Of a DNA stretch of 64,000 nt, positions 1 through 64,000 are shown one piece after another; position 1 is the stretch's first letter; each line of letters starts with the position of its first letter. This stretch comes from Oikopleura dioica. Lineage: Eukaryota > Animalia > Chordata. The DNA is taken from contig OU015569.1 of NCBI GenBank assembly GCA_907165135.1, positions 6,014,001 through 6,078,000 on the forward strand. The letters run 5' to 3'. A model generated the notes under the pieces. That model worked only from the letters and a program-made list of their open reading frames with translations. It was not told the origin of the DNA and did not search any database. The position numbers and the translations under genes are program-made.

Positions 1-344
1 AGAGATCAGAACTCGCATCAGAGAGAAAAGAAAATGTTAGTGAAAACAAATCAGCGCGTCCAAAGAAGTCCATACATGATTAGAGGGAGTACTTTCATTG
101 GATTGACGAGGTAAATCATCGTCTCGCAGCTGTTAATTGTGTACCTTTTCCTTCGAAAGCCCCTTTTCCGTAAAGCCATGCTTTGTTTCTTAGCAAACAG
201 AACTTGGCAATTTTGGCACTGATTGAGAGTCAACAAATAACTGATATGCATTCACCGCATATTTGATTTTCAGAGGGGAATTTCTTTCTAGAAAATCTTT
301 ATAACACCGACTCCTCTAACCCTCTGAAACACTATCTAGTGAAA

Positions 345-576
345 ATAGGGTCGGCCCAAAACGTCGCTTCTGCTGGTGCATGGGGGCCCAAAACGTCTTT
401 TTGGCCACGTCAACTGATTCAAAAATTGAATCTGGAAAGTCCAGAAACACTAGCTTGCTCTGGTTGGCGGTGCAATTTTCTAGATTTAACATTTCTGCTA
501 GGGTTACGTGGCCAAAAGGACGTTTTGGGTCACACATGCAGCAATTGGACGACGTTTTAGACCACCTCTACTTTAA
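345..576. mobile_element. Fold-back / MITE-like element with long imperfect inverted arms
   Basis: 377-414 (tgcatgggggcccaaaacgtctttttggccacgtcaac) is a near-perfect inverted copy of 503-540. A second shell, aaaacgtcg, pairs about 358-366 with 549-558. The right end (accacctctac-TTAA, 573-576) resembles the end of the 60.4-60.7 kb element. The left boundary and TSD are not clear. Confidence 0.5.
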
Positions 577-809
577 TATGAAAAACATATTTATTCATTA
601 TAGCATTTTTATGTTGAGTTCAGAATGCTTTAGCTGAAATCATGCCTATAAACAGGGCACGCTGCGAGAGAAATTTAATTCCTAGAGCGTGTCTTTCGCC
701 CCTAATCCTCGTGTATGCATAGAAAAATCTTTCGAAATCCTTGCTCAATTATTAACGTGTCAAGAGTAAGACTTTCTAACCGGAAAAAGATGTGTCTTAT
801 CCAACATAG

Positions 810-3743
810 ATGATACTGTATCATAGAACACCAACATACACTCGTCTTGACGATGCTCAGAAGAAGCCATCGAGAGTAAAGAGCGCGCCCGCTAGAAATG
901 CACCGAAAAGACCCAAATCAGCTTGGGCGGGAAGAAGAGAGCAGCTTTTATCGAGAATTAGAGATGACAGGAACGACTTCAAAACAGTAAGTTCTTGATT
1001 TTAGGCGACAGTCAAGAAGTCCGATAAAGTTGGAGTGAAAGGAATTTTATCAAATGTACAGAACAGCAAAACAAAGAACATACAAAACCCGACTTAGAAA
1101 ACGCCTCAACAGGAATCGGTTTCAATTCAAACGGAATAAGAAAGGGTCAGTCAGTTTCTTTCTCGTTTCACTGCAGTTAATTTGCAATTTGAGATCGTTT
1201 CAAAGTCGCACTAGAAGAAACTTCGTCTAAGAATGGTACCTTCGGTAAATACAACTTTAATCCCAAGAGCTCTTTATCGTTACTATCGTAGCCGTATCAC
1301 GACCATGCTCGTCATTTGGAAGTATTTCCGAGAGCGAGTTCCTCGAGGAGGATTTGCCCTTGGATAAGGAGTTGATAAATGGCATTGAACCTGTCAATTG
1401 CTTAAAAGAGGATTAATAAGAATATCTGCCGTCTTGTTTATTAGCTCCATAAAGACCTCGAATCAAGAGGGATAAGTTTTTCATCGGCTGGAGGCTTGGG
1501 ACCAAGCTCAGCGGGCGGATGGCGACGACTAAGTGCACTCATAAAAGGTGAACCATGCAAAGGTACAAGGACAGTTTCACACGGCTCTTGGAGTATCTGT
1601 CGATACTACAACAAATCAATTCGCTTCTCATATTTGCACCTGAAACGATTTTATTCGCGAAAGCGGAAACATCGCCGCAATCAAATAGAGAGTCATAAAT
1701 TGATTCCGCTAAGTAGCGTGTGGAAATAATTCATTGCTTGATCTCGACGTGAGCAAATGGTTTGCTGTCAACTCATTTCACTATGTTTAGTAAATTCTGC
1801 ATTTCGTGAAAGCTTGAATTCTCCAGCCAGTTCCTCGAGGAGAAGTGTGCGCTCCAGCCGCTCCAGGAACAGAGAAGCTAATCATATCATAGTCCCTTGA
1901 GGAAATCAAGAAAGAATACTTTGCAACTCTGACCAGACGATCTATTCAGTCGAGGATGAGAAACCTTACTTCTGGAGCCAATTCGGTCATTTTCGAGAAG
2001 TACAATGTCAGAGCCGGATTTGAGGCGAAGAAACTTTTTCAAAAGTCGGTTCGACTGGTCATTATCCTCATGCGAGCAGGTGGATGTTTTAGAAGGGACG
2101 AATCTCTAAAGGTAAGTCCTTGTAAGTGCTTGTTTCTACCAGGTATTAGGTCTTGGACGATGGCGATATGCGCTTCTATGATACAAACAGTGCTCTAGGA
2201 AAGATGGCTCATGTATTCAATCCGACAATTTTTAGAGCCGACAAAAGCCTCAAGGTTCCAAAAAATGTTGCTCGCGATCTAAAAACACATCCAGGAAAGT
2301 GGCATATCTTACGTTTTTTTACGAAATGACTTATTAAATAACACTGTGAATAGATGCACGACGACCTGACTCGATCGGCAGCATTGTACGATCTCTTCAA
2401 ATTGTCCTGGACGTATTTTCCGATTACCCTCTTCAGACGCAGAAGGACATTGCCAAATACGCGTATTTAGAAGAGTTCGAGCCTGGCCGAATGATCTTCA
2501 AAAAATCTGACCGTCCGCTGCGATTCCACTTGGTTGTTTCTGGACGAGCACTTGTTACCAGTGTTACCACTCTTCCTACTGGAGAGGAAAATATAAAAGT
2601 AGTGGAGACAATCAGGTGATAAAAAAGCTCATTGTTCAAATGACAACAGAATAAGTCGTGGCGAAACATTCGGCGATGAGGGCGGCTGTTTTCTAAAGCA
2701 AAATGGCAAAATCCATGAGGGCCCTGATTTCATGCCGCGTGAAAATACAGTCATTTCTCAAAAGCATATGACCGTACTTACACTGGATGGAGAAGATTAC
2801 ATACGCATCTTTCATCCTGGTAATGAATAATTCAGACTGACGCGTAATCATCCCTTTTAGAAGCTAGAAAACGGTTCCAGAAAAAACTAACACCAAACTG
2901 TAAATATAAAAGCACTAATTCATAAAAGAGCACCGTGATTTTGTGATTTTCTAAATGTCGATTAAAATTTTTCTGAGTGAGTTTTTAGATCCTGAATTTT
3001 ACTTCTCAAGCAATGTCGTCAAAGCAGCAATGAAGTTGCTCCAAAAGAATCCGTTTCTTCGCTATTGGCCGTTAGACAGAATTAAAGGAGCTTCCACGAG
3101 TGACTTTCGCTTACAGTACTTTCGGAAGGGAACAGGAACGTTTGCGAAAAAAAGTTCTCAGAAAATAGTTTTCTCTTTTTTCGAAAGCGATTGAAGTTAT
3201 CACCACTGGGAACGCTGCTCAACGAGAACTGATCTTTGTGAAATTGGGATCATGTCAAGTCGTCCGTCGATGTCAGTACTCTCGTGTCATGTCTGCCGGC
3301 AGCAATCCGTACGAAACGTGGATAGAAGAGCGTAGACTAGACAGTGGAGACATGTTCGGATTCGAATGTCAATTCGATGTCAGGAAATGTTCTTCAAAGA
3401 TATTTTCTTAGTTTATTTCAGTCAAGCAAACACGGAGAACATAAAAATAGATTCAAAGGCATTGTTTACAAGGACTGGAACGAGCTGGATCCAGATGTAG
3501 CGCTCATCTCCAACGGCGCAGAAGTTATTATTTTCTCCGCTCCTTTTTATCGAAAACATCTAAATGAACAGTGTCGCGCCGTTTTAACTTTAAATCTCGA
3601 GCAAAAAGTAAGAGATGCTTGATTTACGAAACTGATCGTGATTTCAGCAGCCCAAGAATAATCTCGTCTATCTGCTCAATAGAAGAGACTGCTGGGAAAA
3701 TTATAAAACTAGCGTCACGCGTGAAATTATCCGAAAGCCTTAG
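810..3743 (+). CDS. Cyclic-nucleotide-binding domain protein (CNBD2-like, two cNMP domains), multi-exon
   Basis: Spliced exons read ...DYPLQTQKDIAKYAYLEEFEPGRMIFKKSDRPLRFHLVVSGRALVT...RGETFGDE...PRENTVIS... A second domain reads FLRYWPLDRI...YFRKGTVIT...LDSGDMFGFE...VALISNGAEVI. The last exon ends QPKNNLVYLLNRRDCWENYKTSVTREIIRKP* (stop 3741-3743). GA-AG introns are at 2295-2353, 3136-3196 and 3384-3450. Exons upstream of about 1880 are unresolved and could belong to a separate gene. Confidence 0.75.
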
Positions 3744-3853
3744 AAACGAGACCACGCTGCTATTACCTGTTGCTTCCACTGAATACACTTCTATTTTCTT
3801 TCTCGCTTTATTCAACAGTATCAATAGTATTTACAAAGTTAAATAAAAGAATC

Positions 3854-4390
3854 TCAAACAGCTTCGAAGATGCTAATAAAGCCCATTTGTGCTTTGGTCA
3901 CTTCACCTCGGAATTGGTCGTACAATTTTGCATAATGAAGGTATTTTCTGTGAGCCCAGCTAGAGGCAAAAACAATCACTAATATTCCAAGTAAGATTCC
4001 AAATCCAGCGAGAAGAATGCTTTTGAAGCGAAAATGAGCGGCAGTTGCATTCCTGTTCATAATTCTTAAGTTCGAAGATTAAAAACTATGACACTTGATC
4101 AAGTACCTTGCTGACAAGCTTGCCTGAAACATCATAACTGAAGCCAGTCCAACGCAGGGACAAAGAAAGCAGGCCAGATAAGGCAACAGCCCTTCCAAAA
4201 TTGGAAATTTGACTCTCTTCACTTGCTGATAATCGGATCTGTCGCCCTTTCTTGCTGACTTTCTCCCAGATAACAGTGATTTTCTCGAGGATGCAATGGA
4301 CTTAGAATACATCGATGAAGAACTGGGATCTTCTTCCATTATCGGTTGGAATACTTTCACATAACTCTCTGCTCTACTCTCTCGACTCAT
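3854..4390 (-). CDS. Small membrane protein, dispanin/CD225-like
   Basis: ORFs 4079-4390 and 3854-4060 join in frame through a 42-nt GT-AG intron (4106-4065). The product is ...LPYLACFLCPCVGLASVMMFQASLSAR|IMNRNATAAHFRFKSILLAGFGILLGILVIVF..., a Cys-containing hydrophobic segment, a loop and a TM helix as in CD225 proteins. TTTTCAG lies 5 nt before the ATG, and there is an AATAAA downstream of the stop. Confidence 0.6.
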
Positions 4391-5077
4391 GGGAGCTGAA
4401 AATCTTCTTTGTCTCGTCTTTCTCCCAGTTAGAAATTGAATCGTCTGCTCAATAATAATCAGATACGCTTACGATTATTGAGGTGAGGAGAAATCTCCAG
4501 CAAACCGTAACTGCCAAATCGTTAAAAATGACGCCCGTATTATTGCATGAAACGGCTCGTTATATTTTTATTGGAGAAAACGGTGATGCAAATTTGTGAT
4601 GCTGCACGAAAAATCCAAACTAAACACTAGAAATGCATCAAGAGCGACAGTACGGATGTCCTTCACATCATCATATGTTAATTTTTTTGTATTTGTATAC
4701 CGAATCTTAGAATGGAGGTATGCTTTTCGAACGTACTGGGAACCATCCAACGATTTCCATCATATCTCGACGTCAATAACTGTCAATCCTTTCTCAACGC
4801 GAAGATGATGTTGAAGATGTGAAGCAAAGATCTTGCTGAGCCTAAAATCTGTTTGTTTGTTCAAATAAGCTCCAATTACGAAGAACGAAGCGCAGCGGTT
4901 GGTTTTGTGTCAGCCACCTGGTCGATTTTATGAAGTGAAGGCCTCACTTTTTTTCCTTTTATTGAAAATGTCAGTCATAGAAAAAAGAGAGACCGGTCAA
5001 TCATTTTTTCAGAAAATTATAGGTAAGATTTATAGGAAGCATTTTTGATTGATTAATATGGTGGTTTAGATTTCATC

Positions 5078-5359
5078 ATGACTATGTGGCGGAGACTATC
5101 GAATTTTCTGCGCAGATTTCGTAATGCTCCGCCAACATCTTCCAACATTCACCACCCAAACTTCGGTGTGCAACACACGCCATCAACCGTAGTATGTTGT
5201 TATTCGTCGGGGAGGCCCCGACAGATGAACGATGAAACAAGAGTCCTTCGTCGGGGTTCTCTCAGCTCGTCTGCAGAAAGACCAAAAACACGATCTCAGC
5301 GCAGCAGTTGGAACTTACGAAGCGGACGGATTGTTTACAAATTCAGCATCTTTGACTAA
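5078..5359 (+). CDS. Small single-exon orphan ORF (93 aa, basic, Ser/Arg-rich)
   Basis: The ATG is 8 nt after a TTTAG acceptor-like site, and AATAAA follows the stop. I recognise no domain. Confidence 0.4.
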   Translation: MTMWRRLSNFLRRFRNAPPTSSNIHHPNFGVQHTPSTVVCCYSSGRPRQMNDETRVLRRGSLSSSAERPKTRSQRSSWNLRSGRIVYKFSIFD

Positions 5360-6275
5360 TTAATATCTTTAATAAATTGTTATCTTTTAAAAATTGGGAA
5401 TGAACAACCCTACAAATTCGCAGGTGGAAGACCTAGAGGCTCTATTTGCTATGTTCTCTTCGTTGATTGCAAAGCTCGTGAGTACGTAGTTTTTCGTATG
5501 CGGCTGATTGAGAATCGGTGGAAATTGAATCTACAAGGAGAAGATTAAAAAGTAAAATCTAATAAACGGCGAGGCTAATTGGAATATTGCGTGCAAACTA
5601 TCCAGCATTCTGTCATTCTGTTGAGCGAAGTTTGAGTTCTTGAATGGAACTAAAAGTGAGAAAAGGAATCGTTTTTGGAAGTATTTACGTTGCGATCTTC
5701 ATATGTTCAGGAAGAGAGTTCACTCGTGTGCAAAATATTCAGTGTATTTGGTATCAAAGATTTTATTCAAACAAAAGTATCTCTAAAAAGCAATCGGCTT
5801 TTATGTCAAAGGCTGTCAAATCGAAGAAAGAATGAAACACACACATCAAGATTTTTTTGCGAGACCCGGGTCCCTATTTCCTAAGTCCTTTCCTATTTTG
5901 TAACTTTTTGCTGGTTTCTAAGTACAGTATTTCCTGTTTATTCGACCGTAGGAAATCGGGATCCCAAATAAGTACAGACGAGGAGATAAACAAACTAATA
6001 AAGGAGTCTTACAACAAAACTGAATCGCCTTACATTTAAAAACACGAATTTACTGAAAACATGAACTCGACTTTATTTCTCTTTGACTATCGATTTTATC
6101 ACAGTAAATGACCTTGGATAAAAATTCTTATACATCTGATGCAAGATAGTGTGACCAGCCATCATACTGTGCAAATATTCATTAGTCGTAGCAACCACAG
6201 TGAGTCTCTTTGCATACATTTTTTTACTCGTAAAGGCAGATTTTTTAAGAACCAGCAGCAAAGAAAGAGGAAAAT

Positions 6276-9200
6276 ATGGGCTGTAGCAGCTCAAAAGTAA
6301 TATAAAGAAGTTTGTTAACCTGACTGAGAGAAAATTTTAGGAAGATAACGTGCAGGAGCCAGAGCCCGAAAAAAAGAAGAAGTCTAAGAAGGACAAGGAC
6401 AAGGAAAAGAACAAGGAAAATGACAAAAATAAAGATGGAAGTAAAGACGATGGAAAGGAAAAGAAAGACAAGAAAAAGAAGAAAAATAAAGACAAAGACA
6501 AAGAAAAAGATAACGCTATCGAAGGTAAAGTTAAAAGTAATCACCCTCAATACTGCGAAGTTAATAATTATTTGAAATATTTATTAAGACCCCCCGCAAC
6601 GAATCGAAGAAGACTTACAACAGGCTCCACCTCCACCAGGTGGTCCTGCTGAACAAACCCATACCTACCCCTCTGTGGATGTAAATGAAAATGAGTTCCT
6701 ACCACGAAACGACCCAAAAGATCTTGGCGATGCAGACGTTATTCTTAATGACATAAACCAAAACTCAGCGCCAGTTGTGAATCCTGCTAAATACTCTGGT
6801 TCTCAACCTTTGAATACACCCGCGAAAACTCCGATGTACGATCTACGGCCAGGAACTTCACCAGAGGACATTAAAAATCTACAAGAGATGCAGGTAAGCT
6901 ATTTTTAACAGTCTATCCGACATCTGTGATGGATACATTTTTAAATAGAAAATTCGTAAGTTTATGCCCTGTTTATCAATGCTAAAAACCAGTAGCGTCT
7001 ATTTGACCAGTTTAATGACGTTTTGGGAGTAGAATGGATCACTGTCCCTCGCGTTATAAATTCAAACGCGCTTTCATCAATTTTATTGCCTGGCAATAAA
7101 CTGTGCATGTCTTCTAACATTCGCTTGGCGTAACATTTGGCTAATTTGTTGGGCAATTGTAGCTCTTCTGACCTGACTCAGTTTGCTAAAGCTCCCTAAT
7201 ACCAGTTCAAGTTCAATCATAAAGCTCAATTATCAGTACAGTACTTCTCTTCTCGGACAGTTCCCTTTTGACTTTGAATAATAAGGAATAACAGTAATAA
7301 GCGCTTCTGGTAATGCATTCCTTATCGCGCCTATGCATCCGAAAAACCCCGTATCCACGCTTAGATATTTTTGTTTGAGCAGATTTTCTGTAAAAGTGGC
7401 CCATGCCAACCGAGTCTCACGCAGCAATGTTTGCTCCCGCGATCAGAAACCAGCGTTCAGCAGAGTATCGCGAGATTAATTACATCCCATGCTGGTAGAG
7501 AAAATGGCGGATAGTAGTAGTCAACGGGCAGAATCCACCCACCAGGATATCAAAGGTTTCGATAATGAGAAACAAAAGGACGTGAAAAGCACTAAAGAAC
7601 AGCAGAGAGAATTGCAACAAGTATGCAAAAGCAAACACATAAAATAATTGAAAATATCCAACGAATTACATATTTTACACTTATTCTTGAGTAAACATCT
7701 ACTTTCTCTTTCAGGAAATGCAAAAAAAGCTTGAAATGCTCTCGATCGAGCAACAAGATCAGGCAAAGCATAATGAGGATCTCCTCAATGCTCTGAGACA
7801 AATGGATGCTGACCAGAAAGAAAGCGCGAAGCAACATGCGAGCCAACTTGAACAGCAAAAACGAGACTACGAAACGATTCTTGCTGGAAACCAGGAAGAA
7901 ATCAAAGAACTCCAGCGCCAACAGGAATAGGATCATGAATATCTATGTTATAAATATTTCATTACCAAAGCAATTAGTTTCCTTTCGTGTCGTTTTATTT
8001 GCCTGCATCCTCCGATAAGCAAGAAGAGCTTCATAAGCTTCAAGAACAGCAGCAAGCGGCACTAAACCAACAAACGCCAGTGAAGCCCGCGACGGCGGTG
8101 AGTGTCAGACCACAGACCTACCAGACAGATCCAGGAACAAGCATCTCCCAGAGACCGGTGAAAACTCCGCTCATGCCTCCAGGAACTGCAGGTAATGGCG
8201 CTTTCTGCGTTTCATGGATGAAATAATAAAACAAATGTTAAAATATTTTAACGTATTCTCTATGTTTTATAGCTACGACAGCATTGATGGAAAATGCGAC
8301 AAAAGAAGAAATCGCCGCAAGATTCCGTAAGTCGAAATCGTCGGTCATTAGGCATTATCTTTTCAAGAACTTCATTTCCTAAGGGATCAGCCCAGAGGAA
8401 TATTTGCTGATGATAATGTACCTCTGCGTTGCCCACTGACAAACAAGTTTGTAGTGGATACAAGTCATAGAAAACAAGATTTCGAAAAGTACTGTTGATG
8501 CGAGTACAAAAAAGTCAAGTGAATAGTGTCAATAAACTGTCATGTAAAATTAAGTCGTCATGAAACAGATCGCAGCTCGAAGAAGGAAGGACAACGATAA
8601 ACTAAAAGCTCAACTTATTGAAATCCTTGCACAGCAACGAAACCGTAGGAATGTTTACGCAAAACAATGACTGAAGGAGAAATTATTTAGAGCCCCCCAT
8701 CCGACCAAATACTTCTGCAAGCGTCATTATGGCCAAGCGAGTCAACGATCACCAAGTTCAGCGTATGGAACATATCATCAAAGGTCTCTCGGCAAGAAAA
8801 TAATTATTATTTTGAGCCAATAAAATTCAGAACAAGACACTATCATCAGCAAGCTGGAGCATCTTCTTGGACGAGCTGATGTTCAACCAGACAACGGTAT
8901 TCACTTGTCATCTTCCAATTTTCAAATTTTGCATTTAGCATTCAAGGCGCAAATCGACGAGCTCTACCATCTAACACAACAGCGACAACGTTTCGTGTAG
9001 GGTCTTCAAAACTAATAATGAATTACAGTTTATTGCCTGTAACCATGAAATGAAGACCCCTCTTCAAGAACAACAAGCACTGCCGATGGCTTATCAAACA
9101 CAAGCCGCTCCTCACGGTGCGTCCAACTTCCCGCCACCATCTGTGTGGGATAGCACATTGACAATTTCAATTCATAGTGTGAATTTCGTTTTTTGTTTGA

Positions 9201-10078
9201 TAATTGTGTTTATGCACCAGAAATCACTTCAAGGAGTTCTCACCTTTGATTTTCCCAAATATTTGAATATTGGTCCCTTTTCAAAGAAAGTGATTTCTTG
9301 ATTGTGATTAGTTCTCTTTCCTGTGGGTGTCTTTCGTTAGAGCACTGTGTCGAGTGGTTGCTGTCATTTTTTCACGCGTGTTTTCCTTTTTGTTTGTAGT
9401 TTGGTCATTTTTGGATTTGTATCACAGTTTTTATGCGAAACAAGCGTGCAGTTAGAAATTATCAAAGTGTATGTTTATTCTAAACTGCACTTATGAGATC
9501 TCGTTATGATCCTTTCTTGAGCACATAAACCTAAAAGTGAAAGTTTAAAAATTAAAAAAAAACCCGCGATATAGTGCAGCAACAAACGAGTCCAGTGTAC
9601 GCGATTGCCCCAGCAGCGATTCAAGAGAGAGTTTTGCCCCAGCAAAATATAACTTACGTGCAGCAGCCTCTGCCACTGGCATATGGAGAGCCTAATGTCA
9701 GTCGTCAGCCAAGTTATCCCATTCTAGCGCCACGATCAGTAAGATCGCTTCCAGCTCCACAGCCTTCGAAAATGGAGGAGCTTTTCGAAAAAGAACAACG
9801 CAAGAACGAGAAGCTCGAGCAGCAAATGGACCTTGAAAGAAGAGAGGCGAATTATCAGAAACAAATGGCCGAAAGAGAACTCGCACTTGTCCAGTAAGGC
9901 GAAAATGTGCTCGAATTTCATAGTATCTTTTTACGCTAGAAATCAACTCCGAATGCAGCAGGCTCAAGCAGCTTATCCCAGTCAGCCGTACCCTGGACAA
10001 GCGTGGGGAGCACCACCGCAAGGAGCCCTTCCTCCAGTTGGTTATCCGAACAATGGATTTCCTCCTCGTCCGTACTAA
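6276..10078 (+). CDS. Multi-exon disordered/coiled-coil protein with MGCSSSK N-terminus, Lys-rich tract and Pro/Gln/Tyr-rich tail
   Basis: ATG 6276 gives MGCSSSK, then a 44-nt GT-AG intron (6297-6340), then EDNVQEPEPEKKKKSKKDKD... Further exons lie at about 6589-6894, 7714-7924, 8020-8190, 8550-9140, 9574-9897 and 9940-10078. The protein ends YPSQPYPGQAWGAPPQGALPPVGYPNNGFPPRPY*. Some internal junctions are uncertain. Confidence 0.75.
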
Positions 10079-10487
10079 CAAATAAGCTTTTCCGACAAGA
10101 ATAACGAATTGATAAGAGAACCCTGTGAATCTATGTTTTATTACGAATAAACACAAAATATATTTTTCAATTATTTCGAAGAAATTTATTATCAAGAAGC
10201 AATAAATATCCGTTTTTACATTTGCGAGATAGATTGAGCCTAGAATTTACAATTTTTGAAAGCGAAAACAGTATAATTTTGAAGTTAATGCAAAGCCTTG
10301 TTCTATAATCATATTATGGCACTAGAAAATAATCATAAGGACGTAGTAGAGAATCAGCATTAGAGCGGCAGTTGATTTCAATAAGACGCTCGAGTCTGGA
10401 TTGGATGGCATCGTGGGAATTTCTATTTCAAAGGGTATACCAGGTTTTGCTAATAATTCGTTATTGAAGGTAACTGTTAGTTATTAA

Positions 10488-12308
10488 TTAAATTAGATTG
10501 TTAAAAATATTGAAATTACTTGCAGCTGTTGTGTTTGTTATCGCCGAGCTACTTGTGTTAGATGAAGCGCTACTGATTATTGCACTACTGGTAGTTGAGG
10601 TTCTACTTGTACTTGTTGTTGTTGTGGTCGTACTTGTACTTGTTGTCGTCTCCGACACAGGTATTATTGGGAGAGTAAATATATCTAGTTTGGTTACAAG
10701 CAATAATATCCCTAAGTCTAAAAATATCCAAACTCTAAAAACCTCTAGTCTAAAAAATCTTCTACTCTTTTCCAGGAGACTGTTGTTGTAAAAAAATAGG
10801 GATTTCCCGATTTTTTATTTTTGCATTTTCAAATTTTAAGCGAATCGTTTTCGTGCAAACAAAAACACTTTTTTAAGCATTTTCAGCAAATGAAAGCAAG
10901 GGTAACCTTTCCTGAATTTTCAAGAGGCCCAGTAATAGCTTCGATACCAGACTTGTAGAAGGAGGGTCGAGTGTAAACGCCTAAAATAGTATAAATCAGT
11001 ATTCTTCAAAGAAAGCTAACCTGGAACTCCTTCTGTGCCACACTCTTGAGGTCCATATGAAACAATTCCGTATAAAGAGGTTTGTCCGTTGTATCTACAG
11101 TAAAGCGGTCCGCCAGAATCACCAGCGCAAGAATCCTTGTATAAATCTCCTGATAGTCGATCGCCGAGAGCACATATTTGCTTGCTGAAAAAGATAATGA
11201 TAATTAACCGCTTGGATAATACCTTCCGCTTATGCCAACTCCCCAAACCATCACACACTGGGAGGTGCTCCAAAGATTAAGCTCTACTCGTCTAAGTCCG
11301 GACGAGGCTGACCCTCCATTAGATGTTAGGCCCCAACCGGCAGTATAACAAGAAGCTCCTTGTGGAGGATTTCCAATTCCGATTGGAAGGATTTCCGAGT
11401 AAGGGTCTCTACTCGAAGTAATTTCGCTATCAAGCTCCAAGATTGCTAGTAATGAAATCAAAGAAGATTATTTGTAGAGCAATTACCGATGTCGTTCTCA
11501 ACCGTACTAGGCTTGTAACTGTCAGTGTAGATTTGACTGACACCGACCAAGCGTCCACCAGCGTCGAATCTGCTGCTTCCTATCCTGATAGTAATCGCAC
11601 TCGGGTCCTTATTATGTATACAATGTGCGGCTTGAAAAGGGGTTTGTTTTCTCATTGTGCTCATTTCATTGTTTTGGAAGTTCAGAGACTCGAAAATTTA
11701 ATAATTGTCGACATACGAGCAGCCCTTTCCTGTAAGAATGAACCTTGACGAAATTATGCTTCCACCACACATTTCAGAGGTGCGACCGGATCGTATCGTC
11801 ATTCCCACTGAATAGATTTTCAATATTACATTCATGCTTCGACATTTTTTGACTGGCTCCACTGATTTTAAATGCTGTACAAAACATTATTGTTTAGCAG
11901 TGAGAAACATGTCTCAGCCAGTTGTAGGAATTCAAGCCGGCTTATTTTTTCTATCTCAAAGAAAAAATTGTTCAATCAAATGATCAGAACCAGGTCATAA
12001 AAATGATTTACTCCTAGCATTGACGTCCTTCCTTTTTGAATTATATTCTGATGACTCTGATCGTGTTTTAAGATGAATATACTTTATTCTAGTTTATGTA
12101 CCGATGAATGGAGCGCTCGAGATTGATATTTCAGTGCCGCCAATAATTCGTGGATGTATGTCTATATTCGTGGGCGTTGAGTCTGCATCCGATGTTTCTA
12201 AATAAAATCCCTGTTTGATGCCTCTTGCTCAAATCAATGCAAACCTCCGATCTGTCCATAAATAAATCTTGCATGTGAAAACACTGGAAATAACCAGATT
12301 ATCTTCAT
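10488..12308 (-). CDS. Secreted trypsin-like (S1A) serine protease with probable Thr/Ser-rich C-terminal tail
   Basis: Signal-like MKIIWLFPVFSHARFIYG, activation site HPR-IIGG, CGGSIISSRFILTAAHC (via GA-AG intron 11729-11631), ENDIAILEL, AGWG, DSCAGDSGGPL and GIVSYG...PGVYTR. The catalytic triad is complete. The link to the Thr/Ser tail exon (10488-10711) is inferred through a further GA-type donor. Confidence 0.9.
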
Positions 12309-13197
12309 TTCCTCCTTTTTCTCTGAATTTCGAGTTTGCCGTCGCGCCCAAGGCAGTTTTTCCGAGGTGCACTCGCTTTTGCGCGGTGGTGCTCTTTTCA
12401 ATGGTTAAATATTAGCAAAGTCAGGGATTGGGATTGTCGCTGGCCGTGGTATTGTTCGACGTGAAAAACGAAAATTGTATAAAAATTAAATTACGCCATG
12501 TTTGAGTGCGGCTCTTGGCGCCGTCGAAAGTCGTCAAAAGAACAGCCTCAGACGCATTGAAGGCGCATCGTAACTATCTTTATTCTATGTAATCCATCAT
12601 AGGAAGTTTCACGGCGCATTTCACTCGACCAAACAGGCCATTCATCGTTGTATTAGTTTTTGACGTCTAAGAAGTCTTCTAGCATACGTTGCTATGTTGT
12701 TGCTACTTCCTTTCTGAGTTTAAAGAAAAAATATAATTTACAAAAAACCACTTCCTTTGTAACTATTTCTTATTTTGATAGCTTAGTCTACAATCCAGGG
12801 CAGCTCTTTTGAAGGATTCTCTCGCTCTTGAAATCACAACCTCGCAAAAGTCAAGTTTTGCTAAGAAATGATTGATTTTTAACAAAACACTGTTGTCGCA
12901 AAAAAGCGGATGGTCACGGCCATTTTCGGAAGAAGAAAATAACGTCTTTTAACTAAGCACAATAAAACCGCTCATTATTGCCCACAAAACATCGAGTTAT
13001 AGCTGTATGATTTGAATTTCGAAATACGCTATAAAAAGGAATTCTACGAAAGACTACAATTTTAAAATTTCCATTATCAAATACAAAATGGCGTGCTTCC
13101 TTTTTTCCCGAGGAGTTTTATATCTTAACGAGCAATTGAAGGGTGCATATAAAGCTAAATTTTCTTCGAACAGGCAATTCTTGTCTTTTTGAGAAAA

Positions 13198-15053
13198 ATG
13201 AGGAACTTGAAGATTTCAAATTACTTGTCGTATATATTTTCTATGATGGAGATTTTATTCTACGGAGGAGTGCCCTATGGCTTCGGGTTCTTGCAGTACA
13301 TTTTCGAGAAAGAAGGGGTGTTTTGGAAAGAACTTTGCTACGACGAAAATAACCCTGAACACGTGGCCAACTGCAAAGTGCAGGAAAGTGGACTCGTTTG
13401 TGAGTCGAATCTAACATCTACACCTTGTTTAAGGCGAGTTAGTGCCATTTTGAAAGCATATCTATATTTTCTTTAATTTTATAAGTTTCTTACTGATCTG
13501 CTAATGCTACTTATCCATCCATGAATCATTTCTTAATAGTTATTAGGTCTGAAGCCGAGTTCAACTCTATCTACACTTATTTTCTGCTGACGTCGTCCAT
13601 TACGCCACTGATATTGAGCGAGATACTAAACAAGTACGGACTCTTCATATTCCGCTTATTGAGCGCGACATTCACCACAGCAGGACTTGTAACGCTTTGT
13701 TTTTATGAGTCGAATCCCTATCTTTTGTGGGTAAGCTGGCAACTCCTTGGCGTTTCTGCAGTTTCGTAAGCATAGATCATGCTATCCTTTCGAATGTAAT
13801 TTCAGGCCTATATATTCGAATATACGCGAACTTTGCCCTTTGTTTCCAGCAATAAAATCGCTCTCGCTCGGATTAATAAATGGATTTTTCGACGCATCTG
13901 GTAATTGAAAATAAGAGCATTATTATTTTTATAAAATTCTAGGTGGTATGTATCTCGTCTTCAAACTTATCTACGACTCGAGCCCCTCTGTGTCTGTGCC
14001 GACGATGATCACTGTCTATACTGCGGGCTCTTCTCTCCTCTGGATAAAATCTTTCTTTTTTTCGCCTAGATACTTTATAACTGGTGACAAAACAAACTCC
14101 GTTTTCAAAGAATCTTTCATCGGGAGTGTATGCAAGAAGCATGTCGATATTAACCCTGGCAAAGAAGACGAAAATAACCAAAAGGAAGAACCTCCAACCT
14201 TGATGGAGTACAAAAAATCGCTATTGTCCCTGAATTTCCTGACTTTCCTGCTTTATTCAATATTTTTAACAATTCGTACCAATTCATTTCCGATTTGGTG
14301 TTTGCCATGGCTGAAGTGGACGTTTCGAGAATATCCAGAAGAAAGACGAGATCAGCTTGTCTCTCAAAACATGGACATCTATGGGATCATGTACTTTGCT
14401 AGCATACTCTTATGTCCGATTCCAGGTACGATCACATAACATAAAAAACTTTAAATTGGGGGATCATTTCAGGGATGGTAACGAAGTGGATTCAGAAATG
14501 CTCTAGTAGAAAAGACTCCTCAGAAGAAGAGGATGAGAAGAAAGGCGAGTATTATAGTCTTCTTGTCTTTCTAGGGTTCGCAGCCGTTGCCTGCACCGCA
14601 TTATCAGCTCAGGTTTGTTATTTTCTAAAAAAGTGCAAAATAACAATTAAGATGTGCATGACGGGGTCTCAACCGAACGCGACTTCTGCAGTCATCGAGT
14701 TCTCCATGATCCGGACAATATTTTACATCACTAGGGGAGTTTACGTTTTCCAATTTTTCCCGGAGTCCCATTTTGGCTTTCTTTACGGTGAGCGAAAATG
14801 AGTATCGGTTCTTAAAACTTTAATTCTAGCCATCATATCTGTTGTGGTTGGAACTCTTCAATTTATAATCGATCCGCTGTTCAAGTTGATACAGAATAAT
14901 GGTGAAGTCGATTTTATCCCAGTATCGGCGGCGATGGCCGTAGCCTGTGGTCTCTGCCTTCTTCAACCGTTGTACAACTGGTGTATTCGTGATGCGTACA
15001 TCACGACTAATAGAAGAACGAAAAAAGAAGAAGAGGAAATAACATCTATGTGA
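13198..15053 (+). CDS. SLC43-family (LAT3/LAT4/ENBT1-like) MFS transporter
   Basis: N-terminal MEILFYGGVPYGFGFLQYIFEKEGVF..LC matches the SLC43 pattern. It has multiple TM segments and the motifs LFPAIKSLSLGLINGFFDASG and QFFPESHFGFLY. Exons join through GT/GC-AG introns. Stop at 15051-15053. Confidence 0.88.
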
Positions 15054-15068
15054 ATTTATTAATAAATT
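15053..15068. terminator. Perfect 16-bp palindrome carrying AATAAA on both strands (shared poly(A) signal candidate)
   Basis: AATTTATTAATAAATT is its own reverse complement. AATAAA is on + at 15061-15066 and on - at 15060-15055. It lies in the 31-nt gap between the convergent SLC43 and TEP1 stop codons. Confidence 0.6.
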
Positions 15069-15084
15069 GTAGGCGTAACGGCAA

Positions 15085-18000
15085 TTATAGAGGAATAGCT
15101 CGTGAAAATGTGCCATTCGCAAAAGCGATGATTAAATTAGCATTTGCATCAATAGAGATCGAAGATATTTTTTCTTGGACAATGATTTCAGCCATCAGCT
15201 TTGTTTGTCGATCGTCGTCGGAGAAAGTGTAGACGTAGACGGTATGTCGTGAAGCATTAGCGATAAGTAATGACTTCTTTCCATCTTTGATGATTCCGAG
15301 CTTTCGAGTAATGAATGGCATCTCAATCTCTTCAGTTACATCTTAAGAAAATAATATTTATGGAAGTAGATCAAAATATACCTTCATCAACTCCGGTGTT
15401 GACTGCATTTGCCGGTGTTTCTGTAAACATCATTTCAAGTTTGTCAGTTTTCTGTTTCAGGTTGACTTGATAATGTCGCACAGTCCGAGTATCATCTGAC
15501 TCTCTAATATAGATCCTTAAATTTTTCTCCATCCACGGGACTATGGTATCTGTGCCAACGACTTCCGATGTCTCAATGGGTTCTATTGACAATGTGTTTG
15601 ACCAGAGTTCATTCGTCATGCAGTTCATGAAGTTATTTTGGTAGTTTATAAGGATGCGCAATGATTTTCCTTGTAAAATATCCAGTGCTTTTATCGGATA
15701 TTGGATTCCAGGGCTCTCTTTTCTTTGGAAATATACAAGAATCCCATTCAAAACCATCAAAGGAGTGCACTTGAGAGGCTGTATTTTCCATTCTCCATTA
15801 GTGACTGTGACAATTTCATCCTCTGTGACCATGTAGACAACGTTCTTGAATTCTCCTACGAGCTTTATTGGTGATTTTACTCGCTGTTTCATGATTTCAT
15901 TCGTATTCAATTCGAAAATTCCATCAGAGGAGGAGAAAATAATTTCTGTCTCCTTATTCTGCTTCGCCGTAAGCAAAGTCTCAACATGGACAGACTTGAT
16001 TTTCTGTCTTGATGATGGTCGCCATTCTTTGATTGAGTGTCCATCACTTCCAATCAGCAGAACGTCCTCGAGATCAATGAATTCCACTGGTTTAGGTTCA
16101 TTATCATCCCAATTGAATGGTTTATCTCTAACGGATACCAGAGCTGAGCCATTCTGGAAACCGCGACAGGTTGTAGAAGCGAGAACTTTTCCACGGTGCG
16201 AGAAAATATGCGCAGCATTGACGCTAGTTGTAGCAAGTAAATTCCCGAAAAGATTGATTTGAGAAGGGTTTTCGAGCAGAGCGAAGTTCACCACTTCTTT
16301 GAGACCCTCAGGAGACTCTTTGAGAAGTGAAACCGTGCAATTTTCGTAGCAAACCGCAGCAGAGACATCAGTAGACTGTTTCTCGTTGAAGCATGCGTCG
16401 ATGATCTTTTTACGAGGGTAAAAACTACTGTTCTTCGTCGTCTGCTGCATTTTGTAAAACGGAAATGAAGTAACCATAAGGGTCGTCGTTACAAATTTTG
16501 AGGAAACTTGGAGATACTTTGACTTTCCGATTTGTTTGATAGCAATAATCGAACAGTCGTAGGAGTTTTCCTTGCGAGCTCTCAGAGGTTCTAAGCTTCG
16601 TAAGTCTCTTTTAGATGAAATCTTGAATGTTTCCACCGAGAAACCCTTGTCATCTGAAATAATCACTTGTATGTTTCCGGAGCGGCTTTCAGTGAGAAAG
16701 ACATTTTGATGATCTAGCACTCGCTGGTTCAGAGGAATGTTATATGCTCTTAAGAATTTTTCTTTTTCGGATAGGAAATAGAGGTCGTTAGATGCTGTTT
16801 GAACCATGATACAGAAACCACAAACATCAAAGTCACAGGAAACAGCTTTCTTCACTGTCACTCCGAAATCGCCAGAGCCAATTGTACCACTGAATGTAGA
16901 GGTAACTGAGTGCAAAGAAGATCCTTTGCAGTAGTCAATGTTTCCGTTATAATAGACGAAAGCATATCCATAGTTGCTCTTGAACATCGCGAAGACAAGA
17001 TCGGAACACGTCTTGATGGTCTCTTGATCGGATTGTTTGTCCCAAACTGCGACAGACGAGCCCGTGGTGGAGGCAATGGTTCTATCCCCGATGATAAAGT
17101 CGGTGACGGGTTCTGCAGAATCCACTGCTTCAGCTGTTACTGTGCCACACTTGGCGCTCATCCATCGCACAGCACCGGAACTGTAACCGACAGCAAGCAA
17201 AAGCTCATCTTTTCTTTGGTCGAAAGATAGTGCAGTTATAGAGGCCGAAATATCTGTCTCTATTTTTGCAACGCAAGAGCCATCGATCGCATTGTAGAGG
17301 TAAATTCTCGAATTCCAGAGGCCAACGGCTACGCGCTGAAAATCATAACCTGGCTCTTGGGGAGTGCTGCCAACGCCGACGGAAAGTGCTACCTTCCCTG
17401 GAACGTGATCGAAAAACTGAGACCAAATTAACTTGCCATCCTCTGATCGCCAAAAATTAAGACAGCGAGTATCTGCATGTAGTGTGACAAAGCTCTCTCC
17501 TGAAAGAGCGACGGCGATATCAGTTACCTCTCCGTGGCCGTTTTTGGCTACATTTTGGACGATGAAGTCAGTGTCATTACAGATAGAAATATTGCCATGA
17601 GCGACAACAATCGCGTTGGATTGACTCAACGCTATTTTATTCGTTCCTCTGAATGGAAAATGCTTGATAGTCTCTTCTCCGGTTGAAAAATCACGAGTTA
17701 GAAGATTTCCACTGTCGGATAAAATGGAGATTGAACCTTCTTTCGACGAGATAATCTGGCCACCTTGTGAGGACAGGAAGTTGAATGTTTCCGAGAAATC
17801 GATAACTTCGTAGATCTTATTTTCGGGAGAATCGCCAAATAAATTTTCGTCCTTGAAATGGCAATCAACGAGAGCTTGTTTCATTCCAATTTCAGCACTG
17901 TATCTATTATTCAAATACGAAATCTTCTCCATTCGAGATGTAAAATGTTTGTCCGAGAACTTCAAGATCTTCTTTGTGACAGATTTCAGCAAGTCAAGTT

Positions 18001-21000
18001 TTTTAAGGAGCAGAATTATCTTCGCATCGACAAATTTCTTGCATTGAGGAAGAGTAAGGAGAGAAGGCAAGTTTTCGAGTGCAGTACTCGTCATTGTCTC
18101 TTTATTGTTCTTCAATATATCAATATAGCTTTCAAGAATGCCATCTTTGAAATTTTGAAGTATATCGACTGAAGAAAGTCCGGCGAGAATAGATTTTTTT
18201 ATCATAACTTTATCATCGACGATATCAACCAGCCACTCCTCCAGTCCTGATGCATACAAGTGGATGGTTTTCTCATCAGCGGGCGCAGCACCAGACCATA
18301 AGTACAATGAGTTTAGCCATACTTCGTAGTTTATAGGCTTATCAAGAAGCATGCCAGCTGCAGCATACGCAAAATATCCATAAACTGGCTCGGATATCTT
18401 GAGTATAAATGGTCCAAGCTCATCGAAATTCTTGGGTAAATGAGGAATTGGTATCCGATTTGTAAAAGTACGTAGGCCAGCAGCAAGCATTTTCATAAAT
18501 GCAACGTTTGAGCTTCCTTCGAGGGTATCAATTTTAGAATGCACACGTCTGTCCGCTTCGAATCCTATGAAACCGTTGAAAATGACCTTCTTTTCAGATG
18601 GAGAAAGTCGTTTTAGATTCAGGAAATTACGGGCGGAATCCTGGAATATACGCTGAAGTGCAAAAGTGTTAGTCTGAACGCCGAAAACGACTGAAGAAGT
18701 AGCCCTGTGACTCAAAACTGCCCACTCGATTGTCTCTAACTGTTGGGCATTATCTATAAATATAGTAGCATTTGAAGGGAGCGAGCTTTCGAGTAGATTG
18801 GGGTCTTCTTTTGGCTTCACAACGACCCCAAGTTGACTTCTCACAGCGTCAAGAAGATCTTCTACGGTGGTTTCATCGGTGCACTCGTACCATGCTGTTA
18901 CTTTTTCCTTTTCAATCTCTTTTCTTCTTAAATACCTCATCAAACATGTTTTTCCAGCATCCTTAGTTCCGTGAATAACAGTAACCTGGCCTTCGAATAT
19001 GCAACTTTTCGCTCTATTGAGAACCATATGCCGTCCATGAAAAGCCATATCATCATCTTTTATCTTCCTTTGAGGATTTTTGTTGCATTGAGCGATAGCA
19101 CTTGGAAGGTTTTGCATGATCTCATGGGATAAATCGCTGATATATTGAAAATCCACAGTAGAAAAGCCGAGTTTTTCTTCAAGTTCGTCCAGACGAGGAT
19201 CCCTTGAGAGCATTTGTTTTTTCAGCAGGATCGTTGGTTTACTGAAGTGTTTTGCCGTTAGTAATTCAGCTGCTGTAATAGATATTTTCTTGTTATCTTC
19301 GCCCCACGAGCTTGTAAAGTCGAACCCAGCTGGGGGAAATATCTCCTCGTAAAGTCGGCCGGGAACAGAACCAAAGCGCTCTCCAAGTATGCCGATAACA
19401 ATATCCGCTTCAATAATTTTCTTGAGACAAAAGGTTGTAGCACGAATCTGATTCTTGAAATTTTCAGGAAATCGAATATCAACCGGCTGCAAGAATACGT
19501 CATCGCGAGTTTTATTGAAGGCTGGTATGATAGAGTCGACGATTCTTTGCCGTTCTGTGGATAAGTCCATATACGTTGACGAAATAAATACTTTCAAAAT
19601 TTGTTTTCCATTTTGTCCATTGCCGGCAGCATCATCTTTATTATCAAAGTCATCAAGATGGACATCAAATTGCGAGGGATAAGCTTCAATATCTCTGATA
19701 ACATCTGATTTACTGTCCTCGGCAATAAATCGCAAGACTTGCTCATTGCATCCACTGACGCTTACGATTTTTGGAATCTTATTTCTGTTAAGGTTAAAAG
19801 AAAAAGAAAGATCTTTGAGTCGATGTTAAAAGCTCCATTAACCCTTTCCTATCGCCAAGAGAATACACACGAAGCTTGTTGGTAGCAAAGTCCGCACGTG
19901 TTCGAAGGTATTCCACCGGAAGGTCTCTCTCGTTGACGAAAACGAGACGGTTCACAGTCAATGGTTGTTTTTCAAAGAGGATCCAGTCTATCATAGTTTG
20001 CATATTCTTATATCGCGCGAAAGTTGTTTCTCTATCTTTCCATTTATTGACCAAGTCAATCAACGAAGAAGTTTTCTTATCGAAGTGAAGTCGGCTAACG
20101 CTTACGGGATCTTCATGATCTCCGTCAAAGTGATTTTCCGCCTCATAGTAATAAAGATCAACATCTTGGCAAGATTTGATTGCACAAGCAGCCATCACCA
20201 AAGCTTGGAAGTTTTTGTCTGCCGTGAGACCAGTTGGCTTTTTGTCTTTGCCTGGAAGGACATCCTTCTTGAGTTTTTTTATAAAGAAAATAGTGCGACC
20301 AGGGACAGATGGAACGTTGTTAATTGAGTGCAGGATTGCTTGATTTAGACAGATCTTGTATTTTTTAATCGTTCCCAATAATGTTTTCTTCCATATTTGA
20401 GATCCAACAGCTAAGTCCGTTTTCAAGTGGTAAAGTTTGCTCGTTTTGACATTCACGTGGTTGACCAGATTTTTCGCACGAAAGTGTTCAGCTTTGCAGA
20501 AAGCAAGCAAGTTTTTCCAATTCACGTCGTCTAGGTAGTCATCTTTGGGCACCGGCTTTGTAGGCTGTTTCGATAAATTTATAAGAAATTCCTTGAAATT
20601 TTCTTTCGCTTCAAAACTCTCTGGAGGACTCGGAACTTTAAGGGATTTCTTCTTCCATCCTACATCAAGAACTCTTTTGACACCGCGACCATATGGCTTC
20701 AGGACATCTTGCCAAGATCTTTCATTGCGGGTTGCCTGATCCTCCATTTCATTAACTTCATCCTCAAGTGCCCGAATTATGTCAAATGCAGCGAAGAATT
20801 GAGAAGGCATCTGCTTCGATCTAAAGATAGAGTTATTGGTATTTTCCTTCCATGGGAAACTAACCTTGCAACAGCATTTCTATTGCTTATAAATTTCCTG
20901 AAAAGGCCATCACACTCATCGTTGATTCCGCAATAAAAAATATTACGAATGTTTCGCAGCCCTGCCATGTATGGAAGCTTACGCGACTTGATAAGACCTT

Positions 21001-22200
21001 CCCACGCTTCAGCAACATTTCCCTTCGCAGTCAGTTCAGTTTCCCAAGTCATCGCCGTTTTGAGCTTCATTCTCTCCCCGCAGCGTTCGCGATCGTAGGG
21101 CTCGGTCAGTCGCGTTTTTGCGTACTCTTCGTATGACGACGGGTACCGCTTACCGAGGATTCCCATGACATATTCAGCGGGATCTTTGATATGCAGAGTT
21201 CTGATAAGATTCTTGAGTGTATGGACTTTTGCAGGAGGATCTTCGTCGGACACGATTTCAGCTGGTTGCTTTTTCTTCCGCTGTGGACGCTTATTGTGTT
21301 TCTGCAGTTGATACTCGTCAAACTCTCGGAATTTGTCTGTCATCGCTTTTCGAAGCGAAGTGCTGATTGTGCCACTATTTAGTTTCTCGTTCATTTCCGC
21401 GATCTCTATCCAATCTGATGGAGTGACAACGAGTGGCGAGAAATACTTCCGAATGAATTGCCGACTTTTTGGATGAGAAGCTGCGACAGCCGCGATAAAG
21501 TTCGATGCACTTCTTATATTCAAAAAACGACGAGCGTAAAGAGCAACCTGTAGGACAAATTCTGGTTTTTCGGAGTCGATTACAGCCTCAATTAAACTTC
21601 GGAAGGATTTAACGCTTGGATGTTCAATCTTCTTGAAGTCGACCCGGTTGACCAGACACAGGTTGACCTCATGAAGTAGAGTGATCTTTTTCTTGCGTTC
21701 ATTTTCTTCTCGTTCAGCAAGCTCATATTTCTGGTCGTCCTGTCCAGAGATATCTTCGAAAAGATTTGTTGTCTCGAGAAGTTTGACTTCATTTGAAGTG
21801 ATCGTTTTGGATCGTATCGAGACATGAGTATCCTTAGGTACGAGCTGAACATCGTCTGGAGTCCAACATGATGACGGTTTTTGATAGAGTTCGTCACTGA
21901 AGACTTCTTCTTTTTCTGGCTCTAAAGATGCTAATGACCCCGGTGACTCGATAGGAGAGGCCAGTTGGAGCAAGTAGTTCTCATTTCCAAAAGAGGATGA
22001 TGTTCGATTGAGCAAGAGTTTATTGTCGAGCGTTTTGTTCACTGATGTTGATCCTTCGAGGTTTTTATTCGCTAACAACGAGGAATCTGCAAGTGATGAT
22101 GATAGAAGTTCCTTATTTTGGAGATTTTGGGTTCCTAAAACAAAACAAGAAAGCAACAAAAAGTATAAGATAAATTACCAAAGAATGTGCAAGCAAGATT
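15085..22200 (-). CDS. TEP1: Telomerase protein component 1 / vault-associated TEP1 (TROVE - DUF4062 - NACHT - WD40)
   Basis: TROVE motifs EFVLQVALYARRFLNIRS...PSDWIEIAE and WETELTAKGNVAEAWEGLIKSRKLPYMAGLRN. DUF4062 motif LKVFISSTYMDLSTER. P-loop HGTKDAGKT, followed by a WD40-like beta region. Introns: 20864-20821 (GT-AG, 44 nt), 19848-19785 (GA-AG, 64 nt) and one near 15380-15340. The 5-prime exons (to about 22660) are unresolved. Confidence 0.92.
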
Positions 22201-23405
22201 GCGTTTCGTTGTTTTAGCTGAGGTCAGTAAGGACGGATTGGATTTAAGAAGTGGATTGGACGTTAGAGGCCTGTTTATATCTTACGAGGGTTGGATTGTG
22301 CTTTGATTTCTTGATTTTCGATGAAATAACATGCATTCAACCTTTTCCTGTTGACGAAAGCTGAAGAGAGCTTGTCAATGGCCTCGTGGACGATGTAGAC
22401 TGCAACAGAGTGTTAAATCTCGAATTGAGTAAATTATTCTCTAAAGTCGCCATCGCGAGAATGACCCGATTTCTCCTGTGCGAGCGCTAATAAAGGCTCA
22501 TTGATTAGTCTACTGTTGTCAGGATAGCTCTGAACTGCTCAGTGTCGTTTCGTAGCAATTTCGTTTGAATGAATCGGCGGAGGACTTTTTGCTGGAAGAA
22601 AAGGGGCGCTTGAAGAATTCGTGAGTTTCGCAAATAGTTATCAACAAAATAATTACACGAAGTTCAAATATTCTAGCCTACAAGAATGAGTTTGGTATAT
22701 TTAAATATAAATATTTATTTACACTAGGTTCAATCTCTAAAATGTAATTTTATACATTTTAAAACAAATTGTTTCCGATAATTATATTAATCCATGGTCG
22801 TAAATGCCTCAGAAATAAACACTAGAAATAACGATGATATGAGGAAAATATTTTCTCATAAGTTTGTGACAGAATTCCAATATCGTCCCAGGAAGCTTGA
22901 ATCTAACCCTTGGGCAGGTTGTTCAATATTCGACGGCCTTTATTATCAGTTCTTCACGTGGGAAAGCAACTTTTTAAAGTTGCCGCCATTCACTTTCTGG
23001 AATCTTTGAATTAAAATTTTGAAAATTCAACCTCAAAGCTTGACTAGCATTTCGTTGAGCTGGGACTAGAATTTCTCGAAATTATGGGCGGTATTATAGC
23101 AAAACCAAGACCTGATTGCCGAGTCTACAATGTAGACTCTACATAAAACAGTTTTAGATCATCATGACCTTGGAACAGATAACTCAGAGCGGCTAAAGAT
23201 CAACTCGACTTTCCGTAGAAAAAAAAAACTACAGAGGCGCGACTGATGTCCTTTTTCTAAAAATTGATAAAAGAAAAGACCCGCTGATCGGTTCTGAATT
23301 TTATCGTGAGCCGCGATACCGGTATATTTTATACTGGTCGAGTAGAGTTTCTTTTTCGGGAAAACAAGACTGGCAGTCTGTCTGTGCTGGTCGGATTAGG
23401 CGACC

Positions 23406-24193
23406 TTGAGTGGGCAAAAACAAGCAGCGAGGTCAATCCGGGGATGTGAGATTGTTCCTGGCGCGATTTTCGAACTTCTTGACGGATTTACCAAGCGCGT
23501 CCTTTACTTAGAGAAGAGAAATGGCTGCGAAAATTTTTGCCTGCTGGATAATACGCCGGCAAATCGGGAAGACTTTCACTACGCTTGTAAAACAGAGGAC
23601 CACTTTAAACAAGTGCAAAGTGCTCTCGGAATCCAGCCGGGATCTATTCACTACCACTATGAACTAAGTAGATTCAACTGTACTTCGATTCATTTTCTCC
23701 TTTCGAGTGATAGAAAATGGTATCAAGAAGCTTTCAAGCAGCTTTGTGGCGGTATTCAAGAGATCTGCCAACCATGCCAATCATTTCAGCGCGCTTTCTG
23801 ATGCATTCCGGTTCGATATTGAAAAACCGCATGCGCATTGTGCAAAATTACAAATGAATGATAGAAATTTTATTCAGTTTTTACTGCCCTTAGGTACAAC
23901 GCCCTCTACCCAAGAATATTGCAAGGGGGTTTTTCACGTGTTTTTTTGAAAATCTACGCTTCCCTCAAAATATGCATTGTAGTGCGTGCAGTTTCAGTGT
24001 TAGAAAGACACCGGGTGGCTTCAGTGTTCCGGATCGACCACTAAAAGCGGAATGTGACCACAATTGCGATTTTGGCGGTTCGACAAAGCTAAAAATGAGG
24101 AGTTGTATTCACTGGCCAGCGCTGGTGGACGCTTGCGGTCAATCACTAAAATTGACAAAATACGACTTCTTTTCTGAAAATTTCGAAAGATAA
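23406..24193 (+). other. Cluster of protein-like ORF fragments, weakly LRAT/PLAAT (NlpC/P60)-like
   Basis: PGAIFELLDGF...VQSALGIQPGSIHYHYELSRFNC loosely recalls the LRAT-domain G-x-Y-x-L-x-x-x-NC motif. I could not build a clean gene model. Confidence 0.25.
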
Positions 24194-25088
24194 ATCAGCT
24201 ACCAAGAAACGCTTCCACTTTTAAATTTGGCTCAGAGTTAATGAAATCAAGTGTACAACAGATACGGAACTCGAGAAGCCAGCTCGATGCAATTTAAGTT
24301 TCACGTATTATCTCTCCTTCACCTTTTTCAACCCCAAATGCCAAATCGAAGCGATCGGCCGGTCCATATCAAACTGAATTGTCTGTGTACAGCTCTGTTC
24401 TAATTCACTTAAATTGCCATTTTAGAAATAAATTTTCATTTTCTTGGGCGGAAACGGAAAGAAAGGAACAGTCGTCAAAATCCTTAATTTTTATTTTTAA
24501 TCAAAACATGCCAAAAAGCACTCTTATGATAGGTGTCTTATTTATCATGCAAACTGCAAAATAGTTCCCAATTTTCTCAGCATTCTAAGAGTTGTGTTAG
24601 TAACTTATTATTCGCGTAAGGCGCCACTTATGAGGGCATTTAAGCGATAACAACATGTTGATTCTAGATTTGGTGATGGAGCTGATTTGCGTCTTTTAAA
24701 CTGAACATTGCTCCTGTGGCTTTGTAAAAATGACCTCAAGTTAGTGTTAGCGCACACAGAAATCTGGCTGGAGTTGGTGGCGAGCAAAGTCCGAAGTTTT
24801 TAAAGCACAGCTTGACGGGAGAACCTTGATGCCACTCGTAAAGAGCTGCACGAAAAAGAACAAACATATTTACACAGGAACCGTCCTCAAACATTGTTCG
24901 AGATTAGGAAATCACTACTTGAACCGACATCTAACTGACATTTTTTAATTTGCTTTTTTTCACTTGCTTTAAAATTTTTGTGATCTAAAAGAAGAAACAT
25001 GTCGCTCGTTAATTAATTAAGAGAGTCACTTCCGGTCAACTTTAAGAAATAACTTACCTTTTATTTCTACGAGAAAAAAAACACAAAA

Positions 25089-28000
25089 ATGGGTCTGCGC
25101 CGGAGTATCGGCTTCATCTCCGGCAGTGGGTTGACTATTGGTAGGCTTTTGATCCTTCATTTGTCATTTTTATGTGCATTTTAGGTGCAATGGTTGGCAG
25201 CGGGATTTTTATGTCTCCCGGAGAAGTTCTAGGGGCAGCTGGTTCTGTCGGAACGTCACTTCTAATGTGGGGCACCTGCGGACTCATCTCTTGTGCTGGG
25301 GCTCTTTGTTTCTTAGCCGAGTTTCGCTCATTCTTGACATTTCACAAAATGCATGTCTGTTTCCAACGCTAAACTCTTCCGCAGAGCTTGGTCTAATGTA
25401 TCCAGAGTCAGGGGGAGCCTATGTTTATATCAACGAGGCTCTTGGAGATCTCTTCGCATTTTTGTACGCGTGGTCGTCGATTCTCATCGTTCGCCCGGCG
25501 TCAGGTAAAATTCCAGAGTCACACTGCTCCGAATTTAAATTCTAGCTGCAATCGGTGCCGTTTCATTTGCTGACTATATGTGTGAGGTGTTTTACGAGCC
25601 AGGCTGTGCGCCGTCGCTTTTGAAGAAGCTTATTGGAATGTCTCTCATTCTCTTCCTTGGAATGGTCAACGCCAAGAGCCTGAAACTCTCAAGCCTAGTT
25701 TCTCGCGATCAACAACTTTAGTTTAGATCGTTTTTAACCTGAAAATTTGAGTGGAGCCGTCGCCACTTGGATTGAACGAGCGTATTTTATCTTCGAGATG
25801 CGCTCTCGATGAGACCAGGCGTATTTACACCAAATAAAAAGTTCGGTGTATGATTTGACTGGAATTAGGCTAGCGCGGCGTCATTCAGCGTGCGTTAATC
25901 GTATTTGGTTGGAAACAAACCCGCAGAATTAGCTTCACGAGTGAGGAATAAAAATGGGCTCCCTTTTTTGGTATTCATCCGTTAATGAATTATTTTAGTC
26001 AAGTTTATTTCTGTAATTTCGTGCGGGCACAAATTGATCCTCTTTGAACCTATAAAATCGTAAAGAGAAGAATGTCTCTCTTTTTCTATGGAGATAAGAG
26101 ATGTTAACCCTAATCACCATTGCCGGCCATCAAAGGCCACTTTCGAAGCTGGAAATGTACTCTTGAATATTCCTTCCGTTGTGTTCCTTTCAAACCCCAG
26201 TAACATAATTTTCTTGCTAACTCGAAACGGTGAAAATAAAACGAATGCAGAAACTTTTCCCAGCTGGTTGAATAATCTATCGACGGTCGGGAAGGTGTTG
26301 GCTCTCATAATTATCATTATCTGTGGAATCGTCAACCTGTTCAAGGGCTACACCGAACATTTGCAGCAAGGTTTCGAGCCAATAGAAAATGACTTCAAAA
26401 TATCTGTCGGTGAGTGTTTCCTAGTGTAAGGCGAGAACGGACTTTAATATACATTCAGGTGCACTTGCTTCAGCGTTTTACGCAGGAATGTGGAGTTTTG
26501 ATGGATGGGAGGCATTGACAAGGCTTTTACAAGAATGAAATAGCATGCACTCACCAATTGAGAATGCACACGTCAAGAAATGAAAAAAGTCATTTTCAAA
26601 AAAGCCTTCTTTAGAACTCTGTGGGGGAAGAAGTGGCTAATCCTGGAAAGACAAAGTTTTATATCCTTCATGAAAGGCCGTGTAGACAGTCGGAACAAAG
26701 TACGATGTTTAAAACTTAACAAAGAATTTTCCAAGAGTCATTTGAAACACGTTCTAAGATTCACTTTAGTTTGGAAGTTTCTTTTAGAGCCAGATTCGTA
26801 ACAAATCTAGAACAGTAAGCAGCACAGCCGTCCCTTTTGTCTCGCCACGGATATAAACGAAATGAAAAACGGTAGAAGAGCGATTTATTTATATCCGTTT
26901 TAAAGATTCTGTACGTGCTGACAAACGTAGCTTATCTTACCCTGCTTTCGCCGACCCAGGTGGTGTCTTCGGACGCACTGGCTTTTTCTTTCGCAAGTTT
27001 GGGTCGATCCAATCTTTTTAAACAAGTTATAAGAGATGTTTAACCCGTGAAAACGCAAGTACTCGTCCGAGTTTGCGCTTTTTATGGCCGCTTCCGTTGC
27101 GCTGAGCACGTTTGGAGCTGCAAATGGGCATGGGATAATATCGAGATCACTGTGTTTCTATAAAGAGAATCGCACTCTAATCTAAGGGTATACTGCTCAT
27201 GCTGGTAAGAGTTTAGGCCTTTTTGTACCTTAATTCATTCGGCTGGTGCGGCTTATCAGTTTGCGCTAATCCGATCTATTGGTCGAAATAATCGCCGCTG
27301 CGGCACACTCGTCGAGTTGCCAATAAATCCAAACCGCGGAAACGGACAAACCAAACTCTGCTGTGCTTTGTATATTGTACGAATATCAGCCCGGCGCTCA
27401 CTTCTACAATAAAATTCTACGAGTATCCCTTTCTAAAGAAATTGTCTGACTGGAGCGCGACTGACCTTAGCTGGCGCTAGAAATGGACATCTGCCGCGGA
27501 TGCTTGCTTATTTGAGCATTACTGAGCGACTGCCGATTCTCTCGGTGATTTTTAACTCAGGAGAGGCTTGTAAAACAAGAAGCCTTTTTATAAAAAGCTT
27601 TTATAGCCCGAGAAGCTCTTTCAATAATTCTCCTCATTCCAGAAAACTCGAATTTCTTAACCCTTGTAAAGTAAGTCAAGATAAGTGAAGCCAGGGCCGC
27701 TGATTACTTCGCAGACGTTAATCTTCGCTCAAAATGCAGCTGCGAACTTTTTGGTGACCGCATTTTTCAATCTCAAGTTCTTTTTAATTTACCCTGACGC
27801 GTGGACTCCTCTTGGGTTTCAAAGCAAAATTCTAGCTTTACGGGCTTCACGATCTGGATATTCTACGGAATGGCGTTCGCCGCAGTTTTGATTCTACGAT
27901 GGAAATGTCCCGATATTCGCCGCCGGTACAAAGTACCCCTGACAAAGTTTTTACAATTTAGTCCTTGAACTGCACAAATCTCGCAAAATGAGCGGCCGCT

Positions 28001-28399
28001 CCCTTGATATCGAAAAGTTAAACGTTTTCGTCGCGCATTACTAGAACATAGTGTCGATTCGAGGGCGCCGCTTTCCGGCAGAGATCTTTGAAAAACTGGG
28101 CGCCAGATACTTCCGATTCTTTGCGCTCTTGTTGCGCTTTTTATGACCATAGGAAGGGGTTTCACTGCAGTAATATTCATTAAGCAGGTGCTCTGAAACC
28201 AGTAAAGCACCGATCGTCGCCAGTCCGGAAATCGAGTATTTAGGAACGCGTTTCAAAACACCTCCTTCGATGATGCTTTTGACGAAATGCTAATTTAAAT
28301 TTTTGAATTTTCGAAAAGTTTTGAAATTCGGGAAAACCAGTGGTGTGCGGAATCATTGCTGCCGGCTTGCTAATTTACATTCCCTTACGGCTGGAATTC
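25089..28399 (+). CDS. SLC7 L-type amino-acid transporter light chain (b0,+AT/LAT-like), at least 17 introns, last exon not located
   Basis: MGLRRSIGFISGSGLTIGAMVGSGIFMSP, GALCF.ELG...SGGAY, AFYAGMWSFDGW, EEVANPGKNFPR, VALSTFGAANG..TGARL..AGARNGHLP, IWIFYG and RYKVP are all APC/LAT signature motifs. Donor dinucleotides: GT x5, GA x3, GC x1, GG x1 (tentative), CC x3, AC x3, AA x1. Confidence 0.92.
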
Positions 28400-31096
28400 G
28401 TAAGTTGCATAATTTTAAATAATTACCATCGCAAACAAACTTTTCACAATTCAGCTATTCAAATATTCACAGTATATTATAAACAATATTCGCGCAATTT
28501 AACCAGCAAAAAACAATTGTCATACTAATGAAAAATTTTTAATCCGCTAAAAAAACTTAAATTTCGAATAGAAAACGAATTTTTTGCGAAGAGAAATAAT
28601 ATCGATTATATTCTGATTCTTGGGGCTGCAAGCGCGAGAATTATTCGATTGAATTCGGTACAGTTCCCTTTTCAAGTACTACGCCCCACTACTGCTTTTT
28701 GTCGAGGCAGGTGCGCATTTCGCCAACCGCTATTAGAATTTCGGCAGTGGCGGTAATATTCGCCACCAGAAGGCGCCAAGCGTCAGCTGTTGCATCAATA
28801 AAGAGACAGCCCGAGTTTATATGCCGGCTTCGACGAGGGCTAAGTTCGCCTCATAAATTTCCGTGTTTCGAAAATTGCCGACGGTGGATTTAAACGGCAC
28901 CCTCGCGGGGATAAGGAATTTAGCCCCGCTGCCTAAATCACTCCACCAGTCACTGTAAAATCAGGCGTTTCATCGGCCCATGCTCAGGACGGCCTTGCTG
29001 CCTTTTAATTCTTATTTTTAGTCGTTTTCGCTGGGAGTACGTGCAATTAACTGGATAGAAAAGCAATTACAGGTTAGCCTACCTTTATATTTTCCAATTT
29101 TATTTTGATAAAAATACTATCACGCAGAAGAACGTTTGCCACCGAAACATATAATTTAGCTTCTGCTCGAGGTAGCACCATACGAAAAGCTAGCCAGCGA
29201 GTAAAAGAAAAAAAGAAAGCAGACTTTGAATTTTGCAAATTAACACTTCTGAATAAAGATTGCTGAGCGGTCCTAACACCGCCCGTGACAGAGTTCTTTG
29301 GTCCAGCGCTTCGAAAAGAACAGTTACAGATAATCTAATTAGCCAAATAAACAGCCAGTGCTACTTCTTTTATCAGCGAAGTTAAGCTGCCCAAAGAGAG
29401 TATCTCCGTAGATAATCTGAAATTGTGACACTCTCCTATTTCCAGAATCTATCAAAGCAGATGATCCGGCACTCGAGCGTATCAGAGGATCTTCCATCTC
29501 GAATGTTCATCCTTGGCGCGATCCGTTGCGGCGTCGCGTCACTGTGGCAAGTGAGCTGCAGTTATCTCGAGTTCTATCTTGGCGGAGCGAGAGTTCAGGG
29601 CGAACTGCGCGTGCTGACCTCGCTGCCGAATGCGATAAGACTGCCTTCTGATTTTGCGAGCGTGTGATCTGCGTTGCGCCTGTTTACGGGCGCACCCTTG
29701 TTCATCGGATTAAAACGAAACTTTGGAAGGCGGTTTTTAGTTTTTGTTTGGTAGCAAAGACAAACTAGTTTATTGTGTGATGCGCGACAAAAAATGGGCC
29801 GTCGGTAGCAGAAGTGATTTTGCGAACTATTACGTAACAAGTTACAAAAAAGATAGATTGTCGAAATAATAGATCCCAAGCAGACACAAGTCAAGAAATG
29901 ACAGAAAAAGTAATGGCAAAGCACGTGAGCCGGATTTAAACGGTTAAAGGAGGGTGGTTGATTATGGATAAGAAGAGAGTAATAATATTTATTAAGAGAT
30001 AGAAGACAGAGTGAGAGATAGAGTGATGAACGGTAGCTGGTGTTGGTCGTTGGTGGGGTTCGATCGGATTGGTGCGATAACTGGTGTTTAATGAGATAGT
30101 ATGAGTGATTACCGCAGTTGGCTTCTGCGTGCCTGAAGCCTAGGGCCGGGCGGACAGAGTGCCCGAATCCAGCCACACCTTGGGGCAAGGCACGACCTGA
30201 AATTATCACCAGAGCAGGCGGGTGCTGGACGAGTCGGGGCACGCGGCAGAAGCCAGCGTGCAGCTCGGTGCGGCTGCGTGCGCGACTCCTCCTGCACTCG
30301 CCCGCGCTGCTGTGATCCGGGCAAGGTGCATCTTTGCTAAAAATATATAAAATTGAAATATAATTCTACTATACAGTAATTTCCATTTCTGACTCGCCGC
30401 ATGTTGTCTCGCGCCACATTCACTATAGTTAATATGTAAAATATATAGAATTTAATTAATAATAATAAATCGATACTGTTAATGAATGCGAACAGCGCGA
30501 GCGTTCTAGTGTGGCGCGTCGGACATGTCGTAGTACCATAGCTCCTGTCCAATATAAATCATAGATATGTAATATGAAAAATATTGCTCGTTATTGGACA
30601 AGAATTATGCTAGTGTGTGGGCTGCGAATAATTTTTTTACAAATATCTGCGAATAACGCATTTTTGAAATAATGCGAGTACCACGCGATCGATCGCGTTA
30701 CAGCAGCAGAATTGCGTGTTTTTTGATGTAGTTATAGATTTGATCGGAAATTAAATAGGGTCGTAGGTTGGTTTCGTCCTGTGTGGTTTTAGTGTGTAGG
30801 TTTGTCTGGGTTTGTTTTGATTGGTGCGTGTGTTTTTGGTGGTAGGCTTGATATAATGGTGTGACGAGCTAATGAACGAGTTTTTTGAACAATATTTGAA
30901 CTTTTTGAAAAAAGCGAATTGATGAATAAATATCTGTAGTGTGCCTAAAGCGTAGGTTGATATATCCGGGTTAGCCTAGTGGCTAGTTGACTATAGAAAC
31001 TGGAACTGTGCGTGGGTTGTTGGTGTTGTAGGCGTCGTTTCTTCAGAGTCGATATAGCCAATCAGATTCTTCGACGGGCTAGGATTCTGGCAGGCG

Positions 31097-34000
31097 CTAA
31101 CTGCTGCGGAGCGCGCCACCGGCAATTTGTTCGAAGAGGGTTAAAGACGCTGCTTTTTGTTCCTCTGTTGGTTTCGTTAAGCCCGGAATCGACTTGTACA
31201 TCTTGTCACGCAAGAACTCGCCTAAAATATTTACGTTTGGTGATTGTTTTAGACGATGCACGTAATGTAGCGTGTTAAACATACCATAAACGGTCTCAGA
31301 CCAGGCCAAGTGTTTGCATTTGTCGGTCGGGTGTGGTCGCAGTTTTGCGCCGAGGATCCAGGGCTTCTTCTTGAATGGCTTAAAAGAAGCGGTGAGAAAG
31401 TGCTGGCGTAATTGTGGCTCACCTCGTACGCCTGGATGCATTCGGTCTCGGCGGCTTTCTGCTCAGCGCGGAAAGCTTCAAGCTCCGAATTCATCTTGTC
31501 AACGCCGAAGGCCTCCACGCGCTGCCAAAAGGTCTTGTTGAAGTAGTCGTACAGCTGGTGGTCGGCGTGGTTCCAGTCCAAGATTTTCTTAGAGAGCTCA
31601 GGGTTGACCTGAATTACTTTGTTAAATATATTCACCACCGGCGCATTCGAAATCTTTATGAAGCAGGATTAGCGCCACTGTAAGAAAGGAAAATAAAAGA
31701 AGAAACATATTTTGGGAAATTCTAGTCTGTCGCATGTCAGTCTCGCGTCCTTTCCCAGGGAGTCTTTATACCTCAGCTTTCGCCTCCTCGATTCTCATTT
31801 TGAATTTGATGTAAACAATGTCGTCCCAGTCCCAGCAAAGCAGATGCTTCATCAAAATCAGCGACTCGTCGAAGAAATCGGTAAGGAGAATGAGAGTGAA
31901 GTGCTGGTCCATCTGCTGGATCGCCTGTTGCACGTAAGCTTCGTCGTCAGCGCGGTTCACGTCGAATCTGAAATGCCGGGCTTAGAACGCAAACGTGCAG
32001 TTTAATAACGCAGACAATCTAATACTAGCTTGCAAAAAGTGGCGCTACTTTCGCGCCAAGGGCGTCCAGCTGGGCCCCGTGCACCGAGTCCTAACAGCGA
32101 GCCACAATTGTCAAAAGTGGGGATAGATAAAATGCGCGCTAAAGTATCCCGGCTTTGGCGCAATGTTTCCGCCCGCCGCAAGTTCCTTCACTCCAATTAT
32201 CACGTGAAGGTCGAACTTTTGCAGAATTATAGCGCGCCGATCAGAGCGCAGGTCGTGACCAGCGGCTTTGGGTAGAAGAAACGACTAGAAAACGGACAAA
32301 GTCGAGAATTAAAAAGAAAAACTTTGAAAGTTTCTCGTCTAAGAGCCTATTTCTGCTTGCTTTGGCGTGAACTTTTCGAAATTTTATGTTCCATTATTTA
32401 CTTCCGACGGGAGAAAGCAAGTGCAGTAGCCGCGTGACCCGGAATTAAAGTTAAGACCCAAAATAGTCCCTTCCTTGGGACCTTCTAACCGGCGCGGGTC
32501 CGTTTGTGGCGTAAATATGAAAACTGTGGTTGGCCGAACCCCGCGGGCAGGTGCTTCGCCATACGAACGGACATATTCAACTAAGTTTTTCTTGATTAAA
32601 ATACTATAAACATGTTACGGGTAGTTGCCTCTGCGCGAATATAACAACCACTCGCAGTGGAATTCAGGCTTTGTGGTCAGACGTACCCAATATCAAAGAA
32701 CATGTGATTTTTGGATCGGAAGTACCAGTCGGTGTCGCGTTTGAAGTACTTGGTCGGGTCGGCGTAGAAAGTCTTCAGTCGTTCGGTTGTATTAACATCG
32801 CCAAGCCATTCTTCAAAGGGCATTTGGTCCTGGAAAAAGCCAAACACAGACTCGACGTTATCAACGGGAGATCGAATGATTGTAACGTACCTAAAATATT
32901 ATTGTTAATTCGCTTATCGCACACTGTCGCAAAACAAATTTAGATGCCCTCCTCGCGCGCTCCAGACTATAGTAAACCAGTACTTTTTGCGGAGAAAGCG
33001 GGGAGAAAGCTTTTAGACAGCGTGGACAAATGAGACTCTTTAGAAAATCACTCTCCCGGTTTTGATACTTGGGGATTAACTGAAGCTCACGCTGGGTCAA
33101 GTTGCTCCCGCTTACCCAGCGTGCAGTTTCCACCTGGTTTAAATAGCCTATCTCTAGCTCGCTCAGTTCGAACTTGTTGTCTAGTTACTTACTTCGTGTC
33201 CAGCGGCATGAACTCGTCCAGCTTCCCCTTATTGAATCTGAAGTGATGGCCGAGAACATTGTACTGGGTGAGTTGAGGGTCGATCAGTTGCTTGTCGATG
33301 AATGCTGGGTAGCCTCCCAACTCCCATTTGCCTTCGAGAGGTAGACCGACTGTCAGATTGTGAGTATCTGAATATTTATTTTTAGAATACGGAAGAGCAA
33401 GGTGAAACGGGCGAACCGGGCGGCGGCGCCTTCTCGCGGCCGGAATCATGCGTGACATTAATTCTTACCCCGCAAGGAGACAGTTCTACCGATGTTACCG
33501 GTAGATACTGCCCTACAATTACGAGTGGGGTCAGTGTTACGACAATGTCCGCGTTTGGGGTTTTATTCAATGTACTTTTTTGTTAAATAAAACAACTCAC
33601 CGGCGAAACGCAACATGATGTTGGACATGGTGGAGGAGCCAGTCTTGTGCGTTTTCAGAAAAGCCACGTTTTTGTAAGGTCCATTTTCGCATGTTGGAAA
33701 CGTAAACTAAATCAAAAAGTTCACGAGAGTACTGACCAAACTCAATCAATAAGGTCACCTTCCTTTAGTTTCAATTCTTGTGTTTAGATACTCGCAAATA
33801 ACTCGATTCGATTAGTAATAACTTAAATCGGGGCGAGTGATTAATTAAGGGTGGAGCAGCTAATAGGCTTGAAATCGGAGAATAAGAAAGCGGGCTCCGT
33901 TATTTTCAGTGTTCACTTTTGTTTGAATCGCTTGACTCGCGGAAGTTAACGGAAATTTGATTTAAAATCAGTCTCGTTAGAGCATGTTGTAGTGAACACG

Positions 34001-34414
34001 TAACTTTTTTTAAACTAAAGATAAATTCTAAAGTGAACTCTTACGGGTGACTAAGTTCGAGAAGGTGACGAAAACAGATGGATGTAAATGTAGCTAATCG
34101 CTCTCGAATCATGTGCTAGTGGTTGCTGAAAACATAAAAATTACCGTGCTTGATGAACGTGCCAATGGGGCGGCGGGAGGTGCTTGGGCCATCATTTGTT
34201 GCATCTGTGCTTGTTGTTGGGGGACACGCATACCATTCATGGGGCGCATGCCGGCACCGTAAGGTCCATATGGACCGTAGGGCCCGATGTTTCGTACGTG
34301 GCGTGTAGGAAGCGCATCCGAAGGTTCAGGGTGGTTGATCGTCCACAAAATATAGGCGCAGAGAACGACAAGGGTCAATTTGAAGAAAGGAGGCATCTTG
34401 CGAGCTCGAAGCAT
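31097..34414 (-). CDS. Galactose-3-O-sulfotransferase (GAL3ST family), type II Golgi membrane protein
   Basis: N-terminal TM (FFKLTLVVLCAYILW). PAPS-binding motif VAFLKTHKTGSST, YVTIIRSP, NHMFFDIG, LILLTDFFDESLILMKHLLCW and WNHADHQLYDYFNKTFW. All introns are GT-AG. Confidence 0.92.
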
Positions 34415-34518
34415 CGTTACTGCTGTCGGCGGATTTCGCACTATCTACAAAAAATGTTAAAAACATTCGCTTGTCCTGAGATTCGTGTGAAATCGCGAAA
34501 AAATTCGATAGGAGTTAA

Positions 34519-35183
34519 GGGTACTACCTTCGATTTTCAAACTGGGTTTTATCTTTCATGTTGATAAAAGTGGGTATAAAAATAGATTTTGCATAAGATT
34601 GTGCCGAAGTTTAATATTGATACCTTTTTGAAATTATTGAAAATTCCCGAGATATGGTCTCACGAAGTTTTTTCGAAAAAAATTTTGGTCTTCGATTTTC
34701 TTGACTAAGGGCTTTTCTGAAAGCGTAGAGCAAGGAGATCATTTTGGTGGGCTCTTAATTACTATCAGACGTATTTTATAGATTCTAGAGGGAAAAATGT
34801 GTCGAAAACTTTAAAATGCACAATTTTCGTAAAATTTGGGAGACACAATTTTCAAAAAAATATTTTTAGTATTGATTTAGCTTCGATCCAAAAGTCCTTC
34901 TTACAGATTGAAATTATAGCTCTATTGTGCAATTAAAAAATTAAAGAAAATCATGTTTTCAGACTAAATTCCGAGCTATTCGACCGTGAATACAGTCAAT
35001 TTTAGCAAAGTTGACCACTTTAACCTAAAATTTAGCCAGTTTTTCGTCGAACAATTTAAAAACTCTTCTGACAGATTAAAGATCTAAGATAGATCTACAA
35101 AGGAAGCCCATATGATTCCCCCTATCATTGACATTTTCTGGGTTATCCAACAATAAAGTTGCGGAAATCGAAGGTAGTATCCC
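34519..35183. mobile_element. Non-autonomous DNA transposon (MITE), about 665 bp
   Basis: TIRs GGGTACTACCTTCGATTT (34519-) and AAATCGAAGGTAGTATCCC (-35183), with one indel. TAA flanks both sides (34516-18 and 35184-86; TTAA on the left). The interior is AT-rich and non-coding. Confidence 0.75.
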
Positions 35184-38079
35184 TAAAGAAAAGGTTCTTG
35201 TATATAAAATATTCTCGAATAATATAAAAAGAGATGAGTTCAAAAATATGAATGCTGATAAAATCGAGTACGGAGGGAGCAACTCTCTGTTCGCCTCAGA
35301 ATTCTACCGCAAAACACATCGAGCGGTGGCGCGGTTATCGAAGCGACCGTGCCCGTGCTCGAGCCCCTCGACCCTTCCCTACCCACCCTGTGCTGCCAGA
35401 GCTGCCGAAAGGTCCTCTTCTGCGCTTCGGAGGGGAAGAAAAATGAAATTTTCGCCGCGCACTCGATCACTACTCAGCTTGAACGGTCAGCGGCACGTTT
35501 TTTCACTTTCCACGTTCTTTCAACATTGTAAGTTTTGGGATAAAGAGCCTCAGCCGTCCCGCAGAGCAGAACGGCGACTACCGGGTGGTGTCACCTACGT
35601 CGGGCTTTGATTGGGTGGAGGAGCTCAGACTTGCGCGACCAGTGTTGAACGTGCTAGCTGCTGATGTTCGTGCGAGGCCGGAGGGCCGAGTGCGCGCAAA
35701 GCACCACGCTGAGGAGCGTACACCACCGCCCACGCGGCACCTACACATAAGGGAGCAGTTGGTGCTCAGGTACCTCCACCATCACCACGCCGCCCAGCAC
35801 AAAACATCGGCACCATAAGCACCACCGCCAAATTACCGCACCCAAAGTACTAACACAAGTACCACTTGGTGCCAGCAGCGGCACTACCACCAACGCCCGC
35901 CCGAGCTCTACACACTTCAACAACTTCGAAACTCTCTTACATATCTCCTCTTGGCAGTTCATGGTCAATGTCAACATGAACAAAATTTCACTAATGGGCT
36001 TTCATTTTCTTTCTTTAAATTTTTCCTCCCGCAAAATAGAACCAACCAAAACATCCTTAATAGAACTCACTCTCGTTTCAATTTCAGTCAAAATTTTTTA
36101 AAGTTATGCTCGCATAGAACTTACTCTAAGAAGGTAGCTGAATGGTCAGATGTTTCGCTGACCTTTGGGTTTTTTTGTTTCACCACTTCGGAAAAGTCAT
36201 CAAGTTTCTCTCAAGGCGTTCAAACTGATAATCAGACGCGATTGTTGTTTTCGTTCGATTTTCTTTCGATTTTGGCTTTCTCTTGGGGTGTTCTATGTCT
36301 CTGGTGCTCGGACTCTGGCGCAAACAATGAAACTCTGGCGCGACAAGTGGCCGGCAGCTCTCTGAGGCACCAGCAGTAGCAGGGCGGTGGTGGTGGTGCT
36401 GCAGATAGCCGGATAGTGTAGAGAAGGCTACGGCCGGCCGAGCGGCGCTCGAGCCCCACCATTCTCTTCCTCCGGGCGGGGAGCACCACTATTCACTATT
36501 GAGGAGAGCCGCGCCGCACCCGCGCCACCGTACTAAAGCGGTGGCAACCAAGACCCTCCGCCAGTGTTAACCTAGCCCACACCGCGGAGAACTTTCAACG
36601 AACTTTCAACGCGAAAAATAGAACTTGTCCATTTAAGGCTGCACTGGTCACCCAAGTTAAACTTGGAGATATTTCATGAAGCCTCCATGAAAAATACTCA
36701 TAATTCATCACATTTTTATTTTAATTTTCCTTTTAAAGCTTTCCATTAGAAAAATTTTTGTTCTCAAAATTTTCTAACATCAAGAAAGAAAAATAACATT
36801 TTTGATATTCGGAGAATCACGCGCTTCACGAATATTTTGTGGCGCCGCGAAATGACATTTTTGCGGTCGACGAAATTCACTCTGCTTGAGAGACTTCTGG
36901 ATCTTTAGTGAAATTTTGAGGAATCAATCCGCGCTCAGGAATAACCTCTCAAGCATCACGAAATAGACGTTTTCGATCAAGACAAGGTCAAAGAGGGGCA
37001 AACCAAATTAGAACTTGTTCATGCGCCATGTTCTAGCTTTGACCGCGGGAGATTACGTCCTGTCGCAATATTTGGGCACCAGATAACACCAAGCCGCGAA
37101 AATGAAACCCATGCTTATCATTCAGTCTGCTTGACGTCTCCAAGCCTACCTTTGTTCTGGTTTCATACGAAAATGCTGCCACCAAAATACTCTTGCAACG
37201 CACGTCTTTTTGCTTTTCTGCACTATTTTATGTCTCTGAATTATCTATTCTGTCGGTTGTAATGTCCTCTATTTCGCACTCCTGGACGCCTGGTAGCCGA
37301 CGTCATAAAATGTTTTACGGTCATCCTTAGCGTAATGAACATCACAAGGAAATAATTATTTCGGAAAGGCAACGTTTATTAATATTGAGTATCACTTCTA
37401 GCGGCTGCCTAACCTTACGCGGGAGCCAATTAGTGCCATCATCCATCAAAATTCTTATGTTGCCTTACAAGAAAACCTTTCACATTTTTCACGTTTTCAC
37501 TTTTCGCCGCCTCACAAATAAATTTTCAGACATTTACCTTAAGGTATTTCGTGCCGCCTTCGCTGACGCCGTACGTTTTACTCATTCCAAGATCTCTCTG
37601 GCTTTCTGTTCTTCTCTTAACTTTGGGATTCACTTATTTCTTAATATTCTCTTCTCGCCTTGCCACGCTTAACCGTTTTGAAGGGTTTGGCTTTCCTGGG
37701 CGCACTGGATGAATTAGCAACCGTAGCGAACCGCGGTTTATCGCTCCGTTCAATTAGCGATTATTCTTCGCGTGCACCACCGCCGTTGTAGTCATTCTCC
37801 TGCTTTCTTTTTTTGCTTTTGAACTTTTGACACGGCTCCAGAATTTAGACGAGTGATGAATGGGTTCGCTTGTCAAATAATAAAATTATCGTCAGGTAGA
37901 GACAATCACGGACACCCGCCGAGACCTGATAAATGCAGGCTTATTAACGAGGCAATAGCGCTAATTGGTAGCTACGTAGCTGCAAACAATAACAATCTCT
38001 GACGTTCATATATATCACCTTGTTAGACTGCAAGTTTATTACGCACCTTTGCTCTGCTAACGTATGATTATGCTATCAG

Positions 38080-38447
38080 TTAGAAAGCACCTTCTGCAAC
38101 TGATTTGCAGCAATAGAAATTCAATATTTGCTTGTATCTTCCCAACACGATCGAGTGAGAAGAAGTCATTACTTCGAGATGAGAGAGAATAGCTCCAGCA
38201 ACTCTTTGATGGGCAAGTGAAACGGTATATATAAAGTCTAGATGTTGGATGTTTACATCAAACAAACGTAGTCTCGTGTCACGAATTACGATTCGCGGAT
38301 TCGGGTTTAGAATGAAAGTTGCATTGTAATCAGCACAAACGCGCGACTCTTCATGCCTAGTCGGCATTAATAGCACATACCACTGTTTGCACCAATATCA
38401 AATCTACCAGAGAACTCCCCAGGAATAAACCCGGCGTAGTGGTCCAT
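38080..38447 (-). CDS. Possible small two-exon orphan gene
   Basis: TTCAG-cga-ATG gives MDHYAGFIPGEFSGRFDIGANS. A GTATGT donor and a putative 32-nt intron put it in frame with ORF 38080-38376. I recognise no domain. Confidence 0.3.
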
Positions 38448-40278
38448 TCGCTGAATTTAAGCAAACTCAATTCGCGGAGACTCAACGATTGCTACTTCTA
38501 ACTCCAGCTTCTTTACTTTTCCTTTTCTTTCTTCAATTCTCGTCGCATAATAAGAAAAAATTAATAAACCCTGCTAAAATTGAATGAGCAATCTTCCTTG
38601 ATTTCAGCTATCTTACAATTATCAGAATGCTAACAGCTTACTCCTACAAAACATAGCATAATCAATTTTTCCTTTTTTACTTTTTGAAGACTGCGTTTTT
38701 CTTAATTGGCTTAGATTATTTCTCGTGTCTTATTTCTGAAAGTAGCTCTCAATTTGTGGTACAGATTCTTCACGGGAAATTCAGAATGAGAGAGAAAAAA
38801 TGTAATCTGATGAATCTACACCACAATATTGATCTAGTCAGCTCCAAATGGAAGCTCAGTCGACAATTTGAAATCTTATATTTTCTCGTTCGCGTTTAAG
38901 AAAGTCCAGAACACATTTTTGAATGTTAATTTATTGAGATGAAAAGAATACTTGAAATTGAATATTTTTGAAAGTGAGTTGAACTTGAAATTGAATTTAA
39001 GAAAGTCTTGGTCGCTTGGAAAGCGCCTGATGAGATGAGGTAGTCCGTTTTAGCGTGTTCTAAATTAGAATGTCATTATTTTCTGAAACATTTGAGGAGC
39101 TGTTCCCTTCTTTGTAAATATTTTTGAAGAGCGCGAATGAATCATTCAATGTCTTCCAAGTAATAAAGTATTTTGATTGTTACCTGAACAGGCGGTGGTG
39201 GTCGACTAACTCGAGGAGGTTGCCGCGTAGAATTATCAAGCAAGGGCAGTTGCTGGAAGTTCTTACTCGGTGGTGGATCCCCGAACGCCATTCCCTCCTT
39301 CTTTCCCGTTTCTTTCTCTCTCTTGCTCGTCGTTGTTTTGAGTTACCACAGACGCGGACGTTTGTGTTATCTTCGGATCGGAGTACAACGAAGCCGTTTC
39401 CTGTTTGTTCTTGTAAATATATTTTCTTTTTCTTTCGCGGATCAGCCGCAGCGCAGTCGGAGGCGACGGCTTTGCGCGACACGGCCAATCAACGAAAGGA
39501 AAAAATGAAAAAGCGAAATTGGACTGATCCTGCGCGTTTTGGGGACGGTGCCAAGAGTGAGCTCGCTCAGCCACGCAGCTCACGTTTGACTAGTTTTCTC
39601 TCTTTATTCTCGATTTTGTCGAAACTTTCATGGCGGCACTTGGATTCCCCTAAATTTTAGCACCTACTCGTCAAAAGCACGTAGATTTATTCCCAGGGAT
39701 TAAAGTCCACCTTGAAGTTCGGCAGCGCCTCAAAACCATTGTTTTGTTGCCTGAAAATGTATAAGTAATAAATAAAGTATGAAGAATTTATTTCATGTAA
39801 GAGGCTTAAACGATATAAGAGATAATAAGAAAAGGATATGTCTAAGCTACTTGATCTCATTGTCTAGTTATAGGAAACGTACTTATTTTAATCTCCAAGA
39901 ACAGCGCGAAAATCCATAGGCTTAGCCGCCAATTTGCCGATGCTGTGACTTGAAACCAGTGAAGTTTACCTGCTCGAACCTATTTTTTTCGCCAAACTGG
40001 TTTATAGTTGTTTTCGGTATTATCGAACTGTTGGTGTTCACAAGTGTTTGCGACAACAGTACAAGGAAAAGAAACTCTTCGTCACCGAATGAGTCTTCTG
40101 GTCTAGATGGGCTTTGATTCTGCCGAAATAAGGATATGGTGTGCTACACGTGAGGACGAATTAGGCACGCGCGTTTACTAGCAGATGATCGCAGATGCAG
40201 TTGTCGTTTCCCTCTTTATAAGCGACGCCGAAATCGGAAGAAGTATCATCCAGTTTTCAACGCACTGATCTGATAAAG

Positions 40279-41077
40279 ATGAAGTTGTCCAGTCTTCTCA
40301 TTCCTTTGGCTTCCGGTGAGAGACTTCCACTAACCACTTTTTTAATTTTCTAAAGCATTCATGGCGCTCGATCCAGAGATAACGACTTTGGAGCCACAGC
40401 TAGAAATGGAGACACAAGCGCCTACTGGCATACCGGCAACTGATGAATTCCATTTCATCGATGAGCAAGCTTTCTTTTCCTCTGAATCAACAACCAGTGA
40501 AACGACTGCGGCGACAACGACGCTCTACAATAATGACGGAAGTAAGAATTGAAACTCTGAATCTTTGTTGATGCCAAATTTTTCTTTCAGTTGTTGGCTT
40601 GAAGTTCGCGGGGGGCGGAAAAGGAGGTAAGAAATCTAAGAAGTCCAAGAAAACGCAAAAGAAGAATCCACAGAAAGAAAACGCCGTGGAGAACATTATG
40701 AAAATTCATGGAGATGAAGCGGCTCCAAGAAAAGATCACAAATGCGGGAACATTCCCTTGCCAGAGATCAAGGTACCTAATTTGTGAAATACTCTTATCA
40801 AAAAGGCATTAAGTGCGATGATTGTGAACAAGGTTACCCGCGATATAGAAGACCTTGCGGAGGACCAGAGGAAACAAAGGGTGTTTTTAAATGCCGAATA
40901 GAGTGTGGACCAGGTTTCAAAGTTTCAGGTAAATAGGTCTAGTATTCGCCAGATGATCAGCTCTTTTCAGCCGGATCTCCAAAGAAGATGAAATGTCTTG
41001 GAAAGCCTAACGAGCCAAAATTCTGGAAGGTACGACCGCAGACGCAAGGACACGTGATTCAGTGCGAACGAAAATAA
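40279..41077 (+). CDS. Secreted protein: signal peptide, Thr/Glu-rich stalk, basic linker, C-terminal sushi/CCP-like Cys domain
   Basis: MKLSSLLIPLAS signal-like start. GT-AG introns. The C-terminus reads CRIECGPGFKVSAGSPKKMKCLG...FW...IQCERK*, which has CCP-like Cys/Gly/Trp spacing. Confidence 0.72.
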
Positions 41078-41358
41078 GAAGAAATGAAGTAGTTCCTCGG
41101 CAATTTAGACGGGGAGCAACTAAAGCCGATGACCCTTCTACATTTTTCCTTGTCTTTGTATCAATAAACTCACATTACCTTGATACGTGAACAACAATTA
41201 CTTTCGTGCAAAATTACAGAAAAAATTAAGCGTCTCGCAGACGCCGACGGCGGGAGTCGAATCAACCGCTCGGATTGACCAGAACGGAGCGATGACGGTT
41301 ATAAAAAGCCAAAGCTTGTCAATTTACTCTCGATGTAGATTGTTAAGTTTACAGAATT

Positions 41359-42497
41359 ATGTCTCAGAGATCTACGTCTTCAGCTGATATCTATTCTGCG
41401 GGTAGCTTCTGGGATCAGTCTTTTGGATCGTATTTTAAATGGAAAATCATTTATATCATTAATTTTGCCGATTCTTATAAAATATTATTCAATCAGCCGA
41501 AAAAATACGAAAAAGACCGTTTTGCACTCAGCCCTGTCAATGAAGGAATAGACGAAAACAACAACTCCCAACAAGCGTCGCAACATTCCAGGTTTATACA
41601 AAAAAAAGTAGTATAACTTCAAGCGGCAGAATCTACCCTGCTAAAATAATATTTACAATTTTCTCTTTTTCGATAGCAATGAATCAATCTTTCACACATT
41701 GTCAATTTGCCATTTATTCGGCTTTTATTTAGTCAACGCGACACAATCGACGATTTTGACCGAAGTTTTGGAAGGTTTATGAATTTTTCCTCGCGAATAA
41801 CAATAACCAACAATTAGTATTTCATAGTCTCAAGAAACTTATAAAACCTTAAAAGGCTCGGAATACTTCGGAAGTCAGAAAAAAGAACAAACAGAAGAAG
41901 AGACACCTGGAGTGAGGTATCAGAAAATATATGATCTAACGATGTCCGTTATGGAACGTTACAAAGGACTAGGAGTAGTTCAACTTGGACGTTCTCGTGC
42001 TAAAACGAAGAAACTTAATGCTTTGATTAGTCCATTGGCTGCCGCCAGCCAAGAAAAGCAATTGAGCCAAGAGGAAGTGGAAGAAGTTGTAAGAGCTCGA
42101 CCATGTTGCATGCAGTTCGAAACGATCATTGTCAAGCAAGAGAACTTCGGCCCTTGGGAAGGTAATGTTCAGTTTTATTAATTAATTCAACAAGTTATTA
42201 ATTTTAGAAGGGAAAGGACCGTGTACTTTCCACGAGTTCTATTACAAGAGATGGCATGCAATGATCGCTGAAACAGCGCGCGAGCGAGAGCTTCGGCGCG
42301 GGGAGTCACCTTACCAGCGAAGCAAACGAAAGAAAAGAGAAAGAGAAGAACGAGAAGCCGTGGCGAAAAAGAAACACGCTCCTTTTCATGTGTACGACCC
42401 AGAAGTATACAAAGATAAGACTTACGTCCTTCCTCGTCGAAATCAGGCTGAAAGAAATTTCCTCCCTGTAAATGACGGTTCTTTTTTCTTCTGGTAA
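41359..42497 (+). CDS. Multi-exon orphan protein (basic, Cys/His-containing middle)
   Basis: ORFs 41359-, 41912- and 42261- join through GT-AG introns, for example PWE|EGKGPCTFHEFYYKRWHAMIAE. AATAAA at about 42528. The start is uncertain. Confidence 0.55.
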
Positions 42498-42647
42498 ATT
42501 TCTTGAATGTAACAATTTTTTCTTATCAATAAACTGTTGAAATAGAAGTGCCGCGTATATTTAATCAAATGTACAAAAGCAAAGTGGAAGGGTCAGTTGA
42601 TATTTGTCTAGTTTGGCATCGACTGAGGAAGTGTGTCACTGACAGCT

Positions 42648-45600
42648 TTACTGGGCAACGACGAGAACTCGTGATTTGCAAGTGACTTGGCCGTGATCGT
42701 TCTCGGCAATGATAGTGTACAGACCTCGGTCTTCCATCATACTTTCTTCTACCCTGAGCGAATATGAGTCGCCTACAATTTTCTTGGTCAACTTTCTCCA
42801 TTCAAAGTTTCTTACCGTCTTCATCAAGATAGACGCCAACTTCGGGATCGGCTTCGACATCGTCTTGGCCCAAGAGCCAAGTGACTTTGTCAGCGCCAGA
42901 TATCTTGAATCCATTAGTTTAAAATTTGAAATTAATAATACTATAGTTTGAAATTAAATGTATCAATATTTCAGTCTCTTACTTGTACTTCTATTCTAAA
43001 AGGATCACCCACAATGCATTCCACTGTTTTAGCTGGAGGTTCTATTATTTGAGGTCGTTTTGAGGTATCTGGTGAAGGCGACGGTTCCTTAGCCGCTGGG
43101 GGCTCAGGAGAGGCAATTTTCGGAGAATCTGTCTTTTTCTTCAAGGTTTCTCGGAAGTCTTTTTGCTCAGGAGCCATCTAAACGAGGAATTACTCCGCTT
43201 CGAAAAGCAACTGGTCTTGCCTTTTTCAGATCCTCTTGTTCGAGAGTCTTCGTGGAGACCTTCGTTTTTAATGACTTTCTGAAATCAACTTGTTCTCCTG
43301 TGTGTGCACGAATTTCATCTTGAGTGAGAGCTTTAGTTTGGACGCCTAAAGCAAAAATGAGTTTCAAAGAGCATTTTCACGCATTTACTATTTTTAAGCT
43401 GATTTCTGAAGTCAATTTGTCCTGCTTTACTGGTAGGCTTTGGAGCAGGTGGTGTCTTTGTTGATTTCTTCAACAGAGTTCGGAAATCTTTCTGGCCTGG
43501 CTCAGGCTCGACGGGCTCGGAACGGGGAGGAGCTGTTTTATTGGTTTTGAGGTTGCCACGGAAGTCATCCGTGTTTGAAGAAGCTAGGATTTGATTAGCG
43601 AGTTCTATTAAAATCTGAAGAATTTGCAAATAACACTGTGGACTCTAATCAAGGCTATTTGTTCACCTGCTGAATTTCTTACCTTCCTCGTTTATTATGA
43701 TAGTGAATGGGCAGGTAAGCTCGGCGTTAATATTCTGGGCTTTCACCTGTGCTTTCCCCTTTTCGCTAGCCTTCAGGGAAGCAATCTCCAAAGTGTACTC
43801 GATGACGTTATCCGACTTTTGGGCCTCCTTCAATGTGTACTCAGATGATGATCTTTTGATTTCCTTCGATTGAGTTTTTAATTTGTCAAGGTCAGAGTTT
43901 TAAGCCTAAAAATGAACTCGTTCCTTATTTCCGAGAATCCAAATAACTTCAGGCTTGGGATCCGCCTCGATTTCGCATTTAACGGATACTCGATCTCCAA
44001 TATTGACGGTGCCATTAATTTTCGGTCGAACATTAAATTTGGGCTCCATTCCAACCGGGACCACCTTAATATTTCATTTCTCGTTTCTCAAAGGTCGCTG
44101 TTTACCTTCAGCTCTGCGCTGCATGATAACGTTTCTTGTGCATTTGAAATTTCGATCTTGTAATTTCCTCCGTCATCTGGGAAAACTTCCTCGAATACGA
44201 GCGAAAAAGTTCTTTGGCTTCGCTCTCCCTCTGACTCGAGTCTGAACTCAGCGTCATCGGAATCGAAGTTAATTTCTCCAAGTGGCCCAAACCACTTGAT
44301 AGCATCCACGTTCGACGTTTTCACGCTCCATCTTACGCCAGTTTTACCTTTTAAAATGTTAGTTTTTGTTAGACGGAGTAAGTTACCATCGTCTACTTTG
44401 AGATCTTGAAGAGGCTCAATAAAGGATAAACTCGTTGATGGAACAACCTGCTCGTGATCTGTTTCTTCTTCTTCAACTGATGGTTCTTTCAATTCTAAAG
44501 AGAAGCTCTTCATCGCTTTGCCTGCAGAATTCTGGGCTTCGATTGTGTAGCTTCCAACATCATTGGTACCAAAGTTCTAAAATAGGATATCATTTTCTAA
44601 AAAGTTTTCAGTGAAAACTGATAGATTTATTGAAGCTTGTTTGGCTGTCCCTTATTCAGCCATAAAATAAAAGCCCCATACCTTGATTTTTATCACACTT
44701 GATCCATTGTCACTGGTTGATTCAATTTTTGCATCCTCGAAAAACCAGGTGACTGTGAAAAAAAGGTCAAAAAATATTTTAGAAAATTAAAAAACCTCTA
44801 GGTTCTGGAATACCATCGAAAGAGCAAGCCAAATCGATACTTGCACCGGCGTGTCTAGTTTGGTTATCTGGGTAGTTTGTGAATGATGGTTTTACTGGCT
44901 TTTTATTAACAGTCACAGTTGCGGTTGATTTATCAGATCCAGCTGAGTTGCTTATCTAAGTGAAGGAATAAACTCGTGGAAAATGATAGTATCCTACTTG
45001 AACGGAATATCTCCCAGCGTCATCTTGGCTAATGTTATCAAGCTGCAATCTTGGACTGCTGATGCTTAGACATTTTTCGCCCTTGAACCAGGAGTATTCT
45101 GGCTCCGGATTGCCACTTGCGGCTACTTCAAGTGATAAGCTGTCGCCTTCTTCCGCTGTCGTTTCATGCAGTCTCTCAGTAAAGTATGGGGCTTTCGATG
45201 CTGATTTTAGATTAAAATTAATCTTGTGTTCCACTTCTCCGCCAGGGCCGACAAGAAGTAGCACCGCGTAGTTTGGCGAATCTTCAGATGCTTCGTATTC
45301 TACAAATCCGGAATGTCCATCAATTGAAGCGGTAATTCTCTGTTCGTCTGTTACAATCAATGTCGCATGAGTTGCGTTCTCAGCTGAAAATTCGATTTGC
45401 ACAAGAGATCCAATTTGACAGTCAACTTCATCTGGCACAGATAAGAGCTTAGGGGGTTCTGCTGACATAATAACGTCAACTCGGCACTGCGATTCAGATG
45501 TTCCAAATTCATTCGTTACTTTTACAACATAATCGCCCGAATCCTCCTCGTTGACGTCTTTCAGAATAAGCCGGGTGAGGTCGTCATACTTATCAATAAT

Positions 45601-47414
45601 AGTCATGTTTTCATCATCGGCTTGGAAGACCTGATCGTTGTAAAGCCAATTAACATCGTATCCTGTTGGAGAATTGACATTTATTTCGAGCTGAAGGTCA
45701 TCTCCTTCTTTTATGGTCATATCTTCTAATTCTGAGATAACCGGAGGATTTCTTACTTCAGAGTCTTCTTCCACGCCGTTTTCGTAGGTTTCATTGGCGC
45801 TTTCTTCGACAGCGACTCGCTGTTCTTTCGTCGATGGCTTTCGCGATCCTTTTCTTCTGAGAGTACATTTTGTGAAAGAAGAACCGCGAGAGTCCTGAAC
45901 GGAAGCGACATACTCCCCGAAATCATTGCTAGTGACCTGCCGAATACGAATTTTAGCGAGTTGCCCAACTTGGCGAATAACAGTCGAACTCGGGAGTGGT
46001 CCTTCGTCAAGTGTCCATGCCACTTCGGCTTCGCTATCGAACTCGCATTGGAGCATTATGTATTCATCGATATCTGTCTCAATGTCTTCGAGTGGCTGTA
46101 AAACTCTAATAGCACTTTTAGAAACTGGAATTTGTTCCTGTTTTTCTGCTTCTTCATCATCGTTGTCGGAAACGGCGGACTCTTCACTAACAGAAGGACT
46201 CTCTTTTTCCTCTGACTCTGGCTCTGGTTCTGAGTCAAGTTCCTGTTCTTTTTCCGGCTCTGGCTCAAGAGATCTTTGTCTAAGTGAAGCAGGACTTGAT
46301 TCTTTTGACGAATTTTCCGAAGATTCATATTTTGGTGTTTCATTATATTCGACTGGTTCTGGCTCAGGGACAGACGCATGCTCAGGAGCTTTGAATCTTT
46401 CCTCCGTTTTGAGAGGAGTTGAGGAATGCACAGGCTTGGGAGATTCCTTGATTTCCGTTGTTGTTGTATTGCTTGGTGTGACATCTTGTTTGACCCGCGA
46501 GACTTCTGAGCGACGCCCCGCATGTGTTGATGGCTTTGGCAGAAATCCAACAGACGGGAGACGCGGGACCGCGCCTGCAGGTATCGTCGGATCGACTTTG
46601 ACTTTAAAAACGGTTTCTTCCAGTGCAGACGACGGTTGTGAAAGGTCTCCTGTAAAACCACCAACTTCTACAATGAGGTTGTGTTGTTGGCGACCTAGAG
46701 GGTTGCTCGCTTTCAACTGGTATCGTCCTGCGTCCTCTTTGGTAACATTGTTGATTGTTAGACTGTAAGTTAGGTCTTCGCCGTTAGACTCAATGGAGAT
46801 ACGATCCGAAGCTTCAAGTGCGACATTGTTCTTTTAAAAGTTTTGTTTTTTGAGCTCACATTCAGTATCAAAATTTTATTTCTTTGTATAGTTCAGTTTT
46901 TGCGCGATCCGCCGTGGTTAACGGTAATTCTATTTACTCAACAAAAAGTCAATACTGAATCTGCTCGAGTGATTCAAAACTATCCTTGACCCACGTCAAC
47001 TTCGGCGGTGGGTGGCCGTTCAATTTAGTAACCAGGTGCAACTGCTGGCCAGGATCGAGCTTAACATCTTTTGGTCTCAGCCTGAAACCAGGCCCCTTCT
47101 TCCGTTGGCTTGTATCTGTGTCTGAAGTTGAAATAATGTTAGGAGTACAGTTCGCAAAATGTCAACTAGTAAACAGCTCGCAGGTGTGTGACCACCGCAA
47201 CTGATAGTTTTAGTTCTCTACAAGTCTACAAAACCGCGTTCAAATAGTACCACTATTTGATTCTAGCAAGTTTTCTATCTGATGTTTTATTCCTCAAAAG
47301 CTCTCTTTATATAGGTCAGACAACTACCAGCGACCTTGGCGAATATTGAATACCTCTTAGATGGAGATATTGATATCTTCGTATATGGTTGCTGTCGAAG
47401 TTCCTACTGTCCAT
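42648..47414 (-). CDS. MYLK: Myosin light-chain-kinase-like Ig (I-set) protein with five DFRxxL actin-binding motifs; no kinase domain seen
   Basis: Multiple I-set Ig domains (for example DAGRYQLKASNPLG, DSGDYVVKVTNEFG, DRGLYTIIAENDHG) and an acidic PEVK-like region. The repeat QVDFRKSLKTKVSTKTLEQEDLKK closely resembles the vertebrate MYLK DFRxxL region (recalled). Stop at 42648. The start codon is tentative. Confidence 0.82.
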
Positions 47415-50400
47415 TTGTTCGTGCCCTAAAATAGTAAGTTCAATATTTTCTGATCCAAAGAAAGCTCTTTAGGTGAAAAATTCGCAGAGAAAGATAAAAG
47501 TTTTTGAGCGCGTGAAGAAAGCGCCTGGAAATAAAAAAGGAAGCATCACAGTTGGGTCTCTGATTCAGTCTGTCCCTCTCAGCACGTTCTGTGTGTTCAA
47601 GAAAATGCATTTGGGCACACCGCCGGAGTAATTTACAATCGTTGTATATTCCAATTCTCCAAATATTTATCTACTGACTCTATCGAGAACTGATCGACCT
47701 GATTTTAAGGCATATTCAAATCACTAATTTGATATTTTTCCTTCTATTTCATAACCCATACGTATGAGTATGAACGAAGTATAGTTCTCTGGAATGATTC
47801 TTTCCCAGGATTTTTCTACTAAAGAATTAGACATTATCTATATATTTAATTATTGATTGTATAAATCTGGCAACTCACTGGAAATATTTACCTGAAAAAT
47901 ACGAGTAAAATAAAAAACACTCTCTGTTTGATGTTTTTTTCAGCTAGGACACAAGAATTTACCCGTGAAAATAACTCAAAGAGCAAATCAAACTTTGCAA
48001 TAGGCACACAAGTTAATGCGCCCGGAATGCAAATTTACGCTTATGGAGCTGGAGGACCACGTAAATTGTAGACCTGGTCAGACTTGATCATCGAAAAATC
48101 CTGCCTAAGCCCTTTTGCAATAGATAGACTTTGCTATTCTAGGGTACACTCCGAAGTGCTAGACAAGAGATTTAGATCGGATAAAAAGCGAACCCCGCTT
48201 TATGTTATTGGCATTTATGGTAACAATGTCATGATGTATCTATTCTGAGGCGCGAAAAGGTCACCGGGATCGTTACGCCGGGCACATCACCGGAAACCAT
48301 TCTCGATAGAAGCGGCTTTATCGCCCCGTCTATGCTTGCACAGGGCAGATACTTACTAATTAAGCAGCTTTACCATGCGAGCTTTCTTCCTTGATTTCCT
48401 GCTCTCTTTCTTAGGAAAACGATTTGTTCGAAAATTTACCCGCCTTTTAAAAAATATACGCTCTGTAATTAGATAAATCATTGCTTTATTCAGCCGTAAA
48501 ACGCGCTTGAATTCTGTCTACGCACACACCTGTGGACGCCAAAAAGGCACCTCCGGAAGCGAGCCCTGGATTACAGTAATAATCGCACATGCGAATATCA
48601 TAGCTTAAGGCAAGTTCTCAATCTGTCGTCATTTGAACTGGCAGCTGTCAGTTCTCTGTTTAAAGAGCTGCTGAAAGCCTCTTGATCGGCAAATAACGTT
48701 AGATGCTCTCAAATACTGTTATAAATTCAGCAGATCAAGATTAGACTTGCGTAAGAAACGATTTTTCTAAGCATCGAAAAACGGTGATATTTTTTATCAG
48801 TTATTTTATAAACTCGTTCTCAGTTTCTTTTGATAGCTAAGTACTTTTAAGTTTCGAGAATTCTTCAAAGATCGCAGCGATTATAATCCAACATGTCGGA
48901 ATTGACGCAGTAAATCTTCGCCGTTTAAATAAAGGACCTCTTTGATCGGGCGTTTTGTTTATGAGCGGCGTGGTAGTAATGAATATAATTCTGATCAGGT
49001 GTGTCAGCACTCGACACCAGAAATTTACCGACACAAAGTGTCAAGTCCTTGAAGACTTAGGAGAAGCGCCCTTCAATCTTTACGGCTGAAAAAAAAATCA
49101 TTTTTTCATCTGCGGTTTTCTTGATCATCAAATTCCTTGCTGCTACTTTCATTGATAAAAAGACGGTGCCAGTGTGTCTAGCGTGTATACTGTAAAATGT
49201 GATTCTAGGGCGGCTACACGATAGTATACTGTTTGATTAATGTTCGTATAAAGCGGCGGTAAGTGCAATTGATATTCAAACAACTCCCTGTCTTTGATGT
49301 TTTAGAGGCGTTGCTTACTGTAACTTTTGTTCTCTCTGACTTACATCTAACCGTGACGGTTGCTATTTATTTCCGAAAATGTGGGGTGAAATCGTAGTAG
49401 TGTGAGCTCCTTCATAATTCTTCGGATCGCGTGAGTTATGAGGAGTTACGAGCACGCTAACGTCCATTTATAGTAGAAATGGCCGGATAAGCTCTCACTT
49501 CTCACGTATTATTCGAAAAAGTGCTCTTTGAAACTACTTTTGTTTAAGAATAATTTTGTAGAATAAGAATGAAAAATTAGTATTTTTAGTAAAAGAGTAT
49601 TTTACTGAAAATGACCTTGAATTTATCAAAAATATATTTACTAAAATATTATGCTATTACGAAATGATTTTTATACAATACGATCATAAACCCATTTTAG
49701 ATATTATAATGCGATTTATAGATATCAATGGCGCCTAAGACTCTTTAATTGGTACTCACAGTTATCGCCCTTTATTTTTGCTCGGATATTCTCTATGAGT
49801 GGCATATTGAAATGAGACCCGCTTTCGTTGAGCGCTCTTGAAAAGAGTAGCTACTCAGAGTGAAACATATTTTTATCAAATCGGTATCTATGGTTAAAAG
49901 AGCAAAAGGTCACTCTTAACGACACCTGCCATTCTGATTTAGTATGGAGGTACCAACCCCTACTTTTTCTGAAAGAATTCGATTTTTTACCTTCTCCGTC
50001 GAGAATAAGCATTTTCACTTCGTGCAGGCCGAATTCGTTCTCAGCGACGATAGCTTGAACAGGGTTTATCACTACAGAAGTCGCATTAATAAATAAAGAT
50101 TAAGCTTGAACTCATGGTTTAATCGACCACCAGCGAGCAATTTATGATATCAACCCTGATACCGAAAACGCCGAGATCAGACTCCTCAAGCTGGAAAATT
50201 GTCAATACGAATAAGTTTGTCTCTGCAACTGTGGATAAGCGCCCCTTCCGCACTGGAAGCCCGTCCTTAAATTAATTGTTCACAGATTATGTTTTGAGAT
50301 CATACCTTGAGCCAAAGGACGACTTTGGGAGATCCTGTTATCTTTGCCTCTAGTATCGATTCACTGCTGGTTCGAAAAAAAGTTATTTGTAAATCGGACC

Positions 50401-51405
50401 CCTCACTAATCTCAATCTACCGCCGATTTTGACTGGCGTGGCGGAAGTAAGCGCAATCGTCGGAAAATTACAAACTGGGACATCACAAGGAACAGTTAAT
50501 TCATCAATCTCTGATGTCTCCGACAACTGTCCCCGCCTCGATCTCGAGCAAAGTTCGAGTTTTACGTCAATAATCACAAACTGCTGAAAACTTTTAATTA
50601 ACCGTCTGTTATTCAGAAAACTAGCTCCTGATTTCTAATAATAAAAGCTTGTCGACAATGCCATGACTGGCGAGTTTGTGAATTATTGTCGGAAACTAAT
50701 AGAACTTTTCCTTCCGTTGATATTTTCGCGACTGCGAGTAACCTTCCGTTCCTCATTATCCGACGACTCGTCTGTCTTCTTGAGTTGATCTTTGGCAGTG
50801 TGACTTACTCTACTCCTCAAAATTCGCATTTAATACGACTGAAGCAAGTTCTTACTTTAAAAAAAGCCTCCTTGACTGCTCGCTAGAGCTGATAAACGCT
50901 CCACACGTGCAACTACCGACAAAACATTGTCCGACATCGCCTACATTTTTGTTGCCTCATAAATTTCCATCTTCCTTAGTTTCACAGAAAACTTATATAT
51001 TCCGAAATTGAATCTTAAAATTCTCCATAAAGAAGCGTCTACGCATCCGTGCATGATGAGCGATCTCCCGATAACGACGATGCGTCTGATAAGCTGACGT
51101 CAGAGAAGGTATTTTGGGCTGATCGGAATGAGTGGAGGTGGTGCTGGCCGGAGGGCGCGTTGGTGGTGCAGCGGCGGCGGCGATTCACCGCTGCTTTTTA
51201 CTCTCCCCGGTGAGTCCTTTTTACGAAGAGCCGCGCGAACCCGTGGTGCTGACTCCTAGTCTGATTCAGTCAATTTTTTCTCGAATGTGAATTATATTAG
51301 AGTTTTGACCTTCCAAAGATGGCGATGTCCGCAGCATATGCCGTTTGTACGGCAGTTATATGTCTTGAGGTAACTACCGGTGAAAGCAGGCCTTTACCCT
51401 GGATA

Positions 51406-51480
51406 AAAAGATTGTCGCCACCCCCTGGCGACAATCTTTTGCCACTAGCCAATCACAAGTTTCGAGACTTGTAGTGGTGG
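51406..51480. promoter_or_regulatory. Perfect 15-bp-stem inverted repeat with CTCF-like core, followed by a CCAAT box and a second hairpin
   Basis: AAAAGATTGTCGCCA-CCCCC-TGGCGACAATCTTTT (51406-51440), then AGCCAATCA (about 51447-51455) and acaagt/acttgt. It lies about 100 nt upstream of the acceptor (51543) and ATG (51550) of the plectin-repeat gene. Confidence 0.5.
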
Positions 51481-51549
51481 CGTAACCCCGGATTTGAGTC
51501 TGCTTTCATCGGTATAACATTCATTTTTTCACTGTTTACTTAGGACTGA

Positions 51550-54500
51550 ATGTCAATTTCTAAACTAAAAATGCAGATAATAAAATTTGGCATTAAGGTC
51601 ACCGTCATCCTCGGCCTTGTATTATTTCTCCTCCGACCCCAAAAAGACACCGCTCAGCTTCAACCAGATGCCGGAAACGTAAAGACCGAGTTCACTCCAG
51701 CTGAAGAAGAAGCGCCCGCCAGAGAAGTAGAATACAGAATTGAGTACAATGACTCGGAGCAAGATGACGAGCTCAACGAACAGGAAGACATCATTAGTAG
51801 AGGTATTCCGTCTGAGCCCGAGTCTGATACTCCTGCATTTACGACAATCGCCGCCACCATCGCGTTGCCGACCAAACCTCAGCGAAAGTCTTCAACTTCA
51901 TCTTCCTCATCCGCGTCCTCAATGCCTCCCGCAAAGGTCGACTCGCCAAAGCTCATGCGTTCAGACTCGTCCTCTTCGGCCTCATCTAATGCTGACCTCA
52001 TACCCAAACTTATTCCTGAAATGCCCGGAATTGATGAGAGTGACATTATATCTGGCGCAGACGATGTCGAGATTAACAACGGATGGCGACGAAAGGTCAA
52101 GTTGAGCTCACTTCAGAGGAGTGGTATCATCAAACGTGATCAGATTAACGACTTCCTCATTGGTGATATTTCGAAAGACAAGCTTGAAAACCAATATTCG
52201 CGCTGGCTCAAAGGAGAAGAACCTATTGCTGGTATTTTGTTTCCTGACACCGGTTTGAAGAAGTCGATATTTACGGCCCAGAAAGAAGAGTATATTTCGC
52301 GGAGCACAGCAATATCGCTTCTTGAAGCTCAAGCTGCCACTGGAAACATCATTGACCCCATCTCCGCGCGGAAGATGAGTGTTACAGAAGCAGCTCAAGA
52401 TGGCCAATTCGATAAGATATATGAGCAATGTCTACTGCGAGCAGAACGTGCTGTCACTGGCTACAAGCAAGGCGGCTACAACACACGCTTGTCAGATGAG
52501 AAGCTCTCAATATTTGAAGCGATGACGAAAGGACTTGTCGTCGAAGAACATGCTATACGACTGCTCGAAGCACAAATCGCTACTGGTGGTGTCATCGATG
52601 TTCGCAATAATCACAGAGTTCCGATTCAATATGCTCTTAAAATGGGCCTTATCGATGAGAGGATTTACAGGATTATAGCCGACAAACCAACAACAACAAA
52701 CTTCGAGGACCCTAACAGTACAAGAACGCCGCCAGAGAAAGTCAGTTACAGTCAACTTTTGGCCAACTCAATCATCGACGATGATACTGGTTTGCGACTT
52801 TTCCTGTTCCAAAAGCCTGGCTTTGAAAAGACGCAGTCACATACTTCCAGTCCGCAATCAATGCGATCAGCGAAATCGTCATCATCTTCTATTGCCAGCA
52901 TTGGATCCGTGTCATCGAAGAACAAGGATCTAGGTCAGCAAGAAGAGGATGAAATTAAACCATTCCCAGTAGATGAAGATATTCCAACAGTTGAAAAGAT
53001 TGATTCTGTCTCGACAGAGCAAGAAGTTACCGCCCTTGACGAAGGGGCTGTGCCAGTTGAAGACACAAAGTCAATCACTTCTAGGTCATCAGCAAAGTCA
53101 CTTTCTATAAAAGAGTCGGATATTCTTCAAGACGCCTCCACAACGGAAGTTGAGGATCTTGAGCAAGAGCAGTCAGAACACTCCGTCTCAGAACCTGAAC
53201 CGAAACCAGAGCGTGTGTCAGAGAAAATTGACAAGTTCAAACAGAAAATAGAGGAAGTGCAAAAGCGTGAGCGCGAAGAGGAGGAACGAGAAAGACGAGA
53301 GAAAGAAAAACAAGAGAAAGAGTCTGAGACAAAGAAGGCGAAAGTCAAAAAGATGCGTCCTGTGGATACTGAGACAGACACAGCTGCTTCAGACCTCCTA
53401 CTCAGTTCTGACGATACAGATGTTGATGGGAACCGTCTTGAACTATCGAGCATGACAACTTCTGACGCTCAGACGGACCAAGAAGTTCAAATTCAAGAGC
53501 TAGAGGAGCTTCAGAAGATGGAAACACTACTGAAAAAGCCAACTCAGATCGACGAATCAAGCTCGGATGAAGCGGAACTACAAACTGTACGTGAGCAGGT
53601 TCGCAGAAAATCTAAGCGGGAGAAAAAGAAGAAGAAGGACAAAGGCGAATCAGCCCCTGGAACACCAAAGAGTAAGTCAAAGAAAATGACTGCTACAACT
53701 ATCGACGTTGTGATTTCGGACGATGAGCCGCCAACGGAGCCTGTGGGACCAGCAAAACAACGAGATGATTTGACATTTACCACTGGATGGAGAAAACAGT
53801 GTGCAATCGTCGATCTAGTTGACGCAGGACTTATGGCAGAAAGCAAGGTAAAGAAAATTGAATCAGGCCATTTGCTGATGGCAGACGCTGAAAATGAACT
53901 ACAGCAGTGGCTACATGGAAGTAGCCCCATTGCGGGACTGCTTATCATTTCTACTGGTGAGAAAATGTCGCTTTACTCAGCTGCAAAGCGAGGCTTCTTA
54001 CGACGCGGAACAGCCATCTCTTTACTGGAAGCGCAAGCTGCCACTGGAAATGTGATTGACCCGATCACGGGCGAGTACATGGCTGTGGAAGAAGCGACAA
54101 GAAAAGGTCTTATCGACAGACAATACGAAGCGATCCTTTCAAGAGCGGAGAAAGCTGTTCATGGATACAAATCGAAATTTAGCGAAACACTGTTATCAGT
54201 TTACCAAGCTCTGCAAAAAGGAATGCTCATCGAAAATCATGCGATTCGACTTCTTGAAGCGCAAATTGTTACTGGAGGTATCATTGATCCTCATCGACAT
54301 CATCGGTGTCCGATTGATCTCGCAATCAAGCGGGGTCTTTTTGACGAGAAGCTAAAAGTAGTCCTTGAAGGCATCGGTGACGATACCAAGGGATTCTTTG
54401 ATCCAAACACAGAGCAGAATCTCAATTATTCTGAACTTGTGGAACAGTGTGTAACTGACGCGGAAACAGGGCTGCTGCTCCTTCCATACAAAAAGAAACC

Positions 54501-56732
54501 TCCTGAAGAGAAACTTTCCGGTCCACTTGCTAAGGTCTTGTTCGAGTCTGAGCTGAGGAGAAAAGTCACGCTCCAAGATGTTGTTGATGCAGATTTGATT
54601 GAACCTGAGACTCTGAGGCGATTTAAGTCCGGTGAAATGTCAGCGCACGAAGTGAAACAGCTTGTCGACTCTTTAAAAATCCACGTCGAGGGTTCCATGC
54701 CCATTGCAGGTGTAATCAATGCAGAGAATGGTCAGAGATTGTCCATTTTCCAAGCGACTCAAGCCGGGCTTATCCGCAAAGGTACGGCTTACGAGTTGCT
54801 TGAAGCTCAAGCATCTTGTGGCAAGATTGTCGACGTTCAAACTGGCCGAGTCCTGTCCGTAGAAACCGCCTCAAAGACAGGTGTATTTGACGCTGAATAC
54901 GAAGACGTCGTGATGAGAGCGAGCCGAGCAGTGACAGGCTACAGAGAACCTTTCAAAAAGGAGATTCTCAGTCTGTGTGAAGCCATCTCAAGACACTTGG
55001 TTGTCGAAAGAAATGGTGTTCGACTTCTTGAAGCCCAAGTGGCTACTGGTGGAATTATCGACATGAAATCGCCCCTAAGATTGTCGATCGAAGCAGCCCT
55101 TAGAAAGGGATTGCTCGAATCTCGACTAGCTAAGCAACTACAGGTGCTTTTATGTAAGAAACCCCCACTAAAAGAGTATTTAGGCGCGTACATCAAAGTC
55201 ATACTTCGACCCAAATACTGGTGAGAATCTCAACTACGCACAGCTTATGGAAAGGTGTATTACGGATCCTGACACTGGAATGCTTTTCCTAGAGGTTGAG
55301 GTAAGGATTAACCTGCTATTCAGAGTAATATGTTATTTTTATCATCCAGCCTACTTCTGAATCTAAAGCGAAATCGGTAATTGAACGCGGAGTTTGAGTT
55401 TTTTACAAAAAACGTTTGATCACGCTTTTGGAGAGTTCTTTATCTTGTAAAATTTAAAATAGAAATTTAAATATAAACGGATAAACGGACAACGAGCTTT
55501 TTTTCAAGAAAAGCGCGAAAATTACTCACCAAAAGCCTTGCCAGAAAATGCATGTTCCTTGACTGTGACTCGTTTTCAGTTTTTATGAACTTTTTTTCGA
55601 AGAGCACGAGTTTGGTAGCTTAGCACTGTAGTTATGGTGTAACAAGCATGAGAGAATGATTTGCCGCAAGGGGGCGCTGATAAATTGCTCAGTATTCTGG
55701 TTGAAGCTTGGAAAAAGAAGCTTCACCAGTGTATGAGTCTAAATGCAAACAAGAGCAGATTCTAGCAGCGATTTAAATTTATTCAGGCCGGTGCTGTTAC
55801 ACCCAAAGTTGGCCCCTTCGAACCAGAAGATAGAAAGAAGAAGAAAATTCGAGCTCAATCAGGTAAGGCGATTTTCTTTTACTCTTAGTCACATAGTATT
55901 TTTGCAGCTGATCCTTCGAGTCCAAAGAAAAAGAAAAAGAAGAAAGAGCAGGATGAAAGCCGAAGTCAATCTGAGCCACGCCCTTCCAAAGGTTCATTTC
56001 CATCCGATAACTTAAATCAACCTTTCCTTATTCAGACAAGAAGAAGGACAAGAAATCGAAGAAAAAGAAGCGCGAAGGAAAAGACAAGGACGACGAAACA
56101 AAGTCGACCAAGTCATCCCGCTCAAAATCCCCCAAGTCGCCCAAGAAAAGCAAATCTGACTCTCTTCAATCTCCAAAAAGCACTACATCAATCGACATCG
56201 CGCCTAGCACTCCCAAGAAGAGCAAAGAAATTCCGACCAAAGAGGAAATGCTCGGAATCGAGCCCAAGAAAGACAAAAAGAAGAAAAAGGTAACCCTATT
56301 TTTTTTCAATTTTCACAAAGTTGAAAACATAGAAGAAGGAGCGCAAAGAAGAGAAAGAAGTTCATTACCGACGGGCTTCATCTTCGGAGACAGAAAAAGT
56401 CGAGATGAAGTCTGAGACAGAAACCAAACCTAAGAAGTCGAAGAAATCAAAGAAACCCTCTAAGAAGCCTTCGAAGCCGCCGAAAATCGTCTCCAGAAAG
56501 GTATCAAGCCCTGAAAAAAAAAACAAAAACTGAGCCGTTTTGTTTTAGGTCGTCATCGTCGATCTCGATGGAAACGAGCTCTCGCTGGAAGACGCGTTGA
56601 AGTACAACTACATCGATCAAGGTAAGATAAAATCACGTCAATGATGCGACTAGAATTTAAGCCCTGGCTAACGAGCTCCAAGCGCAAGAGTACGGCGACG
56701 ACAACGACGAAGAACCGAAACTGGAAGAATAA
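51550..56732 (+). CDS. Plectin-repeat-domain (plakin-family) protein without plakin domain or long rod; hydrophobic N-terminus
   Basis: There are three PRD modules with typical text (PIAGI...AISLLEAQAATGNIIDP...RAERAVTGYK...AIRLLEAQIATGGVID...FDPNT.ENLNY.QL.ERC..D..TG.LL). Lys/Ser-rich exons follow. The terminal exon pair RKVVIVDLDGNELSLEDALKYNYIDQALANELQAQE resembles the plectin/desmoplakin linker. GT-AG introns. Stop 56730-56732. Confidence 0.9.
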
Positions 56733-56988
56733 CTCTGACTCAAAAGACCCTTTCACCTCCACTAACAAAATTCATAACTTTCGCTCAACTGGGTGTCGAC
56801 TAGCAATTTCTAATTTTAACGAAAGTTCAAATGCGAAATAAACTACCAATGTTCAAAACTTGCGTAATGATCAAAAAATGTGCAAGTGTGTTCGAGTGAG
56901 TTTTATTGAAGGGGCAGGTGTGAGATGATTGTGTATGTGATATTTTGGAACTTTTAAAACATGAACTGTACAGGCTTGAAAAGATGCT

Positions 56989-58537
56989 CTAATGCATCGT
57001 GACGAGAAATGTCTCTCTGTGCCATTGGCCGACGCGGTTTTTGAGCTTCTTGAGGAAGACCTTTGACTTCGGATCGGTGGCGCAGATTCTCGTGTGTCCG
57101 ACTTCCTCGTAGTTTTGAAGTCTGCCTCCGTGCAGCTTGACCTCCATAATTTCCAGATAGATGCCAAGCATGTCGCGGTTCTAAATCACAAACTCAAGAG
57201 CCTGAAGTTCTGTGGTGGTTACCTTTTTGTATACTGTCGAATTCAGATGAAAAGAGAACTGGTGTCCAATGTCAGCACGCCTAAATCAAATTATAATTCC
57301 CTTCCGCTACTTTTTATCTTTACCTTTTCTCATTGAGCTGCACAGCTTCCGATTTGAATCTGATGCTCTCTTCGAGTGGCCAGAGCATCGCGCCAACTTG
57401 CACAAGTTTTGCACCCGCTGGTAAGTTGAACACGCTTTCCACGACGACTACACATGAAATAAGTTCAAGTGGAAGAATAACTCACTTACTTTCGAGAATA
57501 ATTGTCTGAGCCGCATCGGGATCGACACTGAGCCGCGCGCTTACTTCAATACCTCCACGGTAATAATTTTTGAAGGTATTTTTGATTTGCTGAACGAAGA
57601 AACAGCGGACAGTCTTGTTTCGGAAAGCATGACTACTAGCATCTAAAGAATTATCAGGGCCTATCTCAGAAACCAGCTTTACCTATTAATAGTTCTCCGC
57701 AAGTTTCGTTCGAGAAAAGGACTGCCGTCTCTTTCAGCTTTATCTGCACATAGTTCAAGCCCTCCCAAAGCTGCCGTTTTAACGTTACTGGACAAAACGA
57801 TAATTTCATCAGTCCGTTGCCGAGTGGCACCATTTCGCTAGGGTCTAAACGTTTTTTCTTGCCGGAAGGAATGTATTTCAGCTTCAAGTGCGGCTTTATC
57901 AAACTGCTAATGATGCAGTCCTCAATCACCAGAGAGAAGCTACCATTCTCGACCGGAAAAAAGCCGACCTTCAGCGAATTTCTCGGTTCTTCTTGGCTGA
58001 GGGCTCCCGTAGGACGCAGAGGGTCCTTGAACAGCTTCTGTGGTGGAAGCTTACGGCTATCCAGTCTCCGCGTAGGAATAAGCTCGTCATCGAGAGAGAC
58101 AGATCTCTGACGCTCGAGCTTCTTCCTCACTAGTTTCTCAACCTGAATCGTTCATTAATACACTGGTTTTCATGTGAAACTCACATTCGGAGTCGAGCGC
58201 AGTTCATTTACTCTACGTGGACTCGGCTTTTGTGGACTGATGAATGGCTGCTTGTTCTTGCCAAGATCTTCAGCGAACACGCTGTGAAAGCTCAAACTGT
58301 CAACGCGCGAGAAGAAGCGGACCTCCCGGCGGTCGGTTTCAGTCGATGGCTCAACAGGCGCTCGAATGCAGTTACTCAGTGTGAACCTGGTCGGCTAAGA
58401 GAGTGTTGTGTAAGCTCAGAGAACGTGCATAGTTTTACCTGACCAGGTATCCACTCCGCACGCTCGATCACAGTTTTTATGTGATCTTTTTCTCTCTTCT
58501 CTAATTTCGAAATATCGACAAAAACATTTCTCGGCAT
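56989..58537 (-). CDS. Divergent synaptotagmin-like protein (SHD1-like N-terminus plus tandem C2 domains)
   Basis: Exon 1 MPRNVFVDISKLEKREKDHIKTVIERAEW resembles the Slp-homology helix. C2A-like ORF 57666-58130. C2B-like end IYLEIMEVK...EEVGHTRI...VGQWH. Confidence 0.62.
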
Positions 58538-59032
58538 TATCGTGGCTCAACAAAACCGAAATAACATAAAATGAAATTTCGAACAGACAGAGAAAAGTTT
58601 TTCGAGTCCTGCGACTCCTGCTGGCGCCAAAGTGGAAAACAAGATGAAATTTCAAATTGTCGTTTGTGATTTTATCGACATCAACAAGGACCTTCGCTGA
58701 CCTCGTGCTGAAGAAACGAGAAATCTCGAAGATTGTGCGCTTAGATCGAGCAATTTTCCGTTGATATTCGAGGAATCCTCACAAAAATTTCCATTACTTC
58801 CCAGAAACTATCATTTCCTGCCAATAAATTATGGCAATAATCCAAATCTTTATGTGTTCAAAAGCGTTTTTTTTTTATAATGAATCGTAGAAAGAGGGCA
58901 ACTTATTACTTAGTATTTCGTCCAATTTTTCACAGTAAAAGGATTAGTCCTAGCCTGCAACCATGACAGACCACAGCGGTATTTGTACTCAGCAGTTTTG
59001 CTAAATCAGTTCAGTTTACAAAACTTGCAAAA

Positions 59033-59479
59033 ATGTTAAGATTATTATTTCTGCTTGCTTTTAAGTACGCTTTCTGCTTTTGGAAAGTTTCGAATCTAGA
59101 TGTAGAGGAGAGTCCGTTGGTAACCTTTTTCCCCAAGTCGGTTTGCTATTCTAGGTAAGTCGATTCTGCTTGGACTGAAGCAAGACTGAATTGTAGCAAA
59201 CCGGCCACTCGCGAAAGCTGCCCAAATCTGTTTCAATGCGTCCACCGAGGCCAGATAGTATCGCCAGAGAGGCCTCTAATCCTGCTCGACTCGTGCGAGG
59301 ATTACCGTTGCTCCTGCCCTGTTGGAAAAATCAAATCCAACGGCGTTAAGTGCAAGCACGGATACATGAACTGCCAGTGGAAGTACGAAGGCTGCCAACT
59401 GATGAAAACGACAATGAACAGTGCCAGCTGCCTCTACTTGCTAACAATACGAGAACAACTTCTCCCGTCGCTGGACTAG
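59033..59479 (+). CDS. Small secreted Cys-rich protein (VWC/SVWC-like)
   Basis: MLRLLFLLAFKYAFC signal-like start and a putative 48-nt intron. The mature part has about 11 Cys: CSKPATRESCPNLFQCVHRGQIV...DSCEDYRCSC...VKCKHGYMNC...GC. Confidence 0.62.
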
Positions 59480-60397
59480 CCACGCGCGAGTGTTTGCTGT
59501 CAATATATGCTCGAAAGTTTATTATATAGCGTGTATATAATTTGTGAAAAGATCAGTTATAAAGGTCGGTACAAGCAGTTGTAAAAGTTGTTTCGAATTG
59601 ATGGTTGTGATAAACTAGAAAGTGAAGAGAAGTTAATGTAGGACCAGGGCGAGCGAACATGCCGCCGGCAAAAGCAAAACCGCCGTCTAGAGCCGCCGCA
59701 GAGCGCATCCCCGCACAAATGCATCGAATAAGAAATGTAGTAAAATAAACCACCAAATCGAAAAACGAAAACAAAACTTATAGTCCCCGGCAAATCGACA
59801 AGCTCAGAATTAAATTGTAAAAAAGTGTGAAAATAAGTGAAATCTCAAAACAAGGGCAATAAATTATAGATAAATGCGTTAATAAGAGCTAAATTGGCAT
59901 CATAAAAACCAGAACGAGCCCTTCGGCGAGACCCTATCTGTGAAACGGAATAAAACTACGATTTATGGGGAAATAAAGGACTTCCACGTTTGGTAGTTCG
60001 ACAACAAAAAGTATCGGCAAGATGCTTCTTTGGAAGACAACTCAAAAACGCCGCTGTCGATAGTTATGTCAAATGCTGGTGGACTCGTTCTTTACGCTGT
60101 AATGCTGTACAACATAAATCGTTGCGCAAAACTAAAGTGAAGCGATCTTGTAACCATCAGAAATGACTCGAGGAGGGCCCGCTGCCCTGGGAGTCATTTA
60201 CAACCGTTAGAAGATCACCACGGCACAAATACCCTTCAGGCCCACTTCCTATTAAAATCTTTAATAGCAAGTGCAACTGAAAAGTAAAAGGAAAACTCGC
60301 GTAGGTTGATGCGTTCATTGATCGCGAAATCAGGTTAATAAAAGTAATAAGAATAAACGTTGTAGCTGACTCAAGGAAAAAATAAATCGACAATTAA

Positions 60398-60745
60398 GGG
60401 GGATGTGGTCGGAATCGAGCCTGTTCTTAACAAACATATCTCCATTTTTTAATTGCCATTATGTTTTAGTTTCTAGGATAGAAAAGGGTTAAATGAGGTG
60501 GGCAACATGGAGAAGATGCATTTTTATTTAGAAAAAAATGAGAAAAATCTACTCAAAGTTGAATTTCGAGGATTTTCATTCTACTGTCGGTCAAGATGAC
60601 GAAAAAAGGGACCGTTAGTGAAAGAATTCATCAATTTTGATTTTAGATATTCTTTTTTAACATATTTTTCCAAGTTGGCAGCAAAACATTTGTTTTATCG
60701 AAGTAAATCTCTGATATTTGGCTCTAAAAACCAACCACCTACCCC
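60398..60745. mobile_element. MITE, about 348 bp, flanked by TTAA
   Basis: TTAA|GGGGGATGTGGTCGG ... CCAACCACCTACCCC|TTAA: imperfect TIRs (3 mismatches in 15 bp), with TTAA at 60394-97 and 60746-49 and an AT-rich interior. Confidence 0.65.
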
Positions 60746-62437
60746 TTAAAAGCTACATGTCGTAAACTTGCCATTAAAAAGCTTGAGGAAGGACTTGCGG
60801 GGGCCCATAGACGGAGTCTTGACCAACTGGCGTGCACACCTGAGCGCGGCGAAAGATAGATACTCCCTTTTTCAGCGCGCCGGAAGAAGCGAAAAAGCGG
60901 CGCATTGACAAAAAGAGTAACTATTTCGCGAAGAAAACCAAGCTCAACCACTCGATCGAGGGCTGAACTTGCGAATAATAACTGCTTTCGCACGGCCTCT
61001 ACAACTGGGACATAAAAGCATCCTAAGCAAACTGGTCTTTGAATTTTCAGACCCAGATTTCTCTGCGTAAAACATTAGGAGCTTAAATTTTCCCTACAAT
61101 ATACGAAAAAGAATCGAAATGGAACTGAAGGTATTGCTGCGGACAAGTCTGCGTTTTGTAATAAAAAAAAATAGAGTTTTCGCAAAATCGTCCGAGCTCA
61201 AGAAATAAGCCCATCAGAGGCAAGCTTATCCGCAGCAAGATATGAATATGCTAGGAATAATAGGAAAATTAAGAAATCCTAGAAAAAAGTAGTGAGAATA
61301 ATTTTATCCTTGATTAAGTTGGTAAATTAAATTTTTTTGGAACGAGGGACACCCGAGATATTTTTCTACACATAAATTATCCAGAGACAAGAAATCAGAC
61401 AATGTTTTTTTATAAAAAAGTGTTTATATAATATATGTTCAAAAAACAAATACAGTAGCTGATGAAGTTGAACGAGGGCAAGAGGTAAGAAAAATAGTAG
61501 AAAAGATTAAATCGTGAAGATTATCTCAGGAGGGAATTGTAGGTGTTTTTTAGTTATTTTTGGGGGCAATTTCACAGTTTGGTTATTACAAAACACTTTA
61601 ACAACATTTAAACTTAAGATTTAAAGATTCTTAAATTAAAGATGGTAAAGAGAACATGCTGGAAGTTTCGAGGAGTTGTTGCAACCGCTACAAATTGTAT
61701 GGGGATGGAGAGTGTCTTTGGGAGAAAGAGAGGGAGCAGTGAATGAAAGTTAGAAATTTCAATCTGTAATGTTTTGAGTAGGATCACAATAGTAGGTGCA
61801 GAGAATGAGTAGGAAGGGATGTTGGTCGGCCATTCGTTCGGTGGAAAACCAGACTTCTTCCTAGACTCCTAGGAACAAGTCGAGGCCCCACCGGTCCAAT
61901 ATCGATTGATGTTATTCAGACATTCAGAATAAATCGGATAATAGTTTTACTAATTTCGGACTCACGAAAATAATCTCATGAATTTGGGAAGGGAATCATC
62001 AATGAGGTAACTGTATAAAAACTCGGTCTGCAAATGACTTTTCTCCTCTATTCCTAACATGCTCCTGATACCTGAAATTAAAACAAAAAGCAAGCACTCT
62101 AAGCAACTGAAATTATCACAAACAAGGAAATGGGTTCCTATATCTTGGTGGTAGGGTTCTCCTGGAAATATAAATGCTTTGTAAAGAGAGGATCGGTGAT
62201 GTTTTCAGTGGTCTTAAAGAAAAACTAGCAATTGAACGATAAATTTCCTGCGTTTGCACATTGGGTAAATTTAAGCTGTTCGTTGTGAACATTTGCTGGA
62301 CATCGCGGATAGATTGATAACTGAGATAGATCGAGAACTGCCTGATATTTGAACTGAATAGGTAAAATTGCCTTGGGATTCGTTTTCGGGGTGAAGAATG
62401 AGGAGCGTGGAACATGGTCTTGAACTTTTTTGTGATT

Positions 62438-64000
62438 TTAGCACTGCGATTGCGGGGTGAAACGTGAGCTGTCAAGCGCAGGATCGTAAGGCTCGTAGGG
62501 TTCGAAGGGGTCGAATTCAGAGTCTGAGCACACTGAGAGATTGAGTTTTGCTTCAAGACTGTTATCCAGTAACGAACTGAGTCCAAGGTCCTGATAAGCG
62601 CCCGGATGGAAGTTTGGCTGATTCGTATTGCCAGGGTAGCCTTGTCCGGGGTGGTAGCCCGTACTCATATGACCACGGTAGGGATCGCTCCACTGTGCAG
62701 GATCAGCCGACGAGATGTTGGGCTGCGAGTTCTGCTGATGAATCATATGCTGAAAAAAAAACACTAGAGAATGTGTCCTTGCTGTGAGAGTATTTACCGG
62801 CTGCTGGTAAGAGTGAGCATGATGATCTTGTATTTTGGCGTGCTCATAATATTGCGCCCATTGGCTCGAGAGATTCTGCTGTTGCTGACTTCTGGGCTGT
62901 TGGTGAGGGTTGTTTCCAGTGTTCCAAGGTTGCCATCCGTTTGCTGGCTGGCCTCCATACATGGGATACTGATTCCATCCTTGATTGACTGAATCTATTG
63001 GAGTTAAGCTTAAAAGCGGTCTTTTTGGTACCTGGATGCTGGTCGACTTGAGGCCACGGCCCGCCAATACCAGGCTGATTGCTTGGTGGAGGTGGACCGG
63101 GCGTGCCAGGATTCGGATGTAGCGAGAGATTATTCACTTGATTTGTCAACTGAGTAATCATTCCCTGATTAGGAGTCTGAGGCATCTGATGCGTAGGAGT
63201 ACCAGGGCCTGTATGCGAGTTCCCATGGATCTGCTAGGAATATATATGTAATTGAAAAAAGATATATTCTTACAAAATGATCCATGTTATGCGATGCTTG
63301 GCTATGCGTATTTGGCGGACCGATTCCAGCCTTATCTTGAATAAGTTTCTGGGCTTCTTGGATTTGTTGCTCCGTCCCACGGATGATAAAGGTCTTCCAA
63401 TTATCACCCTTGTCGCTAGCATTTTTCTCGATTTGAACAAACGCTCCAGAGTTCTCCTTGATCAGGCGAATATTTTCGCCGCCTTTTCCAATGACGACGC
63501 CGGCCCGGCTAGCTGGAACAGGGTATTCGACACAGTGTTGTCCTTGCCTGAACAAGACTAATAAGAAGAAGGAGAGATGGTCATGCACTTACATGAAACT
63601 TGAATCACTGTTGCCATGGAGAGGTGGATGCTGCTCCTGCAATTTTTGGCGCGCAATTTCAGAGATTCTATCGTTCGCCATTTGACAAGCTTCAGGAGTG
63701 CCGCTGATAGAGCATGAGCGCACGTCCTGAGTGGGATCGTCGGTTTTAAACTGGATCCTCGTGTTTGTCTCGTTTTGAATTTTGGAAATATTCTCGCCAC
63801 CTCTTCCAATGACAACTCCGACAGCGGCTTTGGGAACCTTAAAATCGAATTAACTTTCTAGAATCAATCGTTAAGAATTTGTTTTTTTTCTTACTGGACT
63901 CTTACCGAAACTTCGATTGAATGGCCAACAGTTTTCGTATTTATGATTGATGTTGCTGGTTTGGAACCGTCTTTCTGAGCCATCAGATTCATAATGGCGC
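62438..64000 (-). CDS. FUBP/KHSRP-family KH-domain RNA/ssDNA-binding protein, 3-prime part (runs off window end)
   Basis: KH motifs VPKAAVGVVIGRGGENI and VPASRAGVVIGKGGENIRLIKENSGAFVQI, a Pro/Gly-rich linker, and a DUF1897-type SSQWAQYYE motif. Confidence 0.9.

Follow-up and report, generated by a model that had tools for sequence, protein, structure and literature searches.

Candidate helix-closed introns with non-GT starts in an SLC7-type transporter gene of Oikopleura dioica

Few signals of eukaryotic gene expression are as conserved as the G at position +1 of introns, which is normally required for the chemistry of the spliceosome. In Oikopleura dioica, non-canonical introns of the G[A/C/G]-AG type represent 11-12% of all introns (Denoeud 2010 via PMC8008620; PMC7072748). 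Most non-canonical introns of Fritillaria borealis start with AG and end with AC or AT, with YAY triplets immediately upstream of the 5' site and as the final three bases, and their splice sites lie in the terminal inverted repeats of introner-like transposons (PMC13326754 and its reference 4). Larvaceans have lost the minor spliceosome together with the U12-type snRNAs; the U2-type spliceosome of Fritillaria handles every intron that is not GT/AG (PMC13326754). In Euglena, nonconventional introns have variable terminal dinucleotides and follow the code 5'-N3-CDG...CH'G-N5-6|R (PMC12501133; PMC4770533). Inverted repeats near both ends are also a feature of transposon-derived introns, such as introners and MITE-derived introns (PMC11282704, PMC12130899). 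The literature searched contained no account of O. dioica donors that lack the G.

The window analyzed here is a stretch of 64,000 nucleotides from the X-specific region of O. dioica OKI2018_I69 (Okinawa). Its plus strand carries a predicted amino acid transporter gene of the SLC7/LAT type, assigned by conceptual splicing, an AA_permease_2 domain, and matches to solved structures:

25089-28399, plus strand: predicted SLC7/LAT-type amino acid transporter gene, C-terminal end provisional
25089-25140, 25185-25316, 25385-25504, 25546-25693, 26264-26409, 26459-26517, plus strand: exons 1 to 6
26615-26650, 26725-26744, 26823-26844, 26906-27001, 27060-27159, 27471-27560, plus strand: exons 7 to 12
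27616-27670, 27836-27941, 28107-28152, 28208-28243, 28341-28399, plus strand: exons 13 to 17

On conceptual splicing, seven atypical junctions and nine introns with a G start link these 17 exons into 441 codons without any stop or frameshift. The original prediction, made from the letters of the window, had given the coordinates and borders of the seven atypical introns correctly, each after an exonic G and each ending in AG:

25317-25384, plus strand: intron 2, ttag|CC...gcAG|, 68 nt, stem 25319-25324 GAGTTT with 25371-25376 AAACTC
25694-26263, plus strand: intron 4, caag|CC...ccAG|, 570 nt, stem 25697-25703 AGTTTCT with 26249-26255 AGAAACT
26518-26614, plus strand: intron 6, ttg|AC...ttAG|, 97 nt, stem 26520-26528 AAGGCTTTT with 26600-26608 AAAAGCCTT
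26651-26724, plus strand: intron 7, aag|AC...aaAG|, 74 nt, stem 26654-26661 AAGTTTTA with 26710-26717 TAAAACTT
26745-26822, plus strand: intron 8, ttg|AA...gcAG|, 78 nt, stem 26751-26756 GTTCTA with 26808-26813 TAGAAC
26845-26905, plus strand: intron 9, tcg|CC...aaAG|, 61 nt, stem 26847-26857 ACGGATATAAA with 26888-26898 TTTATATCCGT
27942-28106, plus strand: intron 14, ctg|AC...ccAG|, 165 nt, stem 27946-27952 AGTTTTT with 28091-28097 AAAAACT

In the register that keeps the terminal AG, these introns start with CC, CC, AC, AC, AA, CC, and AC, and GT is found in none of the seven. An exonic G precedes all of them directly, the exon triplets being TAG, AAG, TTG, AAG, TTG, TCG, and CTG. All seven 3' ends are AG, and the last three bases are, in the same order, CAG, CAG, TAG, AAG, CAG, AAG, and CAG (four CAG, two AAG, and one TAG). 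The U1-type sequence at +3 to +6 that had been noticed in several of the introns is indeed present, since five of the seven have a RAGT-like motif there (GAGT, TAGT, AAGG, and AAAG forms), and the following exon starts with a purine in five cases. The U12-type 5' motif ATCCTT is absent from all seven.

Solved structures provide the link to the SLC7 family. The peptide of 43 residues that spans the four central junctions, whose gapless alignment to the LAT/b0,+AT segment had been proposed, shows a gapless fit to the solved SLC7 light chains xCT, y+LAT1, LAT1, LAT2, and b0,+AT, with E values of 1e-8 to 3e-6, and also matches y+LAT2 and Asc-1; exon 2 alone gave no match among solved structures. 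The published annotation splits the gene into two fragments, for both of which the Pfam domain AA_permease_2 is recorded. Such a fragmentation is expected, because the settings used to annotate O. dioica genomes permit G-start sites only, the non-GT-AG sites allowed being GAAG, GCAG, GGAG, GTCG, and GTAA. A protein search of the whole library with exon 4 returned no full-length O. dioica SLC7 model, and its matches were limited to the truncated model of the annotation, an ORF of one ortholog, and a single repetitive protein. The sole grounds for the putative intron 14 junction are frame continuity and a fit to what we take to be the b0,+AT sequence, YKVPL|ILPILCALVALFMT; the ORF of exon 14 found no match in a protein search, which leaves this junction without cross-lineage support.

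The original prediction placed the junctions correctly and missed the strongest common feature of the seven introns, which is a closing helix at near-fixed distances from both ends. A perfect stem of 6 to 11 bp is present in all seven, and its 5' arm starts at +3 to +7. The 5' offsets are 2, 3, 2, 3, 6, 2, and 4 nt, the distances to the 3' end are 8, 8, 6, 7, 9, 7, and 9 nt, and the stem of intron 8 is extended by AGATT/AATCT. The summed stem length of 54 compares with 32.6 ± 2.4 in shuffled sequences and with 18.3 ± 2.6 in sequences shuffled with a fixed register, the register window having been picked after the data were seen. A closing stem was detected in 2 of the 10 G-start introns examined versus 7 of the 7 atypical introns (Fisher test, p 0.002). 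The 5' arm overlaps positions +3 to +10, the stretch that pairs with U1 and U6, and the helix could compete with these RNAs rather than help them. The remaining introns of the gene are the following:

25141-25184, plus strand: intron 1, GT-AG
25505-25545, plus strand: GT-AG intron, the sole one of this type with an in-register stem (6 bp)
26410-26458 and 27671-27835, plus strand: GT-AG introns
27002-27059, plus strand: GG-AG intron without an end-closing stem
27154-27470, plus strand: probable intron with two candidate donors, GT at 27154 or AT at 27160
27561-27615, plus strand: GA-AG intron without a closing stem
28153-28207, plus strand: GA-AG intron closed by a stem of 7 bp, GGTTTCA/TGAAACC, 5' offset 5 and 7 nt to the 3' end
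28244-28340, plus strand: GA-AG intron with a 9-bp stem, offsets 7/14

The GA-AG intron at 28153-28207 is the G-start counterpart of the architecture seen in the seven atypical introns. As to the intron with two candidate donors, use of the GT makes the protein two residues shorter, and the AT, which follows an exonic T, would presumably give a gapless fit to LAT1. Both introns of the neighboring TROVE gene are plain GT-AG introns without closing stems.

The junction letters, including those of intron 6, recur unchanged in three independent contigs (L005, L006, and L007), so that an assembly error, against which a check had been advised, can be excluded at these junctions. In a metagenome contig of a relative (L008), exons 6 to 9 form one unbroken stretch from which introns 6, 7, and 8 are absent, and the spliced exons 5 to 9 of the window align with it along 283 nt without a single gap; its intron 9 lies at the same position and starts tcg|TTttgg. 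The lineage B ortholog has an intron at the site of intron 2, ctag|AA...gaAG|, with a different closing stem of 12 bp, and the join reads CFLELG in both Okinawa and lineage B. Intron 4 of lineage B (L009) reads caag|CGC AGTTTTTAACC...GGTTAAAAACT gcttcaaAG| and carries, in matching register, a stem of 11 bp, which differs from that of Okinawa by one compensatory pair (C-G versus T-A), the only one observed. At the site of intron 6, lineage B has ctg|GAatggcttttc, with a GA start where Okinawa has AC. The comparison across lineages that had been suggested as a check yielded orthologous introns starting with AA, CG, TT, and, once, GA. Two degenerate-pattern matches to micro-exon 7 in metagenome contigs were rejected as chance matches in unrelated long contigs.

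Judging from the substitution pattern, the SLC7 exons are under purifying selection. Omega was 0.047 over 452 nt in the comparison with the distant lineage L001, in which the length of the coding sequence across junction 2 is identical, and pN/pS was 0.126 in the comparison with L006, a close lineage within the Okinawa clade. Two sites vary in the 36-nt micro-exon, both at third-codon positions and each with three alleles, and the atypical introns diverge by 9% versus 24% at synonymous sites (p 0.004). The view that this locus does not look like pseudogene decay is supported by these values and by the intron-less L008, which reproduces the junctions. RNA reads under the species label are only 90-95% alike and stem from a relative, with neither the joints nor any coverage of the Okinawa gene; the reads of this relative pass from exon 6 directly into N-S-V-G-E-E-V (from 26517). 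Words from exons 2 to 4 were absent from every O. dioica RNA assembly searched, and one marine metatranscriptome contained 3 of 49.

On this sequence evidence, we lean with some reserve towards a functional Okinawa transporter gene with seven genuine introns of a helix-clamped, non-GT class. A short helix would clamp the intron ends, with its 5' arm 2 to 6 nt inside the 5' border and its 3' arm ending 6 to 9 nt before the 3' AG. The first two letters would be free, being CC, AC, and AA here and AA, CG, TT, and GA in the orthologues of other lineages, and the signals kept would be the exonic G, the RAGT-like sequence at +3 to +6 (five of seven), and the terminal AG. A permissive larvacean U2-type spliceosome might then cut G|HN...AG|, and the helix may hold both splice sites together and compensate for the absent GT. 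These features suggest that the splicing machinery of O. dioica finds some introns by their shape and not by the usual start letters. A more far-reaching version, which we put forward tentatively and regard as doubtful, is a second, structure-defined intron code in O. dioica, in which a helix near both borders would mark a segment for removal whatever its first two letters. Such a code would have a parallel in Euglena, would be invisible to current annotation, and might dispense with U1 or even with the spliceosome as a whole.

The exact position of the cut bears on this reading. Every atypical junction has equivalent registers that lead to the same mRNA, G|HN..AG| and |GHN..A|G being the same in product, and in all seven introns an intact frame is compatible with the +1 G or with the 3' AG but not with the two together. 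The same introns with the same helices, cut one base further to the left, would start with G (GC, GC, GA, GA, GA, GC, and GA) and end in CA, TA, or AA, with the 3' cleavage inside the AG. This register appears unlikely, even if several points speak for it: the mRNA would be identical, all seven starts would fall into the known G[ACG] class (PMC7072748; PMC8008620), the chemically important +1 G would be retained, and intron 9 of L008 would become a GT intron (gtttc|GTtttgg). However, the shift loses the exonic G at -1, which is present in 7 of the 8 other unambiguous introns of the gene and is matched by a cut after the G; it displaces the RAGT-like motif from +3 to +6; and it needs a 3' end other than AG in all seven introns, yet the AG of intron 4 is kept in four lineages. 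The proposed class without an intronic +1 G is strengthened by the orthologous introns that start with other letters, and it depends on a one-base register that mRNA does not distinguish.

Structure-guided excision without the spliceosome, as proposed for Euglena, with a nuclease and a ligase measuring from the helix, seems improbable, and we know of no such nuclease-ligase machinery for Euglena-like intron excision in animals. The arrangement does resemble the Euglena code (PMC12501133), with 2 to 6 nt before the stem, 6 to 9 nt after it, and a purine next in five of seven cases, the first two letters are free to vary across lineages, and the helix masks the region of U1/U6 pairing. Yet the invariant AG and exonic G and the RAGT-like sequence at +3 to +6 look spliceosomal, the same helix occurs in G-start introns and in one GT-AG intron, and the CAG/CTG core is absent. 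It is very improbable that the Okinawa copy is not spliced in this way at all, being silent or a recent pseudogene whose frame is a leftover: no transcript of the Okinawa lineage was found in the RNA reads and assemblies searched and the published annotation contains two fragments only, but pN/pS is 0.13 within the Okinawa clade, 17 exons are free of stops and frameshifts, and the fragmentation is what G-start-only annotation settings would produce. The statement that the frame is restored only with these junctions stands as regards the open frame of 441 codons and falls as regards "only", given the equivalent registers and the in-frame G-donors at introns 2 and 4. For intron 2 these are the GC at 25316 joined to the AG at 25386 and the annotated GT near 25241, and for intron 4 the GC at 25693 joined to the AG at 26250. 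Use of these nearby donors, which would keep the frame and give a somewhat different protein, is the least credible of the alternatives. The annotated donor would remove 25 residues that are conserved relative to L001 and whose codons show synonymous change; the lineage B ortholog has no equivalents of the intron 2 and intron 4 donors and shows the same CFLELG and LSSWLNN joins; and there are none for the micro-exon chain, whose coding sequence is contiguous in L008.

Taken as helix-clamped introns cut after the exonic G, the seven introns share with the G[A/C/G]-AG introns of O. dioica the genome, the AG acceptor, and the preceding exonic G. Four introns of that type are in the same gene, at least one of them (28153-28207) has the same closing helix, and the lineage B orthologue of intron 6 has a GA start; the difference is the first base, which is C or A in the AG-keeping register. 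Fritillaria borealis is likewise a larvacean tunicate without a minor spliceosome, the U2-type spliceosome of which removes introns lacking GT, whereas the O. dioica introns are of the form HN...AG after an exonic G, have no YAY, and contain inverted repeats in all seven cases but no repeated element family within the 64-kb window. The likeness to Euglena lies in a paired motif a few nucleotides inside each end that would bring the exons together, in similar though wider spacers, and in the purine that often follows. Euglena introns have a fixed CAG/CTG core and do not require AG, whereas the stems described here, in a chordate host, are 6 to 11 bp long, vary in sequence, and have no CAG/CTG core, and the AG and the exonic G do not vary. 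Points of likeness to transposon-derived introns are the inverted repeats near both ends, a 5-nt direct repeat, AAAGA, across both borders of intron 7, and the presence or absence of introns 6 to 8 according to lineage. In contrast to such introns, a BLAST search of each intron against the 64-kb window gave no repeated copies, most of the seven are only 61 to 97 nt long, and the other six have no clear target-site duplication. The absence of introns 6 to 8 from L008 is explained equally well by the loss of three adjacent introns via a cDNA copy.

Fritillaria is hard to culture, whereas O. dioica is tractable and public genomes of several of its cryptic species are available. In this animal, introns whose first letters are free and whose helix can be measured would permit direct tests of splice-site choice without GT, and such a class would allow one to ask whether RNA structure replaces U1 recognition and whether introns of this kind arise by insertion. 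Because the gene predictors applied to these genomes permit G-start sites only, genes like this SLC7 gene are split or truncated, and such models distort gene counts and orthology.

Further searches concerned RNA structure in and around the gene. An Rfam scan of 24500-29500 identified no RNA family in the introns, and neither IRE1-type CNG|CNGN loops nor a tRNA-type bulge-helix-bulge exon-exon helix was seen on inspection by eye. A strict scan of the whole window for hairpin-closed segments of the form G|NN...AG returned 60 stems versus 33 ± 6 in shuffled sequences, but the flanking frames of 18 candidates revealed no clear new intron. CTRAY-like strings, noticed by eye only, occur in or beside some of the 3' arms, an example being CTTAAC in intron 7.

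All seven junctions that the original prediction had assigned to introns without an initial G in an SLC7/LAT gene, referred to here as odd introns, agreed with the window in coordinates and letters, each being preceded by an exonic G and having AG at its 3' end. Conceptual splicing resulted in a gene model of 17 exons and 441 codons, with no stop as far as 28399, that contains seven odd introns, four GT-AG, one GG-AG and three GA-AG introns, and one intron with two candidate donors (27154-27470; GT at 27154 or AT at 27160). The GT-AG reading of this last intron costs a conserved segment two residues; the AT-AG reading, with an exonic T before it, presumably provides a gapless fit to LAT1. An exact match of the predicted protein over exon 4 placed the window in the X-specific region of the Okinawa lineage of O. 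dioica (OU015569.1, GCA_907165135.1). In the public annotation the gene is split into two fragments, and the gap between them carries no annotation at all:

Oidioi.mRNA.OKI2018_I69.XSR.g15012.t1, window 25089-25721: 134 residues, AA_permease_2, covers exon 4
Second public model, window 27084-29204: 184 residues, AA_permease_2

In g15012, a GT donor near 25241 removes 25 conserved residues and intron 4 is then read through to a stop, because the re-annotation of these genomes permitted only the splice types GAAG, GCAG, GGAG, GTCG and GTAA (bioRxiv 10.1101/2023.05.09.539028).

Independent support for the joins came from proteins, metagenomes and RNA reads. The alignment to b0,+AT/LAT was computed: the 43-residue peptide over the four central junctions aligned without gaps to xCT (248-288), y+LAT1, LAT1 (276-316), LAT2 and b0,+AT (233-274), with E values against SLC7 proteins of 1e-8 to 3e-6. 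A peptide search matched a 57-residue ORF on DNA of a relative, the Tara Oceans metagenome scaffold L008, which carries exon 5, GT-AG intron 5, exons 6-7-8-9 unbroken and then an intron beginning tcg^TTttgg (^, splice border). The spliced exons 5-9 of the window and the coding sequence of L008, both of 283 nt, were 71% identical with zero gaps, and junctions 6, 7 and 8 are therefore exactly the joins present in the genome of this relative. RNA reads from a run labelled O. dioica were only 90-95% alike to the window and are therefore from another lineage; in these reads the end of exon 6 leads directly into AAT TCG GTC GGC GAA GAA GTC, encoding N-S-V-G-E-E-V. Among the reads mapped from the run with the species label and the RNA assemblies searched, no transcripts of the Okinawa-lineage gene were found. 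A protein search with the ORF of exon 14, which borders the seventh junction (intron 14), returned no match in any other lineage. Two long freshwater-metagenome contigs sharing an identical 150-nt stretch (L003 and L004) were rejected as orthologs, being chance matches of the degenerate micro-exon 7 pattern and unrelated to the window.

Exons 1-4, spliced at the predicted junctions, measured 452 nt in both the window and the distant lineage B ortholog (L001, a JGI marine contig, and L009, its longer, 99%-identical version), with pS 0.71, pN 0.097 and omega 0.047. Three ENA metagenome contigs are closer, with identities to the window of 98% (L005) and 91% (L006 and L007). Between the window and L006, pS was 0.24 and pN 0.03 in exons 5-8, and among the close contigs the 36-nt micro-exon had only two variable sites, both third-codon and with three alleles each. 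CATTG^ACAAGG, TTTAG^AAC, GAAAG^ACAAAG and CAAAG^AAT were identical in these independent contigs and the window, which excludes assembly error in introns 6 and 7, and likewise at the 3' end of intron 4. Compared with L006, the odd introns differed at 26/287 sites versus 13/54 synonymous sites (p 0.004), a low divergence that, on small numbers, may point to constraint over the intron as a whole. Over window 26150-26724, divergence from L006 was 8-11% for odd introns, 24% for synonymous sites and 18% for GT-AG intron 5. The observation holds, on firmer support than sequence alone could give. Its interpretation as selected introns, as seen from omega, outside the known O. dioica types also stood, but it was incomplete as regards the cut register and a terminal helix that it had missed.

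This helix is a perfect Watson-Crick stem between both ends of the intron, present in 7/7 odd introns:

Intron 2, 25317-25384: GAGTTT/AAACTC
Intron 4, 25694-26263: AGTTTCT/AGAAACT
Intron 6, 26518-26614: AAGGCTTTT/AAAAGCCTT
Intron 7, 26651-26724: AAGTTTTA/TAAAACTT
Intron 8, 26745-26822: GTTCTA/TAGAAC
Intron 9, 26845-26905: ACGGATATAAA/TTTATATCCGT
Intron 14, 27942-28106: AGTTTTT/AAAAACT

Between the 5' border and the 5' arm lie 2-6 nt, and between the 3' arm and the 3' border 6-9 nt. Added together, the stems came to a length of 54, as compared with 32.6 +/- 2.4 (maximum 42) in shuffles of the same terminal 30-mers and 18.3 +/- 2.6 (maximum 29) in register-fixed shuffles, for which the register window was picked after the data had been seen. 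Minimum-free-energy folds contained the closing helix in all six short odd introns. Among G-start introns, in-register stems were found only in GT-AG 25505-25545 and GA-AG 28153-28207, so that 7/7 odd introns versus 2/10 G-start introns possess one (Fisher p 0.002; SLC7 and neighbouring TROVE introns). Intron 27154-27470 has no closing stem in register, and neither of the two introns of the neighbouring gene has a closing stem:

TROVE/TEP1-like gene, window 15371-22159, minus strand: exons are very long, and one ORF reaches 1454 codons
Its introns, 20864-20821 and 19842-19785, minus strand: both plain GT-AG

The first two intron letters drift among lineages, and the G start is missing in other lineages too, except for the GA of intron 6 in lineage B; the starts AA, CG and TT at orthologous introns bear out the prediction in this comparison:

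Intron 2, lineage B, same position: ctag^AAaacgg...ttgaAG^
Intron 4, lineage B: caag^CGcagttttt...caaAG^
Intron 6, lineage B: ctg^GAatggcttttc; GA start versus AC in Okinawa, both before GGCTTTT
Intron 9, L008: starts TT

The closing helix, in turn, is kept across deep divergence. Intron 4 of L009 is ~840 nt long and has many other repeats, yet it is closed by AGTTTTTAACC/GGTTAAAAACT (offset 3, distance 9), a stem in which both bases of one pair differ from those of the window (C-G to T-A), the sole compensatory pair. The same 3' arm occurs in L008, and intron 2 of lineage B has a 12-bp closing stem that differs from that of the window. The defining feature of the odd introns is the terminal helix, not the particular dinucleotide.

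Introns 1 (25141-25184) and 5 (26410-26458), both GT-AG, are absent from lineage B, and introns 6-8 (26518-26822) are absent from L008, intron 6 being present in both Okinawa and lineage B; each of these differences may be a gain or a loss. Simultaneous loss of three adjacent introns is a classic sign of cDNA recombination, and if L008 lost introns 6-8 in this way, its ancestor spliced exactly at these junctions. A palindromic repeat with a GAAGCGAAGCTTCGC core and GTTAACCCCTGCGGG-type ends, which looks like a MITE, has copies in introns of this gene in other lineages (L001 3161-4467, L009 2809-3647 and L008 430-544). The start of exon 3 occurs again at the end of L001, and this contig was therefore probably mis-joined through the repeat.

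Since a G stands both directly before each odd intron and as its last base, the registers G^HN...AG^ and ^GHN...A^G give identical mRNA at all seven. Judged from the letters around the borders, the former, as predicted, is probably the one used: it retains the exonic G at -1, as in 7/8 other unambiguous introns of the gene, as well as the terminal AG, which four lineages share at intron 4, and it places GAGT, TAGT, AAGG and AAAG at +3 to +6, the region of U1 and U6 pairing. A cut one base to the left, with which the odd introns would start with G, appears considerably less probable, although it would retain the +1 G, turn 7/7 starts into GA or GC, both known O. dioica types, and give intron 9 of L008 a GT start.

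The known non-canonical class of O. dioica is G[ACG]-AG (PMC8008620; PMC7072748), and the full-text literature searched yielded no account of introns in this species that start without a G or have their ends closed by a helix. In Fritillaria borealis, 95% of introns are non-GT/AG and removed by the U2-type spliceosome, their splice sites lying within introner inverted repeats at AG/AC or AG/AT with YAY triplets (PMC13326754); the SLC7 odd introns have neither these ends nor the YAY triplets. The closest architecture is that of the Euglena nonconventional intron, 5'-N3-CDG...CH'G-N5-6^R (PMC12501133), which is alike in its paired motif and the spacing of this motif but unlike in core sequence and AG requirement.

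A strict scan of both strands of the window for hairpin-plus-G/AG configurations returned 60, versus 33 +/- 6 in shuffles (~1.8x); the flanking frames of its candidates that were checked confirmed no further intron within the window. Examples are as follows:

36982-37051: aag^ACAAGG..GGGAG^
2225-2294: ccg^ACAATT..CCAG^
1151-1231: cag^TCAGTTTCT..AGAAACT..AAG^

Several of these configurations have ACAA or AGTTTCT/AGAAACT motifs in common with the SLC7 introns.

Follow-up and report, generated by a model that had tools for sequence, protein, structure and literature searches.

The question raised by this locus is where the spliceosome cuts seven introns whose first base, placed in the usual way, is C or A. 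The window, a stretch of 64,000 nucleotides from the X-specific region of Oikopleura dioica OKI2018_I69, contains at 25089..28399 on the plus strand a gene that was modelled with 17 exons and 16 introns. Nine introns start with G, and seven (N1, N2, N3, Id, Ie, If and Ig) start with another base. The first-pass annotation reported that the exon-final G equals the intron-final G at each of the seven, so that a shift of one base to the left leaves the mRNA identical, and the exon model confirms this in 7/7 introns. In the standard register the introns are CC, CC, AC, AC, AA, CC and AC..AG; in the shifted register they are GC..CA, GC..CA, GA..TA, GA..AA, GA..CA, GC..AA and GA..CA. The two registers predict that opposite Gs, the exon-final one or the acceptor one, are retained in the mRNA. 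The accompanying argument, that either register breaks the first-G/last-G pair and that cDNA alone cannot separate the registers, was borne out here.

The gene encodes an SLC7 light-chain (LAT/xCT/b0,+AT-like) amino-acid transporter. According to the protein comparison, the exons match the LAT1, LAT2, xCT, b0,+AT and y+LAT chains (best E 9e-9), and PF13520 was found on the annotated fragment P0001. The SLC7 motifs are conserved and the residue spacing agrees with the homologues, which places the protein in the APC-fold family. The frame of 1320 nt in the first exon model stays open, and the corrected 17-exon model is in frame with no stop codon; the C-terminal end, past 28399, is outside the model. 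In the public annotation the gene is split and mis-spliced, and only two fragments are given. The locus is conserved and syntenic in two further lineages, and two orthologous metagenome loci, L004 (closer) and L007 (divergent), were used for comparison. L007 was found with a degenerate DNA pattern; neither a related-locus search of the metagenomes nor a word search with a 56-aa piece had matched the 3' half in another lineage. If the gene were a decaying or unexpressed copy, its 'introns' need not be spliced, and the fragmentary annotation would fit this, as would the finding of no reads of the OKI2018_I69 lineage in four RNA runs. However, the stop-free frame over 17 exons and the conservation of the syntenic locus stand against such a copy, as do the few reads of a related lineage that span orthologous exons and two exon-exon junctions. 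We regard it as hardly credible.

Table 1. Introns and micro-exons of the SLC7 gene in order of position. The mark ^ stands at the cuts as modelled; the terminal stem is not significant in the four GT-AG introns (z +0.9 to -1.5).
Feature	Position	Strand	Length (nt)	Ends and equivalent registers, or product	Terminal stem z	Site in other lineages
GT-AG intron	25141-25184	+			not significant	
Intron N1	25317-25384	+	68	tag^CC..AG^agc; AG..GC, GC..CA	-2.3	L007 uninterrupted; L004 non-G intron kept, tag^AA..AG
GT-AG intron	25505-25545	+			not significant	
Intron N2	25694-26263	+	570	aag^CC..AG^ctg; AG..CC, GC..CA, CT..GC	-2.7	L007 and L001 uninterrupted, spacing identical; L004 aag^CG..AG, 13-bp perfect terminal inverted repeat, z -7.1
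GT-AG intron	26410-26458	+			not significant	
Intron N3	26518-26614	+	97	ttg^AC..AG^aac; GA..TA, CA..GA	-5.2	L007 uninterrupted
Micro-exon	26615-26650	+	36	NSVGEEVANPGK		joined to neighbours without break in L007
Intron Id	26651-26724	+	74	aag^AC..AG^aat; registers -4 to +1, including GA..AA	-1.8	L007 uninterrupted
Micro-exon	26725-26744	+	20	NFPRVI + TG		FPRVI identical in L007
Intron Ie	26745-26822	+	78	ttg^AA..AG^cac; GA..CA	-2.4	L007 intron at same codon, atg^AT..AG or GA..TA, z -3.8
Micro-exon	26823-26844	+	22	C + TAVPFVS		L007 TSIPAVT, contiguous with ILYILTN
Intron If	26845-26905	+	61	tcg^CC..AG^att; GC..AA	-4.7 (perfect, 11 bp)	L007 uninterrupted
GG-AG intron	27002-27059	+				L007 uninterrupted, equal length
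GC-AG intron	27128-27438	+			-2.1	L007 uninterrupted, equal length
GA-AG intron	27561-27615	+		cag^GA..AG; protein MFNTAISII		L007 orthologous GA-AG intron
GT-AG intron	27671-27835	+			not significant	
Intron Ig	27942-28106	+	165	ctg^AC..AG^ata; GA..CA, CA..GA		L007 intron, donor ttg^ATATTTGG
GA-AG intron	28153-28207	+		tag^GAAGGG..AAG		L007 uninterrupted FMVIAPVV
GA-AG intron	28244-28340	+		tag^GAACGC..CAG	-3.0	L007 GA-AG intron at same site

The coding DNA of L007 is uninterrupted at five of the seven non-G sites (N1, N2, N3, Id and If), with exactly the same length and a similar sequence. A non-G intron is present at the same place in L007 at the remaining two sites (Ie and Ig), and in L004 at N1 and N2. 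The N1 junction encodes ALCFL-E-LG, and the L007 orthologue is the uninterrupted ALCCLELG. Around the 20-nt micro-exon the NP..Y spacing is 21, as judged by eye against P0113 and P0025. These junctions could be an artefact of the gene model if the real introns were ordinary G[TACG]..AG introns nearby and the non-G ends came from wrong junction choice. In-frame alternatives with a G start and an AG end do exist at N1 (GA-AG, giving FLALG), N2 (GC-AG, with four additional residues) and Ig (GT-AG, with three residues fewer), a GA-AG plus GT-AG combination is available around the micro-exons, and the candidates CA..AG at 28148 and AC..AG at 27555 did turn out to be GA-AG introns. But the alternatives at the non-G sites alter conserved residues or spacing: residues such as VP and E are lost, and the GT-AG reading of Ig, the sole G-start alternative there, deletes three residues including the conserved VP. 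L007 has the exact length and residues of the model at its five uninterrupted sites, and agrees on the invariant E of LELG, the KYSTW spacing, the NP..Y spacing and the NFPR and P-x-V-[ST] positions. In L004 the N1 site offers no G-start alternative, and the junction is the same as in the model. Wrong junction choice is highly improbable in our view, and the seven junctions appear to hold at the protein level, supported by the two orthologous metagenome loci. From the four RNA runs labelled with the species came five partial reads of a diverged lineage and no joint at any of the seven introns; that the seven are spliced we infer from homology only.

The G-starting introns of the same gene serve as the reference. 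The 27671-27835 junction agrees with a loose end of the RNA reads of the related lineage, and for the joint at 28153-28207 such reads give TTTATGAC + GCTAGCGCC. The GA-AG intron at 27561-27615 is fixed by its L007 orthologue and by the protein. A CA..AG intron at 28148-28202 and an AC..AG intron at 27555-27612 were rejected, as L007 and the listing of alternatives gave GA-AG introns instead in both cases; therefore, the gene contains no unambiguous non-G intron. The shift by -1 is also possible in 8/9 G-starting introns of the window gene, and in 16/18 when the same gene is taken over three lineages. Exon -1 is G in 16 of these 18 introns (also given as 82%), and all of them have a 3' AG. Because the exon -1 G consensus and the 3' AG share one letter, the ambiguity is generic and not special to the seven. 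Target-site duplication as the origin of the ambiguity length found no support, as the repeats span 1-5 nt and canonical introns show similar lengths. The first-pass annotation also observed that the shifted introns start with GA or GC and never with GT. The count is correct (GT in 0/7 here, and in 0/10 with orthologues), but it carries little weight because G^T would be a competing canonical donor one base upstream in either reading.

The two registers were scored with a flank-only matrix, which leaves out both terminal dinucleotides and was trained on the small set of 18 G-start introns (one gene, three lineages). The test set was ten non-G introns, seven in the window and three orthologues. 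The ten donors score +25.1 bits in the standard register versus -54.6 bits in the shifted one, and the acceptor flanks mildly favour the shift (-21.9 bits standard versus -8.7 shifted); the totals are +3.3 versus -63.3. Exon -1 is G in 10/10 introns in the standard register and in 0/10 in the shifted one, compared with 16/18 among the G-start introns (Fisher's test, about 5e-6, worked out by hand). The 3' AG is present in 10/10 in the standard register and is replaced by CA, TA or AA in the shifted one. A first base G is obtained in the shifted register only. Thus no single register gives all three features of the G[ACG]-AG introns, namely the first G, the exon-end G context and the 3' AG.

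Non-canonical G[A/C/G]-AG introns make up about 11-12% of the introns of O. dioica (PMC8008620, PMC7072748), and in GA donors an upstream AG and a downstream A are highly conserved (PMC7072748). In the shifted donors this published AG^GAA flank is absent: an upstream AG is found in 0/10 and a downstream A in few, and the bases upstream of the shifted GA donors are TT, AA, TT and CT. The view that the shift restores donors already known in Oikopleura is not supported by the exon -1 G, the upstream AG or the penultimate A, which is lost; the logic of two registers stands. Five G[ACG]-AG introns lie beside the seven in the same gene and share with them the 3' AG and the exon -1 G, and here the two kinds also carry a terminal stem, which the GT-AG introns of the gene lack. 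The seven differ in starting with C or A (standard) or in losing the AG^GAA flank and the cut after AG (shifted). On the flanking signals, the standard register, with C or A as the first intron base and AG at the end, is favoured. A further point for it is the agreement of CCGAGTTTC of N1 with GTGAGTTTC in a candidate GT-AG intron (58130-58184, minus strand).

Under the shifted reading, GA or GC would open each intron, and the second step would split the apparent AG, leaving its G as the first exon base. The mRNA is identical, all ten cases start with dinucleotides known as O. dioica donors, and one first/last pair, G-A, serves all of them. According to Table S2 of PMC13326754, the isodiscrepancy of C-G versus G-G is 6.54 (tWW) and 5.41 (cWH), and that of G-A is 2.22 (cWH); for the three CC introns this structural argument points toward the shifted register. 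The geometry of the stem is divided: shifting brings the 5' offsets slightly nearer to those of the GA/GC introns (about 4.1 versus 4.0, by hand), and the 3' offsets agree a little better with the standard register; both are too variable to tell the registers apart. Against the shift stand the donor flanks and the exon -1 G described above, and the loss of a penultimate A that is kept at the YAY 3' ends of Fritillaria. AT-AC introns also keep the penultimate A. The base after the shifted cut must be G in 10/10 introns, with no stated reason beyond AG recognition. At N3, the GA donor of L004, ctg^GAATGGCTTTT, aligns gap-free and base for base to the donor ttg^ACAAGGCTTTT, so that the orthologous GA donor lies one base to the right of the shifted cut. 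We judge the shifted register unlikely, and it is quite unlikely that the spliceosome truly uses an unsupported G[A/C] donor, a cut one base inside the AG and a G-A pair.

All non-G introns, the seven and their orthologues, have terminal stems of 6-13 bp with z from -0.9 to -7.1. The mean stem z is -3.65 for non-G introns, -1.81 for GA/GC/GG introns and -0.34 for GT introns (non-G versus GT, p = 0.00065). Orthologous introns retain the stem though their sequence is unrelated, and five of the seven introns are absent from L007. The 5' ends from N1 to Ig are CCGAGT, CCTAGT, ACAAGG, ACAAAG, AAACAC, CCACGG and ACAAAG. By eye, the termini are common to N1/N2 and to N3/Id/Ig, and we suggest that these are two small intron families with a mobile-element-like origin. 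The AGT at +4..+6 of N1 and N2 is inside the stem arm, and may belong to the element family and not reflect U1/U6 pairing. Few further copies of the families were found in the 64-kb window. Rfam gave no match on the window or on intron N2, so there is no snRNA gene in the window to inspect.

Stems of this kind might themselves set the cuts in place of U1/U6, by a helix-guided, non-spliceosomal or atypical excision to which the G rules would not apply; such a mechanism has been proposed for the nonconventional introns of Euglena. These Euglena introns have variable borders and a short stem near both termini, and repeated letters often leave their exact borders undecidable. According to PMC12501133 and PMC11170887, they lack GT-AG borders. 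The seven introns resemble them in their variable borders and in the significant terminal stems found in all seven and the orthologues and in none of the GT-AG introns. However, Euglena is a protist whose excision machinery is uncertain, and its nonconventional introns are not known to have a 3' AG or exon -1 G as a constant feature. The seven all end with AG after an exon -1 G, as spliceosomal introns do. The distance from stem to cut is 0-6 nt on the 5' side and 4-10 nt on the 3' side, unlike a ruler-type endonuclease. Weaker stems in the GA, GC and GG introns indicate a continuum with spliceosomal introns, and the larvacean Fritillaria uses the U2 spliceosome for all intron classes (PMC13326754). 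We consider excision guided by the helix very unlikely.

Fritillaria borealis has a U2-type-only spliceosome, and larvaceans lack the U12 machinery (PMC13326754). All 16 first/last combinations occur in its introns, including A-G (4%), C-G (2%) and G-A (2%), and mapping of the borders needed an extra signature because the cDNA gaps were ambiguous (PMC13326754). In its main classes, AG/AC and AG/AT, a YAY triplet precedes the 5' site and, almost without exception, also closes the intron (PMC13326754). Inverted repeats lie at the termini of Fritillaria introns, whose origin is transposon-like and whose positions are lineage-specific (Soo et al. 2026, PMC13326754; Henriet et al. 2019 cited in PMC11282704), and Figure 2E of PMC13326754 plots the gene copy number of splice-signal-binding proteins. 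The seven introns are similar in their non-GT/AG termini and terminal inverted repeats. They differ in the exon ends, which are tag, aag, ttg, aag, ttg, tcg and ctg with no YAY, and in the 3' ends CAG, TAG and AAG. In U2-type AT-AC introns a non-G first base is tolerated if the first/last pair is isosteric (A-C) (PMC13326754). As the seven end in G and not in C, the A-C rescue does not apply to them; the L007 orthologue of Ig may be an AT..AC intron. U12-type introns are recognized by AT-AC or GT-AG ends, a 5' motif like ATATCCTT and a branch site resembling TCCTTAAC. By eye, the 5' motif is not at the 5' ends of the seven, and the seven do not classify as U12-type.

Taken together, the seven are probably real non-canonical introns that evolution has retained in a functional SLC7 gene, with cuts that are most likely conventional. 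The 5' cut would be after the exonic G, giving introns that start with CC, AC or AA, and the 3' cut would be after the AG. The one-base ambiguity would then be the coincidence in letter of the exon -1 G and the 3' AG, which is near-universal in the gene. A permissive U2-type spliceosome, which already takes GA, GC and GG donors, may accept the seven sites, presumably by recognizing what is left of the donor context (A/G^..RAG-like) together with the AG. The terminal RNA stem, with a 5' arm predicted to begin about +3 to +7 and a 3' arm predicted to end about 6 to 9 nt before the 3' cut, may bring the two splice sites together and thereby aid splicing; it appears strongest exactly at the weakest donors.

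Of the 16 introns modelled in this single conserved gene, 7 are non-G, and other lineages retain the intron sites. If the shifted register were true, the spliceosomal 3' cut would not be after the final base of the recognized AG. If the standard register is true, O. dioica splices C- or A-starting introns with the 3' AG kept, which goes beyond its published intron description of GT/AG and G[ACG]/AG. The first/last pairs would be C-G and A-G, both of which should block the second step according to classical work and on grounds of isostericity, and the terminal stems would be the likely compensating feature. Such splicing would account for the public annotation breaking the SLC7 gene, and, on a continuum from strict to permissive spliceosomes, would place O. 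dioica nearer to Fritillaria.

The window belongs to the X-specific region of the Okinawa line, and the protein fragment P0001 (source name Oidioi.mRNA.OKI2018_I69.XSR.g15012), encoded at OU015569.1 (assembly GCA_907165135.1), carries PF13520. Single exons of the gene that contains the seven introns match the LAT1, LAT2, xCT, b0,+AT and y+LAT chains. The gene model was assembled per exon, using frame-wise translation, tblastn of full-length homologues, themselves retrieved with a single exon as query, and two orthologous metagenome loci. It has 17 exons, including three micro-exons of 36, 20 and 22 nt, in a stop-free open frame. Sixteen introns are modelled: four GT-AG, one GG-AG, one GC-AG, three GA-AG and seven with a first base other than G in the standard register (N1–N3 and Id–Ig). 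In the public annotation (25089–28722; g15012 and the next model), the gene is present in two pieces of 134 aa and 184 aa, and half of exon 2 is missed by the first model via a false GT-AG. Apparently, the gene was split and mis-spliced because the predictor was unable to use the non-G introns. Past exon 17, about 35 further open codons (28400–28510) run through a GTAAGT. The 3' end may be a read-through or may contain one extra GT-AG intron; the orthologue in L007, a metagenome locus, ends without an intron at the matching site.

Transporter gene and its seven non-G introns, with the terminal dinucleotides in both registers
Feature	Position	Strand	Standard register	Shifted one base left	Basis
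SLC7 light-chain amino-acid transporter gene	25089 to at least 28399	+			matches of single exons, PF13520
N1	25317–25384	+	CC..AG	GC..CA	
N2	25694–26263	+	CC..AG	GC..CA	
N3	26518–26614	+	AC..AG	GA..TA	
Id	26651–26724	+	AC..AG	GA..AA	
Ie	26745–26822	+	AA..AG	GA..CA	
If	26845–26905	+	CC..AG	GC..AA	
Ig	27942–28106	+	AC..AG	GA..CA	

The metagenome loci L003–L006 represent a close O. dioica-like lineage, with an exon identity of 72–82% and a syntenic upstream gene. L007 represents a far more divergent, AT-rich Oikopleura-like relative, and covers the whole gene and downstream genes. The RNA runs under the species label gave five partial reads of a diverged lineage, with no exon–exon joint. These runs match the window just in short conserved exon pieces (27838–27872 and 28107–28147) at 95–99%, and so stem from a different cryptic lineage of O. 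dioica and not from the Okinawa line.

Comparison of the loci provides good evidence for the predicted junctions. Five of the seven introns are missing from L007, where the coding DNA is unbroken and of model length at the sites of N1 (ALCCLELG), N2 (KYSTWISN) and If (PAVT-ILYILTN), and in a single run across N3 and Id (DGWDSL to FPRVI). Introns are retained in L007 at the sites of Ie (atg/AT..AG, the slash marking the cut) and Ig (donor ttg/ATATTTGG). Non-G introns are retained in L004 for N1 (tag/AA..AG) and N2 (aag/CG..AG), and the N3 site has a GA donor there. All in-frame G-start/AG-end pairs up to 36 nt away were tested as alternatives. The length-neutral ones lose conserved residues; the GA-AG reading of N1, for example, yields FLALG and loses a Glu present in all aligned homologues and orthologues except the protein P0101. 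The remaining ones alter the family-fixed spacing. Readings as CA..AG near 28153–28207 and as AC..AG near 27561–27615 were ruled out by L007 and the enumerated alternatives; both introns are GA-AG at these positions. Thus, the transporter gene contains no ambiguity-free non-G intron. The Ig orthologue in L007 (5541–5678) has a length-preserving 3' end, ..TTTAC/gtg. It is possibly an AT-AC intron whose register is unambiguous. Use of a TAG acceptor lying 24 nt upstream, which would add 8 aa, and a GA..TA reading are also possible.

Each of the seven introns ends in G and follows an exon that ends in G, as the first-pass annotation stated, and its list of shifted termini is exact. The gene has nine G-start introns, and eight of them permit the same shift; with L004 and L007 included, 16 of 18 do, because G at exon −1 (82% of the G-start set) and a 3' AG suffice. 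To our knowledge, nobody reads GT-AG introns as GG..TA. Register ambiguity by itself is no signal. That the shifted introns never begin with GT is true and carries little weight; in either reading, T at standard +1 would produce a genuine GT donor one position further upstream and shift the frame. The ambiguity is an already known mapping caveat; in Fritillaria borealis, border placement required an extra sequence signature (PMC13326754).

In the standard register the cuts fall after the exonic G and after AG, and in the shifted register the intron starts with G and is cleaved within AG. A flank matrix was made from the 18 G-start introns of this gene in three lineages (exon −3 to −1, intron +3 to +6, acceptor −5 to −3, exon +1). 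For the donors of ten non-G introns (the seven and three orthologues), the standard register gives +25.1 bits and the shifted one −54.6 bits. The acceptor flanks mildly prefer the shift, and the totals are +3.3 and −63.3 bits, respectively. When shifted, none of the ten has G at exon −1, compared with 16 of 18 true G-start introns (Fisher's exact, about 5e-6, by hand). Around O. dioica GA donors, an upstream AG and a downstream A are published as highly conserved (PMC7072748). GA introns in the transporter gene and in L007 follow this context (cag/GA, tag/GA), whereas the shifted GA donors have TT, AA, TT or CT upstream. A gap-free alignment pairs the N3 donor ttg/ACAAGGCTTTT with the L004 GA donor ctg/GAATGGCTTTT, and therefore the orthologous cut falls after G. 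In N1, CCGAGTTTC is identical to GTGAGTTTC of a candidate minus-strand GT-AG intron (58130–58184), with CC replacing GT. Shifted introns would terminate in CA, TA or AA and lose the penultimate A; the last three bases of the major Fritillaria intron classes are almost invariably YAY (PMC13326754). In favour of the shift, G-A as a first/last pair comes nearer to isostericity with G-G (2.22 in cWH) than does C-G, which lies far off (6.54 and 5.41; PMC13326754, Table S2). We consider that the standard register is probably used, and that the shifted register is improbable. The earlier observation is thus correct though generic, and its exotic half, cleavage inside AG, is disfavoured.

All seven introns have complementary ends. 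The first base of the 5' arm lies at about +3 to +7, and the 3' arm stops some 6 to 9 nt short of the 3' cut. According to duplex z-scores against shuffles, stem strength is graded across three classes: the mean z is −3.65 for non-G introns (n = 10), −1.81 for GA/GC/GG introns (n = 8) and −0.34 for GT introns (n = 10; non-G versus GT, p = 0.00065). The stems are retained in orthologous introns despite different sequence, with perfect inverted repeats of 12 bp in L004 N1 and 13 bp in L004 N2, and a 10 bp stem in L007 Ie. The distance from stem to cut varies, at 0–6 nt for the 5' cut and 4–10 nt for the 3' cut. The stem therefore looks like a clamp that would draw both splice sites together, and not like an endonuclease ruler. 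The candidate minus-strand intron (55 nt, GTGAGTTTC...GAGAAACTAG) shows the GAGTTTC–GAAACT end pairing of N1.

N1 and N2 have both termini in common (CCNAGTTTC ... AAACTYTTCC.CAG), and N3, Id and Ig have a common 5' end (ACAARGYTTTTAYAA). These two small families suggest the spread of intron-forming elements. The common termini and the absence of five of the seven introns from L007 fit an introner or MITE-like origin, which is described for Fritillaria introns (PMC11282704, PMC13326754) and is inferred here for the O. dioica introns. The L004 orthologues are far longer (N1, 460 versus 68 nt, L004 2035–2494; N2, 840 versus 570 nt, L004 2807–3646), and their interiors contain repeated palindromic GCGAAGCTTCGC-type units, with perfect 12–13-bp inverted repeats at the borders. 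A block of about 100 nt within N2 (26078–26178; L004 3323–3427, L005 1525–1629) shows 78% identity between two O. dioica-like lineages, and the remainder of N2 is unalignable around it. The block is non-coding because of an 8-nt indel, and Rfam searches with the window and with N2 gave no match.

Published non-canonical introns of O. dioica are G[ACG]-AG, constitute about 11–12% of all introns and are most commonly GA-AG (PMC8008620, PMC7072748), whereas the seven introns in the standard register start with C or A and end with AG. Tunicates other than borealis were grouped as GT/AG and GV/AG (Soo et al., 2026, PMC13326754). In F. borealis, all 16 first/last pairs occur, with A-G, C-G and G-A at 2–4% each (PMC13326754), and the introns carry inverted repeats (PMC11282704, PMC13326754). 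For these reasons, the seven introns extend a known larvacean phenomenon. The main interest would lie in the predicted introns underlying the ambiguity, which are non-G, AG-ending and stem-clamped.
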